Shown here: piece by piece, positions 1-50,703 of the stretch
How positions within the stretch are numbered: position 1 is the first letter of the stretch
How the letters are laid out: every line of letters begins with the position of its first letter
Virus record (IMG/VR): IMGVR_UViG_3300043399_001247
Coordinates: 1-50,703 of that record
DNA length: 50,703 nucleotides
From: a virus
Taxonomy: Duplodnaviria; Caudoviricetes
Direction: 5' to 3' (one strand)
Position numbers and translations under genes: made by a program
The notes under the pieces: generated by a model
Told to the model about the DNA's origin: nothing
Databases searched by the model: none
What the model saw: only the letters and a program-made list of their open reading frames with translations

Positions 1-10
1 TGGAGGCCGC

Positions 11-265
11 ATGAAGTATCGCAAAAAGCCCGTGGTGATCGAGGCGCATCAAGTCACCGTGTTCAACTTGGAGTCTGTCGCCGAGTGGTGCGGCGGACAA
101 GTTGTGCGCGGCACTGCGGATGCCAAGCACCGCCTGATCGCCATCCGCACCCTGGAAGGCGTCATGGAAGCCGCTGTGGGCGACTACGTGATCCGGGGCA
201 TCAAGGGTGAGTTCTATCCTTGCAAGCCCGACATCTTTGAAGCAACTTACGAGGAGGCCGAGTGA
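11..265 (+). CDS. Conserved small phage protein (KYRKKPVVIEA...GEFYPCKPDIF family)
   Basis: GGAGG SD before the ATG; matches a widespread phage hypothetical family (RKKPVVIEA, TLEG, GDYVI, YPCKPDIFEATY). Confidence 0.8.
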   Translation: MKYRKKPVVIEAHQVTVFNLESVAEWCGGQVVRGTADAKHRLIAIRTLEGVMEAAVGDYVIRGIKGEFYPCKPDIFEATYEEAE

Positions 266-591
266 TGGCCATTGAAAGAGCGGACGCGCCCCCGAGCGCG
301 GCAGACATCCTGGACGCCATGGCGGCGACGTTCCGCGAGCGCAACCGGGTGTATGGCAGCAACTACAAGATGGTGGCGCCCCTGGTGCGCGTGCTGTTCC
401 CGCACGGGGTGCCTTCCGAGCTGGTGGCCAGCGACAAGTGGCACCTGTTCGAGCTCATCTTGGTGAAGCTCTCGCGGCTGGCGATCAGCAACTTGCAACA
501 CGTGGATTCCGTCCACGACATGGGCGTGTATTGCGCGATGGTCGAGCAGTGCATGCTGGAAGAACAACCCACAAACATGGAGGTCCAATGA
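265..591 (+). CDS. Nucleotide-modification-associated (Nmad1/DUF6378-like, MazG-like helical) protein
   Basis: Motifs ERNRVYG, KLSR, DSVHDMGVY resemble all-alpha NTP-pyrophosphohydrolase-like phage families; translationally coupled to both neighbours. Confidence 0.55.
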   Translation: MAIERADAPPSAADILDAMAATFRERNRVYGSNYKMVAPLVRVLFPHGVPSELVASDKWHLFELILVKLSRLAISNLQHVDSVHDMGVYCAMVEQCMLEEQPTNMEVQ

Positions 592-1268
592 GCGAGATTT
601 TGGTGACCGGCGCGGGTGCCGGGTTAGGCAAGGCGATCGCCGACAACTTGTCGGCGCACAATCACGCGGTCTACCGCTTCGACCGCAAGTTCGGCGCTGA
701 CGTGCGCAACCCCAACGGGACGTACGGCCTGCCGCCGGTCGGGCTGGACGTGCTGATCAACTGCGCGGGCATCAACAAGACCGCGTGGCTCGAGGACTTG
801 CCCGAGGACCAGTGGGACGAGGTGATGGACATCAACGCCAAGGGCATCTACAAGATGAGCCGCTGGGCGCTGCCCGAGCTCATCAAGACCCGGGGCACCA
901 TCATCAACGTGGTGAGCAACGCTTCGCACATACCGATGACGACGAGCCTCGCCTACAACGCCAGCAAGGGCGCGGCGCACATCATGACGCTCCAGATGGC
1001 CCGGGAGCTCAGCAAGAAGCATGGCATCACCGTCTTCGGCATCAGCCCCAACAAGCTCAAGGGCACCGAGATGTCGCAGGACATCGAGGACCAGGTCGTC
1101 GCGCTGCGCGGCTGGACGCCCGAATACGCGCAGCAATACCAGCTCAACGCGCTGCTCGCCGGGGAAGAGACCGACCCCGAACAGCTGGCACAATTCGTCG
1201 CGTACCTGCTCACCAGCAAGGCGCATCACAAGTACCTCACGGGGTGCGTAATTCCCTACGGAGCATGA
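588..1268 (+). CDS. SDR-family NAD(P)-dependent oxidoreductase
   Basis: TGAGAGLG Rossmann motif, LINCAG, NVVS, catalytic YNASK; ATG at 588 overlaps the upstream stop (ATGA). Confidence 0.9.
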   Translation: MSEILVTGAGAGLGKAIADNLSAHNHAVYRFDRKFGADVRNPNGTYGLPPVGLDVLINCAGINKTAWLEDLPEDQWDEVMDINAKGIYKMSRWALPELIKTRGTIINVVSNASHIPMTTSLAYNASKGAAHIMTLQMARELSKKHGITVFGISPNKLKGTEMSQDIEDQVVALRGWTPEYAQQYQLNALLAGEETDPEQLAQFVAYLLTSKAHHKYLTGCVIPYGA

Positions 1269-1609
1269 CAATGGACCAACAATTCCCCAAGCCGCGCACC
1301 CGCGTCGAAGTCACCGATCTCTATGAGAAGATCGTCCAAACCGACTACGCCCGCGTCGAAGGCACGACCATGACTCTGTGCGTGCTGCACCTGAAGAACG
1401 GACACACCGTGATCGGCAAGAGCGCTTGCGTCGACCCCAAGCAGTTCAATCAGGCGCTGGGCGAGAAGTACGCCTTCGAGGACGCGATCAATCAGCTGTG
1501 GCCCCTGGAAGGCTACCTGCTGCAAGAAGACCTTTACCGCAACGCCCAGAACAACGCGGCGGCCGCGCAGTTCAACCCAGAAGTTGAGCAGCCCAACGAC
1601 GTTGCGTGA
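1265..1609 (+). CDS. Phage gp49/66-family protein (candidate Acb4-like nucleotide sponge)
   Basis: TLCVLHLKNGHTVIGKSACVDPKQFNQALGEKYA...LWPLEGYLL is the N4 gp49/Sf6 gp66 signature; start at 1265 or 1271. Confidence 0.8.
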   Translation: MTMDQQFPKPRTRVEVTDLYEKIVQTDYARVEGTTMTLCVLHLKNGHTVIGKSACVDPKQFNQALGEKYAFEDAINQLWPLEGYLLQEDLYRNAQNNAAAAQFNPEVEQPNDVA

Positions 1610-1618
1610 GGACGAGCC

Positions 1619-1870
1619 GTGTCAATCGCAAACAACTACTTGTGGGACCCGCAGCGGGGGGACGCTTATGAGCGAGAGATGATGCGCAAGCAGGAAATGC
1701 TGCGACAACACGAGTGGCATCAGCGGATGCGCGGCATCAGCCCGATCGACAACGGCGGCACGGGCCGCTCGATCGCAGCGAACCCCGTCGAAGTCGTTGA
1801 CCCCAAAGACCCCCTGGCCTTTTTGAAGAAGGCCGACAAAACCGTTTTGCTCACAGGAGAAGCATTATGA
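1619..1870 (+). CDS. Hypothetical protein
   Basis: ORF in the operon, GAGG upstream, coupled to next gene. Confidence 0.55.
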   Translation: MSIANNYLWDPQRGDAYEREMMRKQEMLRQHEWHQRMRGISPIDNGGTGRSIAANPVEVVDPKDPLAFLKKADKTVLLTGEAL

Positions 1871-2151
1871 AACTGAAGCCCTTTGCCGACCTGATCGCCT
1901 TGTCCAAGGAGAAGCTGGCCGAATCCCTCGCCCCCATCCGCGCGCGCAAGGTGCGGTCGCAGGCTGAGCTCGAGATGGCCAAGCTCGACGACGAGCTGAT
2001 CCGGCTCGAAGCCGACATCCAAGAGCAATGCGCCAAGGAGGACATCAACTTCCCTTCCTTGCTCGACAAGCTCGACAAGGTCGCGCTCCTCGAGCGCCGC
2101 AAGACCCAGTACGAAGAAGTGCTCAAGCAGCTCTTCCCCGCCAAGGCCTGA
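1867..2151 (+). CDS. Hypothetical coiled-coil protein
   Basis: AGGAG SD, ATGA overlap, phage-like codon use. Confidence 0.7.
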   Translation: MKLKPFADLIALSKEKLAESLAPIRARKVRSQAELEMAKLDDELIRLEADIQEQCAKEDINFPSLLDKLDKVALLERRKTQYEEVLKQLFPAKA

Positions 2152-2155
2152 TTTC

Positions 2156-2222
2156 GGGGCCGAAAGCGGATGCTGCGTAGTGCCGTCACGGACTCCGGAG
2201 CGCAGTGCAGCGAGTAGGCCCC
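2156..2222 (+). ncRNA. Candidate structured intergenic RNA element
   Basis: Outer stem GGGGCC/GGCCCC, internal loop GAAA.../AGUA, inner stem GCUGC/GCAGC; lies just before the VOC gene SD. Confidence 0.4.
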
Positions 2223-2248
2223 ACCACTTCAACAACAAGGAACCAAAA

Positions 2249-2734
2249 ATGAAATTCTTCATCGAACAAGTCGCCCTTTGCCCCACCAACCCGGAGAAGG
2301 CGGTCGCGCTGCTCAAGGAGCTCGGCCTCACTGAGTGGGTGCAGGACCGCGTCGTGGCTGAAGGCCGCGTGCACGGCGTGCCGGGCCGCAACGAAGCCGA
2401 CCTGGCTTTCAACTATGACGCCACCCGCCCCGAGGGCAAGCCGCTGGAGCTCGAAGTGCTGCACTATGCTCGCGGCACCAACTGGATGGAGCAGCACCCC
2501 AACACGGTCAGCCACCTGGGCATGCATTGCACCGCTGAAGAGCTGGGCGAGTTCCGCCGCAAGTTCGCTGACATGGGGTACAAGGTCGCGCAGGAGGTGT
2601 TCACTGAGAGCCACACCAACCCGTTCCTGCTCGAGACGGGCCGCAAGTACCAATACGTGATCTTCGACACGCGCGCCGTGCTGGGGGTGGACATCAAGCT
2701 GATCGTTCGCAGGGAAAAGCAAAACCAGGAGTAA
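2249..2734 (+). CDS. VOC/glyoxalase-superfamily protein
   Basis: IEQVAL, ELEVL, SHLGMH, YVIFDT...GVDIKLI fit a methylmalonyl-CoA-epimerase-like VOC pattern; AAGGA SD before ATG 2249. Confidence 0.7.
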   Translation: MKFFIEQVALCPTNPEKAVALLKELGLTEWVQDRVVAEGRVHGVPGRNEADLAFNYDATRPEGKPLELEVLHYARGTNWMEQHPNTVSHLGMHCTAEELGEFRRKFADMGYKVAQEVFTESHTNPFLLETGRKYQYVIFDTRAVLGVDIKLIVRREKQNQE

Positions 2735-2736
2735 CC

Positions 2737-3270
2737 GTGGGTTGCGTGTACAAAGTTGTTTTGAGCAGCGGGAAAGCGTACATCGGTTTGACAACCAAGA
2801 CGATGTGCGCCAGACTCTCTTCTCACAAAAAAGACGCCGGTCGCGGAAGCAAACTCTTGTTCCACAAGGCATTGAGGGTTTATCAAGTTCTCTGCGCACA
2901 AGAACTTTTTGTTTCTGACGACGAAGACATTTTGTCTTCTTTCGAACAAGCCGCAATCGCACAACACTGCACACGCGTTCCGCAAGGCTACAACTTGACG
3001 AGCGGCGGCGAAAAGAGTTTCGCGCACCACGAAGAGACGCGAGCCGCCATATCCGCGATGATGATTGGCACTCAACGCCGCCTCGGCTCTAAACACAGCG
3101 ACGAGTCCAAGGCTCTGATGCGCCAGAAAAAGCTCGGCAGAAAGTTGAGCGAAGAAACACGCAGGCGCATGTCGGAGTCGAGGAAGGCATTCTATGCGAT
3201 CGCAGAAAACCGCGCAGCGCTTGTTGAAGCGCGTCGCGCTCAAGCGGCAAAAAGGAGAATTTCAGAATGA
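2737..3270 (+). CDS. GIY-YIG homing endonuclease with NUMOD3-like repeats
   Basis: CVYK...YIGLT, GYNLTSGG, HSDESKALM, LSEETRRRMS; visibly more AT-rich than flanks. Confidence 0.85.
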   Translation: MGCVYKVVLSSGKAYIGLTTKTMCARLSSHKKDAGRGSKLLFHKALRVYQVLCAQELFVSDDEDILSSFEQAAIAQHCTRVPQGYNLTSGGEKSFAHHEETRAAISAMMIGTQRRLGSKHSDESKALMRQKKLGRKLSEETRRRMSESRKAFYAIAENRAALVEARRAQAAKRRISE

Positions 3271-3875
3271 GCGAATTCGTTTGTGTATTTGACGTGGAAA
3301 CCACAGGCCTGCCGCTGCACCCTTCGGCCCCGCTGGAAAAGCAGCCGAAGATCATTGAGCTCGGCGCCGCGCTCCTGGACCGGGAAGGCAAGGTCGTCGA
3401 GACGTTCAGCCAGCTCGTCCACCCGCGCGAGTCGGTGACAGAGGAGATCACCAAGATCACCGGCATCACCAATGAGATGCTGGTGGACGCGCCCAACTTC
3501 GAGGAGTGCCTGCCGCAGCTGCGGCACGTGTTCGGGCAAGCCTTCGCCGTGTTTGCGCACAACTTGCCGTTCGACCGGCTCATGCTGCGCAACGACCTGA
3601 AGCGCTTGGATTGCCTGGACTTCCCGTGGCCGCGCGGCGAATACTGCACCGTCGGGCTGCATCGGGGCGAGTGGGGCCGCAACCCCAAGCTCATCGAGCT
3701 CTACGAAGCCACCATGGGCCGTCCCCTGCCCCAGACCCACCGGGCGCTGGACGACGTGATGGCGCTGGTCGAGGTGGTGCTGGCGCGCGGCCTCCACACC
3801 ATGGCGTTCGACGAGCGCGACGCCGCAGCACAACCTCAAGAACCCACGCCTGCAGCTGAGGAGCCCGCAACGTGA
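3267..3875 (+). CDS. DEDDh 3'-5' exonuclease (DnaQ/epsilon-like)
   Basis: FDVETTG, AHNLPFD and HRALDD Exo I-III motifs. Confidence 0.92.
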   Translation: MSEFVCVFDVETTGLPLHPSAPLEKQPKIIELGAALLDREGKVVETFSQLVHPRESVTEEITKITGITNEMLVDAPNFEECLPQLRHVFGQAFAVFAHNLPFDRLMLRNDLKRLDCLDFPWPRGEYCTVGLHRGEWGRNPKLIELYEATMGRPLPQTHRALDDVMALVEVVLARGLHTMAFDERDAAAQPQEPTPAAEEPAT

Positions 3876-4075
3876 ACCCGACCAACAGACTGCGATTTGT
3901 GCGGCGCAAAGAGGTTGTCGGGCAAGAAGGCGACACAACTATCACGCGTCGGGTGCGCATCCTGCAACAGTGGTGGGCGCCACAAAGAAGTTTTTCCGAC
4001 GGCTATGGCTATCAGACTGTCGAATTGCACGGCGGCGAATGGCGCGACATCCCGCTAGAGGTGGAGCAAGAATGA
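3872..4075 (+). CDS. Hypothetical protein
   Basis: Coupled to both neighbours by GTGA/ATGA overlaps. Confidence 0.6.
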   Translation: MNPTNRLRFVRRKEVVGQEGDTTITRRVRILQQWWAPQRSFSDGYGYQTVELHGGEWRDIPLEVEQE

Positions 4076-6891
4076 CCCTCCCGCAGCTGCGTTGCCGCAC
4101 CGAGTTTTCATTCCGGCAGGCCTTCGGGCCGGTGTCCCGGGTGGCGGCGGCCGCTGCCGCGCTGGGCGCTCCGGCGGCGGGGATCGTGGACGGTTCGACC
4201 TGGGGTCACGTCCGGTGGGCCAAGGCGGCCGCAAAAGAAGGCTTCAAGCCACTTTTCGGCACCGAGCTCACCGCTCCCTTCCCCGACGGCCGCAAGCCCC
4301 AGGCGTGGGCGTTGGCTGAAGATACGCGTTCTTTCTACCGCTGGTCCACGGCGCTACGCCAGAAAGAGGCCGATCCGCTGGCGCTCCTGGCGGACGCGAA
4401 GGGCGTTGTGCGTTTTTCTGGCCCGGGGCTGACGGACCCGGCGCTGTTCGATTACGTGGACCTCAACCCCAACTCCCCGGTGGAGCAGCGCGCGGCGGTC
4501 GCCCTGGCCCGCCGGACGGGCAAGCCGCTGGTCGTCACCAGCGCCAACAGCTACCCCCGCCGCGAGGACTACGACGCCTTCATGGCGATTGGCGGGCGCG
4601 AATCGACCACGCCGCAGCACCTGCTCAGCGCGGCCGAGCTGCGGCAACACATCCGGGTGCTGGACGACGCCGCGTGGGAGCAGGCCGTGCGCAACACTCA
4701 CGAGGTGGCCGAGCGGTGCGCGGGCGCGCTGCCGACCGCCCCGATCATTCAGGTCGCGGGCGACCTCCGCGCGCTGGCGGAAGCGGGGCGGCAGCGACGC
4801 TTGGCGCTCGGACACTTGCCCTCCTGGCCCGAGGAATACGCCGCGCGGCTGGAGCGGGAGCTGGTGGCGATCGAGCAGAAGGCGTTCGAGAGCTACTTCA
4901 TTGTCGTGGCCGACCTGATCGAGTGGGCCAAGCACCGCATGCTCGTCGGCCCCGGGCGCGGCTCGTCGGCGGGGTCGCTGCTGTGTTACTTGCTGGGCAT
5001 CACCGAGGTCGACCCAATCCCGCACGGGCTGCTGTTCGAACGGTTCATTGACCTGACCCGCAAGGACTTGCCCGACATCGACATCGACTTCAGCGACGTG
5101 AAGCGCGAGCAGTGCTTCGAATACTTGGCCGACAAGTATGGCCGCAACTGCGTGGCACGGATCGGCAACGTGAACACCTTGAAGCCGCGCTCCGTGATGG
5201 CCGAGGTGTGCAAGCGCTTCGGCATCCCCGACAAGGAGCGGTTCGACCTGCTCAACGTGCTGATTGAATACAGCTCGGGCGACAGCCGGTATGGCAAGGG
5301 GCTCGAAGACACCCTCAACAACACCGAGACGGGCAAGAAGTTCATGGCGCGGCACCCCAAGGCCGTGGTCATGAGCGAGGTGGAAAACCACGCCTGGCAC
5401 ACCGGGGTGCACGCCGCCGGGGTGATCGTGTGCAACGTGCCGGTGGACGAGTTCTGCACCATCGGCCCGGACGGCGTGGCGCACATCGACAAGCCCGACA
5501 GCGAATATCTCAACCTCCTGAAGATCGACGCGCTGGGGCTGCGCACCCTGGGCGTGATCGAGGACAGCGGCTGCGTGACCGCCGAGCAGCTCTACGGGCT
5601 CAAGTTGGACGACCCGGCGGTGTTGGACATATTCAACCAGCGCAAGTACACCGGCATCTTCCAGTTCGAGGGGCAATCCCAGCGCACCATCTCCGCGCAG
5701 GTGCACGTGGACAACTTCCGCACGGTGGACCACCTCACGGCGCTGGCGCGCCCCGGGCCGCTCGGCGGCGGCGCCACGGGCAAGTACATTGCGCGCAAGG
5801 CGGGAGCCGAACCCGTGAGCTACACGCACCCCGCCCTCCAGGAGCTCCTGCAGGACACCTACGGGGTGGTGCTCTACCAGGAACAGGTGATGCGCATCGT
5901 GCGCGACCTGGGCAAGTTCTCCTGGGACGAGACGACCGTGATCCGCAAGGCGATGTCTGGCCGCAAGGGCAAGGAGTTCTTCGACCAGCAAGGCGCAAAG
6001 TTCATCGCTGGCGCGGCGCAGGACGGCATCGACGAGGGCACGGCGCACGAGATCTGGAACGAGATCTGCAACTTCGGCGCGTGGGGCATGAACAAGAGCC
6101 ACACCTGCGCGTACGCGGTGATCAGCTACTGGTGCGCGTGGATGAAGGCGTACTACCCGTTGGAATACGCGGCGGCGTGCTTGCGCTCGGCCAAGGACGA
6201 CGACCAGACCATGGAGATCTTGCGCGAGATGGCCGCCGAGGGGGTGGATTACGTCGCGTTCGACCCCGAGCTCTCGGACGTGAACTGGGCCGTGCGCGAA
6301 GGGCGGCTGGTGGGCGGGTTCCTGAACTTGGTGGGCTTCGGCCCCTCGAAGGCGGTCGCCGCCGTCGAAGCGCGCCGCCTGGGCAAGATGGACGACAAGC
6401 TCCGCAAGCGTATCGCCGAGGCGCACGTGAAGTTCGACGACCTCTACCCAATCAGCCGCAAGTACGCCGCGTGGTACGCAGACCCTGCGGCGCACGGTTG
6501 CCGTGTTGGCTCCGTCATCTACAAGGCAGACGCTATGCCCGACCGGGGTGACATCCTGTTCATCGGCAAGGTCGTCAAGAAGGAGCTCCGCGACGAAAAT
6601 GAGACCGTGCGCGTGGCGCGGCGGGACGGACGCCGCCTGACGGGGCCGACGATCTTCGCGGACTTTTTCTGCAAGGACGACACCGGCATCCCGATCATCT
6701 GCCGCGTGGACCGCAAGGACTTCGAACCCCTGGGGCGCATTGCAATGGAGCGGCTCGTCGCCGAGCAGGACGTGATCCTGGTGCGGGGTCGCAAGATACC
6801 GAATTTCGGGATGATCAAGGTCGAGCGCATGAAGGTGCTCAACAGAGAGGAGAGCTTGCGTGAGGAAGCCGGAACAACGCTTGTGGGATAG
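4072..6891 (+). CDS. dnaE: DNA polymerase III alpha subunit (family C)
   Basis: GPGRGSSAGS, LLFERF, PDIDIDF, HAAG, KIDALGL, GIFQFE, YQEQVM, NKSH; likely start MTLPQL at 4072. Confidence 0.95.
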   Translation: MTLPQLRCRTEFSFRQAFGPVSRVAAAAAALGAPAAGIVDGSTWGHVRWAKAAAKEGFKPLFGTELTAPFPDGRKPQAWALAEDTRSFYRWSTALRQKEADPLALLADAKGVVRFSGPGLTDPALFDYVDLNPNSPVEQRAAVALARRTGKPLVVTSANSYPRREDYDAFMAIGGRESTTPQHLLSAAELRQHIRVLDDAAWEQAVRNTHEVAERCAGALPTAPIIQVAGDLRALAEAGRQRRLALGHLPSWPEEYAARLERELVAIEQKAFESYFIVVADLIEWAKHRMLVGPGRGSSAGSLLCYLLGITEVDPIPHGLLFERFIDLTRKDLPDIDIDFSDVKREQCFEYLADKYGRNCVARIGNVNTLKPRSVMAEVCKRFGIPDKERFDLLNVLIEYSSGDSRYGKGLEDTLNNTETGKKFMARHPKAVVMSEVENHAWHTGVHAAGVIVCNVPVDEFCTIGPDGVAHIDKPDSEYLNLLKIDALGLRTLGVIEDSGCVTAEQLYGLKLDDPAVLDIFNQRKYTGIFQFEGQSQRTISAQVHVDNFRTVDHLTALARPGPLGGGATGKYIARKAGAEPVSYTHPALQELLQDTYGVVLYQEQVMRIVRDLGKFSWDETTVIRKAMSGRKGKEFFDQQGAKFIAGAAQDGIDEGTAHEIWNEICNFGAWGMNKSHTCAYAVISYWCAWMKAYYPLEYAAACLRSAKDDDQTMEILREMAAEGVDYVAFDPELSDVNWAVREGRLVGGFLNLVGFGPSKAVAAVEARRLGKMDDKLRKRIAEAHVKFDDLYPISRKYAAWYADPAAHGCRVGSVIYKADAMPDRGDILFIGKVVKKELRDENETVRVARRDGRRLTGPTIFADFFCKDDTGIPIICRVDRKDFEPLGRIAMERLVAEQDVILVRGRKIPNFGMIKVERMKVLNREESLREEAGTTLVG

Positions 6892-7285
6892 GCTGCGCGC
6901 GGCGTGCGCGGGGCAGGTGCGCACCGAGCGCATCGAAAATGTGGTCGGAGTCGGCCGCCCGGACGTGGACACCTTGGTCGCCGGGAGCTTTGTTCCCGTC
7001 GAGCTCAAGCAAGTGGACGGATGGCCCGCGCGCTCCAGCACCCGGGTGTTGGGCGACGAAGGGTTGAGCCAAGTGCAAAAGAACTGGCACCTGGACTGGC
7101 GCAACTGGGGCGGCACTTCGCTCATCGTGGTCGGGGTCGGGCAGGAGGTGTTCGCCTTCAGCGGCGAGCGCGCCGACGAGGTGAACGGATACAACACGGT
7201 GCAGTTTCAGAACGCCGCAATCTGCTCCGGCGTGCAAGCCGTGGTCGGGCTGCTCGTGAGCATGGGCAACAAGGGGAAGGCGTGA
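6860..7285 (+). CDS. PD-(D/E)XK nuclease (VRR-NUC/Holliday-junction-resolvase-like)
   Basis: E..LW, RIEN, GRPD, VELK, Q..WH motifs; lies next to the SNF2 helicase. Confidence 0.8.
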   Translation: MRKPEQRLWDRLRAACAGQVRTERIENVVGVGRPDVDTLVAGSFVPVELKQVDGWPARSSTRVLGDEGLSQVQKNWHLDWRNWGGTSLIVVGVGQEVFAFSGERADEVNGYNTVQFQNAAICSGVQAVVGLLVSMGNKGKA

Positions 7286-8751
7286 AAACCTCAGGCATGA
7301 AGCACCAGCTGGAAGCCGTGCAACGCATGGTCGGGCGGCGCACGTACGCGCTGTTCATGGAGCAGGGCACGGGCAAGACCTGGACCTTGCTCGCCGACTT
7401 GGAGCGCTTGTACGCCAAGGGCACCATCGACGCTGCGCTGGTCGTCGCCCCCAACGGGGTGCACCTCAACTGGGTCAACCGCGAGATCCCCACGCACATG
7501 GAAGGCGAAATTGTCGCCCGCGCATGGCGCTCCGGGGCCGGGGTGCGTTACCGCAAGCACCTGGAACAGATCATGCAGCCGCGCGCCGAGGGGTTCCCGG
7601 TGCCGCTGCGGATCCTGGCCGTGAACATTGACGCGCTGGTGACCAAGGCGGGGTACGAGTTTTGCGAGCGGTTCCTGAACGCGACCAAGGCGCTCATCAT
7701 CGTGGACGAGAGCGGCCGCATCAAGAACCCCGACGCCGGGCGCACCAAGGCGCTGATGAAGTTGCGCAAGAAGGCGCTGGGCGCACGGATCGCGACCGGC
7801 ACCCCGATCACCAAGGCTCCGACCGACGTGTTCGCGCAGCTGGAGTTCCTGGAAAGTGGCTTGTTGGGCACGACCAGCTACCGCGCGTTCGTGGCCGAAT
7901 ATTCCGACGTGTTGCCCGCCAGCCACCCGCTGATGCAAAACATGATCCGCCGCAACCCGCGCGCGGCGTTCGCCCAGATTGTCGCCAAGAACCCCGACGG
8001 CTCGCCGCGCTACCGCAACCTCGACAAGCTGCAAAAGCTCCTCGAGCCGCACTCGTTCCGGGTGCTGAAGAAGGACTGCCTGGACCTGCCCGAGAAGATC
8101 TACAAGGTGTTGCCCTTCGAGCTCGAGCCCGCTCAGCAGCGCGCGTACGAGAAGATGGAGGAGGAGCAGCGCATCGAGCTCGACGACCGCACCGAGCTGC
8201 CGGTGAGCGAGCTGGCCGCGCTGGTGAAGTTGCAACAGATCACGAGCGGCTTCGTCAACCTGCCCGGCGGCGCGGGCGTCCGATACGTGAGCGAGGACAA
8301 CCCCCGGCTCAAGGCGCTCATGGACGCGGTGCAGGACGTGGACGGCAAGTTCGTCGTCTGGGCCCGGTTCACCGAAGAGATCGCGGCGATCCAGGAGGCG
8401 ATGCAAAAGGCGGAGATACGCGCCGTGAGCTACTACGGGGCCACGAGCCGCGACGACCGGGAGGCCGCCGTGGACGGGTTCCAGAACGACCCCGAGATCC
8501 GCTGCTTCATCGGCAACGCACAGGCCGCAGGCATCGGGCTGACCCTGACGGCGGGCGAGACCGTGTTCTACTACAGCAACTCCTTCGACCTGGACCACCG
8601 CCTGCAGTCCGAAGACCGCTGCCACCGCATCGGCACGCGCAACAACGTGGTGTACATCGACTTGGTCGCCGAAGGCACCGTGGACGAGAAGATCGCCCGC
8701 AATCTGCGGCGCAAGAAGAACGTGGCCGCACTGGTGCTGGGCGACGCCTAG
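7282..8751 (+). CDS. SNF2-like superfamily 2 helicase
   Basis: MEQGTGKT, VDES, TGTP, GIGLTL, QSEDRCHRIG motifs. Confidence 0.92.
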   Translation: MKTSGMKHQLEAVQRMVGRRTYALFMEQGTGKTWTLLADLERLYAKGTIDAALVVAPNGVHLNWVNREIPTHMEGEIVARAWRSGAGVRYRKHLEQIMQPRAEGFPVPLRILAVNIDALVTKAGYEFCERFLNATKALIIVDESGRIKNPDAGRTKALMKLRKKALGARIATGTPITKAPTDVFAQLEFLESGLLGTTSYRAFVAEYSDVLPASHPLMQNMIRRNPRAAFAQIVAKNPDGSPRYRNLDKLQKLLEPHSFRVLKKDCLDLPEKIYKVLPFELEPAQQRAYEKMEEEQRIELDDRTELPVSELAALVKLQQITSGFVNLPGGAGVRYVSEDNPRLKALMDAVQDVDGKFVVWARFTEEIAAIQEAMQKAEIRAVSYYGATSRDDREAAVDGFQNDPEIRCFIGNAQAAGIGLTLTAGETVFYYSNSFDLDHRLQSEDRCHRIGTRNNVVYIDLVAEGTVDEKIARNLRRKKNVAALVLGDA

Positions 8752-8804
8752 CGCGGCGACGAGGGATAATAGGCTGCAGAACGCTCAGAAAGGAAACAGG
8801 AGAG

Positions 8805-9140
8805 ATGCCCAAAGTTTACGCCCCACAGGTGCCTTCGAAGTACGACCCCGCCACGCGGCTGTGGGTTCCTTCGATCAACCTCGACCCCGCCAAGCAGTTC
8901 GGCGACCTTGTCGTCATGCTGCCCCCGAACGCCAACCGGCTCCACATCAACCCGCTCGTCGTCGCGTTGCGCGAACAGATGAAGGACTTCGGCCCCGAGG
9001 ACCACGTTGTGGCCGTGGGCGACCCGTCGCTGATCGCGGTGGCCGCGTGCATCGCCGCCAAGAAGACCGGCGGCATCTTGCGCATCCTGAAGTGGGACCG
9101 GCAAAGCAGCTCGTACATCTCCGTGGAGGCGCAGGTATGA
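8805..9140 (+). CDS. Hypothetical protein
   Basis: AGGAG SD; start MPKVYAP; coupled to next gene. Confidence 0.7.
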   Translation: MPKVYAPQVPSKYDPATRLWVPSINLDPAKQFGDLVVMLPPNANRLHINPLVVALREQMKDFGPEDHVVAVGDPSLIAVAACIAAKKTGGILRILKWDRQSSSYISVEAQV

Positions 9141-9682
9141 TCGATTTCGAAGCAGACGCCGCAGGGCAGCAAGAGCCCGCAACGCTGGAGCGGGCGGTGA
9201 AGATGGCTGAGCTGTTGGTGCAGTTGCGCGGCAACGTGGACACCTTGGAAAAGCAGCTCGCCGTCGCCAAGGCTGACGTGCGGCGCGTGGAGCAGGAAGA
9301 TCTTCCTGAGCTGATGGCCGAGCTGGGCCTGGAGACCTTCCGGCTCAAGTCGGGCGAGCTGATCGAGGTGAAGCAGGAAGTGAACTGCGCCATCACCGAA
9401 GAAAAGCGCGCCGCCGCGCACGCGTGGCTCACCGAGCACGGGTTCGGCGGCCTGATCAAGACAGAGGTCGTCGTCACGTTCGGTCGTGGCGAGCACACCG
9501 AGGCTGAAGAATTCGTGCATGAAGTTGAAGAGCAAGGCAAGGCTCCGATTCTGCAGGAGCGTGTGCACCCCAGCACGCTCAAGAGCTTCATCAAGGAACA
9601 GATGGCCGCTGGGAAGCCTGTGCCGTTCGACCTGTTCGGCGTGTTCCCCTACAACAAGGTTCAGATCTCGCTCAAAAAGTGA
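9137..9682 (+). CDS. Conserved phage replication-module protein
   Basis: LPELMAELG, AHAWL..HGFGGLIK, VHPSTLKSF: family usually found upstream of phage SSB-like genes. Confidence 0.7.
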   Translation: MIDFEADAAGQQEPATLERAVKMAELLVQLRGNVDTLEKQLAVAKADVRRVEQEDLPELMAELGLETFRLKSGELIEVKQEVNCAITEEKRAAAHAWLTEHGFGGLIKTEVVVTFGRGEHTEAEEFVHEVEEQGKAPILQERVHPSTLKSFIKEQMAAGKPVPFDLFGVFPYNKVQISLKK

Positions 9683-9743
9683 GCGGAACGCTCTGCCGCG
9701 CGGCGTTTTCTGTGCGCGGCAAATTGACTAGAAAGTGTGAATC

Positions 9744-10577
9744 ATGAGCGAGAAAGAAGTAGCCGTGGTTGAAGAGAAGACCACCGCGCTGGCCCCCAGC
9801 GGGCTGATGGACTTTGCCGCCGACGCGGGCGCGGGCATGGAAGGTGCCGGGCAGGAATCGTTCGCGATCCCGTTCCTGAGCGTGCTGCAAAAGGGCTCGC
9901 CGCAGGTGGACGAAGCCTCTGGCGCGGCGATCGAAGGTGCCAAGGCGGGCATGCTGTTCGAAAACGTCACCGGGCGCATGTTCCCGGGCAAAGAGGGCGT
10001 GCTGATCGTGCCGTGCTCCTATCGCCGCGAGTTCCTGCGCTGGGGTGCCCGCGACAACGGCGGCGGCTTCAAGGGCGCGTTCACCGCTGAGGAAGTGGCC
10101 GAGATGCGCAACAAGGGGCAGATCGTTGAGTTGGAAGGCAAGCTCTACGCCCCCGAGCCGGACGGCTCCGTCAACGAAAAGAAGAGCGACCGCTTCAACG
10201 ACACGCGCAACCACTACGTGCTGATCCTGGACGAGAAGACGGGCGCTTGGGCCGAGGCGCTGCTCTCGCTCACCAGCACCCAGATCAAGAAGTCCAAGGC
10301 GCTCATGTCCGCGCTCGCCGCTGTGAAGCTCAAGAACGCGGCGGGCCAGATGTTCACGCCGCCGACTTTCGCCAACGTTGTGCGCGTGACGACCACGCCT
10401 GAGTCGAACGACAAGGGCACTTGGTTCGGCGTCAAGTTCGAGCTCGCCGGTCAGGTCGACCGCACCGAGGTCTATGCGGCCGCCAAGGCGTTCCACGCCA
10501 ACATCGCCAAAGGCGGCGTCCAAGTGAAGTACGAGGACAACGTCGACGACGCCCCCACCGAAGCCGCCGGTTTCTGA
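9744..10577 (+). CDS. Putative single-stranded DNA-binding protein
   Basis: IPFLSVLQKGSPQ, ESNDKGTWF; acidic C-terminal tail ending in Phe; replication context. Confidence 0.6.
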   Translation: MSEKEVAVVEEKTTALAPSGLMDFAADAGAGMEGAGQESFAIPFLSVLQKGSPQVDEASGAAIEGAKAGMLFENVTGRMFPGKEGVLIVPCSYRREFLRWGARDNGGGFKGAFTAEEVAEMRNKGQIVELEGKLYAPEPDGSVNEKKSDRFNDTRNHYVLILDEKTGAWAEALLSLTSTQIKKSKALMSALAAVKLKNAAGQMFTPPTFANVVRVTTTPESNDKGTWFGVKFELAGQVDRTEVYAAAKAFHANIAKGGVQVKYEDNVDDAPTEAAGF

Positions 10578-10679
10578 CGCGGTTGCCGGGGCGCGAGGGT
10601 TTTCCCTGAGCGCCCCGGCTCAGATCCAGGCATAATAGCCTCACCGCACATTTGCGGCATAACTTAGAAAGGAACAATC

Positions 10680-11438
10680 ATGACCGAATCAACACGCGAA
10701 CGCATCCGTTGGAACGCCGCAGAGCGGGACGCCGTGATGGCCGAGATCACTCGCCTCGTCGCAGGCGGCGCGCAGGGCTGGTCCACGCAATTCCTGCTGT
10801 CCACAGCCCAAGAGGTGCTGCCAATGCACCGCCGCCGCATCATGCAAGGGGCCGCCGTCACCAACTTGAAGCCGCTAGTGCAAGCGGCTCGGGAGGCGGC
10901 CAAGAACCAACCGAAGCCTCAACCCCAGGCAACCCCTCAGCCAGAGGCTGCCGCGCCCAACCCGGCCACGCCTATTGAAGCCCTGATGGCAGAGATCGTC
11001 GACCGGGTGGCCGAGCGGGTGGCCAACTTGGTTCTCGACCGGATTGCGGACGTGCTGGCGCCGCCGGTTCAGTTCACGCCGGAGCTCGCGGCTGAGCAGG
11101 CTTGCTTGACCTGGAAGGCCGCGACGGAGCGCGCCCGGCGGCCCGGGGTGCTGATTGTCGGCTTGCTCGGGGCGCAACGCACGACCGTGAAGTCGCTGTT
11201 CCCGCATCTGGACATAACGACCCTCACGGCGGACGAAGCTGTTTCTCGCCCCGCCATCCGCCGTGCGCACACCGTCTTGATGACCAAGTTCATAAACCAC
11301 TCGGTGCAAGAAAAATACCGCAAGGCCGACAATCTGTTGTATTGCAACGGCGGCGTCACCGACCTGATCGCCACGCTCAACACGATCGCCGCCCAACCCG
11401 CCACTCAGAAGAACGACCATGCAGCACTGGATCATTGA
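10680..11438 (+). CDS. Hypothetical protein
   Basis: AAAGGA SD, 252-aa ORF. Confidence 0.65.
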   Translation: MTESTRERIRWNAAERDAVMAEITRLVAGGAQGWSTQFLLSTAQEVLPMHRRRIMQGAAVTNLKPLVQAAREAAKNQPKPQPQATPQPEAAAPNPATPIEALMAEIVDRVAERVANLVLDRIADVLAPPVQFTPELAAEQACLTWKAATERARRPGVLIVGLLGAQRTTVKSLFPHLDITTLTADEAVSRPAIRRAHTVLMTKFINHSVQEKYRKADNLLYCNGGVTDLIATLNTIAAQPATQKNDHAALDH

Positions 11439-11613
11439 GCTTTTCCGCAAGCCGAGCGCCGAGGTCTTGGCGCAGCGGGAGCTGGAAGACGCGCAACGCA
11501 ACTTGCTGGAATGCCAGCGGATGCGCGATTACTACGAAAATATGGTCAACTTCAACTCTGTCCGGATCAAGCAAACCCGCGCCATGCTGCGCGGCTGTGC
11601 CGACAAGCAATGA
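11419..11613 (+). CDS. Hypothetical protein
   Basis: Coupled small ORF. Confidence 0.55.
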   Translation: MQHWIIELFRKPSAEVLAQRELEDAQRNLLECQRMRDYYENMVNFNSVRIKQTRAMLRGCADKQ

Positions 11614-11816
11614 CCGACCAAATTCGCCCCTCCGACGACCGCGCCGCGATGGTGGACAGCGGGTATTTCTGGCGCAAGATCGACGCGAGCACGCCGACAG
11701 GGGTGAAGATCCAACTCGTCAACCGCGCCGCCGGAGTGGCCGTCTATGGCACGCTCGGCGGCCGCGAGCGCTTTTTCACGCACTGGGCTCCGCTGCCCAA
11801 GTTCCCCGAAGAGTGA
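11610..11816 (+). CDS. Hypothetical protein (DUF551-like end, THWAPLP)
   Basis: ATGA overlap; WRKI..TP and THWAPLP motifs. Confidence 0.6.
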   Translation: MTDQIRPSDDRAAMVDSGYFWRKIDASTPTGVKIQLVNRAAGVAVYGTLGGRERFFTHWAPLPKFPEE

Positions 11817-12217
11817 TGTACCACAAGCACGTCAAGAAGAGCGTCGCGCTCAACCCGGTCGCGCGGGCCGTGGCGCGCAAGGCGCTGCAAGAAGCGATCA
11901 CAACGCGCAAGATCGAGCTTTACATGATGAGCGCGGGCGATCCCTGCGAGGACGTGTGTGCGCGCATCGGGTTCACGCTCTCCGTGATCGCGGCAGCCGC
12001 GCAGCGAGATCCCAAGGTCGGCGAAGACGACCCCCGGGTGCGGATCTTGCGCGGGGCGATTTCGGCTTGCGTGCAGATGGCCGACGCGGACAAATACGAA
12101 ACCACCAACACCGTGGCGCTGGACCGGGCGCTGGACTTGGCCGTCGAGCTCAACGGGGTCGTCGATCCAGCGCTGATGAACCAGGTGTTCAACGAGTTCA
12201 CTCGAGCTGGCGCCTGA
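11816..12217 (+). CDS. Hypothetical protein
   Basis: TGATG coupling; start MYHKH. Confidence 0.6.
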   Translation: MYHKHVKKSVALNPVARAVARKALQEAITTRKIELYMMSAGDPCEDVCARIGFTLSVIAAAAQRDPKVGEDDPRVRILRGAISACVQMADADKYETTNTVALDRALDLAVELNGVVDPALMNQVFNEFTRAGA

Positions 12218-12414
12218 TGCCGTGGGCTTACATCCTCAGCCTTTTGGGCCCCGGCATGCATTGGGGCCGCACGCAAGAAGAGTTGCTCGCGGCGATTGAC
12301 CGCGCTCGCCGCGAAGGGCAACCCGCAGCCGCAGAACACATCGAGATAATGCTCGACTTGCGCAATGTCGTGCGCATGGACAAGCCTCTCAAGAAAGAAG
12401 CCCCGGAAGCGTGA
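12217..12414 (+). CDS. Hypothetical protein
   Basis: TGATG coupling; last gene of the + arm. Confidence 0.5.
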   Translation: MPWAYILSLLGPGMHWGRTQEELLAAIDRARREGQPAAAEHIEIMLDLRNVVRMDKPLKKEAPEA

Positions 12415-12425
12415 GCCTCCGGGGC
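12391..12425 (-). terminator. Rho-independent terminator of the late operon at the convergence point
   Basis: Minus strand GCCCCGGAGGC-UCAC-GCUUCCGGGGC followed by UUCUUUCUU. Confidence 0.7.
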
Positions 12426-12455
12426 AAAGCGGTGGTGGTCACCGAGGAGAATCGG

Positions 12456-14465
12456 TTACCTTTGGGGTTGCTGCGGCTCTTCTTCTAGCTCCTTCAACCC
12501 GGGAGCGCTGGGTGCCAGGCGGCGGATGGTTGCGTCCACATCCTCCTCTTCTTCGACGCTGGGAGCGGGCGCGCCAGATTCCGGCTGCGGCCACAAGCTG
12601 GTGGTGATGCCGGTGGTGGCGCCCGCTTCCGCCGCACCCGCGCGCAGCGCCTTGGGGGCCAAGTCGGCGGTGCGTTGTTCGAGCATGCGCACAACAGTGG
12701 CGACCTCGCCCGGGTCGCTGGACATCAGCATGTCGGCCAGACGGTCGGCCGTCTCGTCGTTGATCTTGCTGGCCCGCACGAACCGCGAGACCATGGAGAG
12801 CAACGACCCCTTGAAGCCGCCGGTGAGGCCGCTGGCGACGGCTTCGCCCACGCCGCTGTCTTCGTCGAGCGTTTGTTGGATCTGCAAAGTCTTGGCCGTG
12901 CTGGAGCCGCGCAAGATTTCTTGTGCTTCGCGGACGAGTTGCGCTTCTCGCTCCAGCGCAGAGCGGAAGAGCTTGAACTGCGCGGGGCTGTCGAAGAGGG
13001 GTTGCAACTTGGCGATCATCTCCGGCGACCCCACCAAGCGCTGCGCCGCATTGATGTTGTTGGTCGGGCCCATCACGCGCGAATAAATGTCGCGCGCCAC
13101 GCCCGTGCGGAACGCGTCTTTTTCCGCCGGGGTCATCTTGGCGACCATCTTGATGACCTGCTCGTGGTCGAGCTTGCCGAAGTCGTTCATGCCCGCGCGC
13201 AGGGCGTCGATCACCTCGATGTCGCCTGCGTAGGTTTGCCGCGCGGCCTGGTAGGCTGGGACATTCTCGTCGATCGCGTTCACGAACTCACGGCGCAAGT
13301 CGCGCAGCGCGGCGGCGTCGGGGATGCGCATGCCTTTGCCGTCGAAGCCGGAGCGGATGGTTTGGTCGATGCCGCGCTTGATGTAATCCAGCGTGCGCAC
13401 GTCCGGCAGCCGCACCAACTCGAGAATCTCGTTGCCCGCCTCGTCCATGCGGCCGGAGGGCTTGTAGATCTCGGGGAGGTCGAAGCGCTTGGTGTCCTCG
13501 CCCCGGAGCTTTGCGGCGAGCTTTTCTGTTTCAGCGATCTCGCGCGCCTTGCGGAAGAAGCCCTGGAACTCGGGGTGTTGCAGCACGGTCGCGATGCGCG
13601 GATCGTCCACATCGCCGAACGCATAGGCGTCGTCGTAGAGTGTGCGAGCGTTCTCGCGCAGCTCCTTGACCAAGGCCTCCTCGTCGTTGTAGAAGTCGCC
13701 CGCGCGCAGGTCGGTCTTGGCCCGTTGATACACGCGCTCGCGAGACCCAGCGCCTTGTTCGCCGATCTTCTTCTCGATCTTGCGCGCGCCGCGTCCGGTG
13801 CGTTGCGCCACCCCACGAGCCAGGTCCACGAGCATGGGGTCCACGTTGGCCGCGACAGAAGGCACGCCCATGGCCCGATCGCGCGCCGTGGCAGCAGCGA
13901 TGTCTTGCGGCTTCATGTCGGCCTCGGCCAAGGCGCGGTTGAGCTTGTCCGCTGCGCGCTCGCCCGCTCGCCCGGCTGTCGGGGCCAACTTGTCGCGCAA
14001 CCACTGAGCGCCCGCCGTACCAGCGCGGATCGCTGCCGGGGTAGCTACCCCCACCCCGCCGCCAATAATCGCGCCGCTGGTCGCTCCGCTCAGACGGCGG
14101 CCCTCCTCCGCACTGCCCGCGCCGCTGACGGCACCGGTCGCCGCGCCCAACGCGCCCATGCGTGCGAGAGCGCTCGCCGTGCTGCGGCCCAACTGCGCGG
14201 CCCCTGCGGCCTGACCGCCCGGCACCAACATCATTGCTACGCCCGGGATCATGCCGCCCGCCAGCTCAGACGCGCCTGCGGTGAAAGGGTTCTCTTCAGC
14301 GAACGCGCCCTGCTCTTGGCGAATTTGCTTGACGAGCGCGTCATATTCGCCTTGACCGAGCTTGGAGCGGAGCCAAGCTTCAGCCTCGTCGCCCCAGCCC
14401 ATGCCGAGGCCTTGCCCGAGCACGGCGCGAGTGACGCCCCGGCCGAAGTTGGGTTTGGTCGCCAT
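12456..14465 (-). CDS. Putative internal virion/DNA ejection protein
   Basis: 669 aa, Gly/Ala-rich N-terminus (GQGLGMGWGDEAEA) then helical; last gene of the late arm. Confidence 0.6.
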   Translation of the reverse strand: MATKPNFGRGVTRAVLGQGLGMGWGDEAEAWLRSKLGQGEYDALVKQIRQEQGAFAEENPFTAGASELAGGMIPGVAMMLVPGGQAAGAAQLGRSTASALARMGALGAATGAVSGAGSAEEGRRLSGATSGAIIGGGVGVATPAAIRAGTAGAQWLRDKLAPTAGRAGERAADKLNRALAEADMKPQDIAAATARDRAMGVPSVAANVDPMLVDLARGVAQRTGRGARKIEKKIGEQGAGSRERVYQRAKTDLRAGDFYNDEEALVKELRENARTLYDDAYAFGDVDDPRIATVLQHPEFQGFFRKAREIAETEKLAAKLRGEDTKRFDLPEIYKPSGRMDEAGNEILELVRLPDVRTLDYIKRGIDQTIRSGFDGKGMRIPDAAALRDLRREFVNAIDENVPAYQAARQTYAGDIEVIDALRAGMNDFGKLDHEQVIKMVAKMTPAEKDAFRTGVARDIYSRVMGPTNNINAAQRLVGSPEMIAKLQPLFDSPAQFKLFRSALEREAQLVREAQEILRGSSTAKTLQIQQTLDEDSGVGEAVASGLTGGFKGSLLSMVSRFVRASKINDETADRLADMLMSSDPGEVATVVRMLEQRTADLAPKALRAGAAEAGATTGITTSLWPQPESGAPAPSVEEEEDVDATIRRLAPSAPGLKELEEEPQQPQR

Positions 14466-16018
14466 TATTCAGCCGCTCCTGCGTTGGGGTCCACGTCGCG
14501 GTAGAGGCCGCGATTGATTTCGTTGAGGCGCTTGGTCTGGCGGGCCTGAGCGCGCTTGAGCGCGTTGTAGGCGTTCTTGATGATGATGCCGCGCTCCTTG
14601 ACGCTGGCGGCGTCGAGGCCTTGCAGCGCTTCCAGCGCCTTGCGCTCGTCGTTGGAGATTGCGCCGGGGAAGGTGTCCTTGAGCTTGGCGAGGGCCTGCG
14701 AGCGGAGCAGGTTTTCCATCGTCCTCGTGGCCACCACCTTGGGGTTGTCGCCCTGGGTCTTCTCGAGCAGCGTGCGCTGAGCCCGGTCGGTGAGTGTGTT
14801 GTCGAAGGTTTGCGGATTGAGCTTGAAGGCCTGGTCCAGCGCTTGCATCGCGGAGCTGGTGGCGCTCAGGGCATCTTCGGTGTCGGTCTTGAGCTTCACT
14901 TCTGCAGGGGTGAGCCGCGCGGCTTGTTGCTCGGCGAGGTCGGTGCGGCGACCGGCCAGGGCTACTTGCGCCTGCGCCACGCCCATCTGAGCGATCATCG
15001 ACTGGATCTGCGTGTTCAGCCGCTCGACGTTTTGGTCGGCGATCTCTTTCACGCGCTTTTGAAACTCGGGGGTGCCGCGCTTGAGGCCTTCGTCGGCGGC
15101 TTGCTTGCCCGCCGTGCTGTCGGCTTCGCCGCTCTTCACGTAGGATTCGATCACCTTGGAGGTCAGTGCGCGAGCGTCCTTCATCTCCTCGCCCGCCAGG
15201 GTGCGCAGCGTGGTGAGGTCTTCCTTGGCGGAGTCGGCGCGCGCCTTGGCCCCCGTGATGGCCAACTGAAGCTTGGCGGCCTTGTCGGCCTTGGCCCCTT
15301 CGCGCTCGGCCTTGGCGACATCGGCCATTTCCTTGCCCGCCAGCGCCAGGTTCTCGGTGAACGCGCCAGTCTTGGTCGGCGAGCCGAACGCTGCGGCCAG
15401 CCGGAAGTAGGTCTCTGCCTTGCTCGGCTTGTTGGAGGTGTCCTCGCTCAGGGCGCGCTCCAAGAGCTTGTTGAAGGCGTCGGTTTCTTTGCTGGCGCGG
15501 GCGCGGGCCGCCTTCAACTCGTCGGCGTAGACCGACTGCTTGGGGGCGTAGCGCGCCAACATCGCCGCCAACTCGGCTGGCATGCCGCCTTCTACCGCTG
15601 CAGCCGCGCGGCCCGCGCCGCCCAAAGCCGTTGCGGGCGCTTCCGTGAGGCCAGCGGGCGCGGCTTCAGCGCGCCGGGGCATCGGTCGGCCGACCATCGG
15701 GCCGAACAGCGCCGCGTCGTCATTCACGCCGTAGGACCCGGAGCCCAACGCGCCGGGCGGATAACCGATCGGGAAAGGCCGCGCATTGGCGGCGATCGGC
15801 GAAGGCAGCTCTGGCGCGGCTTCTTCCATCGGCATCGCGCCGCGCGAGCTGGTCGGGATCGACGGCATCGTCGGAAGCTCAACCGGCTGCAGCTGTCGCT
15901 GCGGCATCACGCTGCCGGATACCGCAGGGACGTAGCCGCCGGATTCAGCGATGCTAGGCAAATTGGCCGGGTTGGCCAAGCCGTAATTCGCCGCCAAGGT
16001 GTTGAGGTCGTTTGCCAT
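14465..16018 (-). CDS. Putative DNA ejection protein
   Basis: 517 aa, coiled-coil; C-terminal FPGAISNDE motif typical of podophage injection proteins. Confidence 0.6.
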   Translation of the reverse strand: MANDLNTLAANYGLANPANLPSIAESGGYVPAVSGSVMPQRQLQPVELPTMPSIPTSSRGAMPMEEAAPELPSPIAANARPFPIGYPPGALGSGSYGVNDDAALFGPMVGRPMPRRAEAAPAGLTEAPATALGGAGRAAAAVEGGMPAELAAMLARYAPKQSVYADELKAARARASKETDAFNKLLERALSEDTSNKPSKAETYFRLAAAFGSPTKTGAFTENLALAGKEMADVAKAEREGAKADKAAKLQLAITGAKARADSAKEDLTTLRTLAGEEMKDARALTSKVIESYVKSGEADSTAGKQAADEGLKRGTPEFQKRVKEIADQNVERLNTQIQSMIAQMGVAQAQVALAGRRTDLAEQQAARLTPAEVKLKTDTEDALSATSSAMQALDQAFKLNPQTFDNTLTDRAQRTLLEKTQGDNPKVVATRTMENLLRSQALAKLKDTFPGAISNDERKALEALQGLDAASVKERGIIIKNAYNALKRAQARQTKRLNEINRGLYRDVDPNAGAAE

Positions 16019-16045
16019 CGGTCTGGTGTTCCTGTTAACCTTGGA

Positions 16046-17413
16046 TCAGGCCTGCTTCAGCCGGGGCTCGGCGGTCTTTGAGCCGAGCCACTTGCACAGC
16101 GGCAATCCAACCGCCATCATCGCGCGACCCACCAGCGAAGGCGCGGCCGCGACGCCCATGCTGCGGGCCATCTCGCGCGACCAAGGCGTGGCAACAATGT
16201 GCGCGAGCTTCGTGACTGCGCGGCCGAACAGATCTTCGCGGCGCATCCAGCGGACAACGTGTCGTGCCCACCGAGCGTAGCCTGCGTAGGTTTCCGGGTG
16301 CAACCGAACGAGGATCTCGCCGAACGCTTGGTCGGCGGCGAAGATTTCCTCGGGCATCAAACCTTGCCGGTGCAACTCGGTGCAAATCATCTTGCTGCCG
16401 CCGTCGCCGCCGCCCCCGTCGCCGCTCGGAGCGACGTTCTCGCCATACGACCCATAGCCGCCGTCGATCGCGCCAGGCGCAGGAGCGCCGCCGGGTGCAG
16501 CGTTTTCGCCGTAGGAGCCGAAGCCGCCGGAGTCGTATCCGATGTTGCTTGCGCCGCTGCCGAGAGAGGCGTTGTATTCAGCGGCAGCTTGTTGCGCGGC
16601 TTGTGCGTTGCTGATCGTCGGCACAGCGTCTTCAACCGGCGCGGCGGCTTGCTGCCCGATCAAGTTCGCCACCAAGCCGTTCGTCAGTGACAGATTGGCC
16701 GCATTGGGCGTGACGTTCGCGGGCAACCCGGTCGGAGTCAGCAAGTTGCCGAAGTGATCGTATTGCGCCATGTAGTTGGCGAGCAGGTTGCCGTTGGCGA
16801 CGTCTTTGGCCAACTGAACGTCCTCCGGCACCAGCGCATTCTGGATCATTCCGGGGATGGTGTAGCCGAAGATGTTTTGGCCTAATTGCGTGATCGCGGC
16901 CATCGTCGGGTGCATGGAGTAGTATTGCGCCTGCTCCAGCGGGCTCATGTTGCCCCAGGCCGCAGCAGCGTCGTCTGCGGGACCGGATGTTGGCCCTTCA
17001 ATGTAGCTCGAGGCCGCGCCGCCAGCAGCGGGCCGCAACGCAGCGAGCGGCGCGGTTGCAGCGGGCACGGCGGGAGCAGGAGTGGCTGGCGCGGCGTTGG
17101 AATAAGTCGGCTCTTGCAGCGCCGTCAATGGGGAGGGGGCTTGCGGTGTCGGGGCCGTCGGGGCATAACCCGGCGCAGGAGCCGCGCCCGGCATGCCAGG
17201 AGCGGGCGCGCCCATCGGCCGCAGCGCAGCGAACTGCGGCATGGCGTAATACGGGTTGACGCTGTTGATCTGATTCAAGAAGTCTTGCTTGTACTTCTTG
17301 TACAACTCCTGATCCGCGCCGTAACCTTCCGTGCCGGGGGCCGCGCCGGTGTAAGAAATCGCGGGCGAGCGCACGCCGTACATTTGCATCAATCGGTCGA
17401 GTTCGTATCCCAT
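16046..17413 (-). CDS. Putative virion protein, low complexity, with C-terminal KMICTEL domain
   Basis: Pro/Ala/Gly-rich body; GGDGGSKMICTELHRQG...GYARWA terminal domain. Confidence 0.6.
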   Translation of the reverse strand: MGYELDRLMQMYGVRSPAISYTGAAPGTEGYGADQELYKKYKQDFLNQINSVNPYYAMPQFAALRPMGAPAPGMPGAAPAPGYAPTAPTPQAPSPLTALQEPTYSNAAPATPAPAVPAATAPLAALRPAAGGAASSYIEGPTSGPADDAAAAWGNMSPLEQAQYYSMHPTMAAITQLGQNIFGYTIPGMIQNALVPEDVQLAKDVANGNLLANYMAQYDHFGNLLTPTGLPANVTPNAANLSLTNGLVANLIGQQAAAPVEDAVPTISNAQAAQQAAAEYNASLGSGASNIGYDSGGFGSYGENAAPGGAPAPGAIDGGYGSYGENVAPSGDGGGGDGGSKMICTELHRQGLMPEEIFAADQAFGEILVRLHPETYAGYARWARHVVRWMRREDLFGRAVTKLAHIVATPWSREMARSMGVAAAPSLVGRAMMAVGLPLCKWLGSKTAEPRLKQA

Positions 17414-17425
17414 GGCTGCGGTTCC

Positions 17426-18616
17426 TTAGCCCGTGAGGCCTTTGTAAGTGTACAACCCCGCAGCCAACTGGCTCAGCGGCGAAGGCGAATACGTCGCTCC
17501 CGTTGTCGAGCCGGACTGCGTGGTGACTGTTGGGGTGATCGGCGCCATGCCGCGCACCTGAGTGCTGAGCCAGTCGAGCTGGCGCTGCGGATAGAGCATC
17601 TGGTCTTGGTATTGGCTGTACGCGGCGTCGAGTTGCCTTTGCAGCTGCGACTGTTCGCCGATGCCGGCAGATTCCAACGCCGCCACGTCGGCCGTGCGCA
17701 TCTGTTGCCCCTGCAGCTGCAAGTTGGCCAGTTGTTGCAACGCGCCGAGTTGACGGTTGATGTCGCCCGCTTGAGCGCCTTGCATCGCGGTCGCCGCGCC
17801 CAACCCGAGCTGTTGCTGTTGCTGCCCGGCCTGCGTGAGCGCGGTGCCCAGCGAGCCGAGCCCGGACATCTCCTGCCCGGCCAAGGAGCCTGCCGAAGCG
17901 CCCAGTTGCGCCTGGCGGCTGAGGTCGGTTTGCGCCGCACCCAGGGCTTGTCCGTAGCCTTGCTGGAGCGCTTGCGCCTGCTGACCGAGGATCGACTCTT
18001 GCGTGTCGCGCAGCGCGCGCGAACCGAACTCTCCCATGCGGCCCGAACCGAACTGCCCTGCGCGGATGAACTGGTCACTCACGGCGGGGAGCAGGTTTTC
18101 GCTCAGGTTGCGGGTGCCCAGTTGCGCGATGCGGTTGGTGACGGCTTCGTTGTACGGGTTCATGTACCCGCCCACCGTGTCGGCGGCAGAACGGCTGGCG
18201 GCGGCCATGTAAGGCTGCGCCGCGCCCGTGACGCTGATGTCGCCCGCGCGGCCGTAGAGGCCTTGACCGCTGGCGAGGTTGCCTGCAGCCAGCTCGGGCT
18301 GGAGATAAGCCCCCTGCGCCGCGCCCAGCGCGCCCGCAGTGCCCTGCTCGCTGAGGCTTTGCGTGCCCAGATTCGCCAGGTTCATCGCGGGCTGGAACGC
18401 GCCTTGGTTTTGTTGCACCTGCTGGTAGGCTTGCTGCTGCAGCGGCGAGAACTCCGCGACGCGGGGCATGGAGTACGCCTGGTAGGGCGCGTTGGCGACG
18501 CCCGTGGCCAGCTGGATCTGGTTGTAGATCGCGTCCTGCATCCACTTGGGGGTCTCGGTGGAGCTGGTCGTGTAGCTGGTGGCCGTTTGCGGCGTGCCTT
18601 GGAAGAGGCTTCCCAT
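17426..18616 (-). CDS. Putative DNA transfer/pilot protein
   Basis: Gln/Ala/Gly-rich; YMNPY and AGQFGSGR motifs typical of podophage ejection proteins. Confidence 0.65.
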   Translation of the reverse strand: MGSLFQGTPQTATSYTTSSTETPKWMQDAIYNQIQLATGVANAPYQAYSMPRVAEFSPLQQQAYQQVQQNQGAFQPAMNLANLGTQSLSEQGTAGALGAAQGAYLQPELAAGNLASGQGLYGRAGDISVTGAAQPYMAAASRSAADTVGGYMNPYNEAVTNRIAQLGTRNLSENLLPAVSDQFIRAGQFGSGRMGEFGSRALRDTQESILGQQAQALQQGYGQALGAAQTDLSRQAQLGASAGSLAGQEMSGLGSLGTALTQAGQQQQQLGLGAATAMQGAQAGDINRQLGALQQLANLQLQGQQMRTADVAALESAGIGEQSQLQRQLDAAYSQYQDQMLYPQRQLDWLSTQVRGMAPITPTVTTQSGSTTGATYSPSPLSQLAAGLYTYKGLTG

Positions 18617-18618
18617 GA

Positions 18619-20391
18619 TTAGTTCATCCCTTTGAGGTAGGCGAGCGGGCTCTTGGCGTCGGGGCTGAATTGGCCGCGAGAGAGCTTTTTGCCTTTGTGT
18701 TGCCGGATCTTGGCGCGCATGTCGTCCAGGCGGCGCGCGCCTTCTTTGTTCGACCCGTCTCCGAGCAGCGCAACCGTTTCAGCGTCCATCACGTATTCCC
18801 CGTCCGACAGCCGCGCATCGATCGTGTCGTCGCGGCCCGAGCCGCCCCCACTCATCAGCTGTCCCGCTGCGGCCAGCGCACCACCCCGGGCCAAGCGCGG
18901 CACATCAACACTGTACGCGCCCGAGGAAATAGTGTTCCAATTTTGCGCCATGAACCGCCCGAGGTCCATGCCCGCCGAGGATGCGTCACGCTGCATCCGT
19001 TGCCAGTCGAAGCGCTGCGACGGGCGGTTGAAGTATTCTTGCTGCGCCGGGGAGAGCTGGGCGACCGCCTGCTGCGGGTTTTGCTGCCCGCCGAGCGAGC
19101 TGAGGAGTGAAGCCCCGGCCAGGAGTTGGCTGGGGTTCAGGTTGCCGAGCATGCCGCCGACCTTGCTGGCCATCCCGCCCAGCGTATTGGGCGCAGGCGC
19201 TGCGCCGGGAGCGGCACCCATGGTAGGGGCGCTCGGCGCTTGAAAACCCAGCCCTGAGCCTTCCTGCGGCAGCATCTGCGGCCCGTAAGGCGCTGCGCCG
19301 CCCGTCAGCGAATAATCTGCCGCGCCGCCGAGCGGGGAGCGCAACCCTTCCAGCACCGCGTCGGAAGGCTTCAGCCCCGTGCCGGTCGGGCCTTTTGTGC
19401 CGAACATTCGGCCGCCGCCCATTCCGGCAGCCAACCCGCTCAGGCCGCCGCCGAGCAGGGCTTCGCGCGGGGTGTAGCCCGCCGTGAGCATGTTGCCGAA
19501 GGTCTGGCCCCCAGCGCCGAGCGCGCCGCCCACCTGTCCTGCGGCGGAACCAATTCCCGCTCCAGCCGCACCGGCCAGAGCGCCGCGCAGCGGGTTGCCG
19601 CCGGTCAGAGCGCTGGAGAGCGCCCCGGTCAACCCGCCGCCCAAGATGCCTTGGGCGCCCGAGCTGAGGCCCAAGCCCAACGCATCGCTCACTCCGGAGC
19701 CGAGCAGGGGGCCCAGGCCGCCGCTCAGGCCGCCCATCAGCGCGCCGCGCAACGGGTCGCCCCCGGTGACGGCGGAGGTGAGGCCGCCGATGGCGGCTTG
19801 CCCCAGCATCGCAGCAGCGGTCCCGCTCGCCCCCAGCGCGGTGCCGATCGCCGTCCCCAGGCCGGGGGCGACCACCGAGAGCACGATCGGCGCAGCGACC
19901 TTGAGCAAGTCCTTCAGGAAGCCGAACTCGGGCAGGCCGGTGCGCGGGTTGATTTGGCCGGAACCACCCATCGAGCGGAGCATGGCGGCTTCGCGCGGGT
20001 TGATGTGGGCGAGCATTGTGTCGCCGCCCCGGCCTTGCGCGGCGATTGCGCGCGCAGCAGAAGCCAAGCCGCCTCGAGCGAATTCTTCCTGCCCGCCGCC
20101 CGCGCCCGCCCGCGCCCGCAACTCGCGCATGACGGCCAACATCGAGAGCAGCAGCGTTGCGTTGAACTGGCGCGGCGCGTCAGATTCGTCGATCAACCCG
20201 TCTTCAATCGCCTTGCGCCGCACATCGCCCCAAGCCTCGGGGTTCTCGAGCGCAAACTCCAGCAGCTGGATCAGCTCGTCCAGGCCTTCCGGGGTGATGG
20301 GCATGTCGCCCACGCGAGCTTGAATCTCGTCCGCCGCGCGCATGACGTTGGGGTCTTGCTGCGCCAGTTGGATGACTTCTTGCTTGTTCAT
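18619..20391 (-). CDS. Putative internal virion protein with Gly-rich membrane-like segment
   Basis: GRGGDTMLAHINPREA, INPRTGLPEF and GRDDTIDARLSDGEYV motifs. Confidence 0.65.
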   Translation of the reverse strand: MNKQEVIQLAQQDPNVMRAADEIQARVGDMPITPEGLDELIQLLEFALENPEAWGDVRRKAIEDGLIDESDAPRQFNATLLLSMLAVMRELRARAGAGGGQEEFARGGLASAARAIAAQGRGGDTMLAHINPREAAMLRSMGGSGQINPRTGLPEFGFLKDLLKVAAPIVLSVVAPGLGTAIGTALGASGTAAAMLGQAAIGGLTSAVTGGDPLRGALMGGLSGGLGPLLGSGVSDALGLGLSSGAQGILGGGLTGALSSALTGGNPLRGALAGAAGAGIGSAAGQVGGALGAGGQTFGNMLTAGYTPREALLGGGLSGLAAGMGGGRMFGTKGPTGTGLKPSDAVLEGLRSPLGGAADYSLTGGAAPYGPQMLPQEGSGLGFQAPSAPTMGAAPGAAPAPNTLGGMASKVGGMLGNLNPSQLLAGASLLSSLGGQQNPQQAVAQLSPAQQEYFNRPSQRFDWQRMQRDASSAGMDLGRFMAQNWNTISSGAYSVDVPRLARGGALAAAGQLMSGGGSGRDDTIDARLSDGEYVMDAETVALLGDGSNKEGARRLDDMRAKIRQHKGKKLSRGQFSPDAKSPLAYLKGMN

Positions 20392-20403
20392 GTTCGTTCT
20401 CGC

Positions 20404-20634
20404 TCAGGAAAGACCTTGCACAAAGCGCTCGGCCCACATGCGCCAGTCGGTATAAGGCGCTGGGTCCGGCAGGTTGCGCCCCAGCGTTGTGTTGTTGAAG
20501 AACTGCATGGCCCAGGACTGCCATTGCTTTTCTTCCAGCAGCCGCCCGAACGAGCCGTAGGGGTCGAGGTCTTGGCAGATGCAATCTGCCCAGTCCGTGA
20601 GGTGCAACCCTTGCGGGCGGGTGACCGAAATCAT
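20404..20634 (-). CDS. Hypothetical Trp-rich protein
   Basis: Coupled to the upstream gene; WQSWA, DWRMWAERF. Confidence 0.6.
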   Translation of the reverse strand: MISVTRPQGLHLTDWADCICQDLDPYGSFGRLLEEKQWQSWAMQFFNNTTLGRNLPDPAPYTDWRMWAERFVQGLS

Positions 20635-22160
20635 GCGGCCGCCCCCAGTGAGGTCTTGTCGCCCGGCTCCAGGTGACCAATGATCTGGCCCATCTGGTAG
20701 TTGCCGCCCACCGCGTTGCTCTCGAACCGCACGCGCAACTCGCGGCGCTGCTCCTTGAGCACCACAATCTCTTCGTGCGGCGCGGCGGGCGTTTCCGGGA
20801 ACACGTAGGCGCGGGAAACAATCTCCTTGGCGCGGGCGTTGGCGCGGCCCGTCACGCGCACCGACATCGGCCCGCTCTGCACAAAGTCGGGTTCGATCTG
20901 CGTGAGCCGCAGCGCGGAGTTCTGCCCCTGCACCAAGGCGCTCAGGTCCGCCGTTTCAAAGTAACTTTGCACCGGGGCGATGCGTTGCCCGTCGATCTCG
21001 TCGGTGCCGCGCTCGTGGATCCAGACGCGGTATCCGCTCGGGGTGGGAACGCAGTCGGTGAGGATCGGCGCGGAAAAAGCGTTGTTGAACTCACCGCTGG
21101 CGCGGCCCGAGGCGGGCAGCGCGGTGTCGTACCAAGAGTTCTCGCGCACATTGTAGATCAGGGCGTGGGTGCACTCGGTCGCGTCGCCGCGCGGGTAGCA
21201 CCACCAGATCTCCCCGTACCGAGGCACCTTGAACGCGAACACCTTGGAGCGCTGCTGGTTGTTGAGGTTGTCGAAGAACCAGTTGAGGTTCATCTGGTTG
21301 GGCACCTCGCGCACCACCCCGTTGAACATCATGAACCGGTCCACGCCGCACCAGAAGAAGATGCCGTCGTAGTCCACCACGCATTGGCTGGACATGATGG
21401 AAGTTTCGGTGGCGATCACGTCGTATTGGAACGCCGTCGCGCTGCCGCTGAACGAGGCGCGGATCACCGCGTCGTACGCCCAGAACAGCCCTGCCGGGGC
21501 GTTGCCCGCGCCCGCGCGCAGCGGCATGCCCTTCACGATCTTCTGGCCCCAGGGGCGCGCAATGTTGCTGCCCGCGCCGGTCAGGTCGGCGGGGTCGCCC
21601 GCGACGGAGTGGCCAATGATGCCGTCGGTGCCGTAGTAGAACAGGTAGGGGTGCAGCACGACGACGCCGCCCGTGGCGTTGCCGCTGGCCGGGAGCGTGA
21701 TCTCCGTGAGCGGCGCTGTGCCCAGGTTGTCGCCGATGAAAATCTGCCCGCCCGCGTCATTGCACACGCAACCCAGGTTGGGCGCCACGTGCGCGATCAA
21801 GCCGTTGCTCGACCCGCTGGGGTCGAACATGTACTGAAACATCCACTGGTTCTCCGCGCTGTCTGCGAGCGTCGTCGGGGTGCGGTCGCTGATCACGGAA
21901 GCGTTGCCGCTGGAATCAATCGTGAACCGCTCGAGCGTCGTGGCCGAGCCGCTGTGGCAATACTGGACGCCTTGTTGCGTGTAGCTCGTGAAGCCGCGCG
22001 AGATCTCGGTGAGATACTTGCTGATCGAGCGATACCCGCCGACCTTGCGCGGCAGCCCGCGCTGGAATCGCACCCACTGGCCGTCGGTGTAGAAATCACC
22101 TTCGAACCGGGTGCCGTCGCGCTTGATTCCGGCCTGCGAGCGCAGGATCGTCGTGGGCAT
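20631..22160 (-). CDS. Putative tail nozzle / DNA stabilization protein (P22 gp10-like)
   Basis: 509 aa, beta-rich; WVRFQRGLPRK, EIWWCYP, YNVRENSWY; position in tail module. Confidence 0.65.
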   Translation of the reverse strand: MPTTILRSQAGIKRDGTRFEGDFYTDGQWVRFQRGLPRKVGGYRSISKYLTEISRGFTSYTQQGVQYCHSGSATTLERFTIDSSGNASVISDRTPTTLADSAENQWMFQYMFDPSGSSNGLIAHVAPNLGCVCNDAGGQIFIGDNLGTAPLTEITLPASGNATGGVVVLHPYLFYYGTDGIIGHSVAGDPADLTGAGSNIARPWGQKIVKGMPLRAGAGNAPAGLFWAYDAVIRASFSGSATAFQYDVIATETSIMSSQCVVDYDGIFFWCGVDRFMMFNGVVREVPNQMNLNWFFDNLNNQQRSKVFAFKVPRYGEIWWCYPRGDATECTHALIYNVRENSWYDTALPASGRASGEFNNAFSAPILTDCVPTPSGYRVWIHERGTDEIDGQRIAPVQSYFETADLSALVQGQNSALRLTQIEPDFVQSGPMSVRVTGRANARAKEIVSRAYVFPETPAAPHEEIVVLKEQRRELRVRFESNAVGGNYQMGQIIGHLEPGDKTSLGAAA

Positions 22161-23359
22161 CAGAAGTCTCCGCCGATGACCACCCCGGCGGGCGCGATGC
22201 CCAACGCGGAATAAGCCGCGCCCTGGTCCACAGCGGTGAACAACGCGTCGCCGACCGAGGTGGCCCCGAGGTTGATCCGCGCGGCGGAGGCCGTGATGGC
22301 GCCAGTGCCGCCTTGGTTGACCGCGATCGGCAAGCTGATCGTGCTCGTGTCAGCATCCACGACATTGGTGCCGTCGCAATAGAAGATCGCGCGCTGACCG
22401 GAAGAGATTGTCTGCCCGGTTCCGGCTGCGGTCTTCACCGTCAGGGTGTAAGCGCCCGTCGTCTGGTTGCTCACCCAGTACTGCTGCACCGTGGCGGGAA
22501 CGATGATGATGCGGTTGCCGGTCAGAGCGCCAGTGAAGTTGTACGCGATTCGGTTCAGCTCGGCGGCGGAGAGTGTGTAGTTGCCCGTGCCGGAGACGTC
22601 GATGGAGGTGTAATCGAACGCGAAGACGGCTTGTTGGCCGAAGCCGATCGTGTAAAAGTTCACCCCGTCAGAAGCGATGATCGCGCTGTCGCCGGGCTGA
22701 AAGCTCTTGGTCGCCGCGCCGTCGATCGTTGGCGTGCCCGAAGGGTCAACAGTCACCGCGCCAGAGCCGCTGTTGCGGAAGTAGATGAACCAGTTGTTGC
22801 CCACGCTCACAGCGGAAGGCAGCGTGAGCGTGCCGCTGGCGCCCACCCAGTTGAACATTCGCGCGCGGTCGTTCACCCCGGCGGAATAATCACTGTTGAA
22901 ATCGCTGATTGGCACCGACTGGCTCAGCATGGTGCCCACGGCGACAATGCCCGTGCCGGCCAGGGAGCTGGCGTTCACCTGGCTGACAGAAGCGCCATAC
23001 TGCAGCGCGCGCCAAGTGCCTGCGGCGGTCGCGTTGCCGGAGAGATACACCTGCCAGAGCGTGCCCGAGGCAACCGTGACGACCTGCACCCCGTCTGCGT
23101 TGCGCACCGTCACGGTGTTGGCGCTCAGGTTGTTGAACAGGATCGTCTCGCCCGTGCTCGCCTCGTTGGCGGCGGGGAGCCGGATGCTGCGCCCGGCGTT
23201 GGAGGACGCGATGTCGATTATCTTGGTGGCGAAGGGGCCAGAGGAGGCTGTCTCCTCGGGCCAATTGAGCGTCACATCCGCCGTGAGCGTCAGCGACGAA
23301 TAGCTGACCTCGCTCGGGTAGATGTTGGCGCCGCCGAAGACGTCGGTGTACGTGGTCAT
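22160..23359 (-). CDS. Virion structural/tail fibre-like protein
   Basis: Thr/Ser/Gly-rich beta repeats, GGTGA..A..ARINLG fibre motif, ends GGDF. Confidence 0.65.
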   Translation of the reverse strand: MTTYTDVFGGANIYPSEVSYSSLTLTADVTLNWPEETASSGPFATKIIDIASSNAGRSIRLPAANEASTGETILFNNLSANTVTVRNADGVQVVTVASGTLWQVYLSGNATAAGTWRALQYGASVSQVNASSLAGTGIVAVGTMLSQSVPISDFNSDYSAGVNDRARMFNWVGASGTLTLPSAVSVGNNWFIYFRNSGSGAVTVDPSGTPTIDGAATKSFQPGDSAIIASDGVNFYTIGFGQQAVFAFDYTSIDVSGTGNYTLSAAELNRIAYNFTGALTGNRIIIVPATVQQYWVSNQTTGAYTLTVKTAAGTGQTISSGQRAIFYCDGTNVVDADTSTISLPIAVNQGGTGAITASAARINLGATSVGDALFTAVDQGAAYSALGIAPAGVVIGGDF

Positions 23360-23988
23360 TAAACTTCACTCCTCGCAGCGGCTCGGTCGAGCACGCGCTT
23401 CATGTCCTCGCCGCCGAGGCTTTGCGCGGCGCGGTCGTACATCGTCTGCCAGGTGCCGATCCGCTCGTCGTTCTTCAAGAACGGGGTCGCCTCCAACAGC
23501 GTTGCATACGTGAGCGCGTCCGGCGCGTAGTTGGTCAACCAGTTTTCCTGATTGTCGTCGTCCAAGAACTGCGGCTGCTCGTAATACATGACCTGCAGCG
23601 TCTTGATTTCGTTGGGTGTCGGCACCAGCAGCCAATGCTGGTAGTCGTAGTCCGCATAGAACTCGGGCGCGTCCGTCGCGGCTTCGTCGGGCCAGTAGTT
23701 GCGGCAGTATTCGTAACTGCGCGCGAAGATCGGCCTTCCGTCCACCGTCATCGAGATCGTGTCGCGCCACCGGTCGGGCTTGCGATACGCGGCCAAGCCG
23801 ACTTGCAACGGAGTTGTCACCGCTCGCACAAAGCCCAGGATCTTCAGGTCGCGCGCAATGCGCCGCTCGGCGAGCGTGACGAGGCGCGGCAGCTGCTCGT
23901 AGACGATGGGGTCGCTTTCGGCCGTGAAGCCGCGCTCGAGATAACGCCGCGCGTCCTCCAGCAAGCTCGCATACGTCATCTTGTACAT
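23359..23988 (-). CDS. Putative head-tail adaptor / tail tubular protein A
   Basis: LAERRIARDL, PTPN, NWLTNYAPDALTYATLLEA motifs. Confidence 0.65.
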   Translation of the reverse strand: MYKMTYASLLEDARRYLERGFTAESDPIVYEQLPRLVTLAERRIARDLKILGFVRAVTTPLQVGLAAYRKPDRWRDTISMTVDGRPIFARSYEYCRNYWPDEAATDAPEFYADYDYQHWLLVPTPNEIKTLQVMYYEQPQFLDDDNQENWLTNYAPDALTYATLLEATPFLKNDERIGTWQTMYDRAAQSLGGEDMKRVLDRAAARSEV

Positions 23989-24038
23989 GGTGACTCCAAT
24001 GTTGACTGAAGCCGCTGATGCAGCGAGCGCCTGGCCGA

Positions 24039-24067
24039 ATTATGCTGCGTAAGTGTGTTCACGGCAA
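24039..24067 (-). promoter_or_regulatory. Sigma70-like promoter TTGCCG-N17-CATAAT
   Basis: Exact 17-nt spacer; same consensus at three other late intergenic sites. Confidence 0.6.
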
Positions 24068-24072
24068 CCCGA

Positions 24073-24552
24073 TCAGAACAGAGCACACTCGGCCTCGCGG
24101 CGGCGCACCAGCCCCGGCAGCACTCGCCCGCCGCCCCGCACCCAAAGGCGGAGCTGCTCCTTGGCCCCGCGCCAGTCTTGGGCGTTGAGCTTACGACGCA
24201 GAGTGCTGGTTTGCAGCCGCCCGACGCCCAGGTTGTAGGCGAAGTCCACAATCGCGCAGAACACGGCCCAGTTGTCCGTGAGCAATGCTTGCGCATAAAG
24301 GCCCGGACACAACCGACGGACGCCCGGCGCATACGTCTTGAGCAGCTCGACCTTGAGCCAGCGCTCGGCGGTTGCCTTGGTGATCGGCGGGTCGTCCATG
24401 GACACCTTGCGCCCGTCGGGGCGGTGCACCGTGCCGTAGCCCTGAGTTGGGTATCCGGCGGGGCACACGTAAGGGTAGACGAGGCCGTCCTTGCCGACGC
24501 GGTGCAGCCCTTCGAAGCGCTTGCACAACTCTTCGGCGATGGCCAGTCGCAT
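24073..24552 (-). CDS. Endolysin (GH24 lysozyme)
   Basis: FEG...YVCPAGYPTQGYG, DFAYNLG, STLRRKLN, GLVRRREAE. Confidence 0.9.
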   Translation of the reverse strand: MRLAIAEELCKRFEGLHRVGKDGLVYPYVCPAGYPTQGYGTVHRPDGRKVSMDDPPITKATAERWLKVELLKTYAPGVRRLCPGLYAQALLTDNWAVFCAIVDFAYNLGVGRLQTSTLRRKLNAQDWRGAKEQLRLWVRGGGRVLPGLVRRREAECALF

Positions 24553-25046
24553 CAGAGCCCCCGCTGCTTCAGGGTGCGGTCGAGGAACCAGTAATTGATG
24601 GTCCCCGACAGCAGCGCCGCAAAGTCCGGCGTCATCATCGCTTTGAACACGGCGTCCGGCGCCATGCCGCTGCTCCAGCCATTCCAAGCGAACCAAACGT
24701 GCACGAAGGACCAGATGAACAACACCCAGTACGTGACCACGGGCCGCACACTGGCGGAGAGCGCTGCGGCCCAGCCGCCCGCAGCCTGGGCCATTGCGGC
24801 TTGCTGATTGATCGCGGCGTTGAAGGCGTCCATGACACCCACGTCCACAGCGGCGTCGCGCTCCGCGCCGATCTCGGCGAGCTTCTGTTGGCCCCGGACC
24901 TTCTCCAGGTCGCACTGGCGGTCGAACATCGCCAGCTCGTGGCTGCGCTCGTTCTTCTTGTCGAAGAACTTCAGCACCTCGGGCGCCAGGCGGAACACCC
25001 CGCCGATCAGGCCTCCGAGCACCCCTCCGCCGAGCAGCTCAATCAT
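24552..25046 (-). CDS. Putative holin (3TM, GTA-holin-like)
   Basis: ASVRPVVTY motif and hydrophobic segments; directly upstream of the endolysin. Confidence 0.7.
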   Translation of the reverse strand: MIELLGGGVLGGLIGGVFRLAPEVLKFFDKKNERSHELAMFDRQCDLEKVRGQQKLAEIGAERDAAVDVGVMDAFNAAINQQAAMAQAAGGWAAALSASVRPVVTYWVLFIWSFVHVWFAWNGWSSGMAPDAVFKAMMTPDFAALLSGTINYWFLDRTLKQRGL

Positions 25047-25049
25047 GGT

Positions 25050-25259
25050 TCAAGCCTTCCAGTGGCTGGAGATCCAACCGAGCAAGCCGCCGAACATGGA
25101 CGCGATCGTCATGCCCATCCAGAAGCCGCCCTTGCTCTTGTTGGCCAACTCGAGGAGCTGCTCAATTTGCCGCTCCATCTTGTCCATCTTCTTGTCCATT
25201 TCCTGCACGCGCTGCCACAGCACGCCGTACTTCACAGGATCGATCTCGCTCGGCTCCAT
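25050..25259 (-). CDS. Small coiled-coil plus TM protein (lysis-associated?)
   Basis: Coiled coil followed by KGGFW and a hydrophobic C-terminal helix; GAGG SD. Confidence 0.6.
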   Translation of the reverse strand: MEPSEIDPVKYGVLWQRVQEMDKKMDKMERQIEQLLELANKSKGGFWMGMTIASMFGGLLGWISSHWKA

Positions 25260-25297
25260 CTTTCACCTCATGCAATTGATTTTAAATTGCAAATTGC

Positions 25298-25546
25298 TTA
25301 TTTAAAATCATTCTTGGAATAGCCAAATCGCTCAATTGTTGACAAGTCTTCTACATCCTGCCAAATCGGATCAAGCGTCGGACCTTCGTATCCCGGTTGT
25401 CCATAGCCCTCGGGGTACACCTGAACGTTTTGTTTGCGCGTCATAGAGCCCTTAAGTTGGGCCATGAAGGTTTCATGTTCAGGCGTGCCAGCGATAGAGT
25501 CCAAGTCTTCACGCGTGTTAATGACTGTTTTAGAAAGTGATGCCAT
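25298..25546 (-). CDS. Hypothetical protein downstream of the DGR RT
   Basis: 82-aa ORF overlapping the RT end; AT-richer like the DGR cassette. Confidence 0.6.
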   Translation of the reverse strand: MASLSKTVINTREDLDSIAGTPEHETFMAQLKGSMTRKQNVQVYPEGYGQPGYEGPTLDPIWQDVEDLSTIERFGYSKNDFK

Positions 25547-26513
25547 AACGTTTCTCCATCCATTGAATCAGATTGTGTGAATCTGCCCACTGCGCGTGCC
25601 CAGACCACGCGGCGGCAAACTTTTGCAGCCCCTGCACGTCGCCGTGATGCACAAAGTTGGCAACTTTGCGTTTTGCTCGCAACACCGAATTTTTACGAAG
25701 CAGCTTGTGCGTCGGCCAGATTCGATAGCCTAGAAAATTAACACCCCGCTGCGTTGGCGAAATTTGCCACTTGCCAATGCGTAGCTTCAGGCGCTCCATT
25801 GAAAAATCATTGAGACGCAGAAAGCTGTCCATCAATTGATGTCGATTATCGCCTAGCACAACGATATCGTCCATGTACCGCGCCCAGTGCCGATGGCCTA
25901 AATCGAAATGCACAAACCGGTCGGCGGCGTTGCCGTAGACATTGGCAAACAGCTGGCTTGTCAGACTGCCAATTGGTATACCTTTGCCTTCAACAGGAAT
26001 GATCTCTCGCAGGATTGCAAGCGTCTTGGAGCAGTCAATCTTTTTGTCGATCATGGAGTGCAAGACAGCACGATCCACGCTGGGAAAGAACTTGGAATAA
26101 TCAGTCTTCAGGAAATACTTGGCCTCCGTGTATCGGAGCTTTGCCTGCACAAAGCGCACGCCCGCATGGGTGCCTAAGCCCACGCGGCAAGCAAATGTTT
26201 GAGGCAGCAGGCTGCGCTCGAAAATGGGTGCCACCACGTTGCAAAGCGCGTGCTGCACAAGACGGTCTTTGAAGTCCAGTGCCGAAATTAGCCTGGGCTT
26301 TGGCTCGTAGACCGTGAACTGCCGATAGCTGCCAATGCGATAGCCGCCGTCTTGCAACTCTTGCTGCACGCGCAGCAGATTAGCCTCTGCGTATTCTTTG
26401 AACTCCAAGTAGCCAAACGTCTGCTTCTTTCCGCTTGAGGTCTTTTGATAAGCAAGCCGCAGGTTGTCCATGTCGGCAATGGAGCCGATCAGATTGCGAT
26501 GCTTCTTGCCCAT
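25530..26513 (-). CDS. brt: DGR reverse transcriptase
   Basis: KPRLI, FKDRLVQHA, GIPIGSLTSQLFAN (DGR-type SQ), RYMDD, NFLGY; start MGKKHRNL at 26513. Confidence 0.95.
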   Translation of the reverse strand: MGKKHRNLIGSIADMDNLRLAYQKTSSGKKQTFGYLEFKEYAEANLLRVQQELQDGGYRIGSYRQFTVYEPKPRLISALDFKDRLVQHALCNVVAPIFERSLLPQTFACRVGLGTHAGVRFVQAKLRYTEAKYFLKTDYSKFFPSVDRAVLHSMIDKKIDCSKTLAILREIIPVEGKGIPIGSLTSQLFANVYGNAADRFVHFDLGHRHWARYMDDIVVLGDNRHQLMDSFLRLNDFSMERLKLRIGKWQISPTQRGVNFLGYRIWPTHKLLRKNSVLRAKRKVANFVHHGDVQGLQKFAAAWSGHAQWADSHNLIQWMEKRYGITF

Positions 26514-26664
26514 AAAAAAGTCGGCCGCGCTTTTGGATTTCCTACTAAGCGTTCTGCCGAACCGCGTGATGTATTTCCCGAAGGAGGATAAGACTGGCTG
26601 ACCACACTTTGATTGGCCTGCCCGCGTCGCCGTGGCAAACGTGGAGCGATAAAGTGGTGATGTC

Positions 26665-26785
26665 GTCACAGGCGAAGCGCGACCCGATGTTGTTGTTCGA
26701 GTTCGACGCAGCGTTGTTCCAGTTCGAGCATCGAGAACCGGAGTTTGCACCGTTGTTCCAGTTGCCGCCAAGGAGGACCGCATTT
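26665..26785 (-). repeat. DGR template repeat (TR)
   Basis: 121-bp copy of 27201-27321, AAC-rich on the minus strand; all 10 differences at TR adenines. Confidence 0.95.
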
Positions 26786-26794
26786 TGACCCAGC

Positions 26795-27160
26795 CTATCC
26801 CTGCTTTTGCCTGCGCTTGATCCAGGCTCCGACCATCGCGCCAACCTCTGCGATCAGCACTTGTGCTGTTTGGAGTTGGTGCGCGGTCATTGCTCGGATT
26901 GAGAGCAGGAATCGCATCCAGAATCGCAAATGAGCAAGCGCCGCATCCGCGATGTAAATCTTTGAGACTTGATTGGATTTTCCCGCTTGAAAGAAAAGGT
27001 CTGGAACACCTAGCAGGCACTCCAGAAACATCTCTCGCGCCACCCCATGCTTGCGCGGCATCGACTGGGCGATGGGGTACAAGTACGCGATCACGCGCTC
27101 GTACTTTTCCACGATGACCATTTGGTCGTAGCATGTGGTGGCGTCTTTGGCGGGTTCCAT
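26795..27160 (-). CDS. avd: DGR accessory variability determinant
   Basis: MEPAKDATTCYDQMVIVEKYERVIAYLYPIAQSMPRKHG...EVGAMVGAWIK closely resembles BPP-1 Avd as recalled. Confidence 0.92.
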   Translation of the reverse strand: MEPAKDATTCYDQMVIVEKYERVIAYLYPIAQSMPRKHGVAREMFLECLLGVPDLFFQAGKSNQVSKIYIADAALAHLRFWMRFLLSIRAMTAHQLQTAQVLIAEVGAMVGAWIKRRQKQG

Positions 27161-27166
27161 CTTATC

Positions 27167-27182
27167 GGGCGCTTTCGCGCCC
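27167..27182 (-). promoter_or_regulatory. DGR target-recognition hairpin (GGGCGC-GAAA-GCGCCC)
   Basis: Perfect 6-bp stem with GNRA loop immediately after the target stop codon. Confidence 0.8.
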
Positions 27183-28601
27183 TCAATCAAGACTCAGGTG
27201 GTCACAGGCGAAGCGCGACCCGATGTTGCTGAGCGAGTTCGACGCAGCGTTGTCCCAGACCGAGCATCGAGAACCGGAGTTCGCACCGCTGGTCCAGCTG
27301 CCGCCAAGGAGGACCGCATTTGGCGCGTTGTACTCGCTGCCCCGGCCTTCGGTGTTGGCGTTCCACGCAGCCGATGCAAACGGGCCGCCCCGCTCCTGGC
27401 CCCAAATCCACAGCACGCCCGCAGCCTGAATCACGCCCCACTTGGAGGTGTAGGCCGCATTGAGAATTGTGCTGCCCTGGTCGGTGCCGATGCTAGACGC
27501 CTCAGTTGTGCCGTAGGCGGCAGACATGAACTCTTGCTGGGTCGGGCAGCGCTTACCGAATGCGGTAGCCAACTCCATCGCCTCAAACCACGTGTAGCTG
27601 CCGTAGGTGGTGGAGCCGTTACCGCCAAACAGCGTCGGCACCTTGGGTGGGCTGGAGCCGTCGGCCATCGTCACGTTGTACTTGGAGGAGCCGTTGGTGA
27701 TGGCATCCACGCCGGTCAGGTAGATGTCCACCCAGAAGCCGCCAGCGACCAGGGTCATGCCACGCGGGTCAGAGCAAGACGGACGCCATTTCAAATCCCA
27801 GAAGCTGTACTCATTGATCTGCGCCGTAGTGTTGCCGCCAGATTGAGCCGTGGCATTGCCACCAGGCGCGTAATGGAAACCACCGACCTTGCGAGCATTA
27901 GCCGTAGGTGGCGAGGTGTGGTTGCTGGTTGCCTCTAGCGTGCCGTCTGTCTTCGCCCAGATGGCGTAGTCAGTGCCCGCCGAGAGAGACGGCATCGTGA
28001 TGCTGGCCCCACTGGCGATGGTCTTCATTTCGCCATTGACCTCGACATACAGAATGGACGACGTGGTCGCAGTGCCATTGCCCGTCTTTGTCCACGCGAC
28101 AATGGTCGAGTCTGCTTTTGTAAACAGACCTCGGTTGTTTGCTGCATTAAACGCTTGAACATCTGTGCCAATTGCAAGCCCTAAGTTGGTACGAGCATTG
28201 GCCGCAGTGCCAGCGCCGGTGCCCCCGTTGGCGACGGCCACCGTCCCCGTCACGTTGGCCGCAGTCCCTGTCGTGTTCTGATTCAGCGTTGGGACGTCGG
28301 CGGCTTGGATCGCCGACATCGCCACGTTGCTGCCGTTGCCGCGCAGGTATTGGCCGGAGGTGGTCGCCCCGGCGAGCGCGTTGATTGCGGCTTGTTGCGT
28401 GGTCTGCCCGGTGCCGCCCGCGCTGATCGGGGTGGTCTTCCAAGCGAGCACCTGCACCGAGCCGCTCGAATCCTTGTAGAAGAGCTTGCCGTCGGCGGTG
28501 TTGATGGCCAACTCGCCGTCGAGCAAGTTGCCCGCAGTCGGGGCGGCAGCAGGCGTAGCCGACTTGTAGAGTTGAATGGGCGTGTAGCCAGTTTGTGCCA
28601 T
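27183..28601 (-). CDS. mtd: Mtd-like receptor-binding protein, DGR target (C-type lectin fold)
   Basis: ARKVGGFHYAPG, NTTAQINEYS, DPRGMTLVAG, TSKWGV, GGxW...SGSR...CDHL recall BPP-1 Mtd; VR at the 3' end. Confidence 0.92.
   Translation of the reverse strand: MAQTGYTPIQLYKSATPAAAPTAGNLLDGELAINTADGKLFYKDSSGSVQVLAWKTTPISAGGTGQTTQQAAINALAGATTSGQYLRGNGSNVAMSAIQAADVPTLNQNTTGTAANVTGTVAVANGGTGAGTAANARTNLGLAIGTDVQAFNAANNRGLFTKADSTIVAWTKTGNGTATTSSILYVEVNGEMKTIASGASITMPSLSAGTDYAIWAKTDGTLEATSNHTSPPTANARKVGGFHYAPGGNATAQSGGNTTAQINEYSFWDLKWRPSCSDPRGMTLVAGGFWVDIYLTGVDAITNGSSKYNVTMADGSSPPKVPTLFGGNGSTTYGSYTWFEAMELATAFGKRCPTQQEFMSAAYGTTEASSIGTDQGSTILNAAYTSKWGVIQAAGVLWIWGQERGGPFASAAWNANTEGRGSEYNAPNAVLLGGSWTSGANSGSRCSVWDNAASNSLSNIGSRFACDHLSLD
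27201..27321 (-). repeat. DGR variable repeat (VR)
   Basis: Aligns ungapped to TR at offset 536; followed by IMH-like TGTGACCACCTGAGTCTTG. Confidence 0.95.
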
Positions 28602-28607
28602 TGCAGC

Positions 28608-28952
28608 TTACCTCAGGTTCTCGAGTTTGAACAGAGTGTTCAGGTAGAACTTCGACACCTCGTCGATTATGTTCTCTAGCGCGGGCACCTCATGAGCCAG
28701 CACTTTTCTGTTTTCGGCGATCCAAAACATCGTCTCGCGGATCACCTTCGTCACGTCGTCTGGCGCCTTGGGCTTTTCGCGCGTGGCGGCGATGCAAGCC
28801 TCAATGAACTTGTCCGCCTCGCCGGGCACGCCCTCGTAGAACTCGGCGAGCGTTTCGTGCACGTAGCCCGAATCCGTCGTCCAGTGCGCCCTGTGCGCGG
28901 CGTCGCGCGCGGCGAACATGCGCTCAATGAATTGTTCTTGCAACTTGGCCAT
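28608..28952 (-). CDS. Ferritin/Dps-like four-helix protein (DUF5856-like)
   Basis: AHRAHWTT.S..VHETL..FYE...D.FIE and ENIIDE motifs. Confidence 0.65.
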   Translation of the reverse strand: MAKLQEQFIERMFAARDAAHRAHWTTDSGYVHETLAEFYEGVPGEADKFIEACIAATREKPKAPDDVTKVIRETMFWIAENRKVLAHEVPALENIIDEVSKFYLNTLFKLENLR

Positions 28953-31234
28953 CAGAATGTGCCCCCGTCGATGCCCGCCCAGCTCGGAGCGCTGGCGCCG
29001 TTGGACTTCAACACCTGCCCGGCAGTGCCGTTGGCGATAAAGCTCGTGGTGCCCGCGCCGGTCTGATAAGGAATCTGGCTCGCCGCGCCCCCAGCCACGC
29101 TCGTTGCGGTCGAAGCGTTGCCGCTGAGCGCGGCGGTGATTGTCCCGGCGCTGAAGTTGCCCGAGGCGTCGCGAGCGACGACCTTGTCTGCCGTGTTGGC
29201 CGAGGTCGCGTCCACGGCCAGCGTGCCGGAGGTCGTGATCGTGCCGCCAGTCAGGTAGCTGCCCGCAGCGACCGAGGTCACGGTGCCCAGCGGGTTGGCC
29301 GACCACTGGAACGCGCTGCCGGACCAGTTGAGGTAAGTGTCGGGGGCGACGGGCGCGGCGACGAAGCTCGTCGCGCTGGCGCCGGTCTGGTAGGCGAGCT
29401 GGTTGGCTGCGCCCCCGGCCAAATTTGTCGCTGCGGTGGCCGAGGCCGCGCTGGCGACGGAGAGTGTGGATTGAGCCACATTCTCCCACCGCTGCTGCCC
29501 CGCGTCGTACGCGATCACGTCGCCACCCGTCAAGGTCGTGAACTCGACGTTGCCGTCCGTGCCGCCGAGCACTGAGCCGAACGTCGGGCGTACGAACAAG
29601 ATGCCGTTGCTGGAGCCGACGTTCACAACGGCCGCCATCACGACGATCGCGTTGGGAGTGGTGGGCTTTGTCTTGGTGAGGCCGCCGGTGACTGCGGGGT
29701 TGTAGTAGAGCACCTGCCCCTGCACCCAAGCCTCAGCGCCGCCGGTGGTGTCTATCTGCTTGACCTCGCCGAAGGAGGTGACCGTGATCCAGTCGTTGTT
29801 GGCTCCCGTTTCAGCGGCGAGACCCAACACGTAGTTCGCCTGGTCCGGCGCGAGGCCTGTCGCCGCCTTGCCCACCAAGCCGCCAGACGCACCCAACGTG
29901 CCCGCGAAAGAGACAACCTGCCCCTTGGTGATCGCGCCCTGACACTTCACGCGGAAATACTGCTCTTCTCCGATGCGCTGGACCACGCCTCCGTTCATGC
30001 GGAAGGAGAGCGTTTGGAACTGGTCGGCCGCGTCGTAATACAACCGACCCGTCGCGTCGGTCACGGTCGCCGTGGTGTCGAACTGAATGAAGTCGGGCGA
30101 AGAGATGCCGCCCGTCACCCCGGTCATGGAGGTGATGTCGCCGTTGGCGCCCAGCACAGCGGCCGACAAGTTCGCGCGCGCGCCGCTCGCGGTCGTGGCA
30201 CCGGTGCCGCCGTTGGCGACGTTGAGTGTGCCGCCGAGCGTGAGCGTGCCGGCAGAGGTGATCGGGCCGCCCGTGACCGTCAACCCGGTCGTGCCGCCAG
30301 AGCCGTCCACCGAAGTAACGGTGCCCGCACCCGCCACAACGCCCCACACGAACTGCGAGCCGTCCCACTTCAGGAATGTGTCGGGGGCGACGGGCGCGGC
30401 GACGAAGCCTGTGTCACCCGCGCCAACTTGGTAGAGCAGCTCGTTGGCCGAGCCGCCTGCGAGGTCGACCGCCGAAGCAGCCGGCAGCGTCGCCGAGTCG
30501 ACCCACACGGGCGCGGCAGCGCCGGTCGACTGCAACACCTGCCCAGAGACACCGACCGGGCCGACATAGAGGCCGTCCGCGCCGCACCAGATTATTGCGC
30601 CCTCGTTGGCCACCAAGCTCTTGCCCGTGCCGCCGTTGTCGAGGCCGAGGAGGCCGTCGACCTGGTCATCGTCGGCGAGGTCGATCGCCGGGTGCGCGTG
30701 GTCCGCGCGGGCGAGCTCGTTGCTCACGCCGGGCGCGCCGGTCGTGTCCACGGGCTGCGGGGTCGCGTTGCTCAGGTCGGCCGCCAGCGTGACGTTGCCG
30801 GTGAGCGGGCCGCCGCCAGTCAGGCCCGCGCCCGCGACAACCTGCGTGCTGGTCGGCACGTAACCGCTCACCTGCGCAGGAATCGTGGTGGCCGTCAACA
30901 CGCGGCCCGTGGCGTCCACCGTGAACACGGGGATGTCGGTCGCGCTGCCGTAGGCTCCAGGCGTCACGCCCGAGGCCGCCAACTGCGTGGTGCCGACCCC
31001 GCCCGGTGCGATGCTGAGCGTGACGTTGTTGGAGAGCTGCCCGCCGCCCGCCATGCCGGTCCCGGCGATCACCTGCCGCGTGACGGGCACCCCGGCCACG
31101 GAGAGCAGGTCGCCGACGCGGATCTTGTAGCTGTTGCCCTGGTACACCACCAGCATCAGCGAATCTTCCGACGCGACCGGCGCGTCGGGCAGCTGCGTGA
31201 TGCGGGTGGGGATCAGGTTGCTCGGTACGGACAT
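28952..31234 (-). CDS. Long tail fibre-like protein
   Basis: 760 aa, Gly/Thr/Ala-rich; GTVTSV, NGGTG, ARADHAHP and internal repeats; ends IDGGTF. Confidence 0.75.
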   Translation of the reverse strand: MSVPSNLIPTRITQLPDAPVASEDSLMLVVYQGNSYKIRVGDLLSVAGVPVTRQVIAGTGMAGGGQLSNNVTLSIAPGGVGTTQLAASGVTPGAYGSATDIPVFTVDATGRVLTATTIPAQVSGYVPTSTQVVAGAGLTGGGPLTGNVTLAADLSNATPQPVDTTGAPGVSNELARADHAHPAIDLADDDQVDGLLGLDNGGTGKSLVANEGAIIWCGADGLYVGPVGVSGQVLQSTGAAAPVWVDSATLPAASAVDLAGGSANELLYQVGAGDTGFVAAPVAPDTFLKWDGSQFVWGVVAGAGTVTSVDGSGGTTGLTVTGGPITSAGTLTLGGTLNVANGGTGATTASGARANLSAAVLGANGDITSMTGVTGGISSPDFIQFDTTATVTDATGRLYYDAADQFQTLSFRMNGGVVQRIGEEQYFRVKCQGAITKGQVVSFAGTLGASGGLVGKAATGLAPDQANYVLGLAAETGANNDWITVTSFGEVKQIDTTGGAEAWVQGQVLYYNPAVTGGLTKTKPTTPNAIVVMAAVVNVGSSNGILFVRPTFGSVLGGTDGNVEFTTLTGGDVIAYDAGQQRWENVAQSTLSVASAASATAATNLAGGAANQLAYQTGASATSFVAAPVAPDTYLNWSGSAFQWSANPLGTVTSVAAGSYLTGGTITTSGTLAVDATSANTADKVVARDASGNFSAGTITAALSGNASTATSVAGGAASQIPYQTGAGTTSFIANGTAGQVLKSNGASAPSWAGIDGGTF

Positions 31235-31537
31235 TTAAATCTCCAGGTAGCCGTTGCCGTCTTCGGTGGTGAAGAACTCGTCACCCGCCTCTTGGATCAG
31301 GCCCGCAGGCCGTGTGCTCAGCGGAGTGTCGGGGCGGTTGAACGGCAACACAATTTGGTCCGTCGGACGCGGGGCGAGCCGGTACGGGTCGTAGTCGTCC
31401 GTGTCTTCCGAGCAGACCATCAGACCCGGGTAATTCGGGTCCGGCGCAAGCTCGCTGAGGAACATCTTGCGCGAACACCGGGCGCAGATCCCGATGCCGT
31501 AAGTCGGCTGTCCGGTGGGATCCAGAAACCGGCTCAT
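31235..31537 (-). CDS. Conserved phage protein with Cys motif
   Basis: ICARCS...LMVC..D.D; coupled to the upstream gene. Confidence 0.65.
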   Translation of the reverse strand: MSRFLDPTGQPTYGIGICARCSRKMFLSELAPDPNYPGLMVCSEDTDDYDPYRLAPRPTDQIVLPFNRPDTPLSTRPAGLIQEAGDEFFTTEDGNGYLEI

Positions 31538-32514
31538 CGCGTGTACGCCCGGATGCCGGGGTTGATCTTGATGCTGGAGCCGTCGTTGTCGCCTTCGCGC
31601 GCTTGGCGCTCGGCTTCCAGCGCCTTGGCTTCCAGAGCCGGGATGAGCGCCATGTCCACGGAAGGCGTCTCTTCGGCGAGCTTGGCGGCGAGCCGGGCGA
31701 CGATCGCCTCCAGCCAGCGGCGGGGCACTTCAACTTCCTGCTGGAGGTTGGTGGTGTCCATGATCTGGCGCTGCCGCCAGACGATCAGCTGCGCCTGCTC
31801 CGCCGCGCTGAACGGCGCGGGCCAAAGGTGCATGATCGGGCGCGGGATGTCGCGCTGGTACCAATAGCTGTTCGGGCGGCTCGGGAAGATCTTGTTGGAC
31901 TGGTTGACGTAATCGTCGCGGTTCAACACGCCCAGCGGGATCTCTTGCGGCAAGTTGCCGAGCGTGATGTTGGAATACGCGATCGGGGCTGTGGCCGTGA
32001 TCCGGAAGTATTGGTACGCGGTCGCCGCGTCGATGTCGTACCACGTGATCTCGCCCGCAGCAGCAACGGTCGTCTGCGTGCCGACCGTGACCCAGACCAA
32101 CCCGTTGGTCGAGGCTTGGAACGTGAGCGGAACTGCCGCGCCCGACCACTTCACGCCCACGGTGCTGACCGTGGTTTGCGTGTCGAAGCTCACGGTGTAA
32201 CTCGTCGAAGTGGCGACCACCGCGCCGCTGACCAGTTGCAGCGTGCGGTAGTTGGCGTTCAGCAAGTCCTCGGTGCCCAGGGGCAACTCGACAATCGGCT
32301 GGTTCTCGTACATGGGCAGGATCACCTGCTCAATGCACCAGCTCGGCGCGCGGGGGTTGGCGTAGTTGCTCAGCTGCAGGTAGAGCGCGTCCAACGCGTA
32401 CTGCTGCATCTCTGAGGTGATGGCCTGCGCGGGCAAGCGGCAACGCCTGAACGCGGTGTCGACCACCTTCAGCGCGTTGAACTTGGTTTCGGCAATGGTG
32501 CCCGAGTAGGCCAT
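31534..32514 (-). CDS. Putative head-tail connector protein with inserted beta domain
   Basis: AFRRC, LNRDDY, RPNSYWYQR, LWPAP, PRRWLEAIVARLA motifs. Confidence 0.6.
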   Translation of the reverse strand: MAYSGTIAETKFNALKVVDTAFRRCRLPAQAITSEMQQYALDALYLQLSNYANPRAPSWCIEQVILPMYENQPIVELPLGTEDLLNANYRTLQLVSGAVVATSTSYTVSFDTQTTVSTVGVKWSGAAVPLTFQASTNGLVWVTVGTQTTVAAAGEITWYDIDAATAYQYFRITATAPIAYSNITLGNLPQEIPLGVLNRDDYVNQSNKIFPSRPNSYWYQRDIPRPIMHLWPAPFSAAEQAQLIVWRQRQIMDTTNLQQEVEVPRRWLEAIVARLAAKLAEETPSVDMALIPALEAKALEAERQAREGDNDGSSIKINPGIRAYTR

Positions 32515-32571
32515 CTGAACTCCGTGTTGCGGTCAAGATGGCCGCTGATGCAGCGCAGCCCTTTGTCGCAA

Positions 32572-32600
32572 ATTATGCCCCAGAATGTCCGGGGCAGCAA
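32572..32600 (-). promoter_or_regulatory. Sigma70-like promoter TTGCTG-N17-CATAAT
   Basis: 17-nt spacer; shared consensus. Confidence 0.6.
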
Positions 32601-32601
32601 A

Positions 32602-32931
32602 TCAGCAGTTACGCATCTTGGCAGAGCCGCCCGCCTTCATCGCCAGCATCGGCGTGGAGGGCGCGACGGGCACGCTCTTGGCGCGGCGCACGGCCGGGGC
32701 ACGCATCGGAGCGACCTTCGGCGCGGCGCGGTCCGCGCCCATCGAGCGAGGCATCGCCGGTTGAGCGGAACCCATCTTGCCGCCACGCGCGGCCTTGGCT
32801 GAGGGCTCGGCCTGCTTCATGCCTGGCTCGGCTCCTGCGGCCACCTTGCCGCCCCGGTAATAGCCTTTCACGAACTTGCTGCCAGCAGCAGAGCCGCCGA
32901 ACTCGAACTCTTTCACGTATTTGCAGCCCAT
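32602..32931 (-). CDS. Small basic protein with repeated xxGG motifs
   Basis: YYRGG, AARGG, MKAGG; GAGGA SD. Confidence 0.6.
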   Translation of the reverse strand: MGCKYVKEFEFGGSAAGSKFVKGYYRGGKVAAGAEPGMKQAEPSAKAARGGKMGSAQPAMPRSMGADRAAPKVAPMRAPAVRRAKSVPVAPSTPMLAMKAGGSAKMRNC

Positions 32932-32941
32932 GGCGCGTTCC

Positions 32942-33211
32942 TCAGGTGTAGAGAACAATCACTTTGCCGGTGGCGACGACGACCAGGCCGTTGTTGGCCG
33001 AGATGCCGTTGCCGCCGAAGTGCACCGTCTCGCCGACTGTGGCGCCGGTCTTGGCGTAGAGCACCGTGCCGCTGGCGGCCGAGGCGTTGTCGTAGACGGT
33101 CACGTCGCCCGCGCCGGTCACCGACAAGCCGAGAAAGCCCGCCGGGGTGGGCTTGATCACGAGGGTGGTGGCGCTGACCTCGCGGTAGCCTAGTTTTTCA
33201 GTGAAAGCCAT
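32942..33211 (-). CDS. Small beta-rich virion protein
   Basis: AGGAG SD; VTVYDNASAASGT; follows the capsid genes. Confidence 0.65.
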   Translation of the reverse strand: MAFTEKLGYREVSATTLVIKPTPAGFLGLSVTGAGDVTVYDNASAASGTVLYAKTGATVGETVHFGGNGISANNGLVVVATGKVIVLYT

Positions 33212-33235
33212 TGCGCGGCGCTCCTGTGGGTTGAC

Positions 33236-33490
33236 TTAGGCGACGGCCAAGCCGGTCTTCACGTCGATCCAGCTGGTGCCCTTGCCGAAGCAAACTGTGC
33301 CCGCGCCCGAGTTGGCGTCGGTGACGACGATGATGCCGTTGACGACCACGGCGGGGAGGGCGGAAAGGGTGTAGCCGTTGGCGGTGATCGCGCCGCTGAC
33401 TGCGGAGGCCGTGCCGGTCACGTTGCCGGTGACAGCGCCGATGAAGCCATTGGTCGAGGTGACCGGGCCGGAGAAGGTGGTGGAAGCCAT
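33236..33490 (-). CDS. Putative capsid fibre/decoration protein
   Basis: MASTTFSGPVTSTNGF N-terminus typical of the gene after MCP. Confidence 0.65.
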   Translation of the reverse strand: MASTTFSGPVTSTNGFIGAVTGNVTGTASAVSGAITANGYTLSALPAVVVNGIIVVTDANSGAGTVCFGKGTSWIDVKTGLAVA

Positions 33491-33497
33491 GCTCAAT

Positions 33498-33573
33498 TCC
33501 TCACATGCGAGTGTTGCAGCGCAGCCGTCTGCATGTCGTCAGCCCTGGGCGGCGCGGGCTGTCTGCTGCGCTG
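33498..33573 (-). ncRNA. Candidate pseudoknotted RNA abutting an SD
   Basis: 9-bp and 6-bp nested stems plus 6-nt ACAUGC/GCAUGU pseudoknot pairing. Confidence 0.5.
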
Positions 33574-33586
33574 GAAGGGTGCCCAG

Positions 33587-33616
33587 CAAAGCCCCCTCCG
33601 GTGAGGGAGGAGGCTT
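33587..33616 (-). terminator. Hairpin after the major capsid gene (leaky terminator?)
   Basis: AAGCCUCCUCC-6nt-GGAGGGGGCUU with only a short U run. Confidence 0.45.
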
Positions 33617-33628
33617 CACTCGACGCCC

Positions 33629-34543
33629 TTAGACGCCAGCGGTACCGAACACGCCGCGCGGGTCGGTCCAGCCGAGCACGTAACGCTCGGTGGCCTTGTA
33701 GCGCATGGAGTCGGTTTCGAAGTCACCTTCCATCGACTTCTCCAGCGGACGGCGCATCAGGAGCTTCAGGCCGTCGGGAGCGTCGGTTTGCACCCACCAG
33801 GCGGTGGTCGAGGTGATACGCGACAGGTTCGCCTGACCGTCGGCCAGCAGCCCCATGGATTTCACGGGGTTGATGTCGTTGTCGGCGGTGCCAGAGCGCA
33901 GCACGGACTTGAGCAGCACCTCGGCCTGGAAGACGTTGCTGGGGCCAGAAACGATCTTCTTCGGGGTGAGGCGGATGCGCTTGCCGTTGTTGTCGACAGC
34001 GTTGCGGATCTGAATCAGCATCTGCTCCAGCGACGTCTGCGACAGGGCCGCAGGGGTGGTCAGCTGGTTGGAGAAGGTGCCGTTCACGATCGGGTGGGAA
34101 GCAGAAACCAGCGACACGCCGTCACCGCCGACATACGCACCGTTGAAGGCGCGGTTCAGGATGTTGGCGGCCAGGGTTTCCTTGGTCTCGACCAGGGACT
34201 GGGCGAGGTGCTTGGCGTAGGTCTGGCCAATACGGATGTGGTCGCCGTCTTCCACCAGGACCTTGGTCAGCGCGAACGCCAGGCCATAGACCTTGTAGAG
34301 GTAGCGCTGCAGGAACAGCACGCCGCCGGACTGGTAGGTCACGGCCATGCCGTCAGGCAGCTCCGGCGCAGCACCGAAGCCGTACAGGACGGGCTCTTCG
34401 TGGTAGTTGCGCGGAATGCCTTTCTGCTCGCGGAAGACCATCTTCCACTCGTCAGCACGCTGCTCATAAACGCCATCGAACACTTCGTTCAGGATGGGCT
34501 CAACGACGGACCGGAAGTCCGTACTACGCATCGGGGTTGCCAT
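33629..34543 (-). CDS. Major capsid protein
   Basis: KETLAANILNRAF, GGDGVSL.SASHP, DFETDSMRYKATERY..GWTDPRG; highly biased codons. Confidence 0.88.
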   Translation of the reverse strand: MATPMRSTDFRSVVEPILNEVFDGVYEQRADEWKMVFREQKGIPRNYHEEPVLYGFGAAPELPDGMAVTYQSGGVLFLQRYLYKVYGLAFALTKVLVEDGDHIRIGQTYAKHLAQSLVETKETLAANILNRAFNGAYVGGDGVSLVSASHPIVNGTFSNQLTTPAALSQTSLEQMLIQIRNAVDNNGKRIRLTPKKIVSGPSNVFQAEVLLKSVLRSGTADNDINPVKSMGLLADGQANLSRITSTTAWWVQTDAPDGLKLLMRRPLEKSMEGDFETDSMRYKATERYVLGWTDPRGVFGTAGV

Positions 34544-34557
34544 TTGTCAAGCCCTCC

Positions 34558-35157
34558 TTAGATCGAGTTGACGGCGGCCTTGTAGGCGTGCTCGTTGATC
34601 CGCACAGTGGCGGTAACGTACGCGTCGGTCAGGCTGTCGTTGATGTTGTAAGCAAAACCAGTAATCTGGAATTGGCCAGAGGTTGCCTGGATGACGCCCA
34701 GTTGGGTGTTGCTCAGGCCAGTACGGGTCGAGCCGCCGGGGGAGGCCACGGTCCAGTCGCACTCTTCGCCGACGGCGGTTTGCACGGTGGTGGAGCCGGG
34801 GGTGCCGGGGTTCGTGTACTGAGCGTCGAACAGGGTTTCCGGGTCATCATACACCCAGGCCACGATCTCGGTGCCAGCGGCGCTGGCGGGCCAGAAGGGG
34901 CTGATGGTCGGGCGGCCGCTGGCGTCGTTGTACTGGACGCCTGCGAAAATGCCCAGGAGCGTGATGCCGTCGGTGGTGCCAGAACGGGTGCCGTCGCTGG
35001 TGCCCAGCTGAACCACGCCGTTGTCGGTGAGTTTCACGGGGTCGCCAGAGAAGATGTTCGCGGCATAGCCGGAAGCGATAGTGTAGGCCTTCGGCCGCAT
35101 CTGACCACTGTTGTGGAAGGACGGACGGAAGCCAAAAGGTGCGCTAGTCGAAGACAT
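34558..35157 (-). CDS. Capsid-associated (cement/decoration) protein
   Basis: APFGFRP, IFSGDPV, GIFAGVQY, YDDP; immediately upstream of MCP. Confidence 0.65.
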   Translation of the reverse strand: MSSTSAPFGFRPSFHNSGQMRPKAYTIASGYAANIFSGDPVKLTDNGVVQLGTSDGTRSGTTDGITLLGIFAGVQYNDASGRPTISPFWPASAAGTEIVAWVYDDPETLFDAQYTNPGTPGSTTVQTAVGEECDWTVASPGGSTRTGLSNTQLGVIQATSGQFQITGFAYNINDSLTDAYVTATVRINEHAYKAAVNSI

Positions 35158-35193
35158 TGCGTGTTCCTTATTGGTGGGTGTTGAACATGGTCG

Positions 35194-35724
35194 TCAGGTC
35201 AGCTCGAACCGAGCGGACCGCTTTTGTCCAAGCTCCTGCAGGCCGTCACCCATGTCGAGCCGCGACTTGCTCGCGCGTGCTTGCTGCTCCATGAACTCAG
35301 CCGTGTCGGTGAGCTTCTCTTCTTCACGCATAGGCGCGTCGTGGTGCGCTTCTTGCATGAACTTTTCGTAGAGGGATTGGGGCAACTTGAACGCGAGCAT
35401 CTCGTTGACGCCGATGAACCCTACCCAATCGCCCGTCTTGAGCGTTGCGTAGTCCCAGCCGGGAACATCTTCCGGCTTCAGCGGTTCGTAGCCCAGACGC
35501 ATACGCATCTGGATCGAGTCACGAGGATTGGTCGTGGTGAGCCAGCACATGTGCCAGCCCGGTAACTTGGGCAAGTCCGGCAGAGAGGACTGGAAGAACT
35601 GTTGACGGAACATTTCAACCCGCTCGTCGTCGGAGATGGCGCGGTCTTCAACCACGGCGCGATCTTGCATCGCGCGGCTCTCGCGTCCCTCGCCAGCGGA
35701 TTTCTTCAGGCGTTCGTCGGTCAT
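35194..35724 (-). CDS. Conserved head-module hypothetical protein
   Basis: LPKLPGWHMCWL, GYEPL; AAAGGAG SD. Confidence 0.7.
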   Translation of the reverse strand: MTDERLKKSAGEGRESRAMQDRAVVEDRAISDDERVEMFRQQFFQSSLPDLPKLPGWHMCWLTTTNPRDSIQMRMRLGYEPLKPEDVPGWDYATLKTGDWVGFIGVNEMLAFKLPQSLYEKFMQEAHHDAPMREEEKLTDTAEFMEQQARASKSRLDMGDGLQELGQKRSARFELT

Positions 35725-35753
35725 TTCACTCGCTCCTTTCAGCGATTAAGCAA

Positions 35754-35782
35754 ATTATGTGTCGTTTCGGTTCAGAAGGCAA
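35754..35782 (-). promoter_or_regulatory. Sigma70-like promoter TTGCCT-N17-CATAAT
   Basis: 17-nt spacer; upstream of the capsid block. Confidence 0.6.
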
Positions 35783-35783
35783 T

Positions 35784-36767
35784 TCACGCCTTGCTGTTGC
35801 GGTCGTATTCGGCGTAGCGCTTCACGTACTTGGCGCGCAGCACCGGGTCGTCCCACACGCCCGCTTCGATGAGCGCTTGCTTGCGCTCTGGGCTGATGTA
35901 CACCTCACGGCGCGTGCTCGGCGGCGCGTGCTCGCGGCCAGACGCGATGCCGGGGCCGCCCCGGGGCTTACGCGTAGATGCGTCGTTGCTCTTGCCAGGC
36001 GCATCTCCGTTGAACCGTTCGGGCAGGCGGCGCGCCGCGCGGTCGCGGAGCTCGTCCCAGTAGTCTTCGCTCTTGGGGTCGAAGCCTTCGCGCACGAGCG
36101 CTTGGTCAATCGCCATCACGATGGCGCTGTCTTCGTCGCGGCCTTGCACGTCGTACCACTTGTTCTCCGCCATGAAGCGCTGCGCGTGCCGCAGCGTGAG
36201 GTCGTCGACGGGGGCGGGCTTGGCGGCCTGAGCAGCCTGAGCAGCGGCTTGTTGCTTGGCGTAGGCGAGCTGCTGGGCGCGTTCGCGCGCTTGGTCGCGA
36301 TACGTGAGCGCCTGTGCAACGTCGTCACCGTTGCCTGCGGCGACGGCCTTGGCGATCACCTGGTCGGCCATCTTCGCTTCGTTCAGCGCGCGGGCGATCT
36401 GCGAATCCAGCGTGTTGATGTCCTGCTGCTGCGTGCGACGCTCCACGCCCACCAGGCGGCGCTCGAGCTCGTCGTTTTGCTTGCGCAGGAAGTCGAGCTC
36501 GATCTTGTCGCGCTTGATCGCTTCGTCGCGGCGGGCCTTGCGCTCGAGCTTTTCCTTGCGGCGGCGCTCGCGGATCGCCTCGCGCTCCTTGTCGTCCGGA
36601 TCGTCCGGGTCGAGGTCGTCTTCGTCGGAGTTGCCGCTCAGGCGCTTGTCGTCGTCGGCGTCGTCGTCAGACTCAGCGTTGTTGGTGAGCTTGTTGGGGT
36701 CCTCGACAATGACAATCTCTTCTTGGTTGTCGTCGTCTTCCTTGAGGATGTTCTTGCTGTCAGCCAT
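35784..36767 (-). CDS. Putative scaffolding protein
   Basis: Acidic N-terminus, long coiled coil, NKWY, YWDEL; lies between portal and MCP. Confidence 0.65.
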   Translation of the reverse strand: MADSKNILKEDDDNQEEIVIVEDPNKLTNNAESDDDADDDKRLSGNSDEDDLDPDDPDDKEREAIRERRRKEKLERKARRDEAIKRDKIELDFLRKQNDELERRLVGVERRTQQQDINTLDSQIARALNEAKMADQVIAKAVAAGNGDDVAQALTYRDQARERAQQLAYAKQQAAAQAAQAAKPAPVDDLTLRHAQRFMAENKWYDVQGRDEDSAIVMAIDQALVREGFDPKSEDYWDELRDRAARRLPERFNGDAPGKSNDASTRKPRGGPGIASGREHAPPSTRREVYISPERKQALIEAGVWDDPVLRAKYVKRYAEYDRNSKA

Positions 36768-36768
36768 G

Positions 36769-37053
36769 TCAGATCTCCATCCAGTCTTCAGCGAGCATGT
36801 CGGATTGGCTGGCGAGCCATCCGGGCAGATAAGTGTTCTGTGCGGTCCACATGTCGATGTGGGGCAAGATCTTCATTTCGCTCAAGCCGCGCGACTCCAG
36901 AAAGTCGGCGCTGATGGGGCTGTTGGGGCGCAAGTCTTCTTTGCGGACAGCATAGCCTCCCGCCATGAGCAGGAACATGCCCTTGCCATTCCAACCTTCG
37001 CGGGCAACCTTCTTGCCGCTCTTGAGCGCGGCGATTGCTTCACCAAAATTCAT
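36769..37053 (-). CDS. DUF2829 protein (Tad2-like anti-defence sponge)
   Basis: MNFGEAI..LK.GKKVAREGWNGKGMFL...WLASQSDMLAEDW. Confidence 0.85.
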   Translation of the reverse strand: MNFGEAIAALKSGKKVAREGWNGKGMFLLMAGGYAVRKEDLRPNSPISADFLESRGLSEMKILPHIDMWTAQNTYLPGWLASQSDMLAEDWMEI

Positions 37054-37064
37054 TGTCATCTCCT

Positions 37065-37460
37065 TCAGATGAATGCTCGGATCGCCAACGGGTCGCCCGT
37101 CACGCGGCCGATGATGTCGAGGTCGTTGAAGATGCAAAACAGCGCCTCTTCTCCATCCTTGTTTGGAACAGACCAGCGGTCGCCGCCGTACTTGGCTACG
37201 CGGACGTACTCACCCGGGGCGCACCAGCTTCCTTCAGGCCACGAATCCATCGTGTTCCGGTTCTTGAACGCCAGCGGGCCAACAGAGATGACCTTGGCGA
37301 TCTGGGTGTTCCAACGCTCGGTGTCTCGAGAGCCGTTGTCGATGATGATGCCGGAAGCAGTTTTGGTCTTTGGAGTTCTGATTTGCACCAGAACGCGCGA
37401 TCCAAACGGCTGGATGCCGGGATCAATTTCCGGAAATGCTTCCTTCAGTTCTTCGCTCAT
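37065..37460 (-). CDS. groES: GroES-like co-chaperonin
   Basis: QPFGSRVLV, KTASGIII, KVISVGP, KYGG, DIIG. Confidence 0.85.
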   Translation of the reverse strand: MSEELKEAFPEIDPGIQPFGSRVLVQIRTPKTKTASGIIIDNGSRDTERWNTQIAKVISVGPLAFKNRNTMDSWPEGSWCAPGEYVRVAKYGGDRWSVPNKDGEEALFCIFNDLDIIGRVTGDPLAIRAFI

Positions 37461-38031
37461 TGTCTTCTGCTCCTTTCAGCAGGTTGAGTTTTTGATGCTG
37501 ATTGCGCTTTGTCGCGGACAACTTCGCTTTTTGTTCAGCTGTCCAGACCCTTCCAGGCTTGCCTTTCATGGCGGCAGAACGAGCAGCGCGGCTCTCGTCC
37601 GTCCAGCTTCTACCGCGCATGGCGGCAGAGCGCTTGGCCCGAAAATCGTCGTCCGCCCACTGCGCAGACACAACGCGGGAGCGGGATTGGTTTTGGTCGC
37701 TCGTCCAGGAGCGGCCCTTGAATCGCCTTGAGGTCGCTTCGCTCATCGCGCGCTTGATCCAACCATAGATCCGGTTGCAACTGCGTGCGTTTGTCGGGCT
37801 TATCGCCATCATATTCGCGGCCAAAACCAAAGCGATCACGCCCGGATTCATTTTGACAAGCAACTGATGGGCGACGTAATGCTCTTCCGGCGTCAACTCG
37901 ACAAGGTTGTCCGCTTCGTCGCTGCCGCCAATGCAGCGCGGCTTGATGTGGTGGCGCTCGGTGTAGCCTTCTGGGCGAGAGCGCAGCCTGGCACGCTCGA
38001 TCAGCTTGCCGTAATGAAGTTCGTAGTTCAC
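37423..38031 (-). CDS. HNH homing endonuclease
   Basis: ERHHIKPRCIGG.D...NLVELTPEEHYVAH plus basic NUMOD-like repeats. Confidence 0.88.
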   Translation of the reverse strand: MNYELHYGKLIERARLRSRPEGYTERHHIKPRCIGGSDEADNLVELTPEEHYVAHQLLVKMNPGVIALVLAANMMAISPTNARSCNRIYGWIKRAMSEATSRRFKGRSWTSDQNQSRSRVVSAQWADDDFRAKRSAAMRGRSWTDESRAARSAAMKGKPGRVWTAEQKAKLSATKRNQHQKLNLLKGAEDNERRTEGSISGN

Positions 38032-38225
38032 AAGTCTGGATCGCCGTCGCGTTCGTCCTTGATCAGGTCCAGCAGCGTGTTGATGGCTGCTTCGTACCCG
38101 TTGACCATGCCGGTGCGGTAGCCGTATTCGAACGCGTCGCGCTGCAGCGGCCGAGTGAGGCCTTCGAGCGCGAACTCGGCTTGCCGCGCCTTCAGCGCGT
38201 TGAGCAACCGTTGCTCAATGTTCAT
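38028..38225 (-). CDS. Hypothetical protein
   Basis: Coupled ORF; FEYGYRTG motif; usual position upstream of phage groES. Confidence 0.65.
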   Translation of the reverse strand: MNIEQRLLNALKARQAEFALEGLTRPLQRDAFEYGYRTGMVNGYEAAINTLLDLIKDERDGDPDL

Positions 38226-38362
38226 GCGGGGGTGCGCGGACCGGCGGGCGGGGCCGGGGGCAGCGACTTGCCGTCCACGGGCAGCCCAGCGGCCATGCGG
38301 TGCTTTTGCTTCACCGCGCCGTTGTTCATCGGCACTTGCGCGTTGTTGGGGGTATCAGCCAT
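38222..38362 (-). CDS. Small hypothetical protein (46 aa, absent from the ORF track)
   Basis: AGGAG SD, MADTPNNAQVP..., ATGA coupling to next gene. Confidence 0.55.
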   Translation of the reverse strand: MADTPNNAQVPMNNGAVKQKHRMAAGLPVDGKSLPPAPPAGPRTPA

Positions 38363-38377
38363 TGCGATTTCTCCTGG

Positions 38378-40861
38378 TTAAGGGTTTGGGTTCACACCGG
38401 TGCCCGTGCTCACCGAGAAGCGCTCGCCGGTGGCAATTTCCATGTTGGCGAGCGTGAGCGCGGTGTTGTTGTCGGCGTTGTTCATGCTGACGCGGGCGGC
38501 CAGCTCTTGCTGAGTGCGCTGGTTCTCGGCTTCTTGCCGCAGCAGCTCGCGCTCGACCTCGGCCTTGCGGTCGGCCTCTTTCTGCGCAGCGTTGACCTGA
38601 GCGGTTTGTTGCTGCAGCGCGAGGCGCGCCTGATCGCTCTGAGCGCGTTGGGCCAGGGCGGCTTGTTGCACCTGCGCGTTGAGCTGAGCGACTTGCATCG
38701 AGTTGTCGGGCGGCATGGGCGGTTGCGGCTTGAACTGCTGGGCGACCTGGTCCAGCTGCGCCAGCTGTTGAACGAAGCCGCCGAGTTGCTGCTCGATGAA
38801 CTGTTGCACCTGCAGGATCACGGCCACCTGTTCCTCGGCTTCCTTCTGGATCAGGTTGTCGCGCTGCGCCTTGTCGACGGCGTCGTGCGCTTCGGCCAGG
38901 TAGTAGTTCAACAGGTGGTCCCGCAGGTGCGTGGCCATCGGGTACAGGTACGTCCGCGCGATCACCGGGTTCTGCCCGAACACGGGCGACGCGGCGAACG
39001 CCATGTGCGCCTTCAGGTGCGCAATGTGGTCCTGCATCGGCAACACGTAGACGGGCCGCCCCATGGTCGCGGCGACGTTCTCGCTGACCGGGTCGATGTC
39101 TTCGCTGGCGGGCTTGGGTTGCAACACCTCGTCCGTCGAGACCTTCATCTGGCGGAGGAACATCTCCTCCACCTTCCGCTGGTCGTACATACCCGGCAGC
39201 AACGCCGCGCGCTGCATGATCGCTTGCGTCTGAGCGAAGCGCTGCGCGTCGCTGAAGATCTCCGGGTCGCTCACCGGCACCACGTCCATGGGGCCGTCGA
39301 AGTCGGCGGGATTGATCTCGATCGCGTCGCCGAGCTGCTGCTTCAGGTCTTCTTCGTTCAGGTAGGCCGAGTTGATGCGGTGCAGCACCTTGAACAACCG
39401 GCTCATCGACGCGTGCATGCGCGCGTGGATCGAGCTGAACACCACCATGCCCTGCTCGATGAGCGCCATGGTGGTGCCGACCGGGGCGTTGGCGTTCTGG
39501 TCGGAGAGCTTTTCGAACGAGGTTTGCACCACGCCCTTGCCCGCGTCCACCAGGAAGCCCAGCAAGCTGAACAGAGTAGGCGACGGGCCCGGGAACGGCA
39601 TCGGCATCACGAGCTTGCGGATGTCGTCGATCATCGCGCCGCCCTCGATCTCGGCGACCTCGGTCGGCTGCACGTTCAGGGTCTGGCCGGAGGGGCCGCC
39701 CTTGAGCTTCAGGACGGTGGGGACGTTCTGGATGTGGGCGCTGTCCAGCAAGGCGCGCAGCGCGCCGGTCGCCGCGCCAGAGAGGCCGCCGATCATGTGC
39801 GTGAGGCCGATCGGGTACGCGCCGCGCCAGGGCACGAAGCCGAACTCGACGATCCAGTCGAGCTGTTCCTTGGCTGCGTCGTCCAAATCCCAGTTGCGGT
39901 ACAGCGCCAGCGCCTGCATCGAGCTCTTGTCGATGGAGAGGATGTAAGGCTCCATCCCGTCGCCGAAGTCGAGGTAAGTGTACACCTCCAACACCGTGCG
40001 CAACCCGTCTTCGTTGTAGGCGGATTGCTTGCGGCCTTCGATCTTGTCGTTGGCCTTGGACGCCTTGCTGAACTCCGGCTCCGAGGGCGCGCCCAGGTTC
40101 ACGTCGCGGTAGAGGCCTGCGGCCACGCGCTTGTTGTACGTGAAGTCGGTGATGTACTGCACGTGCGTCTTGCGCTCGGCAGTGTAGAAGTTGGTCGCTG
40201 CGAAGGGCAGCAGCATGTCGTCGATCGGCACAAACTCCACGTCCGGCCGCCGGTGCTGCGGATTCCACATCGCCTTCAGGTATTGGCCCCCGCCCAACGG
40301 CAGCTGCGTCGTGAGCTGCTCGAGCTCGGCGCGGAAATTCTGGATCTGCTCGGTGGCCTGCCAGTTCATGAAGTCGGCCTTGCGCTGCGCCTTGAGCACC
40401 TTGTCGCGCTCTTGCTCGCCCAAGATCTTCGACTTCACCGGGCCGGTGGGCGGGAACAGCTCCTTCATCGCGCGGGCGCTGAAGTCCACGCACGCTTCGA
40501 CCAACATCGGGTGCACGACCTTGTTCGCGCCGCTGAACTGAGCGCCCCCGGGCGCGTCGTCGCCGAGCCCTGTGCGGCGCAAGCCCTCCTCGTAGAGCTT
40601 GTCGCGCTTTTCGCGCGCTTCCTTGTCCTTTTCGATCTTGTCGAGCAGGTCACTGACGTAGCCGCTCAGGGCGGATTGGTCCACCTCGTCGACGATGTTG
40701 GCAAAGTGGTCCTGCGCCGCGCGCTCTTGCGCGACCGCCTCCATGCGCACGACCGCGCCGCCGTCTTCGGTGTCCTCGATTTCGAGCTCGTCGTCTTCGA
40801 ACTCGACTGATTCACCTTCCTCGGGCAGACCCAGGTCGTCGTCTTCTGTCATTTCAGCCAT
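38378..40861 (-). CDS. Portal protein
   Basis: VHPMLVEACVDF, ELFPPTGPVK, LRALLDSAH, APVGTTMALIEQG, VPVSDP; Gln-rich C-terminal barrel. Confidence 0.88.
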   Translation of the reverse strand: MAEMTEDDDLGLPEEGESVEFEDDELEIEDTEDGGAVVRMEAVAQERAAQDHFANIVDEVDQSALSGYVSDLLDKIEKDKEAREKRDKLYEEGLRRTGLGDDAPGGAQFSGANKVVHPMLVEACVDFSARAMKELFPPTGPVKSKILGEQERDKVLKAQRKADFMNWQATEQIQNFRAELEQLTTQLPLGGGQYLKAMWNPQHRRPDVEFVPIDDMLLPFAATNFYTAERKTHVQYITDFTYNKRVAAGLYRDVNLGAPSEPEFSKASKANDKIEGRKQSAYNEDGLRTVLEVYTYLDFGDGMEPYILSIDKSSMQALALYRNWDLDDAAKEQLDWIVEFGFVPWRGAYPIGLTHMIGGLSGAATGALRALLDSAHIQNVPTVLKLKGGPSGQTLNVQPTEVAEIEGGAMIDDIRKLVMPMPFPGPSPTLFSLLGFLVDAGKGVVQTSFEKLSDQNANAPVGTTMALIEQGMVVFSSIHARMHASMSRLFKVLHRINSAYLNEEDLKQQLGDAIEINPADFDGPMDVVPVSDPEIFSDAQRFAQTQAIMQRAALLPGMYDQRKVEEMFLRQMKVSTDEVLQPKPASEDIDPVSENVAATMGRPVYVLPMQDHIAHLKAHMAFAASPVFGQNPVIARTYLYPMATHLRDHLLNYYLAEAHDAVDKAQRDNLIQKEAEEQVAVILQVQQFIEQQLGGFVQQLAQLDQVAQQFKPQPPMPPDNSMQVAQLNAQVQQAALAQRAQSDQARLALQQQTAQVNAAQKEADRKAEVERELLRQEAENQRTQQELAARVSMNNADNNTALTLANMEIATGERFSVSTGTGVNPNP

Positions 40862-43100
40862 AAATTTCCTCGCTGAGCTTCTGCGCCAAGGCGTCGATTG
40901 TCGCCGGGTCATAGCTGTCTGTCCCCGGCGCAGATGTGTTCACTGAGCCGCCCCGGGCGAACGGGATGAAGTCCGGCCCCTCGTCGGCGCGGCCTTGCGG
41001 ACGCGGCGGCTCCCAATCTGGGAACAGGTCGGGCATCTCGCCGGGTTGACGCGGAGAGGCGGGTGCGGAAGGCAGCGTTGTGCGGCCGTATTGTTCGAGC
41101 AGCGGCGTGAGCTCGTCCTGCGTGACGTAGCGAGGCACGTCCACCCCTGCAGCCTTCATCCGCTGACCCAGGTCGCTGGCCGGGTCCAAGGGGATGAGGG
41201 CGGCGTTGTCCAGGTCTTGCACGCGGCTCCACTTGCCGCTCTTGACGAAGTCGTGCACAAACGGCAGCAGCGCGGCGTCCGGTTCGTCCGCGTACCCCGT
41301 GCCCTTGTGGCGCAGGCGCTGCATGGTGTCCTTCTTGCCGGAGCCTTTGATTTGAATGATCTCGTCTGCTTCATCACCATACGAAGCAAACTCCGGCTTC
41401 AACCGAGCGTACACCTCGTCGTAAATCGCTTCTATTGAACGTGCATCGCCTGCGTCTTTCAAAGCCCAAGATTCGTTCTCCGCTGCACGGCGCAACTCTT
41501 CTTCGCTTCCTTCCGCAACAATCTTTTTCCCTCCAGGACGCACCTCGATCGTCACTTGTGGCTGCCCCTTCTTGTCGCGCAAGGAGAAGATGCGGGTGGA
41601 GCCGAGCGCGACGTCCTCACAGTAATCGCCCACGCAGTTGCCCATCAGGTCGCCCTCGCGCTTGAGGGCGCGTTCGAGGGCGTCGAGGTTGCCGGGTTCG
41701 TCGGGCGTCGCGCCGCGCTGGCGCAGGGCGTAGGTGGCGCGCGCTTCGTCCATCGCGCCGGGCACATCCAGGTCGTAGCCTTCTTGCCCGAGCCATTGCT
41801 GGAATTTTTTGTCGTTGACGTCGGGCAGGTCTTCTGCGCCGACACCTTTGGGCATCTTCAACTCCACCCAGCGCATGCCCGCCTCGGGGTATTCCTTGAA
41901 CACCTGGATCGCGGGGTTGGCGAGCTCGGCTTGTTCGTCGAGCCAGGCCTTGTACGAATCGAGCTTCTCGATCGCTTGCGGCAGAGAGGTCTTCTTCAAG
42001 TCCTCAGGCTTGAGCCGCATGTTGCGCGGGAGATTCTCGCCAGCGGCGAGCATTTCGCGCAGACCTTGCGTGATCACGTCCAAGCCCATGTCGCCCGCGC
42101 CGCCCGTGATCTCGTGCACGCGAGTGCCCGGGGGCAGATCCTTGAGCCAAGGGTTCTGGCGCATGAGCTCGGGCACGCCGCCATATTTCTTGAGCAGCTG
42201 CTCAACGGTCGGGTTGTCGACCATCGAGTCAGCAATGTTCTCCCACCCTGCAGCGCGGCGCATCGAGGCGAACTGTTCTTCGGAGAGGGGCGCGGTGGCG
42301 CTTTGCAACGGCTCGAGCGAGACACCCTCCTCCGGGAAGCCCGCAGCCTTGCGCCGGGAGATCACTTCCTCCGGCACCCAGCCCTCCGCCATCATCAGGT
42401 CTTCCGACGGCAATGGGTGAACACCGCGCGAGGCCAGTGTGCGCAGCGAGTCGACGGGTGTCGCCAGCTCGTTGCGCAGGTAGTTGCCCAGCTTCTGTTC
42501 GACCCAGTCGTTGAGCGCGCTGGCGGGCGCTTTTGAACGAGCCTCAGCGATGCGCGCGGGCATGTCCTCTTCCGGCACGTCCAGGGCGCGCATCATCTGG
42601 CGCCAACTCTCTTGCGTCGGCTCCCTGACCTTGAGCGGCTCCAGTGTGCGCTCGACCGTGCCGGCGAGCCAGTTGCCGCCCCGGGGCTTCACGACGTTCA
42701 CGGGCGGTTGCCCAGCGGCCATGACGAAGTCGCGCCCCGCCTTGCGCACGGCCCCAGGAGCGCCAGCGATGAGCCGCAGGGGCGAGCCGGGGCCGCCGTA
42801 GAAGCCGCCCGCCAGCTGCGCAGCGCCCGTGAAGGCGCGGCCCGTCGGGGAGGCCTGGCTGATGGCGCGGCCCGGCAGTCGGCGCTCGACGTCCTCGCTC
42901 GTGGGCAGGACGGTCTCTTCGCTCAGGCCGGGGAGCATGCGCACGAACGACTCAATGTCGCCCGGCGCGCCCAGCACGCCTGAGGCGAACCCGCGCAGCG
43001 CGGAAAGCGGCGCGTCGGCCGCAGCGCGCCGGTCGTTGAGCTCCGGGCGGCGACGCCCGGCGGAGCGGTAGCCTATGAATGGGCGTTGTTCATCGGCCAT
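40854..43100 (-). CDS. Large protein with PcfJ-like domain
   Basis: LKREGDLMGNCVGDY...IFSLRD..GQPQVTIEV...IIQIKG. Confidence 0.65.
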   Translation of the reverse strand: MADEQRPFIGYRSAGRRRPELNDRRAAADAPLSALRGFASGVLGAPGDIESFVRMLPGLSEETVLPTSEDVERRLPGRAISQASPTGRAFTGAAQLAGGFYGGPGSPLRLIAGAPGAVRKAGRDFVMAAGQPPVNVVKPRGGNWLAGTVERTLEPLKVREPTQESWRQMMRALDVPEEDMPARIAEARSKAPASALNDWVEQKLGNYLRNELATPVDSLRTLASRGVHPLPSEDLMMAEGWVPEEVISRRKAAGFPEEGVSLEPLQSATAPLSEEQFASMRRAAGWENIADSMVDNPTVEQLLKKYGGVPELMRQNPWLKDLPPGTRVHEITGGAGDMGLDVITQGLREMLAAGENLPRNMRLKPEDLKKTSLPQAIEKLDSYKAWLDEQAELANPAIQVFKEYPEAGMRWVELKMPKGVGAEDLPDVNDKKFQQWLGQEGYDLDVPGAMDEARATYALRQRGATPDEPGNLDALERALKREGDLMGNCVGDYCEDVALGSTRIFSLRDKKGQPQVTIEVRPGGKKIVAEGSEEELRRAAENESWALKDAGDARSIEAIYDEVYARLKPEFASYGDEADEIIQIKGSGKKDTMQRLRHKGTGYADEPDAALLPFVHDFVKSGKWSRVQDLDNAALIPLDPASDLGQRMKAAGVDVPRYVTQDELTPLLEQYGRTTLPSAPASPRQPGEMPDLFPDWEPPRPQGRADEGPDFIPFARGGSVNTSAPGTDSYDPATIDALAQKLSEEIYG

Positions 43101-43728
43101 GGCAAGCACACTCCTTCATCTGGGCCAGCCCGCCTCGGGCTTTGTTCACTGATCCGCCGCCAGCGTAATCGTACTTGGCCGCAATGGGCTTCGAGGGTAC
43201 AACTGCGACGCCAGGCTTGAACATGGTGGACGGGCGCTCAGCAGCGGCTTGCACAAGGTCTTCCAGCTCGCGCTGACTGCGAGCCCGTGCCGCGAGAGCG
43301 AGCCCGACCCGGTTGTTGTGCAGGTCGTACTCGTAATCCTCAGGCATCTTGCCGAGACCCAGCGCGTAGCGCAATGCGTACAAGGGTGACTCTTTCCACT
43401 CGTGGAGCTTGCCCAAGAACTCGGCGACACCAGGCGTGTACTTGCGCGCGGCAGTGCCCGCAGCGAGCATGTGCCGAGCGGCGTCGCGCTGGTCGTCTAC
43501 TCCGCTTTGACCGGGGTACATGTCCCCGGCGACATGCTTGGCGTAGTCTGACAGGCCGATCAGCGTCGGAGGCTTCACCTCGCCACCCTCGGCGTACTTG
43601 CCCGAGCGCTTGTCGGCGGCCATGAAGTCGCGGCCGACGGAGGGCTTGATTCCGACCTTCTTGGCGAAGGCGGGTGAGTGGGCGACTGCGGCCATCAGGC
43701 GGTGCTGTGCGGGGCTGCTGGAGGGCAT
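43090..43728 (-). CDS. Hypothetical protein with DAARH...DLHNN (DUF6973-like) domain
   Basis: N-terminal MPSSSPAQHRLMAAVAH module, then DAARHML...YDLHNNRVG. Confidence 0.6.
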   Translation of the reverse strand: MPSSSPAQHRLMAAVAHSPAFAKKVGIKPSVGRDFMAADKRSGKYAEGGEVKPPTLIGLSDYAKHVAGDMYPGQSGVDDQRDAARHMLAAGTAARKYTPGVAEFLGKLHEWKESPLYALRYALGLGKMPEDYEYDLHNNRVGLALAARARSQRELEDLVQAAAERPSTMFKPGVAVVPSKPIAAKYDYAGGGSVNKARGGLAQMKECACHGR

Positions 43729-43730
43729 GT

Positions 43731-44627
43731 TCACTTCCTTTCCGAGCGCTCGGCTTCCCACAGGCGCTCGGAAAGCTCGTCGTACGCAGCGCGGTCTTCT
43801 GGCGTAGCCATCCTTGGCCAGCCTTGCTTGCCATAGGGCGCTGTGAGAGCGTTGATCTGCTTGCGCAACGCGGCAGACGGGCTCACAGCCGTTGGAGCGG
43901 GCGGAGCTTGTTCGCTGCCGAAGAGACGCTGATATGTCGTTTCGAACTCTTCCGCTTTTGGAGCGAGCTCATTTTCTTCAACGACAGCGTTCAGCCAGCC
44001 TCGGAAGTTTTCCGGTGTCGGTTCAGAAAACCAAGTGAACTCCGGAGGCGCAGCGCGCATGATCAACTCTGGCGGCAGGTCCTGCGTGGCGCCCTTCAGA
44101 GCGTCCAACAGCTCTTCCGTGTATTCAGAGTCTTGATCCGCGTTCTTGCCCGCCTTGCGCGCAAGGCTGTCGAAATAACGCGCGTCTTCCGGCGACATCA
44201 CAGTTTTGAGCTGCGGGCGCAAATTGCGCCAAAATGCAGCCGCGCCGATGCCTCGACCGCCAATCTCGTCTGCGCTCTCTTCGAACGACCACCACAAGGC
44301 GTCGCGCGTTGCGTGGTCCAGGTCGGTGAGCTTCGGGATTGGAGCGGCCTTCTTGACTGCAGAGCGGACAGCCTGCTTGGCGACCGTGGGGGCGACGGCC
44401 TTGGCCAACGCGCCGAGCGGGCTGACGTCGGTGGCTGCGCCGAAGGCCTGAGCGCCTGCACGCTTGAGCATCTCGCGACGCGTGAGCTCCAGCGGCGCTG
44501 CGGGTTGCTGAGGCAAGACGGCGGGGAGCTGCTCGCCAACGTTGAGCGTTGGGTCGACGAGCTTTGGCGCCTTGGCTTCTTGCCCGGCCTTGAGCATGGA
44601 CCGCAATGCTTTCAAAGGGCCTGCCAT
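43731..44627 (-). CDS. Hypothetical protein
   Basis: GGAG SD; 298-aa ORF in the late operon. Confidence 0.6.
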   Translation of the reverse strand: MAGPLKALRSMLKAGQEAKAPKLVDPTLNVGEQLPAVLPQQPAAPLELTRREMLKRAGAQAFGAATDVSPLGALAKAVAPTVAKQAVRSAVKKAAPIPKLTDLDHATRDALWWSFEESADEIGGRGIGAAAFWRNLRPQLKTVMSPEDARYFDSLARKAGKNADQDSEYTEELLDALKGATQDLPPELIMRAAPPEFTWFSEPTPENFRGWLNAVVEENELAPKAEEFETTYQRLFGSEQAPPAPTAVSPSAALRKQINALTAPYGKQGWPRMATPEDRAAYDELSERLWEAERSERK

Positions 44628-44648
44628 GACGCGCTCCGTGAGTTTTGT

Positions 44649-46226
44649 TCAGGCTGCATAAGGGTTCACTCGCTCCTTGCGATATTGTTTGGGCTCCTCG
44701 ATCTCACGCGCCTGGGGCAGCTTGAACCAGCCCTCGTCTTTGAGGTAGATTATCGCCTGGGTGAACGTGTCTACGTAGTCGTCGTGTTCAGCGACTGGGA
44801 ACTTCGACAGTTGACGCATAAATGCCGAGGCCCACGTGACCGGCTGCCCGGGGTTCTTGCCGCTCTCGGGGACCCACAACACTCCGAGCTCGAGTGTCGG
44901 AGCGGCCTGATGCGCGCGGCTGACCTTGTCGGCGTTGCCGGGGTTGTAGCCGAGGACGGGCACGCGCGCTTGCCGCAGGTCCTGGATCAGGGACTGGCCC
45001 GAGGCCTTGGCTTCCACCAAGATGCGGTCGGGGCGCTTGGCGCGAGTGATCTGGCCCTTCTGAGCGCCCGTCGTGCCGCCATACTCGGTGGTCCAGTCGT
45101 TGATCACCTTCTTGCGCAGCTCGGGGTACGACAAGTGTTCGTCCCACGCGTCCAGCAGCATCGCGTGGCGCTCGCCCTCGAACGAGAACACGCCGTAGAC
45201 CGTGCACGCGGTCGGGTCGCCGGTCGTCTTCTCAGTGAACGCGCAGTCGTAGCTCTGCAACACAAACTCGAACTGCGGCAGCGTCTTGGCGGCGGGCCAG
45301 AGCCGGAAGTGCTTGGTCTTCAGCATCCCGCCCTCGGCGGGCGTCGGGTCTTGCTGCAGCTGGCCCGAGGCGCCATACGCGCCCAGGAGCTGCTTGAGCC
45401 GCGTGATCTCCTCGGGGCCGAAGCGGTCCGGACAGATCAGCTCGCCCTTCTTCTTGCGCGGGTCGTACGGCCCCAGGAACGTCTTGCGTTGCATGCCGTC
45501 CCATTCGGCCGGAATGCAGATGTGTTCCCAACCACCGATGTCCTCGATGATGTGGCCGCTGACGTCCTTCTGGTGCAGGCGCTGCATGACCGTCACCATG
45601 CAGTCGGCCTTGGGGTTGTTCAGGCGGGTGGACCACACTTGGTCGAACCACTCCAGCGTCGACTCACGCATGGCGTCCGACTGCGCGTCTTGCGCGCCGT
45701 GCGGGTCGTCGAGGATCAACCGCGAGCCGCCCTCGCCGGTCGCCGTGCCGCCCACGGAGGTCGCGATGCGGTAGCCGGTCTTGTCGTTTTCGAAGCGCTG
45801 CTTGGCGTTCTGGTCGCCGCTCAGCGCGAACAGGTGGCCCCAGCGCTCTTGGTACCAGTTGCTCTCGATGAGCCGCCGGGACTTCAAGTTGTCGCGCGTG
45901 CTGAGCGTGCCGCTGTAGCTGGCCGCCAAGAACTTCTGTTCCGGCGACGTGAGCCACTCCCACATCGGCCATGCGACCGAGACGATCGTCGACTTGGAGT
46001 GGCGCGGCGGAATGTTGATCAGCAGCCGCTGGATCTCTCCGGCGCTGACGGCTTCCAAGTGTTCGCAGATCACCTCAATGTGCCAGCTGGGCACGAACGC
46101 CACGCCGGGCTCCATCACGTGCCACGCCTGCTTCACGAACTCGTACAAGCTCGCCGAGGCCGCGCGACGCTGCTGCTCGCGCTGGATCATGTCCAGCAGC
46201 ACGGCGGGGCTGAGCGGGGCGTTCAT
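44649..46226 (-). CDS. terL: Terminase large subunit
   Basis: INIPPRHSKS, LILDDPH, MQRLH, QSYDCA, VEAKASG, FP..EHDDYVD. Confidence 0.95.
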   Translation of the reverse strand: MNAPLSPAVLLDMIQREQQRRAASASLYEFVKQAWHVMEPGVAFVPSWHIEVICEHLEAVSAGEIQRLLINIPPRHSKSTIVSVAWPMWEWLTSPEQKFLAASYSGTLSTRDNLKSRRLIESNWYQERWGHLFALSGDQNAKQRFENDKTGYRIATSVGGTATGEGGSRLILDDPHGAQDAQSDAMRESTLEWFDQVWSTRLNNPKADCMVTVMQRLHQKDVSGHIIEDIGGWEHICIPAEWDGMQRKTFLGPYDPRKKKGELICPDRFGPEEITRLKQLLGAYGASGQLQQDPTPAEGGMLKTKHFRLWPAAKTLPQFEFVLQSYDCAFTEKTTGDPTACTVYGVFSFEGERHAMLLDAWDEHLSYPELRKKVINDWTTEYGGTTGAQKGQITRAKRPDRILVEAKASGQSLIQDLRQARVPVLGYNPGNADKVSRAHQAAPTLELGVLWVPESGKNPGQPVTWASAFMRQLSKFPVAEHDDYVDTFTQAIIYLKDEGWFKLPQAREIEEPKQYRKERVNPYAA

Positions 46227-46408
46227 TGCAGCGCCCGGCCTTCCTCGTATGATTCACGCCCGTCGAGCGCGTTGTGCAGGTGAATGTCCGTGCCCGGCGG
46301 GCAATCATCGGCGAGCGTCGGGCCGCACCAGCAATCGACAGAACACTCGTGCTCCCGCAGGTCGTTCAGCGGAACGATGTGGATGTGTTCCATCGGGTAC
46401 AGGCGCAT
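46223..46408 (-). CDS. Small His/Cys-rich hypothetical protein
   Basis: HIVPLNDLREH...CWCGP...HNALDGRE; coupled to terL. Confidence 0.6.
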   Translation of the reverse strand: MRLYPMEHIHIVPLNDLREHECSVDCWCGPTLADDCPPGTDIHLHNALDGRESYEEGRALQ

Positions 46409-46410
46409 CG

Positions 46411-46728
46411 TCAGCTCGCTTGCTTCTTGACGAGCGCCATCGCGTCGCCCCTGCGGTGCTGGGCTTCTTCCACGGCGCGCGTGTCCTCCAACACCTCCCG
46501 GCTGACGAGCACCAAGTCGTGCAGTCGCAGGTGCTCGTCGATCACGTTGCCGTCGAGCCGGGAGAACAGGAGCCAGGGCCGCATGTGCAACCGGATGCGC
46601 ATCCGACGCACCGTGAGCTCGTGGCGTGGCGCGTCGTACCACGCCCAAATGAACACGACCCCGCCGCGTGAGCGGTGGACGTTGAGCCCGATATGGAACG
46701 GGGCACCTTCAGTGATGATGTGAATCAT
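46411..46728 (-). CDS. Hypothetical protein
   Basis: ATGA overlap with the terS stop. Confidence 0.5.
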   Translation of the reverse strand: MIHIITEGAPFHIGLNVHRSRGGVVFIWAWYDAPRHELTVRRMRIRLHMRPWLLFSRLDGNVIDEHLRLHDLVLVSREVLEDTRAVEEAQHRRGDAMALVKKQAS

Positions 46729-47147
46729 GATCCGCTCGCCGCCTTCGCCATCAGGGATTGCATCTGCTTGAGCTCCGCGTCGCTGAGCCCCTTCATGTCG
46801 ATCGCCGCCAGCGTGAGCGGGCCGCCACCTGCGCCCGTCATCTCCGTGCGCGCGAGCTTGGGCACGTGGTACTCGACCACGTCCTTGAGCATGTTGTACG
46901 CCTTCTCCGGGTTGGGCGCGACGAGCCAAAGCGGCTCCCCGTCGTCGTCGTAGCGTTGGTTGCCGTCCGCGTCGCAGCGGGGCACGCCCTTGGCCACGGC
47001 GTCCAGCCACTCCTGCATCCGCCCAGCGTTGTCGTCGACGAACGCCGCGATGGCCTCGCGGGCCGCTCGCGTGGCCTTGTTGGGTATTCCAGCGGGCCGC
47101 CCGCCAGTCCCAGGCTTGCGACCGCTGCGGCCTGCAACTCCTGCCAT
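46725..47147 (-). CDS. terS: Putative terminase small subunit
   Basis: GGRPAGIPNKAT, PKLARTEMTG..GGP, LSDAEL; GGAGG SD; first late gene. Confidence 0.7.
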   Translation of the reverse strand: MAGVAGRSGRKPGTGGRPAGIPNKATRAAREAIAAFVDDNAGRMQEWLDAVAKGVPRCDADGNQRYDDDGEPLWLVAPNPEKAYNMLKDVVEYHVPKLARTEMTGAGGGPLTLAAIDMKGLSDAELKQMQSLMAKAASGS

Positions 47148-47203
47148 GTTTCAACCTCCAGATTCTTTAAAAAATGCTTCGTCCAGCATTCTGCTGTTTG
47201 CGC

Positions 47204-47232
47204 ATTATCGCGCCGCTCGTCTTTCCACGCAA
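47204..47232 (-). promoter_or_regulatory. Sigma70-like promoter TTGCGT-N17-GATAAT
   Basis: 17-nt spacer; upstream of terS. Confidence 0.6.
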
Positions 47233-47298
47233 CGCCGCACTCGTCTCGAAAGCGCCGCCACGTCTTGCCGCGCTCGATTCTTTTCTCTCGCCGCGCGT

Positions 47299-47475
47299 CC
47301 TGAGACGCCCGAGTTCCCGACTTATCCTATTCTTCTCTCCTACGTAATTTAAATAGAATTTAATTCGTTTGGATCAAACAATTACTATCTTGGGTTTTTT
47401 GGGTTTTTTCCCACATCTCGGGATCAAGAACCCGAGATGCCCGAGACGGAAATTATCGCGGCACCGATCACGAGA
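47299..47475. other. Candidate replication origin
   Basis: AT-rich core flanked by repeated CCCGAG(A)-like motifs, just downstream of the helicase gene. Confidence 0.45.
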
Positions 47476-47484
47476 TATTCCTCG

Positions 47485-48999
47485 TCACCCCTTTTTCGCG
47501 GCGATGGAGACGACCTTGTCGCCTTCCGAGCGGGCAAGAATCGCTTCTCCGTGCGCACGGACCAAGCCATGCGCGGCGTCCCGATCGGCCGCCAACGCCG
47601 CCTTCACGAACGCGTAGCGGGAGCGGAGCACCTTGCTGTCCTTGCGGAAAGTCCACCGCTCTCCGGTGCTCTCCGACGTGCGGGGGTGGGGCACCTGCAC
47701 GTACCCCGCCTTCGTCATCCGGTGGGCAATCTTCCTCGGCGACTTCAGCATATTGGCCACCTCCTCGTGGTGGTCGAACTGAGGATTGACGAGCTCTTGG
47801 CCGAGCACCACGTCCGGGTTGCCCAGGTGGTCCAGGACCCACGCGACCGCGTCCTCAGGCTCTCCCCACGACGCGGCCACCGCGCCCCACCCTGCGGTGC
47901 GTTGCACCTGCGCCTTGGGGTCGAACGCGGAGAGGTCTCTCCCGGCGAGCCAAGCCGCCACGTGCCCCATGCCGCCGCCTTCGAACCAAGCGAAGAGCTC
48001 GTTGAAGTACTTGGGCCGCCCTTCGGCTTCGTGCCACTTTTGCGGCAGGGGCGAGTGCATGATGAACATGCGGCGGTCTTCGGGCGGAATGTACATGCTC
48101 ATCCAGTCGTTGGTGGTGATGAACACGCGGAGCCGGTTGATGATGTGGCGGAGCTTTGCGTACTTGTCGTTGAGTGGGAGTGTGTCGGGCGGCGCCACGA
48201 TCATTGGCTTCAGAATGTTGTAGGCCGTGCTCGCGTGGTGTTCGTCCTTGGTCGGGCGCACCTCGTCCACCACGAGCATGAGTGTCTCGAGCCAGGGCTT
48301 GTACGGGCTGAAGAGTTCGTCCGGGTCGATGTTCTTGGAGTTCCAGTTGCCGACCGCAGCCTTCACGGGCATGAGCGCGGCGTCCTTGCCGATGCCTTGC
48401 GTTCCGCTCAAGACGATCGCGGCGTTGCACTTCACTTCCGGCTCCTGGACCATGTGGGCGCAGAAGTCGAAGAAGAACTCATGCTCCTGCGGGTCGGGCC
48501 AGAGCTTCTTCACGTGCTCGACCCAAGGCCCTGCCTGAGCCGGATCTCCCTGGAGCTCTGGCGGCGGCAAGTACTTGTTGTAGATGCGCCGCCCAACAGC
48601 CGCGCGCCACCCGGCCGCATCGATGAAGATGTCACGAATGATCTGGTCCTCGCCGGGCCACCACGTGCTCCCCTCGACAAACTGGTCGTTCTCGACGCGC
48701 ATGATGTCGCGTGACGGAGGGATGAGGCGCTCTCGACGCCGCCGAGGCCTTCCTCGGGGGCGTCGACCTTCGGCCGCAGGGGCTTCTTCGTCCCCCTCTT
48801 CAACCTCCACCCGCCAAAGCTCAATCGGGATCGAAGCGTCCACCGCTTTTTCCGAATGTTGCGTGCCGTCGCGCAGGTCCCAGAAGGCTTCTTGCGCCTT
48901 GTCGAACACGTAGTCCTCGGGCCGCGCGAGCCGCCGCGAGCGTTGCACCGCCGCGACCAACGCTGCCTCACGCGCGGCTGTTCTTTCGTCAATGTCCAC
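47485..48999 (-). CDS. SF3 helicase (DUF5906/NrS-1-like primase-associated helicase)
   Basis: GTQGIGKD Walker A, VVDEV Walker B, ITTN, EDRR. Confidence 0.85.
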   Translation of the reverse strand: MDIDERTAAREAALVAAVQRSRRLARPEDYVFDKAQEAFWDLRDGTQHSEKAVDASIPIELWRVEVEEGDEEAPAAEGRRPRGRPRRRRERLIPPSRDIMRVENDQFVEGSTWWPGEDQIIRDIFIDAAGWRAAVGRRIYNKYLPPPELQGDPAQAGPWVEHVKKLWPDPQEHEFFFDFCAHMVQEPEVKCNAAIVLSGTQGIGKDAALMPVKAAVGNWNSKNIDPDELFSPYKPWLETLMLVVDEVRPTKDEHHASTAYNILKPMIVAPPDTLPLNDKYAKLRHIINRLRVFITTNDWMSMYIPPEDRRMFIMHSPLPQKWHEAEGRPKYFNELFAWFEGGGMGHVAAWLAGRDLSAFDPKAQVQRTAGWGAVAASWGEPEDAVAWVLDHLGNPDVVLGQELVNPQFDHHEEVANMLKSPRKIAHRMTKAGYVQVPHPRTSESTGERWTFRKDSKVLRSRYAFVKAALAADRDAAHGLVRAHGEAILARSEGDKVVSIAAKKG

Positions 49000-49002
49000 C
49001 GT

Positions 49003-49218
49003 TCAACTCCTCGGTTGTTCTTTCTTGCGTAACTCACAATCGTCGCCTTGGTTGCACTCCTGGGTGCAAGGCGGGCACCTGCGCATGAGTTCGAACATGG
49101 ATTCCTCTTCCGGCTCTGGCTCGGTGCCGACGTAGCAGGCGGCCAGCCAAGTCACCCAAGCGCCAATCACCCCTCCGCACACGAACCCCAGCGCGAACAC
49201 GACCCCGCCGCCGGTCAT
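49003..49218 (-). CDS. Small membrane protein with CPPC..CNQG..C tail
   Basis: GGAGG SD, hydrophobic N-terminus, Cys motif. Confidence 0.5.
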   Translation of the reverse strand: MTGGGVVFALGFVCGGVIGAWVTWLAACYVGTEPEPEEESMFELMRRCPPCTQECNQGDDCELRKKEQPRS

Positions 49219-49391
49219 GCTTGCACCTCCCGCAGGCAGCGCTCGACGGCCTTTTCCGCCGCACGGATCTCGCGCATGTAGGCCAGGCACTTTTTGTCCT
49301 CGCTCACGCCCGCAGCGACGAGCGCGGCGGCTTGCAGGAAGCGCAAGTCCAGCAACAACTTCTTGAGCAGCAGCAACTCTCCGTGTTTCAT
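49215..49391 (-). CDS. Hypothetical protein (58 aa, absent from the ORF track)
   Basis: MKHGELLLL...; ATGA overlaps at both ends. Confidence 0.55.
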   Translation of the reverse strand: MKHGELLLLKKLLLDLRFLQAAALVAAGVSEDKKCLAYMREIRAAEKAVERCLREVQA

Positions 49392-49624
49392 TCCTTCTCT
49401 CCCCTCGCGCCGACAAGGCGCTTCTCAATCTGCCATTCCAGCTCGGCCAGCAAGTCCTCCGTGGTGTCACCGTGGCCGGTAGCGAAGCCGCGGCCGATCA
49501 TCCATGAGGCCAGCTTCTCGCGCTCGGCTGCGGCGAAGCGTTCAATCGCATCACCAGTCAGTTCGTCGCTATTGCCAAACTCACTAGCCTCCCGCGCCAT
49601 GCGGATGATGTCACCGCGTTTCAT
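49388..49624 (-). CDS. Hypothetical phage protein
   Basis: DIIRMAREA, FATGHGDTTEDLL motifs; GGAGG SD. Confidence 0.7.
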   Translation of the reverse strand: MKRGDIIRMAREASEFGNSDELTGDAIERFAAAEREKLASWMIGRGFATGHGDTTEDLLAELEWQIEKRLVGARGEKE

Positions 49625-49850
49625 AGTAGCCCTCCTTGAGCATCACAGCATCTTGGTAGTCATGTTTAAACCATTTCCACATCTCGGCGCGTTCTTCCTT
49701 GGCTTCGGCCCAGCGGAATAGGTACTCCCAGCTTGTCCTGTCGTCTTGCATTTCGTGAAACCTCTCGGCGTTCAGGCGGCAATGCACCATGACTGTGTTG
49801 AGGGACAAGTAGTCCAGCAGCGCCTTGAGTTTGTCTTTGTGTGTTTTCAT
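49611..49850 (-). CDS. Hypothetical protein
   Basis: Coupled ORF. Confidence 0.55.
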   Translation of the reverse strand: MKTHKDKLKALLDYLSLNTVMVHCRLNAERFHEMQDDRTSWEYLFRWAEAKEERAEMWKWFKHDYQDAVMLKEGYYETR

Positions 49851-50101
49851 TTCAAAAACCTCACGATCTGCTCGTACACGCCGTTGCGGGCGCTGTTGTC
49901 AGCTTCATACTTGTTCCACCCTGCGTAGCGCATCTCTGTCTCTGCTCGGCGCAGCAGGTCAAACGCTCGGTCAGAGTCTTTCACGATTGCATCTATCTCA
50001 GTCTGGTGCGACTGCTTGAGCGCTTTGGTCAGCGGGCTGTCCAGCCAAGCGTGATAGTCGGCGGTCGATAGCTTTTGGTGCATGTTGTGGTCTCCACTCA
50101 T
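49847..50101 (-). CDS. Hypothetical protein
   Basis: ATGA overlaps; start MSGDHNM. Confidence 0.55.
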   Translation of the reverse strand: MSGDHNMHQKLSTADYHAWLDSPLTKALKQSHQTEIDAIVKDSDRAFDLLRRAETEMRYAGWNKYEADNSARNGVYEQIVRFLK

Positions 50102-50556
50102 TCCCCACCCCCGATCCCGTGCTTGCGCTCGATGGCGCGGCAAAGCTCTCGCACATAAACACCGAGCGGCTTGCCCTTCTCTCTAGTGCGGCAGTAAACG
50201 CGGTTTTCGATCTTGTCGAACTCTTCCTCCGTCAGCGGCTGGCGCTGGGGCGGGGCGGTGTAGAGGGGCGCTTCAATTCCAAAGGTGGCTGGCTGTGTGT
50301 GAAGAACAACAGCGCGGCGGCCTTCACGTTTCAGGATATCAAGGTCGCCATTGATGATCCACGCCACCGGCTCCTGCTTCTCGGCCTGCTCAATGGCAAC
50401 GCGAAGAACAGTGGTGTGCTTGTCGATGGCCTCGTGCATGGCGCGCTCAAAGCGAGCATCTTCCTGCGTGTAGCAGCCAAAGCCCTTCTTCGCTTGCGTC
50501 CCACCGAGCAGCCGTGCGGCCTCCAGCGCCTGCTTCATTGCGTCGATCGGGTTCAT
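50098..50556 (-). CDS. Hypothetical phage protein (QEPVAW...PLYTAP family)
   Basis: AMKQALEA, QEPVAW, PLYTAPPQRQPLTEEE, RAIERKHGI; AGGAG SD. Confidence 0.7.
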   Translation of the reverse strand: MNPIDAMKQALEAARLLGGTQAKKGFGCYTQEDARFERAMHEAIDKHTTVLRVAIEQAEKQEPVAWIINGDLDILKREGRRAVVLHTQPATFGIEAPLYTAPPQRQPLTEEEFDKIENRVYCRTREKGKPLGVYVRELCRAIERKHGIGGGE

Positions 50557-50703
50557 GCGTTCTTCTCCTGGAGCGCGGCTTCGACTGTGCGGTAGATGTC
50601 CTTGATGGAAAATGTGCCGAGGAGCTGAACCTTGAGTTGGTTGTGCAGCGCTTCGATCTCCCCGTCCGTCAACTCGACCCAAGGCCTCCGCTCGTAGACC
50701 GGG
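50553..50703 (-). CDS. Partial hypothetical protein truncated by the window edge
   Basis: ...RPWVELTDGEI...VEAALQEKNA stop, coupled to next gene. Confidence 0.55.
   Translation of the reverse strand, partial: PVYERRPWVELTDGEIEALHNQLKVQLLGTFSIKDIYRTVEAALQEKNA

Follow-up and report, generated by a model that had tools for sequence, protein, structure and literature searches.

The presence of genes for a dehydrogenase and a glyoxalase-fold protein beside a phage replicative polymerase raises the question of what these enzymes do there. The stretch of DNA analysed here (the window) is the complete IMG/VR record IMGVR_UViG_3300043399_001247, 50,703 nt long and truncated at its 5′ end; it comes from a PB1-like myovirus (Lindbergviridae), and no isolate matches it at the nucleotide level. 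An earlier note had proposed that a tightly packed run of genes at its left end is an uncharacterised module making a modified base or sugar. The packing is evident, with 4-nt overlaps at six gene junctions and GGAG-like sites preceding the starts, but the note passed over five interrupting ORFs that are mostly missing in relatives. The region could be the 3′ portion of a cassette of conserved enzyme genes within a PB1-like replication module, although we hold this with some reserve. All of the window genes described below are on the plus strand.

The right part of the run is as the note described it. Positions 3267–3875, after the VOC gene, encode a DEDDh (DnaQ-like) 3′-5′ exonuclease (RNase_T, E 3.6e-23; phrog_192, E 1.1e-36), and positions 4072–6891, beside the enzyme genes, encode a 939-residue DnaE-type replicative polymerase (DNA_pol3_alpha, E 2.3e-63; finger domain, E 7.5e-39) whose PHP domain scores 24.5 bits, below the cut-off. 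This DnaE is 94% identical to that of the nearest relative, locus L009.

The gene at 588–1268 encodes a classical SDR of 226 residues with an NAD-type signature (Pfam adh_short, E 1.3e-34), and it is intact as the note maintained: the TGxxxGxG motif reads TGAGAGLG (T7-G8-x3-G12-x-G14) and the YxxxK motif is Y123-x3-K127. The glycine motif is invariant in relatives, D32 is conserved in at least 90% of them, and N83, S110, Y123 and K127 are invariant across 49 relatives. The protein shares the Rossmann fold, TGxxxGxG motif and N-S-Y-K tetrad of classical NAD(P) SDRs (FabG, EntA/DhbA, butanediol dehydrogenase), but its β2-β3 region is shorter, the R-G-W...Y residues of its loop are phage-specific, and it misses all curated equivalog cut-offs by more than two-fold in bits, the best NCBIfam score being 101 bits where the cut-offs are all at least 215. 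In its loops the window SDR shares W67, P116, R174-G175-W176 and Y184 with the actinophage SDRs, and the substrate-loop residues R174-G175-W176, Y184 and W67 are kept in the SDRs of all four phage lineages. The SDR belongs to a phage-specific subfamily.

Positions 2249–2734 encode a VOC-fold enzyme of 161 residues, in agreement with the note's VOC/glyoxalase call (Glyoxalase_4, 32.7 bits, cut-off 27). The AF2 model (pLDDT 94.4) has 3gm5 as its best solved match (Z 15.5, rmsd 2.2 over 133 of 161 residues, 20% identity; Foldseek E 2.9e-8), and on this model the protein resembles methylmalonyl-CoA epimerase. Epimerase-type structures (3gm5, 6wf6, 1jc5) and the modelled window protein have the same single-chain, two-module β-α-β-β-β fold at 11–20% identity, and a sequence search of solved chains found no match at E≤10. 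Q7, E67, E69, H89, H93, H122, N124, R132, Y136 and K150 are invariant in relatives. Of these, Q7, E69, H89 and K150 appear to occupy the four strands of the usual metal ligands, in a register taken from the model's secondary structure and not from superposition. VOC enzymes usually carry a metal-binding Glu at β8; here Lys (K150) seems to replace it, so that it is uncertain even which class of chemistry the VOC step would belong to. We know of no counterpart in VOC proteins of the conserved S-H-T-N motif at residues 121–124.

The VOC family comprises 868 clusters, none of them named and none on a contig longer than 62.7 kb, and in the genomes of 185,579 species it occurs in only two small contigs. 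The family is thus virtually absent from bacterial genomes and restricted to phages, and the VOC gene is therefore not a recently captured host gene. GC3 values of 0.91 for the SDR and 0.86 for the VOC gene equal that of DnaE (0.90), marking both as long-resident genes. One rival reading, which follows the database annotations, is that the two are ordinary AMGs with no relation to nucleic acids, a FabG-like ketoacyl reductase with a glyoxalase or methylmalonyl-CoA epimerase, serving host lipid or central metabolism or methylglyoxal detoxification. PHROG does label the SDR 'FabG-like 3-oxoacyl-ACP reductase' in the category moron/AMG, among solved structures and NCBIfam models its closest neighbours are FabG, EntA, butanediol dehydrogenase and hydroxyacyl-CoA dehydrogenase, and the fold of the VOC protein comes nearest to methylmalonyl-CoA epimerases and glyoxalase I. 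We nonetheless consider this explanation quite unlikely: FabG models with cut-offs of 222, 296 and 298 give the SDR scores of 100, 90 and 88 bits, the VOC protein has no sequence match among solved chains and is nearly absent from bacteria, and a constant replication-module position in four phage lineages beside a nucleotidase-type HAD is unlike that of morons.

The 109-residue product of 262–591, which the note took for an Nmad/MazG-like helical protein, is instead a DUF6378 helical domain protein. Its own Pfam DUF6378 score (21.2 bits) falls below the cut-off of 27.1, and 36 of 50 relatives match DUF6378 at E≤0.01; its phrog_4889 match covers positions 233–329 of 339 in that family, its ESM neighbours score 0.95, and it is 44% identical to residues 357–441 of the Pluto 'polynucleotide kinase'. 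Y31, P47, H61, K69, R72, H80, D82, S83 and D86 are invariant in DUF6378 relatives. Kinship to Nmad or MazG was not demonstrable by any of the approaches used: the Pfam MazG and DUF1599 (Nmad1) models have no match in the record (none at E≤1 for DUF1599), hhalign against two phage MazG proteins gave probabilities of 0.1–0.2, and fold searches returned non-specific helical matches only (best Foldseek E 2, best VIA Z 6.2).

In most relatives DUF6378 forms the C-terminus of a HAD_PNKP phosphatase; HAD_PNKP is present in 72 of 86 fused DUF6378 proteins, with near-invariant DxD residues. The window differs from the fused form of Lindbergviridae isolates in having the two domains split. The note had suspected partner genes upstream of base 1, and this is supported by L009, where a ThyX gene (E 5.7e-31) and a HAD_PNKP gene (E 2.7e-10) lie just upstream; a public contig extends 182 nt past base 1 of the window, without mismatch. 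ThyX and the HAD domain may thus sit upstream of the point where the record is cut, a placement that we find plausible if short of probable. The full order would then be ThyX, PNKP-type HAD-DUF6378, NAD-type SDR, methylmalonyl-CoA epimerase-like VOC, DEDDh exonuclease and DnaE.

HAD_PNKP domains are best known for acting on polynucleotide 3′ ends. Comparable enzymes are the phage and cellular HAD deoxynucleotidases, with T5 Dmp and PBS2 dTMPase as phage examples, and the T4 PseT 3′-phosphatase; they too are PNKP/NT5C-type HADs encoded among phage nucleotide and replication genes. The cassette HAD differs from T4 PseT and the deoxynucleotidases in being fused or adjacent to DUF6378 with no kinase domain, and in its association with dehydrogenase and VOC genes. 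We have considered a unit for end healing or damage processing, in which the phosphatase would clear 3′-phosphates on DNA or RNA ends and the SDR and VOC enzymes would deal with oxidised or aldehydic remnants of the sugar to let exonuclease, DnaE and ligase finish; we give this reading little weight. The HAD does match the Pfam PNKP phosphatase domain best, and more weakly the HAD found in 'Swiss Army Knife' RNA repair proteins, and exonuclease, polymerase and SNF2 helicase are neighbours, with a ligase in relatives. However, the HAD has no kinase or ligase domain either fused to it or beside it, the actinophage HAD scores as the NT5C deoxynucleotidase type, and we know of no SDR or VOC enzyme that acts on polynucleotide ends.

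The note had proposed looking for co-occurrence of the SDR, VOC, Nmad-like and DnaE genes across phage genomes, and the linkage proves to be conserved in 73 IMG/VR loci, in 51 isolate records and in actinophages. Among the 73 loci, which were found via the VOC gene and counted only where the flank sufficed, the VOC gene is linked to SDR in 61/61, DUF6378 in 54/54, HAD in 40/49, ThyX in 38/38, exonuclease in 56/58 and DnaE in 47/47; the gap between SDR and VOC matches is 10 nt or less in 38 of 72 relatives' loci. Both genes occur in the same 51 Lindbergviridae-type isolate records, and the pair is strictly co-inherited beside exonuclease and DnaE. The isolates (Wifcevirus Bas98-101, FEC19 and ECML-117; Myosmarvirus, Carpasinavirus, Plutovirus, Kylevirus) share the order ThyX, HAD-DUF6378, SDR, VOC, exonuclease, DnaE, SNF2 helicase, with identities to the window of about 49% for DnaE (over 98–99% of its length), 49–54% for SDR and 50–58% for VOC. 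They annotate the pair only as 'FabG-like reductase' and 'hypothetical/glyoxalase', a literature search found no reported function for these genes, and the enzyme module is uncharacterised in the published literature searched. Vertical inheritance of a syntenic block can explain most of the linkage inside Lindbergviridae.

The order differs in the Microbacterium siphoviruses (Ajin, L080, L081), where FAD-oxidoreductase, HAD, SDR, VOC and DUF6378 precede a DnaE that is nearest to actinophage DnaEs, with 45% identity to that of a Mycobacterium phage and 30–37% to those of Lindbergviridae. In Mycobacterium phage Giuseppe and Gordonia phage Ranch, FAD-oxidoreductase and HAD genes are followed by the SDR gene directly upstream of DnaE, with a ThyX-like gene nearby; the HAD of these two phages matches NT5C (31.9 bits, cut-off 24.8), and phrog_415 takes in the HADs of L009, Giuseppe and Ajin alike. 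Giuseppe and Ranch have no VOC gene, the place being taken by a methyltransferase and an unrelated 156-aa protein (hhalign probability 0.2), so the VOC step, third in the route proposed below, is not universal. The SDR-VOC pair is moreover dispensable for DnaE replication, since 291 Pseudomonas Pbunavirus records and Burkholderia phage WTB have HAD-DUF6378 and DnaE with neither gene.

This accessory distribution within Lindbergviridae, in some genera and missing from Pbunavirus, would suit a counter-defence unit that destroys a nucleotide-derived immune signal or a host-made toxic nucleotide analogue, as would the phage-specificity of the family and the finding that all tested defence systems but one are ineffective against Wifcevirus. 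The cassette's position is among replication genes, however, not early or anti-defence genes, it is strictly linked to ThyX and DnaE across lineages, and it resembles no known anti-defence enzyme (with the PADLOC library left out of the comparison); we give this explanation little credence.

Because several unrelated phage groups keep the genes together, the cassette is a real pathway, one that probably acts on DNA building blocks rather than decorating DNA. We tentatively favour a route from phosphatase to NAD-dehydrogenase to VOC epimerase or isomerase on a nucleotide-derived substrate; its step order, substrate class and purpose are what we infer, whereas the identities of the genes, their strict linkage, the confinement of the family to phages and the intactness of the catalytic residues are observed. 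The phosphatase would strip a phosphate from a nucleotide-type substrate, namely a (deoxy)nucleoside 3′- or 5′-phosphate or a sugar phosphate related to it, the SDR with NAD+ would turn an exposed hydroxyl into a ketone, and the VOC enzyme would use the ketone carbonyl for an adjacent proton transfer, giving epimerisation, isomerisation or elimination. Such a route might serve the phage's own DnaE replisome by supplying or cleaning up precursors, and would not amount to protective modification of DNA across the genome. A HAD_PNKP first step could also target DNA or RNA ends and not free nucleotides.

The note's own reading, that these enzymes could produce a new modified base or sugar, stands in part only. 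On this reading the product would reach phage DNA either by way of the dNTP pool and the private DnaE or once replication is over, and would shield the genome. The linkage is conserved, with the cassette between ThyX and exonuclease plus DnaE in every relative examined, and one metagenomic protein is a DUF1599 (Nmad1)-like helical domain fused to a VOC homologue. In the clusters for thymidine and cytidine hypermodification, dZ and 7-deazaguanine, enzyme genes lie beside phage replication and nucleotide genes with a thymidylate-synthase-family gene nearby. The cassette is similarly placed, but its thymidylate synthase is ThyX and the hallmark genes of those clusters were not found: ThyA-like hydroxymethylase, DpdA/TGT, PurZ-like and MazG models have no match in the 50.7-kb record, nor was a glycosyltransferase found there. 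The note's statement that the enzyme set fits no known phage modification route thus holds, and to our knowledge SDR and VOC enzymes are no part of these routes. A report on Asgard archaeal viruses describes a dUTPase-ThyX-Nmad1 (DUF1599) block that likewise links a small, functionally uncharacterised helical domain to ThyX, although with DUF1599 where the window has DUF6378 (bioRxiv 10.1101/2021.07.29.453957).

The composition of the genome argues against the protective part of that reading. Of 49 palindromic hexamers in the window, 43% have z<-2, compared to 5% of non-palindromes, and CCGCGG, with 49.8 copies expected, is present once; in six relatives the figures are 28–49% of palindromic hexamers and 3–4% of others. 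One of these six, contig L063, whose HAD protein is 99% identical to that of Bas99, also avoids sites containing A/T (TCCGGA 0 against 7.5, AGCGCT 0 against 8.5, GATC 46 against 100). Palindrome avoidance is the usual mark of restriction-exposed DNA and so speaks against genome-wide protective modification; site avoidance alone could explain RM tolerance. The lack of matches to markers of known pathways also argues against a genome-wide protective modification, and we regard DNA modification as an unlikely role for the cassette.

The window also has extras that the Lindbergviridae isolates lack. The small phage protein p84 (11–265; phrog_419, E 1.3e-36) also matches phrog_4159 'nucleotide pyrophosphohydrolase' at the N-terminus of that family and has no Pfam match; among the 73 loci its homologue is in L009 only, and it is a lineage-specific insert outside the conserved cassette. 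The interrupting ORFs begin with a Gp49_66-family gene between SDR and VOC (1265–1609; PF13876, E 3.5e-23), whose start overlaps the SDR stop and whose homologues occupy the same place in L009 only among those loci, followed by two small inserted ORFs of 83 and 94 aa (1619–2151) with no Pfam or PHROG match. The ORF orf67 (3872–4075), also with no Pfam or PHROG match, overlaps each of its two neighbours by 4 nt. The remaining one (2737–3270) is a mobile insert encoding a GIY-YIG/NUMOD3 homing endonuclease (NUMOD3, 27 bits; phrog_314, E 5.5e-22), with a GC of 0.53 and a GC3 of 0.59 against 0.85–0.93 in its neighbours.

The window, a linear sequence of 50,703 bases that makes up the whole IMG/VR record, carries densely packed plus-strand genes from position 1 to about 12,400 and a long block of minus-strand genes from 12.5 to about 47 kb. 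The plus-strand genes begin with p84 (11-265, phrog_419), a probable DUF6378 domain protein of 109 residues (262-591), an SDR (588-1268, adh_short E 1.3e-34), a Gp49_66 family protein (1265-1609, PF13876) and two small ORFs that match no family (1619-1870 and 1867-2151). The VOC enzyme follows (2249-2734, Glyoxalase_4), with a GIY-YIG/NUMOD3 homing endonuclease (2737-3270, Pfam and PHROG matches), a DEDDh exonuclease (3267-3875, RNase_T E 3.6e-23), orf67 (3872-4075, without a family match), DnaE (4072-6891, DNA_pol3_alpha E 2.3e-63) and an SNF2 helicase (7297-8751, Pfam and PHROG matches). The SDR, VOC enzyme, exonuclease and DnaE named in the earlier note are thus real and lie where it placed them. 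Its description of a tightly packed run is borne out by 4-nt overlaps at six gene junctions, although five ORFs within the run had gone unmentioned; those plus-strand starts that were checked are preceded by GGAG-like sites. The DnaE-type polymerase III alpha subunit has its polymerase core (214.7 bits) and finger (133.2 bits) domains present, and its PHP domain scores 24.5 bits, under the cut-off of 26.4. Further along the replication module there is a Pam3_Gp34-like protein (9744-10577, PF23977, E 1.6e-76), and the five ORFs 3' of its gene (10680-12414) have no PHROG match.

The homing endonuclease gene splits the VOC gene from the exonuclease gene and differs in composition, with a GC content of 0.53 and a GC3 of 0.59 against 0.85-0.93 in its neighbours; the GC3 of the SDR and VOC genes equals that of DnaE. 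In 33 of 67 related loci at most 39 nt separate the VOC and exonuclease genes. Endonuclease genes of a similar kind adjoin ThyX in two other loci (L030 and L035). The p84 and Gp49_66 proteins match separate stretches of phrog_419 (42-124 and 214-285), with a second match between p84 and the N-terminus of phrog_4159 ('nucleotide pyrophosphohydrolase'); the window and its nearest relative, the IMG/VR locus L009, are alone in having the two proteins at these positions.

No nucleotide-level match emerged when positions 1-7000 were compared by megablast with 50,697 phage records. At the protein level the window's DnaE shares about 49% identity, across 98-99% of its length, with those of Luteibacter phage Pluto and of MyoSmar-type, Carpasina-type and Wifcevirus phages, the last three infecting Serratia, Xanthomonas and E. 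coli respectively. These genera are now grouped as the family Lindbergviridae (PMC12451628). The best matches of DnaE, the SDR and the VOC enzyme are all members of that family and the gene order is identical; replication-module synteny and protein similarity point to the window being a PB1-like myovirus of the Lindbergviridae. The window sequence was found in fifteen sequencing runs, in each case as DNA contigs assembled from metagenomes of freshwater or wastewater, and no RNA run is listed among them.

In Pluto, Carpasina and the Wifcevirus phage Bas99 the order is ThyX, a gene annotated as 'polynucleotide kinase' or hypothetical, the SDR, a hypothetical gene, the exonuclease and DnaE. Neither a HAD domain nor ThyX was found in the 50.7-kb record. 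L009, whose DnaE, VOC and SDR are 94%, 84% and 81% identical to those of the window, has the order ThyX (Thy1 E 5.7e-31), a 226-residue unknown, HAD_PNKP (E 2.7e-10), p84, DUF6378, SDR, Gp49_66, VOC, exonuclease and DnaE, and a public freshwater contig of 472 nt matches window positions 1-290 without mismatch and extends 182 nt past base 1. The window record is therefore cut at its 5' end, and the guess that partner genes lie upstream of base 1 gains support from both the L009 order and the overhanging contig. The CheckV completeness estimate of 93% may be an overstatement, the relatives being 61-73 kb.

The product of 588-1268 is a classical SDR (adh_short 119.8 bits, cut-off 26.6), with the cofactor motif T7-G8-x3-G12-x-G14 and the N83, S110, Y123, K127 tetrad intact and invariant across 49 sequences. 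An aspartate at the end of beta-2 marks a preference for NAD rather than NADP in SDRs, and D32, at least 90% conserved in the same alignment, indicates that this is probably an NAD-type enzyme. It scores at most 101 bits with NCBIfam models whose cut-offs are at least 215, and its neighbours among solved structures are generic. An identity as FabG was rejected (100.3 against 222, 90.3 against 296 and 88.3 against 297.75 bits for the equivalog and subfamily cut-offs), as was a pterin or folate route with a FolM-like SDR, no such family appearing in the best 25 of 197 NCBIfam matches. NAD+ salvage was considered as another possible role.

The product of 2249-2734 belongs to the VOC (glyoxalase/bleomycin resistance/dioxygenase) superfamily. 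It reaches 32.7 bits with Glyoxalase_4 (cut-off 27), and its AF2 model (pLDDT 94.4) has eight strands in two modules with the paired beta-alpha-beta-beta-beta fold. The model matches 38 solved chains at Z of at least 5, those listed being glyoxalase/VOC-type dioxygenases, epimerases or uncharacterised proteins. The closest is 3gm5, a putative methylmalonyl-CoA epimerase (Z 15.5, rmsd 2.2 over 133 residues at 20% identity; Foldseek E 2.9e-8), the second-best match having a Z of 11.1. In the PDB, no sequence-level kinship to solved VOC chains was found with the two VOC profiles at E<=1 and E<=10, and methylmalonyl-CoA epimerase was rejected as an identity by sequence, the likeness to characterised epimerases being one of fold only. 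A pairing of the BphB/BphC type, a diol dehydrogenase with an extradiol dioxygenase, was also set aside, the VOC fold lying closer to epimerases than to dioxygenases. A search of BFVD with the model gave a best E of 3.7e-3, to an uncharacterised giant-virus protein. The invariant residues are Q7, E67, E69, H89, H93, H122, N124, R132, Y136 and K150. VOC metal ligands canonically lie on strands beta-1, beta-4, beta-5 and beta-8, the last usually a glutamate; with the register taken from secondary structure alone, Q7, E67/E69 and H89 fit the ligand strands and beta-8 carries the invariant K150. A predicted complex of the SDR and VOC enzymes scored 0.00 in a run without controls, and carries no weight either way.

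The small protein at 262-591 had been described in the earlier note as Nmad/MazG-like, a kinship that the comparisons made did not bear out. MazG (PF03819) has no match in the 50.7-kb record at E<=0.01, and hhalign of the DUF6378 profile against two phage MazG-like proteins gave probabilities of 0.12 and 0.22; Nmad1 (DUF1599, PF07659) has none in the window at E<=1 and none in 262-591 at E<=0.01. While the protein itself scores 21.2 bits, under the PF19905 cut-off of 27.1, 36 of 50 relatives match the DUF6378 model at E<=0.01, and DUF6378 clusters make up 29 of its 30 ESM neighbours (best score 0.95). The family numbers 2093 clusters at 50% identity in a profile search of a representative library, of which the best 150 matches were listed. 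HAD_PNKP is present in 72 of 86 longer members, with its DxD residues near-invariant, so DUF6378 is chiefly the C-terminal domain of a phosphatase. In the Pluto 'polynucleotide kinase' a HAD_PNKP phosphatase domain is followed by a C-terminal extension, and residues 357-441 of that protein align with the 109-residue window protein at 44% identity. Searches of the PDB with the DUF6378 profile gave chance-level matches only. Fold searches with the monomer model (pLDDT 87) returned nothing specific, which does not show a new fold: the top VIA Z of 6.2 is non-specific, and MazZ (7ody) stands at Foldseek rank 34 (E 5.9, TM 0.29).

A possible link to DUF1599 comes from elsewhere. In a single metagenomic protein of 318 residues (P0121), the one fusion recovered, the phage VOC domain is joined to a helical domain for which 18 of 30 ESM neighbours are clusters of DUF1599 (score 0.94). 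Its hhalign probability against the DUF6378 profile is about 0.2, and a search for short homologues of its N-terminal domain found none. Pfam names DUF1599 'nucleotide modification associated domain 1', and in Asgard viruses this domain is linked to ThyX (bioRxiv 10.1101/2021.07.29.453957).

A pattern search built on the VOC alignment yielded 73 IMG/VR loci, which were scanned by tblastn (E<=1e-5) with the proteins of the window and its relatives as queries. Among loci with enough flanking DNA to be counted, the VOC gene is accompanied by the SDR in 61 of 61, DUF6378 in 54 of 54, ThyX in 38 of 38, DnaE in 47 of 47, the exonuclease in 56 of 58 and the HAD domain in 40 of 49; in the other nine the HAD may be divergent and not missing. 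The end of the SDR match lies within 10 nt of the start of the VOC match in 38 of 72 loci, and the longer gaps of the window (980 nt) and L009 (891 nt) are both filled by inserts. In one 4.4-kb contig (L060) the exonuclease gene is immediately followed by a stretch (4196-4393) that encodes DnaE residues 1-66 on the other strand, either an inversion or an assembly artefact.

Within the 50,697 phage records the SDR and VOC genes occur together in the same 51 Lindbergviridae-type records. HAD-DUF6378 and DnaE without VOC are found in 291 Pseudomonas phage records (Pbunavirus) and in Burkholderia phage WTB, and no Pseudomonas phage is among the 55 VOC-bearing records. The SDR and VOC genes are therefore an accessory pair, added to an older block of ThyX, HAD-DUF6378, exonuclease and DnaE. 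The cassette is also phage-specific: the VOC family comprises 868 clusters at 90% identity among 5.8 billion proteins, all unnamed, with 62.7 kb the longest contig in the 120 clusters listed, and a scan of the genomes of 185,579 species, using strict peptide patterns, recovered the family on no more than two contigs, both small (4.1 kb and 479 b).

Linkage within one family can be plain inheritance, and recurrence in actinophages is more telling. Microbacterium phage Ajin and two related loci (L080 and L081) encode an FAD-type oxidoreductase, a HAD, an SDR, a VOC enzyme (39-42% identical), a 215-residue DUF6378-domain protein and DnaE, the same four functions in a changed order. The Ajin DnaE, annotated as genes 61 and 63 with a small ORF between them (8305-11802 of its locus), is 45% identical to that of a Mycobacterium phage, 43% to that of a Gordonia phage and 30-37% to those of Lindbergviridae. 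In Mycobacterium phage Giuseppe and Gordonia phage Ranch the order is an FAD-oxidoreductase (phrog_8720, 39-44% identical to that of Ajin), a HAD of NT5C type (31.9 bits, cut-off 24.8), a SAM-type methyltransferase, a 156-residue unknown (phrog_10271), an SDR immediately 5' of DnaE, and then a ThyX-like gene. This sister cassette is seen at 3587-6711 of locus L084 (Mycobacterium, Plotvirus) and 2790-6681 of locus L085 (Gordonia, Lambovirus); the methyltransferase and the 156-residue protein occupy the usual place of VOC, and hhalign gives probabilities of about 0.2 both for the 156-residue protein of Giuseppe against the VOC profile and for its HAD against the DUF6378 profile.

A single PHROG (phrog_415) takes in the HADs of L009, Giuseppe and Ajin, and the SDRs of four lineages have W67, P116, T160-x-M162, R174-G175-W176, A181 and Y184 in common, outside the generic SDR motifs, which points to a single phage SDR subfamily acting on one kind of substrate. 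The cassette is held together in at least four phage lineages with hosts in the Proteobacteria and Actinobacteria. The linkage whose loss among relatives was named beforehand as grounds for abandoning the idea of a nucleotide/DNA-modification module is thus kept in the 73 IMG/VR loci and recurs in actinophages.

What the data show is confined to gene identities, linkage and intact catalytic residues; we infer which compound is acted on, how the steps are ordered and what the route is for. The reading that we tentatively favour, at a little under an even chance, is a short route acting on a nucleotide-derived substrate for precursor supply or clean-up, such a substrate being the best guess because ThyX and the phage's own replicase are in constant company. 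The nucleotidase/PNKP-type HAD phosphatase would dephosphorylate, the NAD-type dehydrogenase, whose substrate loop has a conserved Arg and Trp, would oxidise a hydroxyl to a ketone, and the epimerase-like VOC enzyme would carry out a carbonyl-assisted proton transfer (epimerisation, isomerisation or elimination). That the PNKP-type phosphatase and its partners serve end or damage repair is very unlikely, as is a counter-defence role for the cassette, and that the SDR and VOC enzymes belong to ordinary auxiliary metabolism is scarcely less so.

The cassette is of the same broad kind as the phage nucleotide-metabolism cassettes that sit beside a polymerase, which have been a repeated source of new DNA chemistry and enzymes. 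If the precursor route is correct, it would be a new three-step supply pathway with novel VOC and SDR activities, and would give DUF6378 its first functional context. Many published genomes already carry the cassette genes, annotated generically; in the literature searched they have no assigned function and DUF6378 occurs in genome reports only. The cassette is directly testable in E. coli K-12 with the Wifcevirus phages of the BASEL collection (Bas98-101), which are cultivable and genetically tractable, and Pbunavirus phages, close relatives without SDR and VOC that are widely used in therapy, offer a natural negative comparison.

That the cassette makes a new DNA constituent is unlikely, though its position and its lack of a known function speak for such a role. 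Specifically, it is distinctly improbable that HAD/DUF6378, SDR and VOC turn a deoxynucleotide into a non-canonical constituent, for example a nucleotide whose sugar would be epimerised or altered via a 3'-keto intermediate, that DnaE incorporates at some positions. Against DNA modification stands the lack of the hallmark genes of known routes: the ThyA-like, PurZ and DpdA/TGT models (PF00303, PF00709 and PF01702), to which controls respond in 10, 14 and 14 of 14 genomes, have no match in the 50.7-kb, 5'-cut record. The hmU/hmC-derived, dZ and 7-deazaguanine systems were set aside as their hallmark enzymes were not found in the cut record, and, the MazG model being negative there too, the judgement of the earlier note that the genes match none of the known pathways stands. 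Nothing on DNA modification in Lindbergviridae, or on an SDR in hypermodified phages, was found in the literature searched.

The strong avoidance of palindromic hexamers also argues against DNA modification, avoidance of this kind being what DNA subject to type II restriction usually shows. Expected counts came from a maximal-order Markov model applied to the two strands together; this inflates every z to the same degree and leaves the comparison between word classes valid. Of the 49 palindromic hexamers in the window, 43% have z<-2 as opposed to 5% of non-palindromic ones, with CCGCGG present once against 49.8 expected, GCCGGC 5 times against 39.2 and GGCGCC 25 times against 58.4; CTAG, too, is under-represented (16 observed, 36.6 expected). 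A modification that is sparse or not protective would be compatible with such avoidance. The E. coli K-12 phages Bas98-101 are restriction-resistant and replicate very fast, and both traits are described as unexplained (PMC11990801). Incorporation of a non-canonical constituent, if true, would be an undescribed kind of DNA modification accounting for the restriction tolerance of Wifcevirus. Site avoidance may by itself account for that tolerance. Six of the 73 loci, 20 kb each and picked from different branches, behave as the window does, with 28-49% of palindromic hexamers at z<-2 against 3-4% of others. In one of them, contig L063, which encodes a HAD protein with 99% identity to that of Bas99, sites containing A/T are avoided, with TCCGGA and AGCGCT absent against 7.5 and 8.5 expected and GATC present 46 times against 100.
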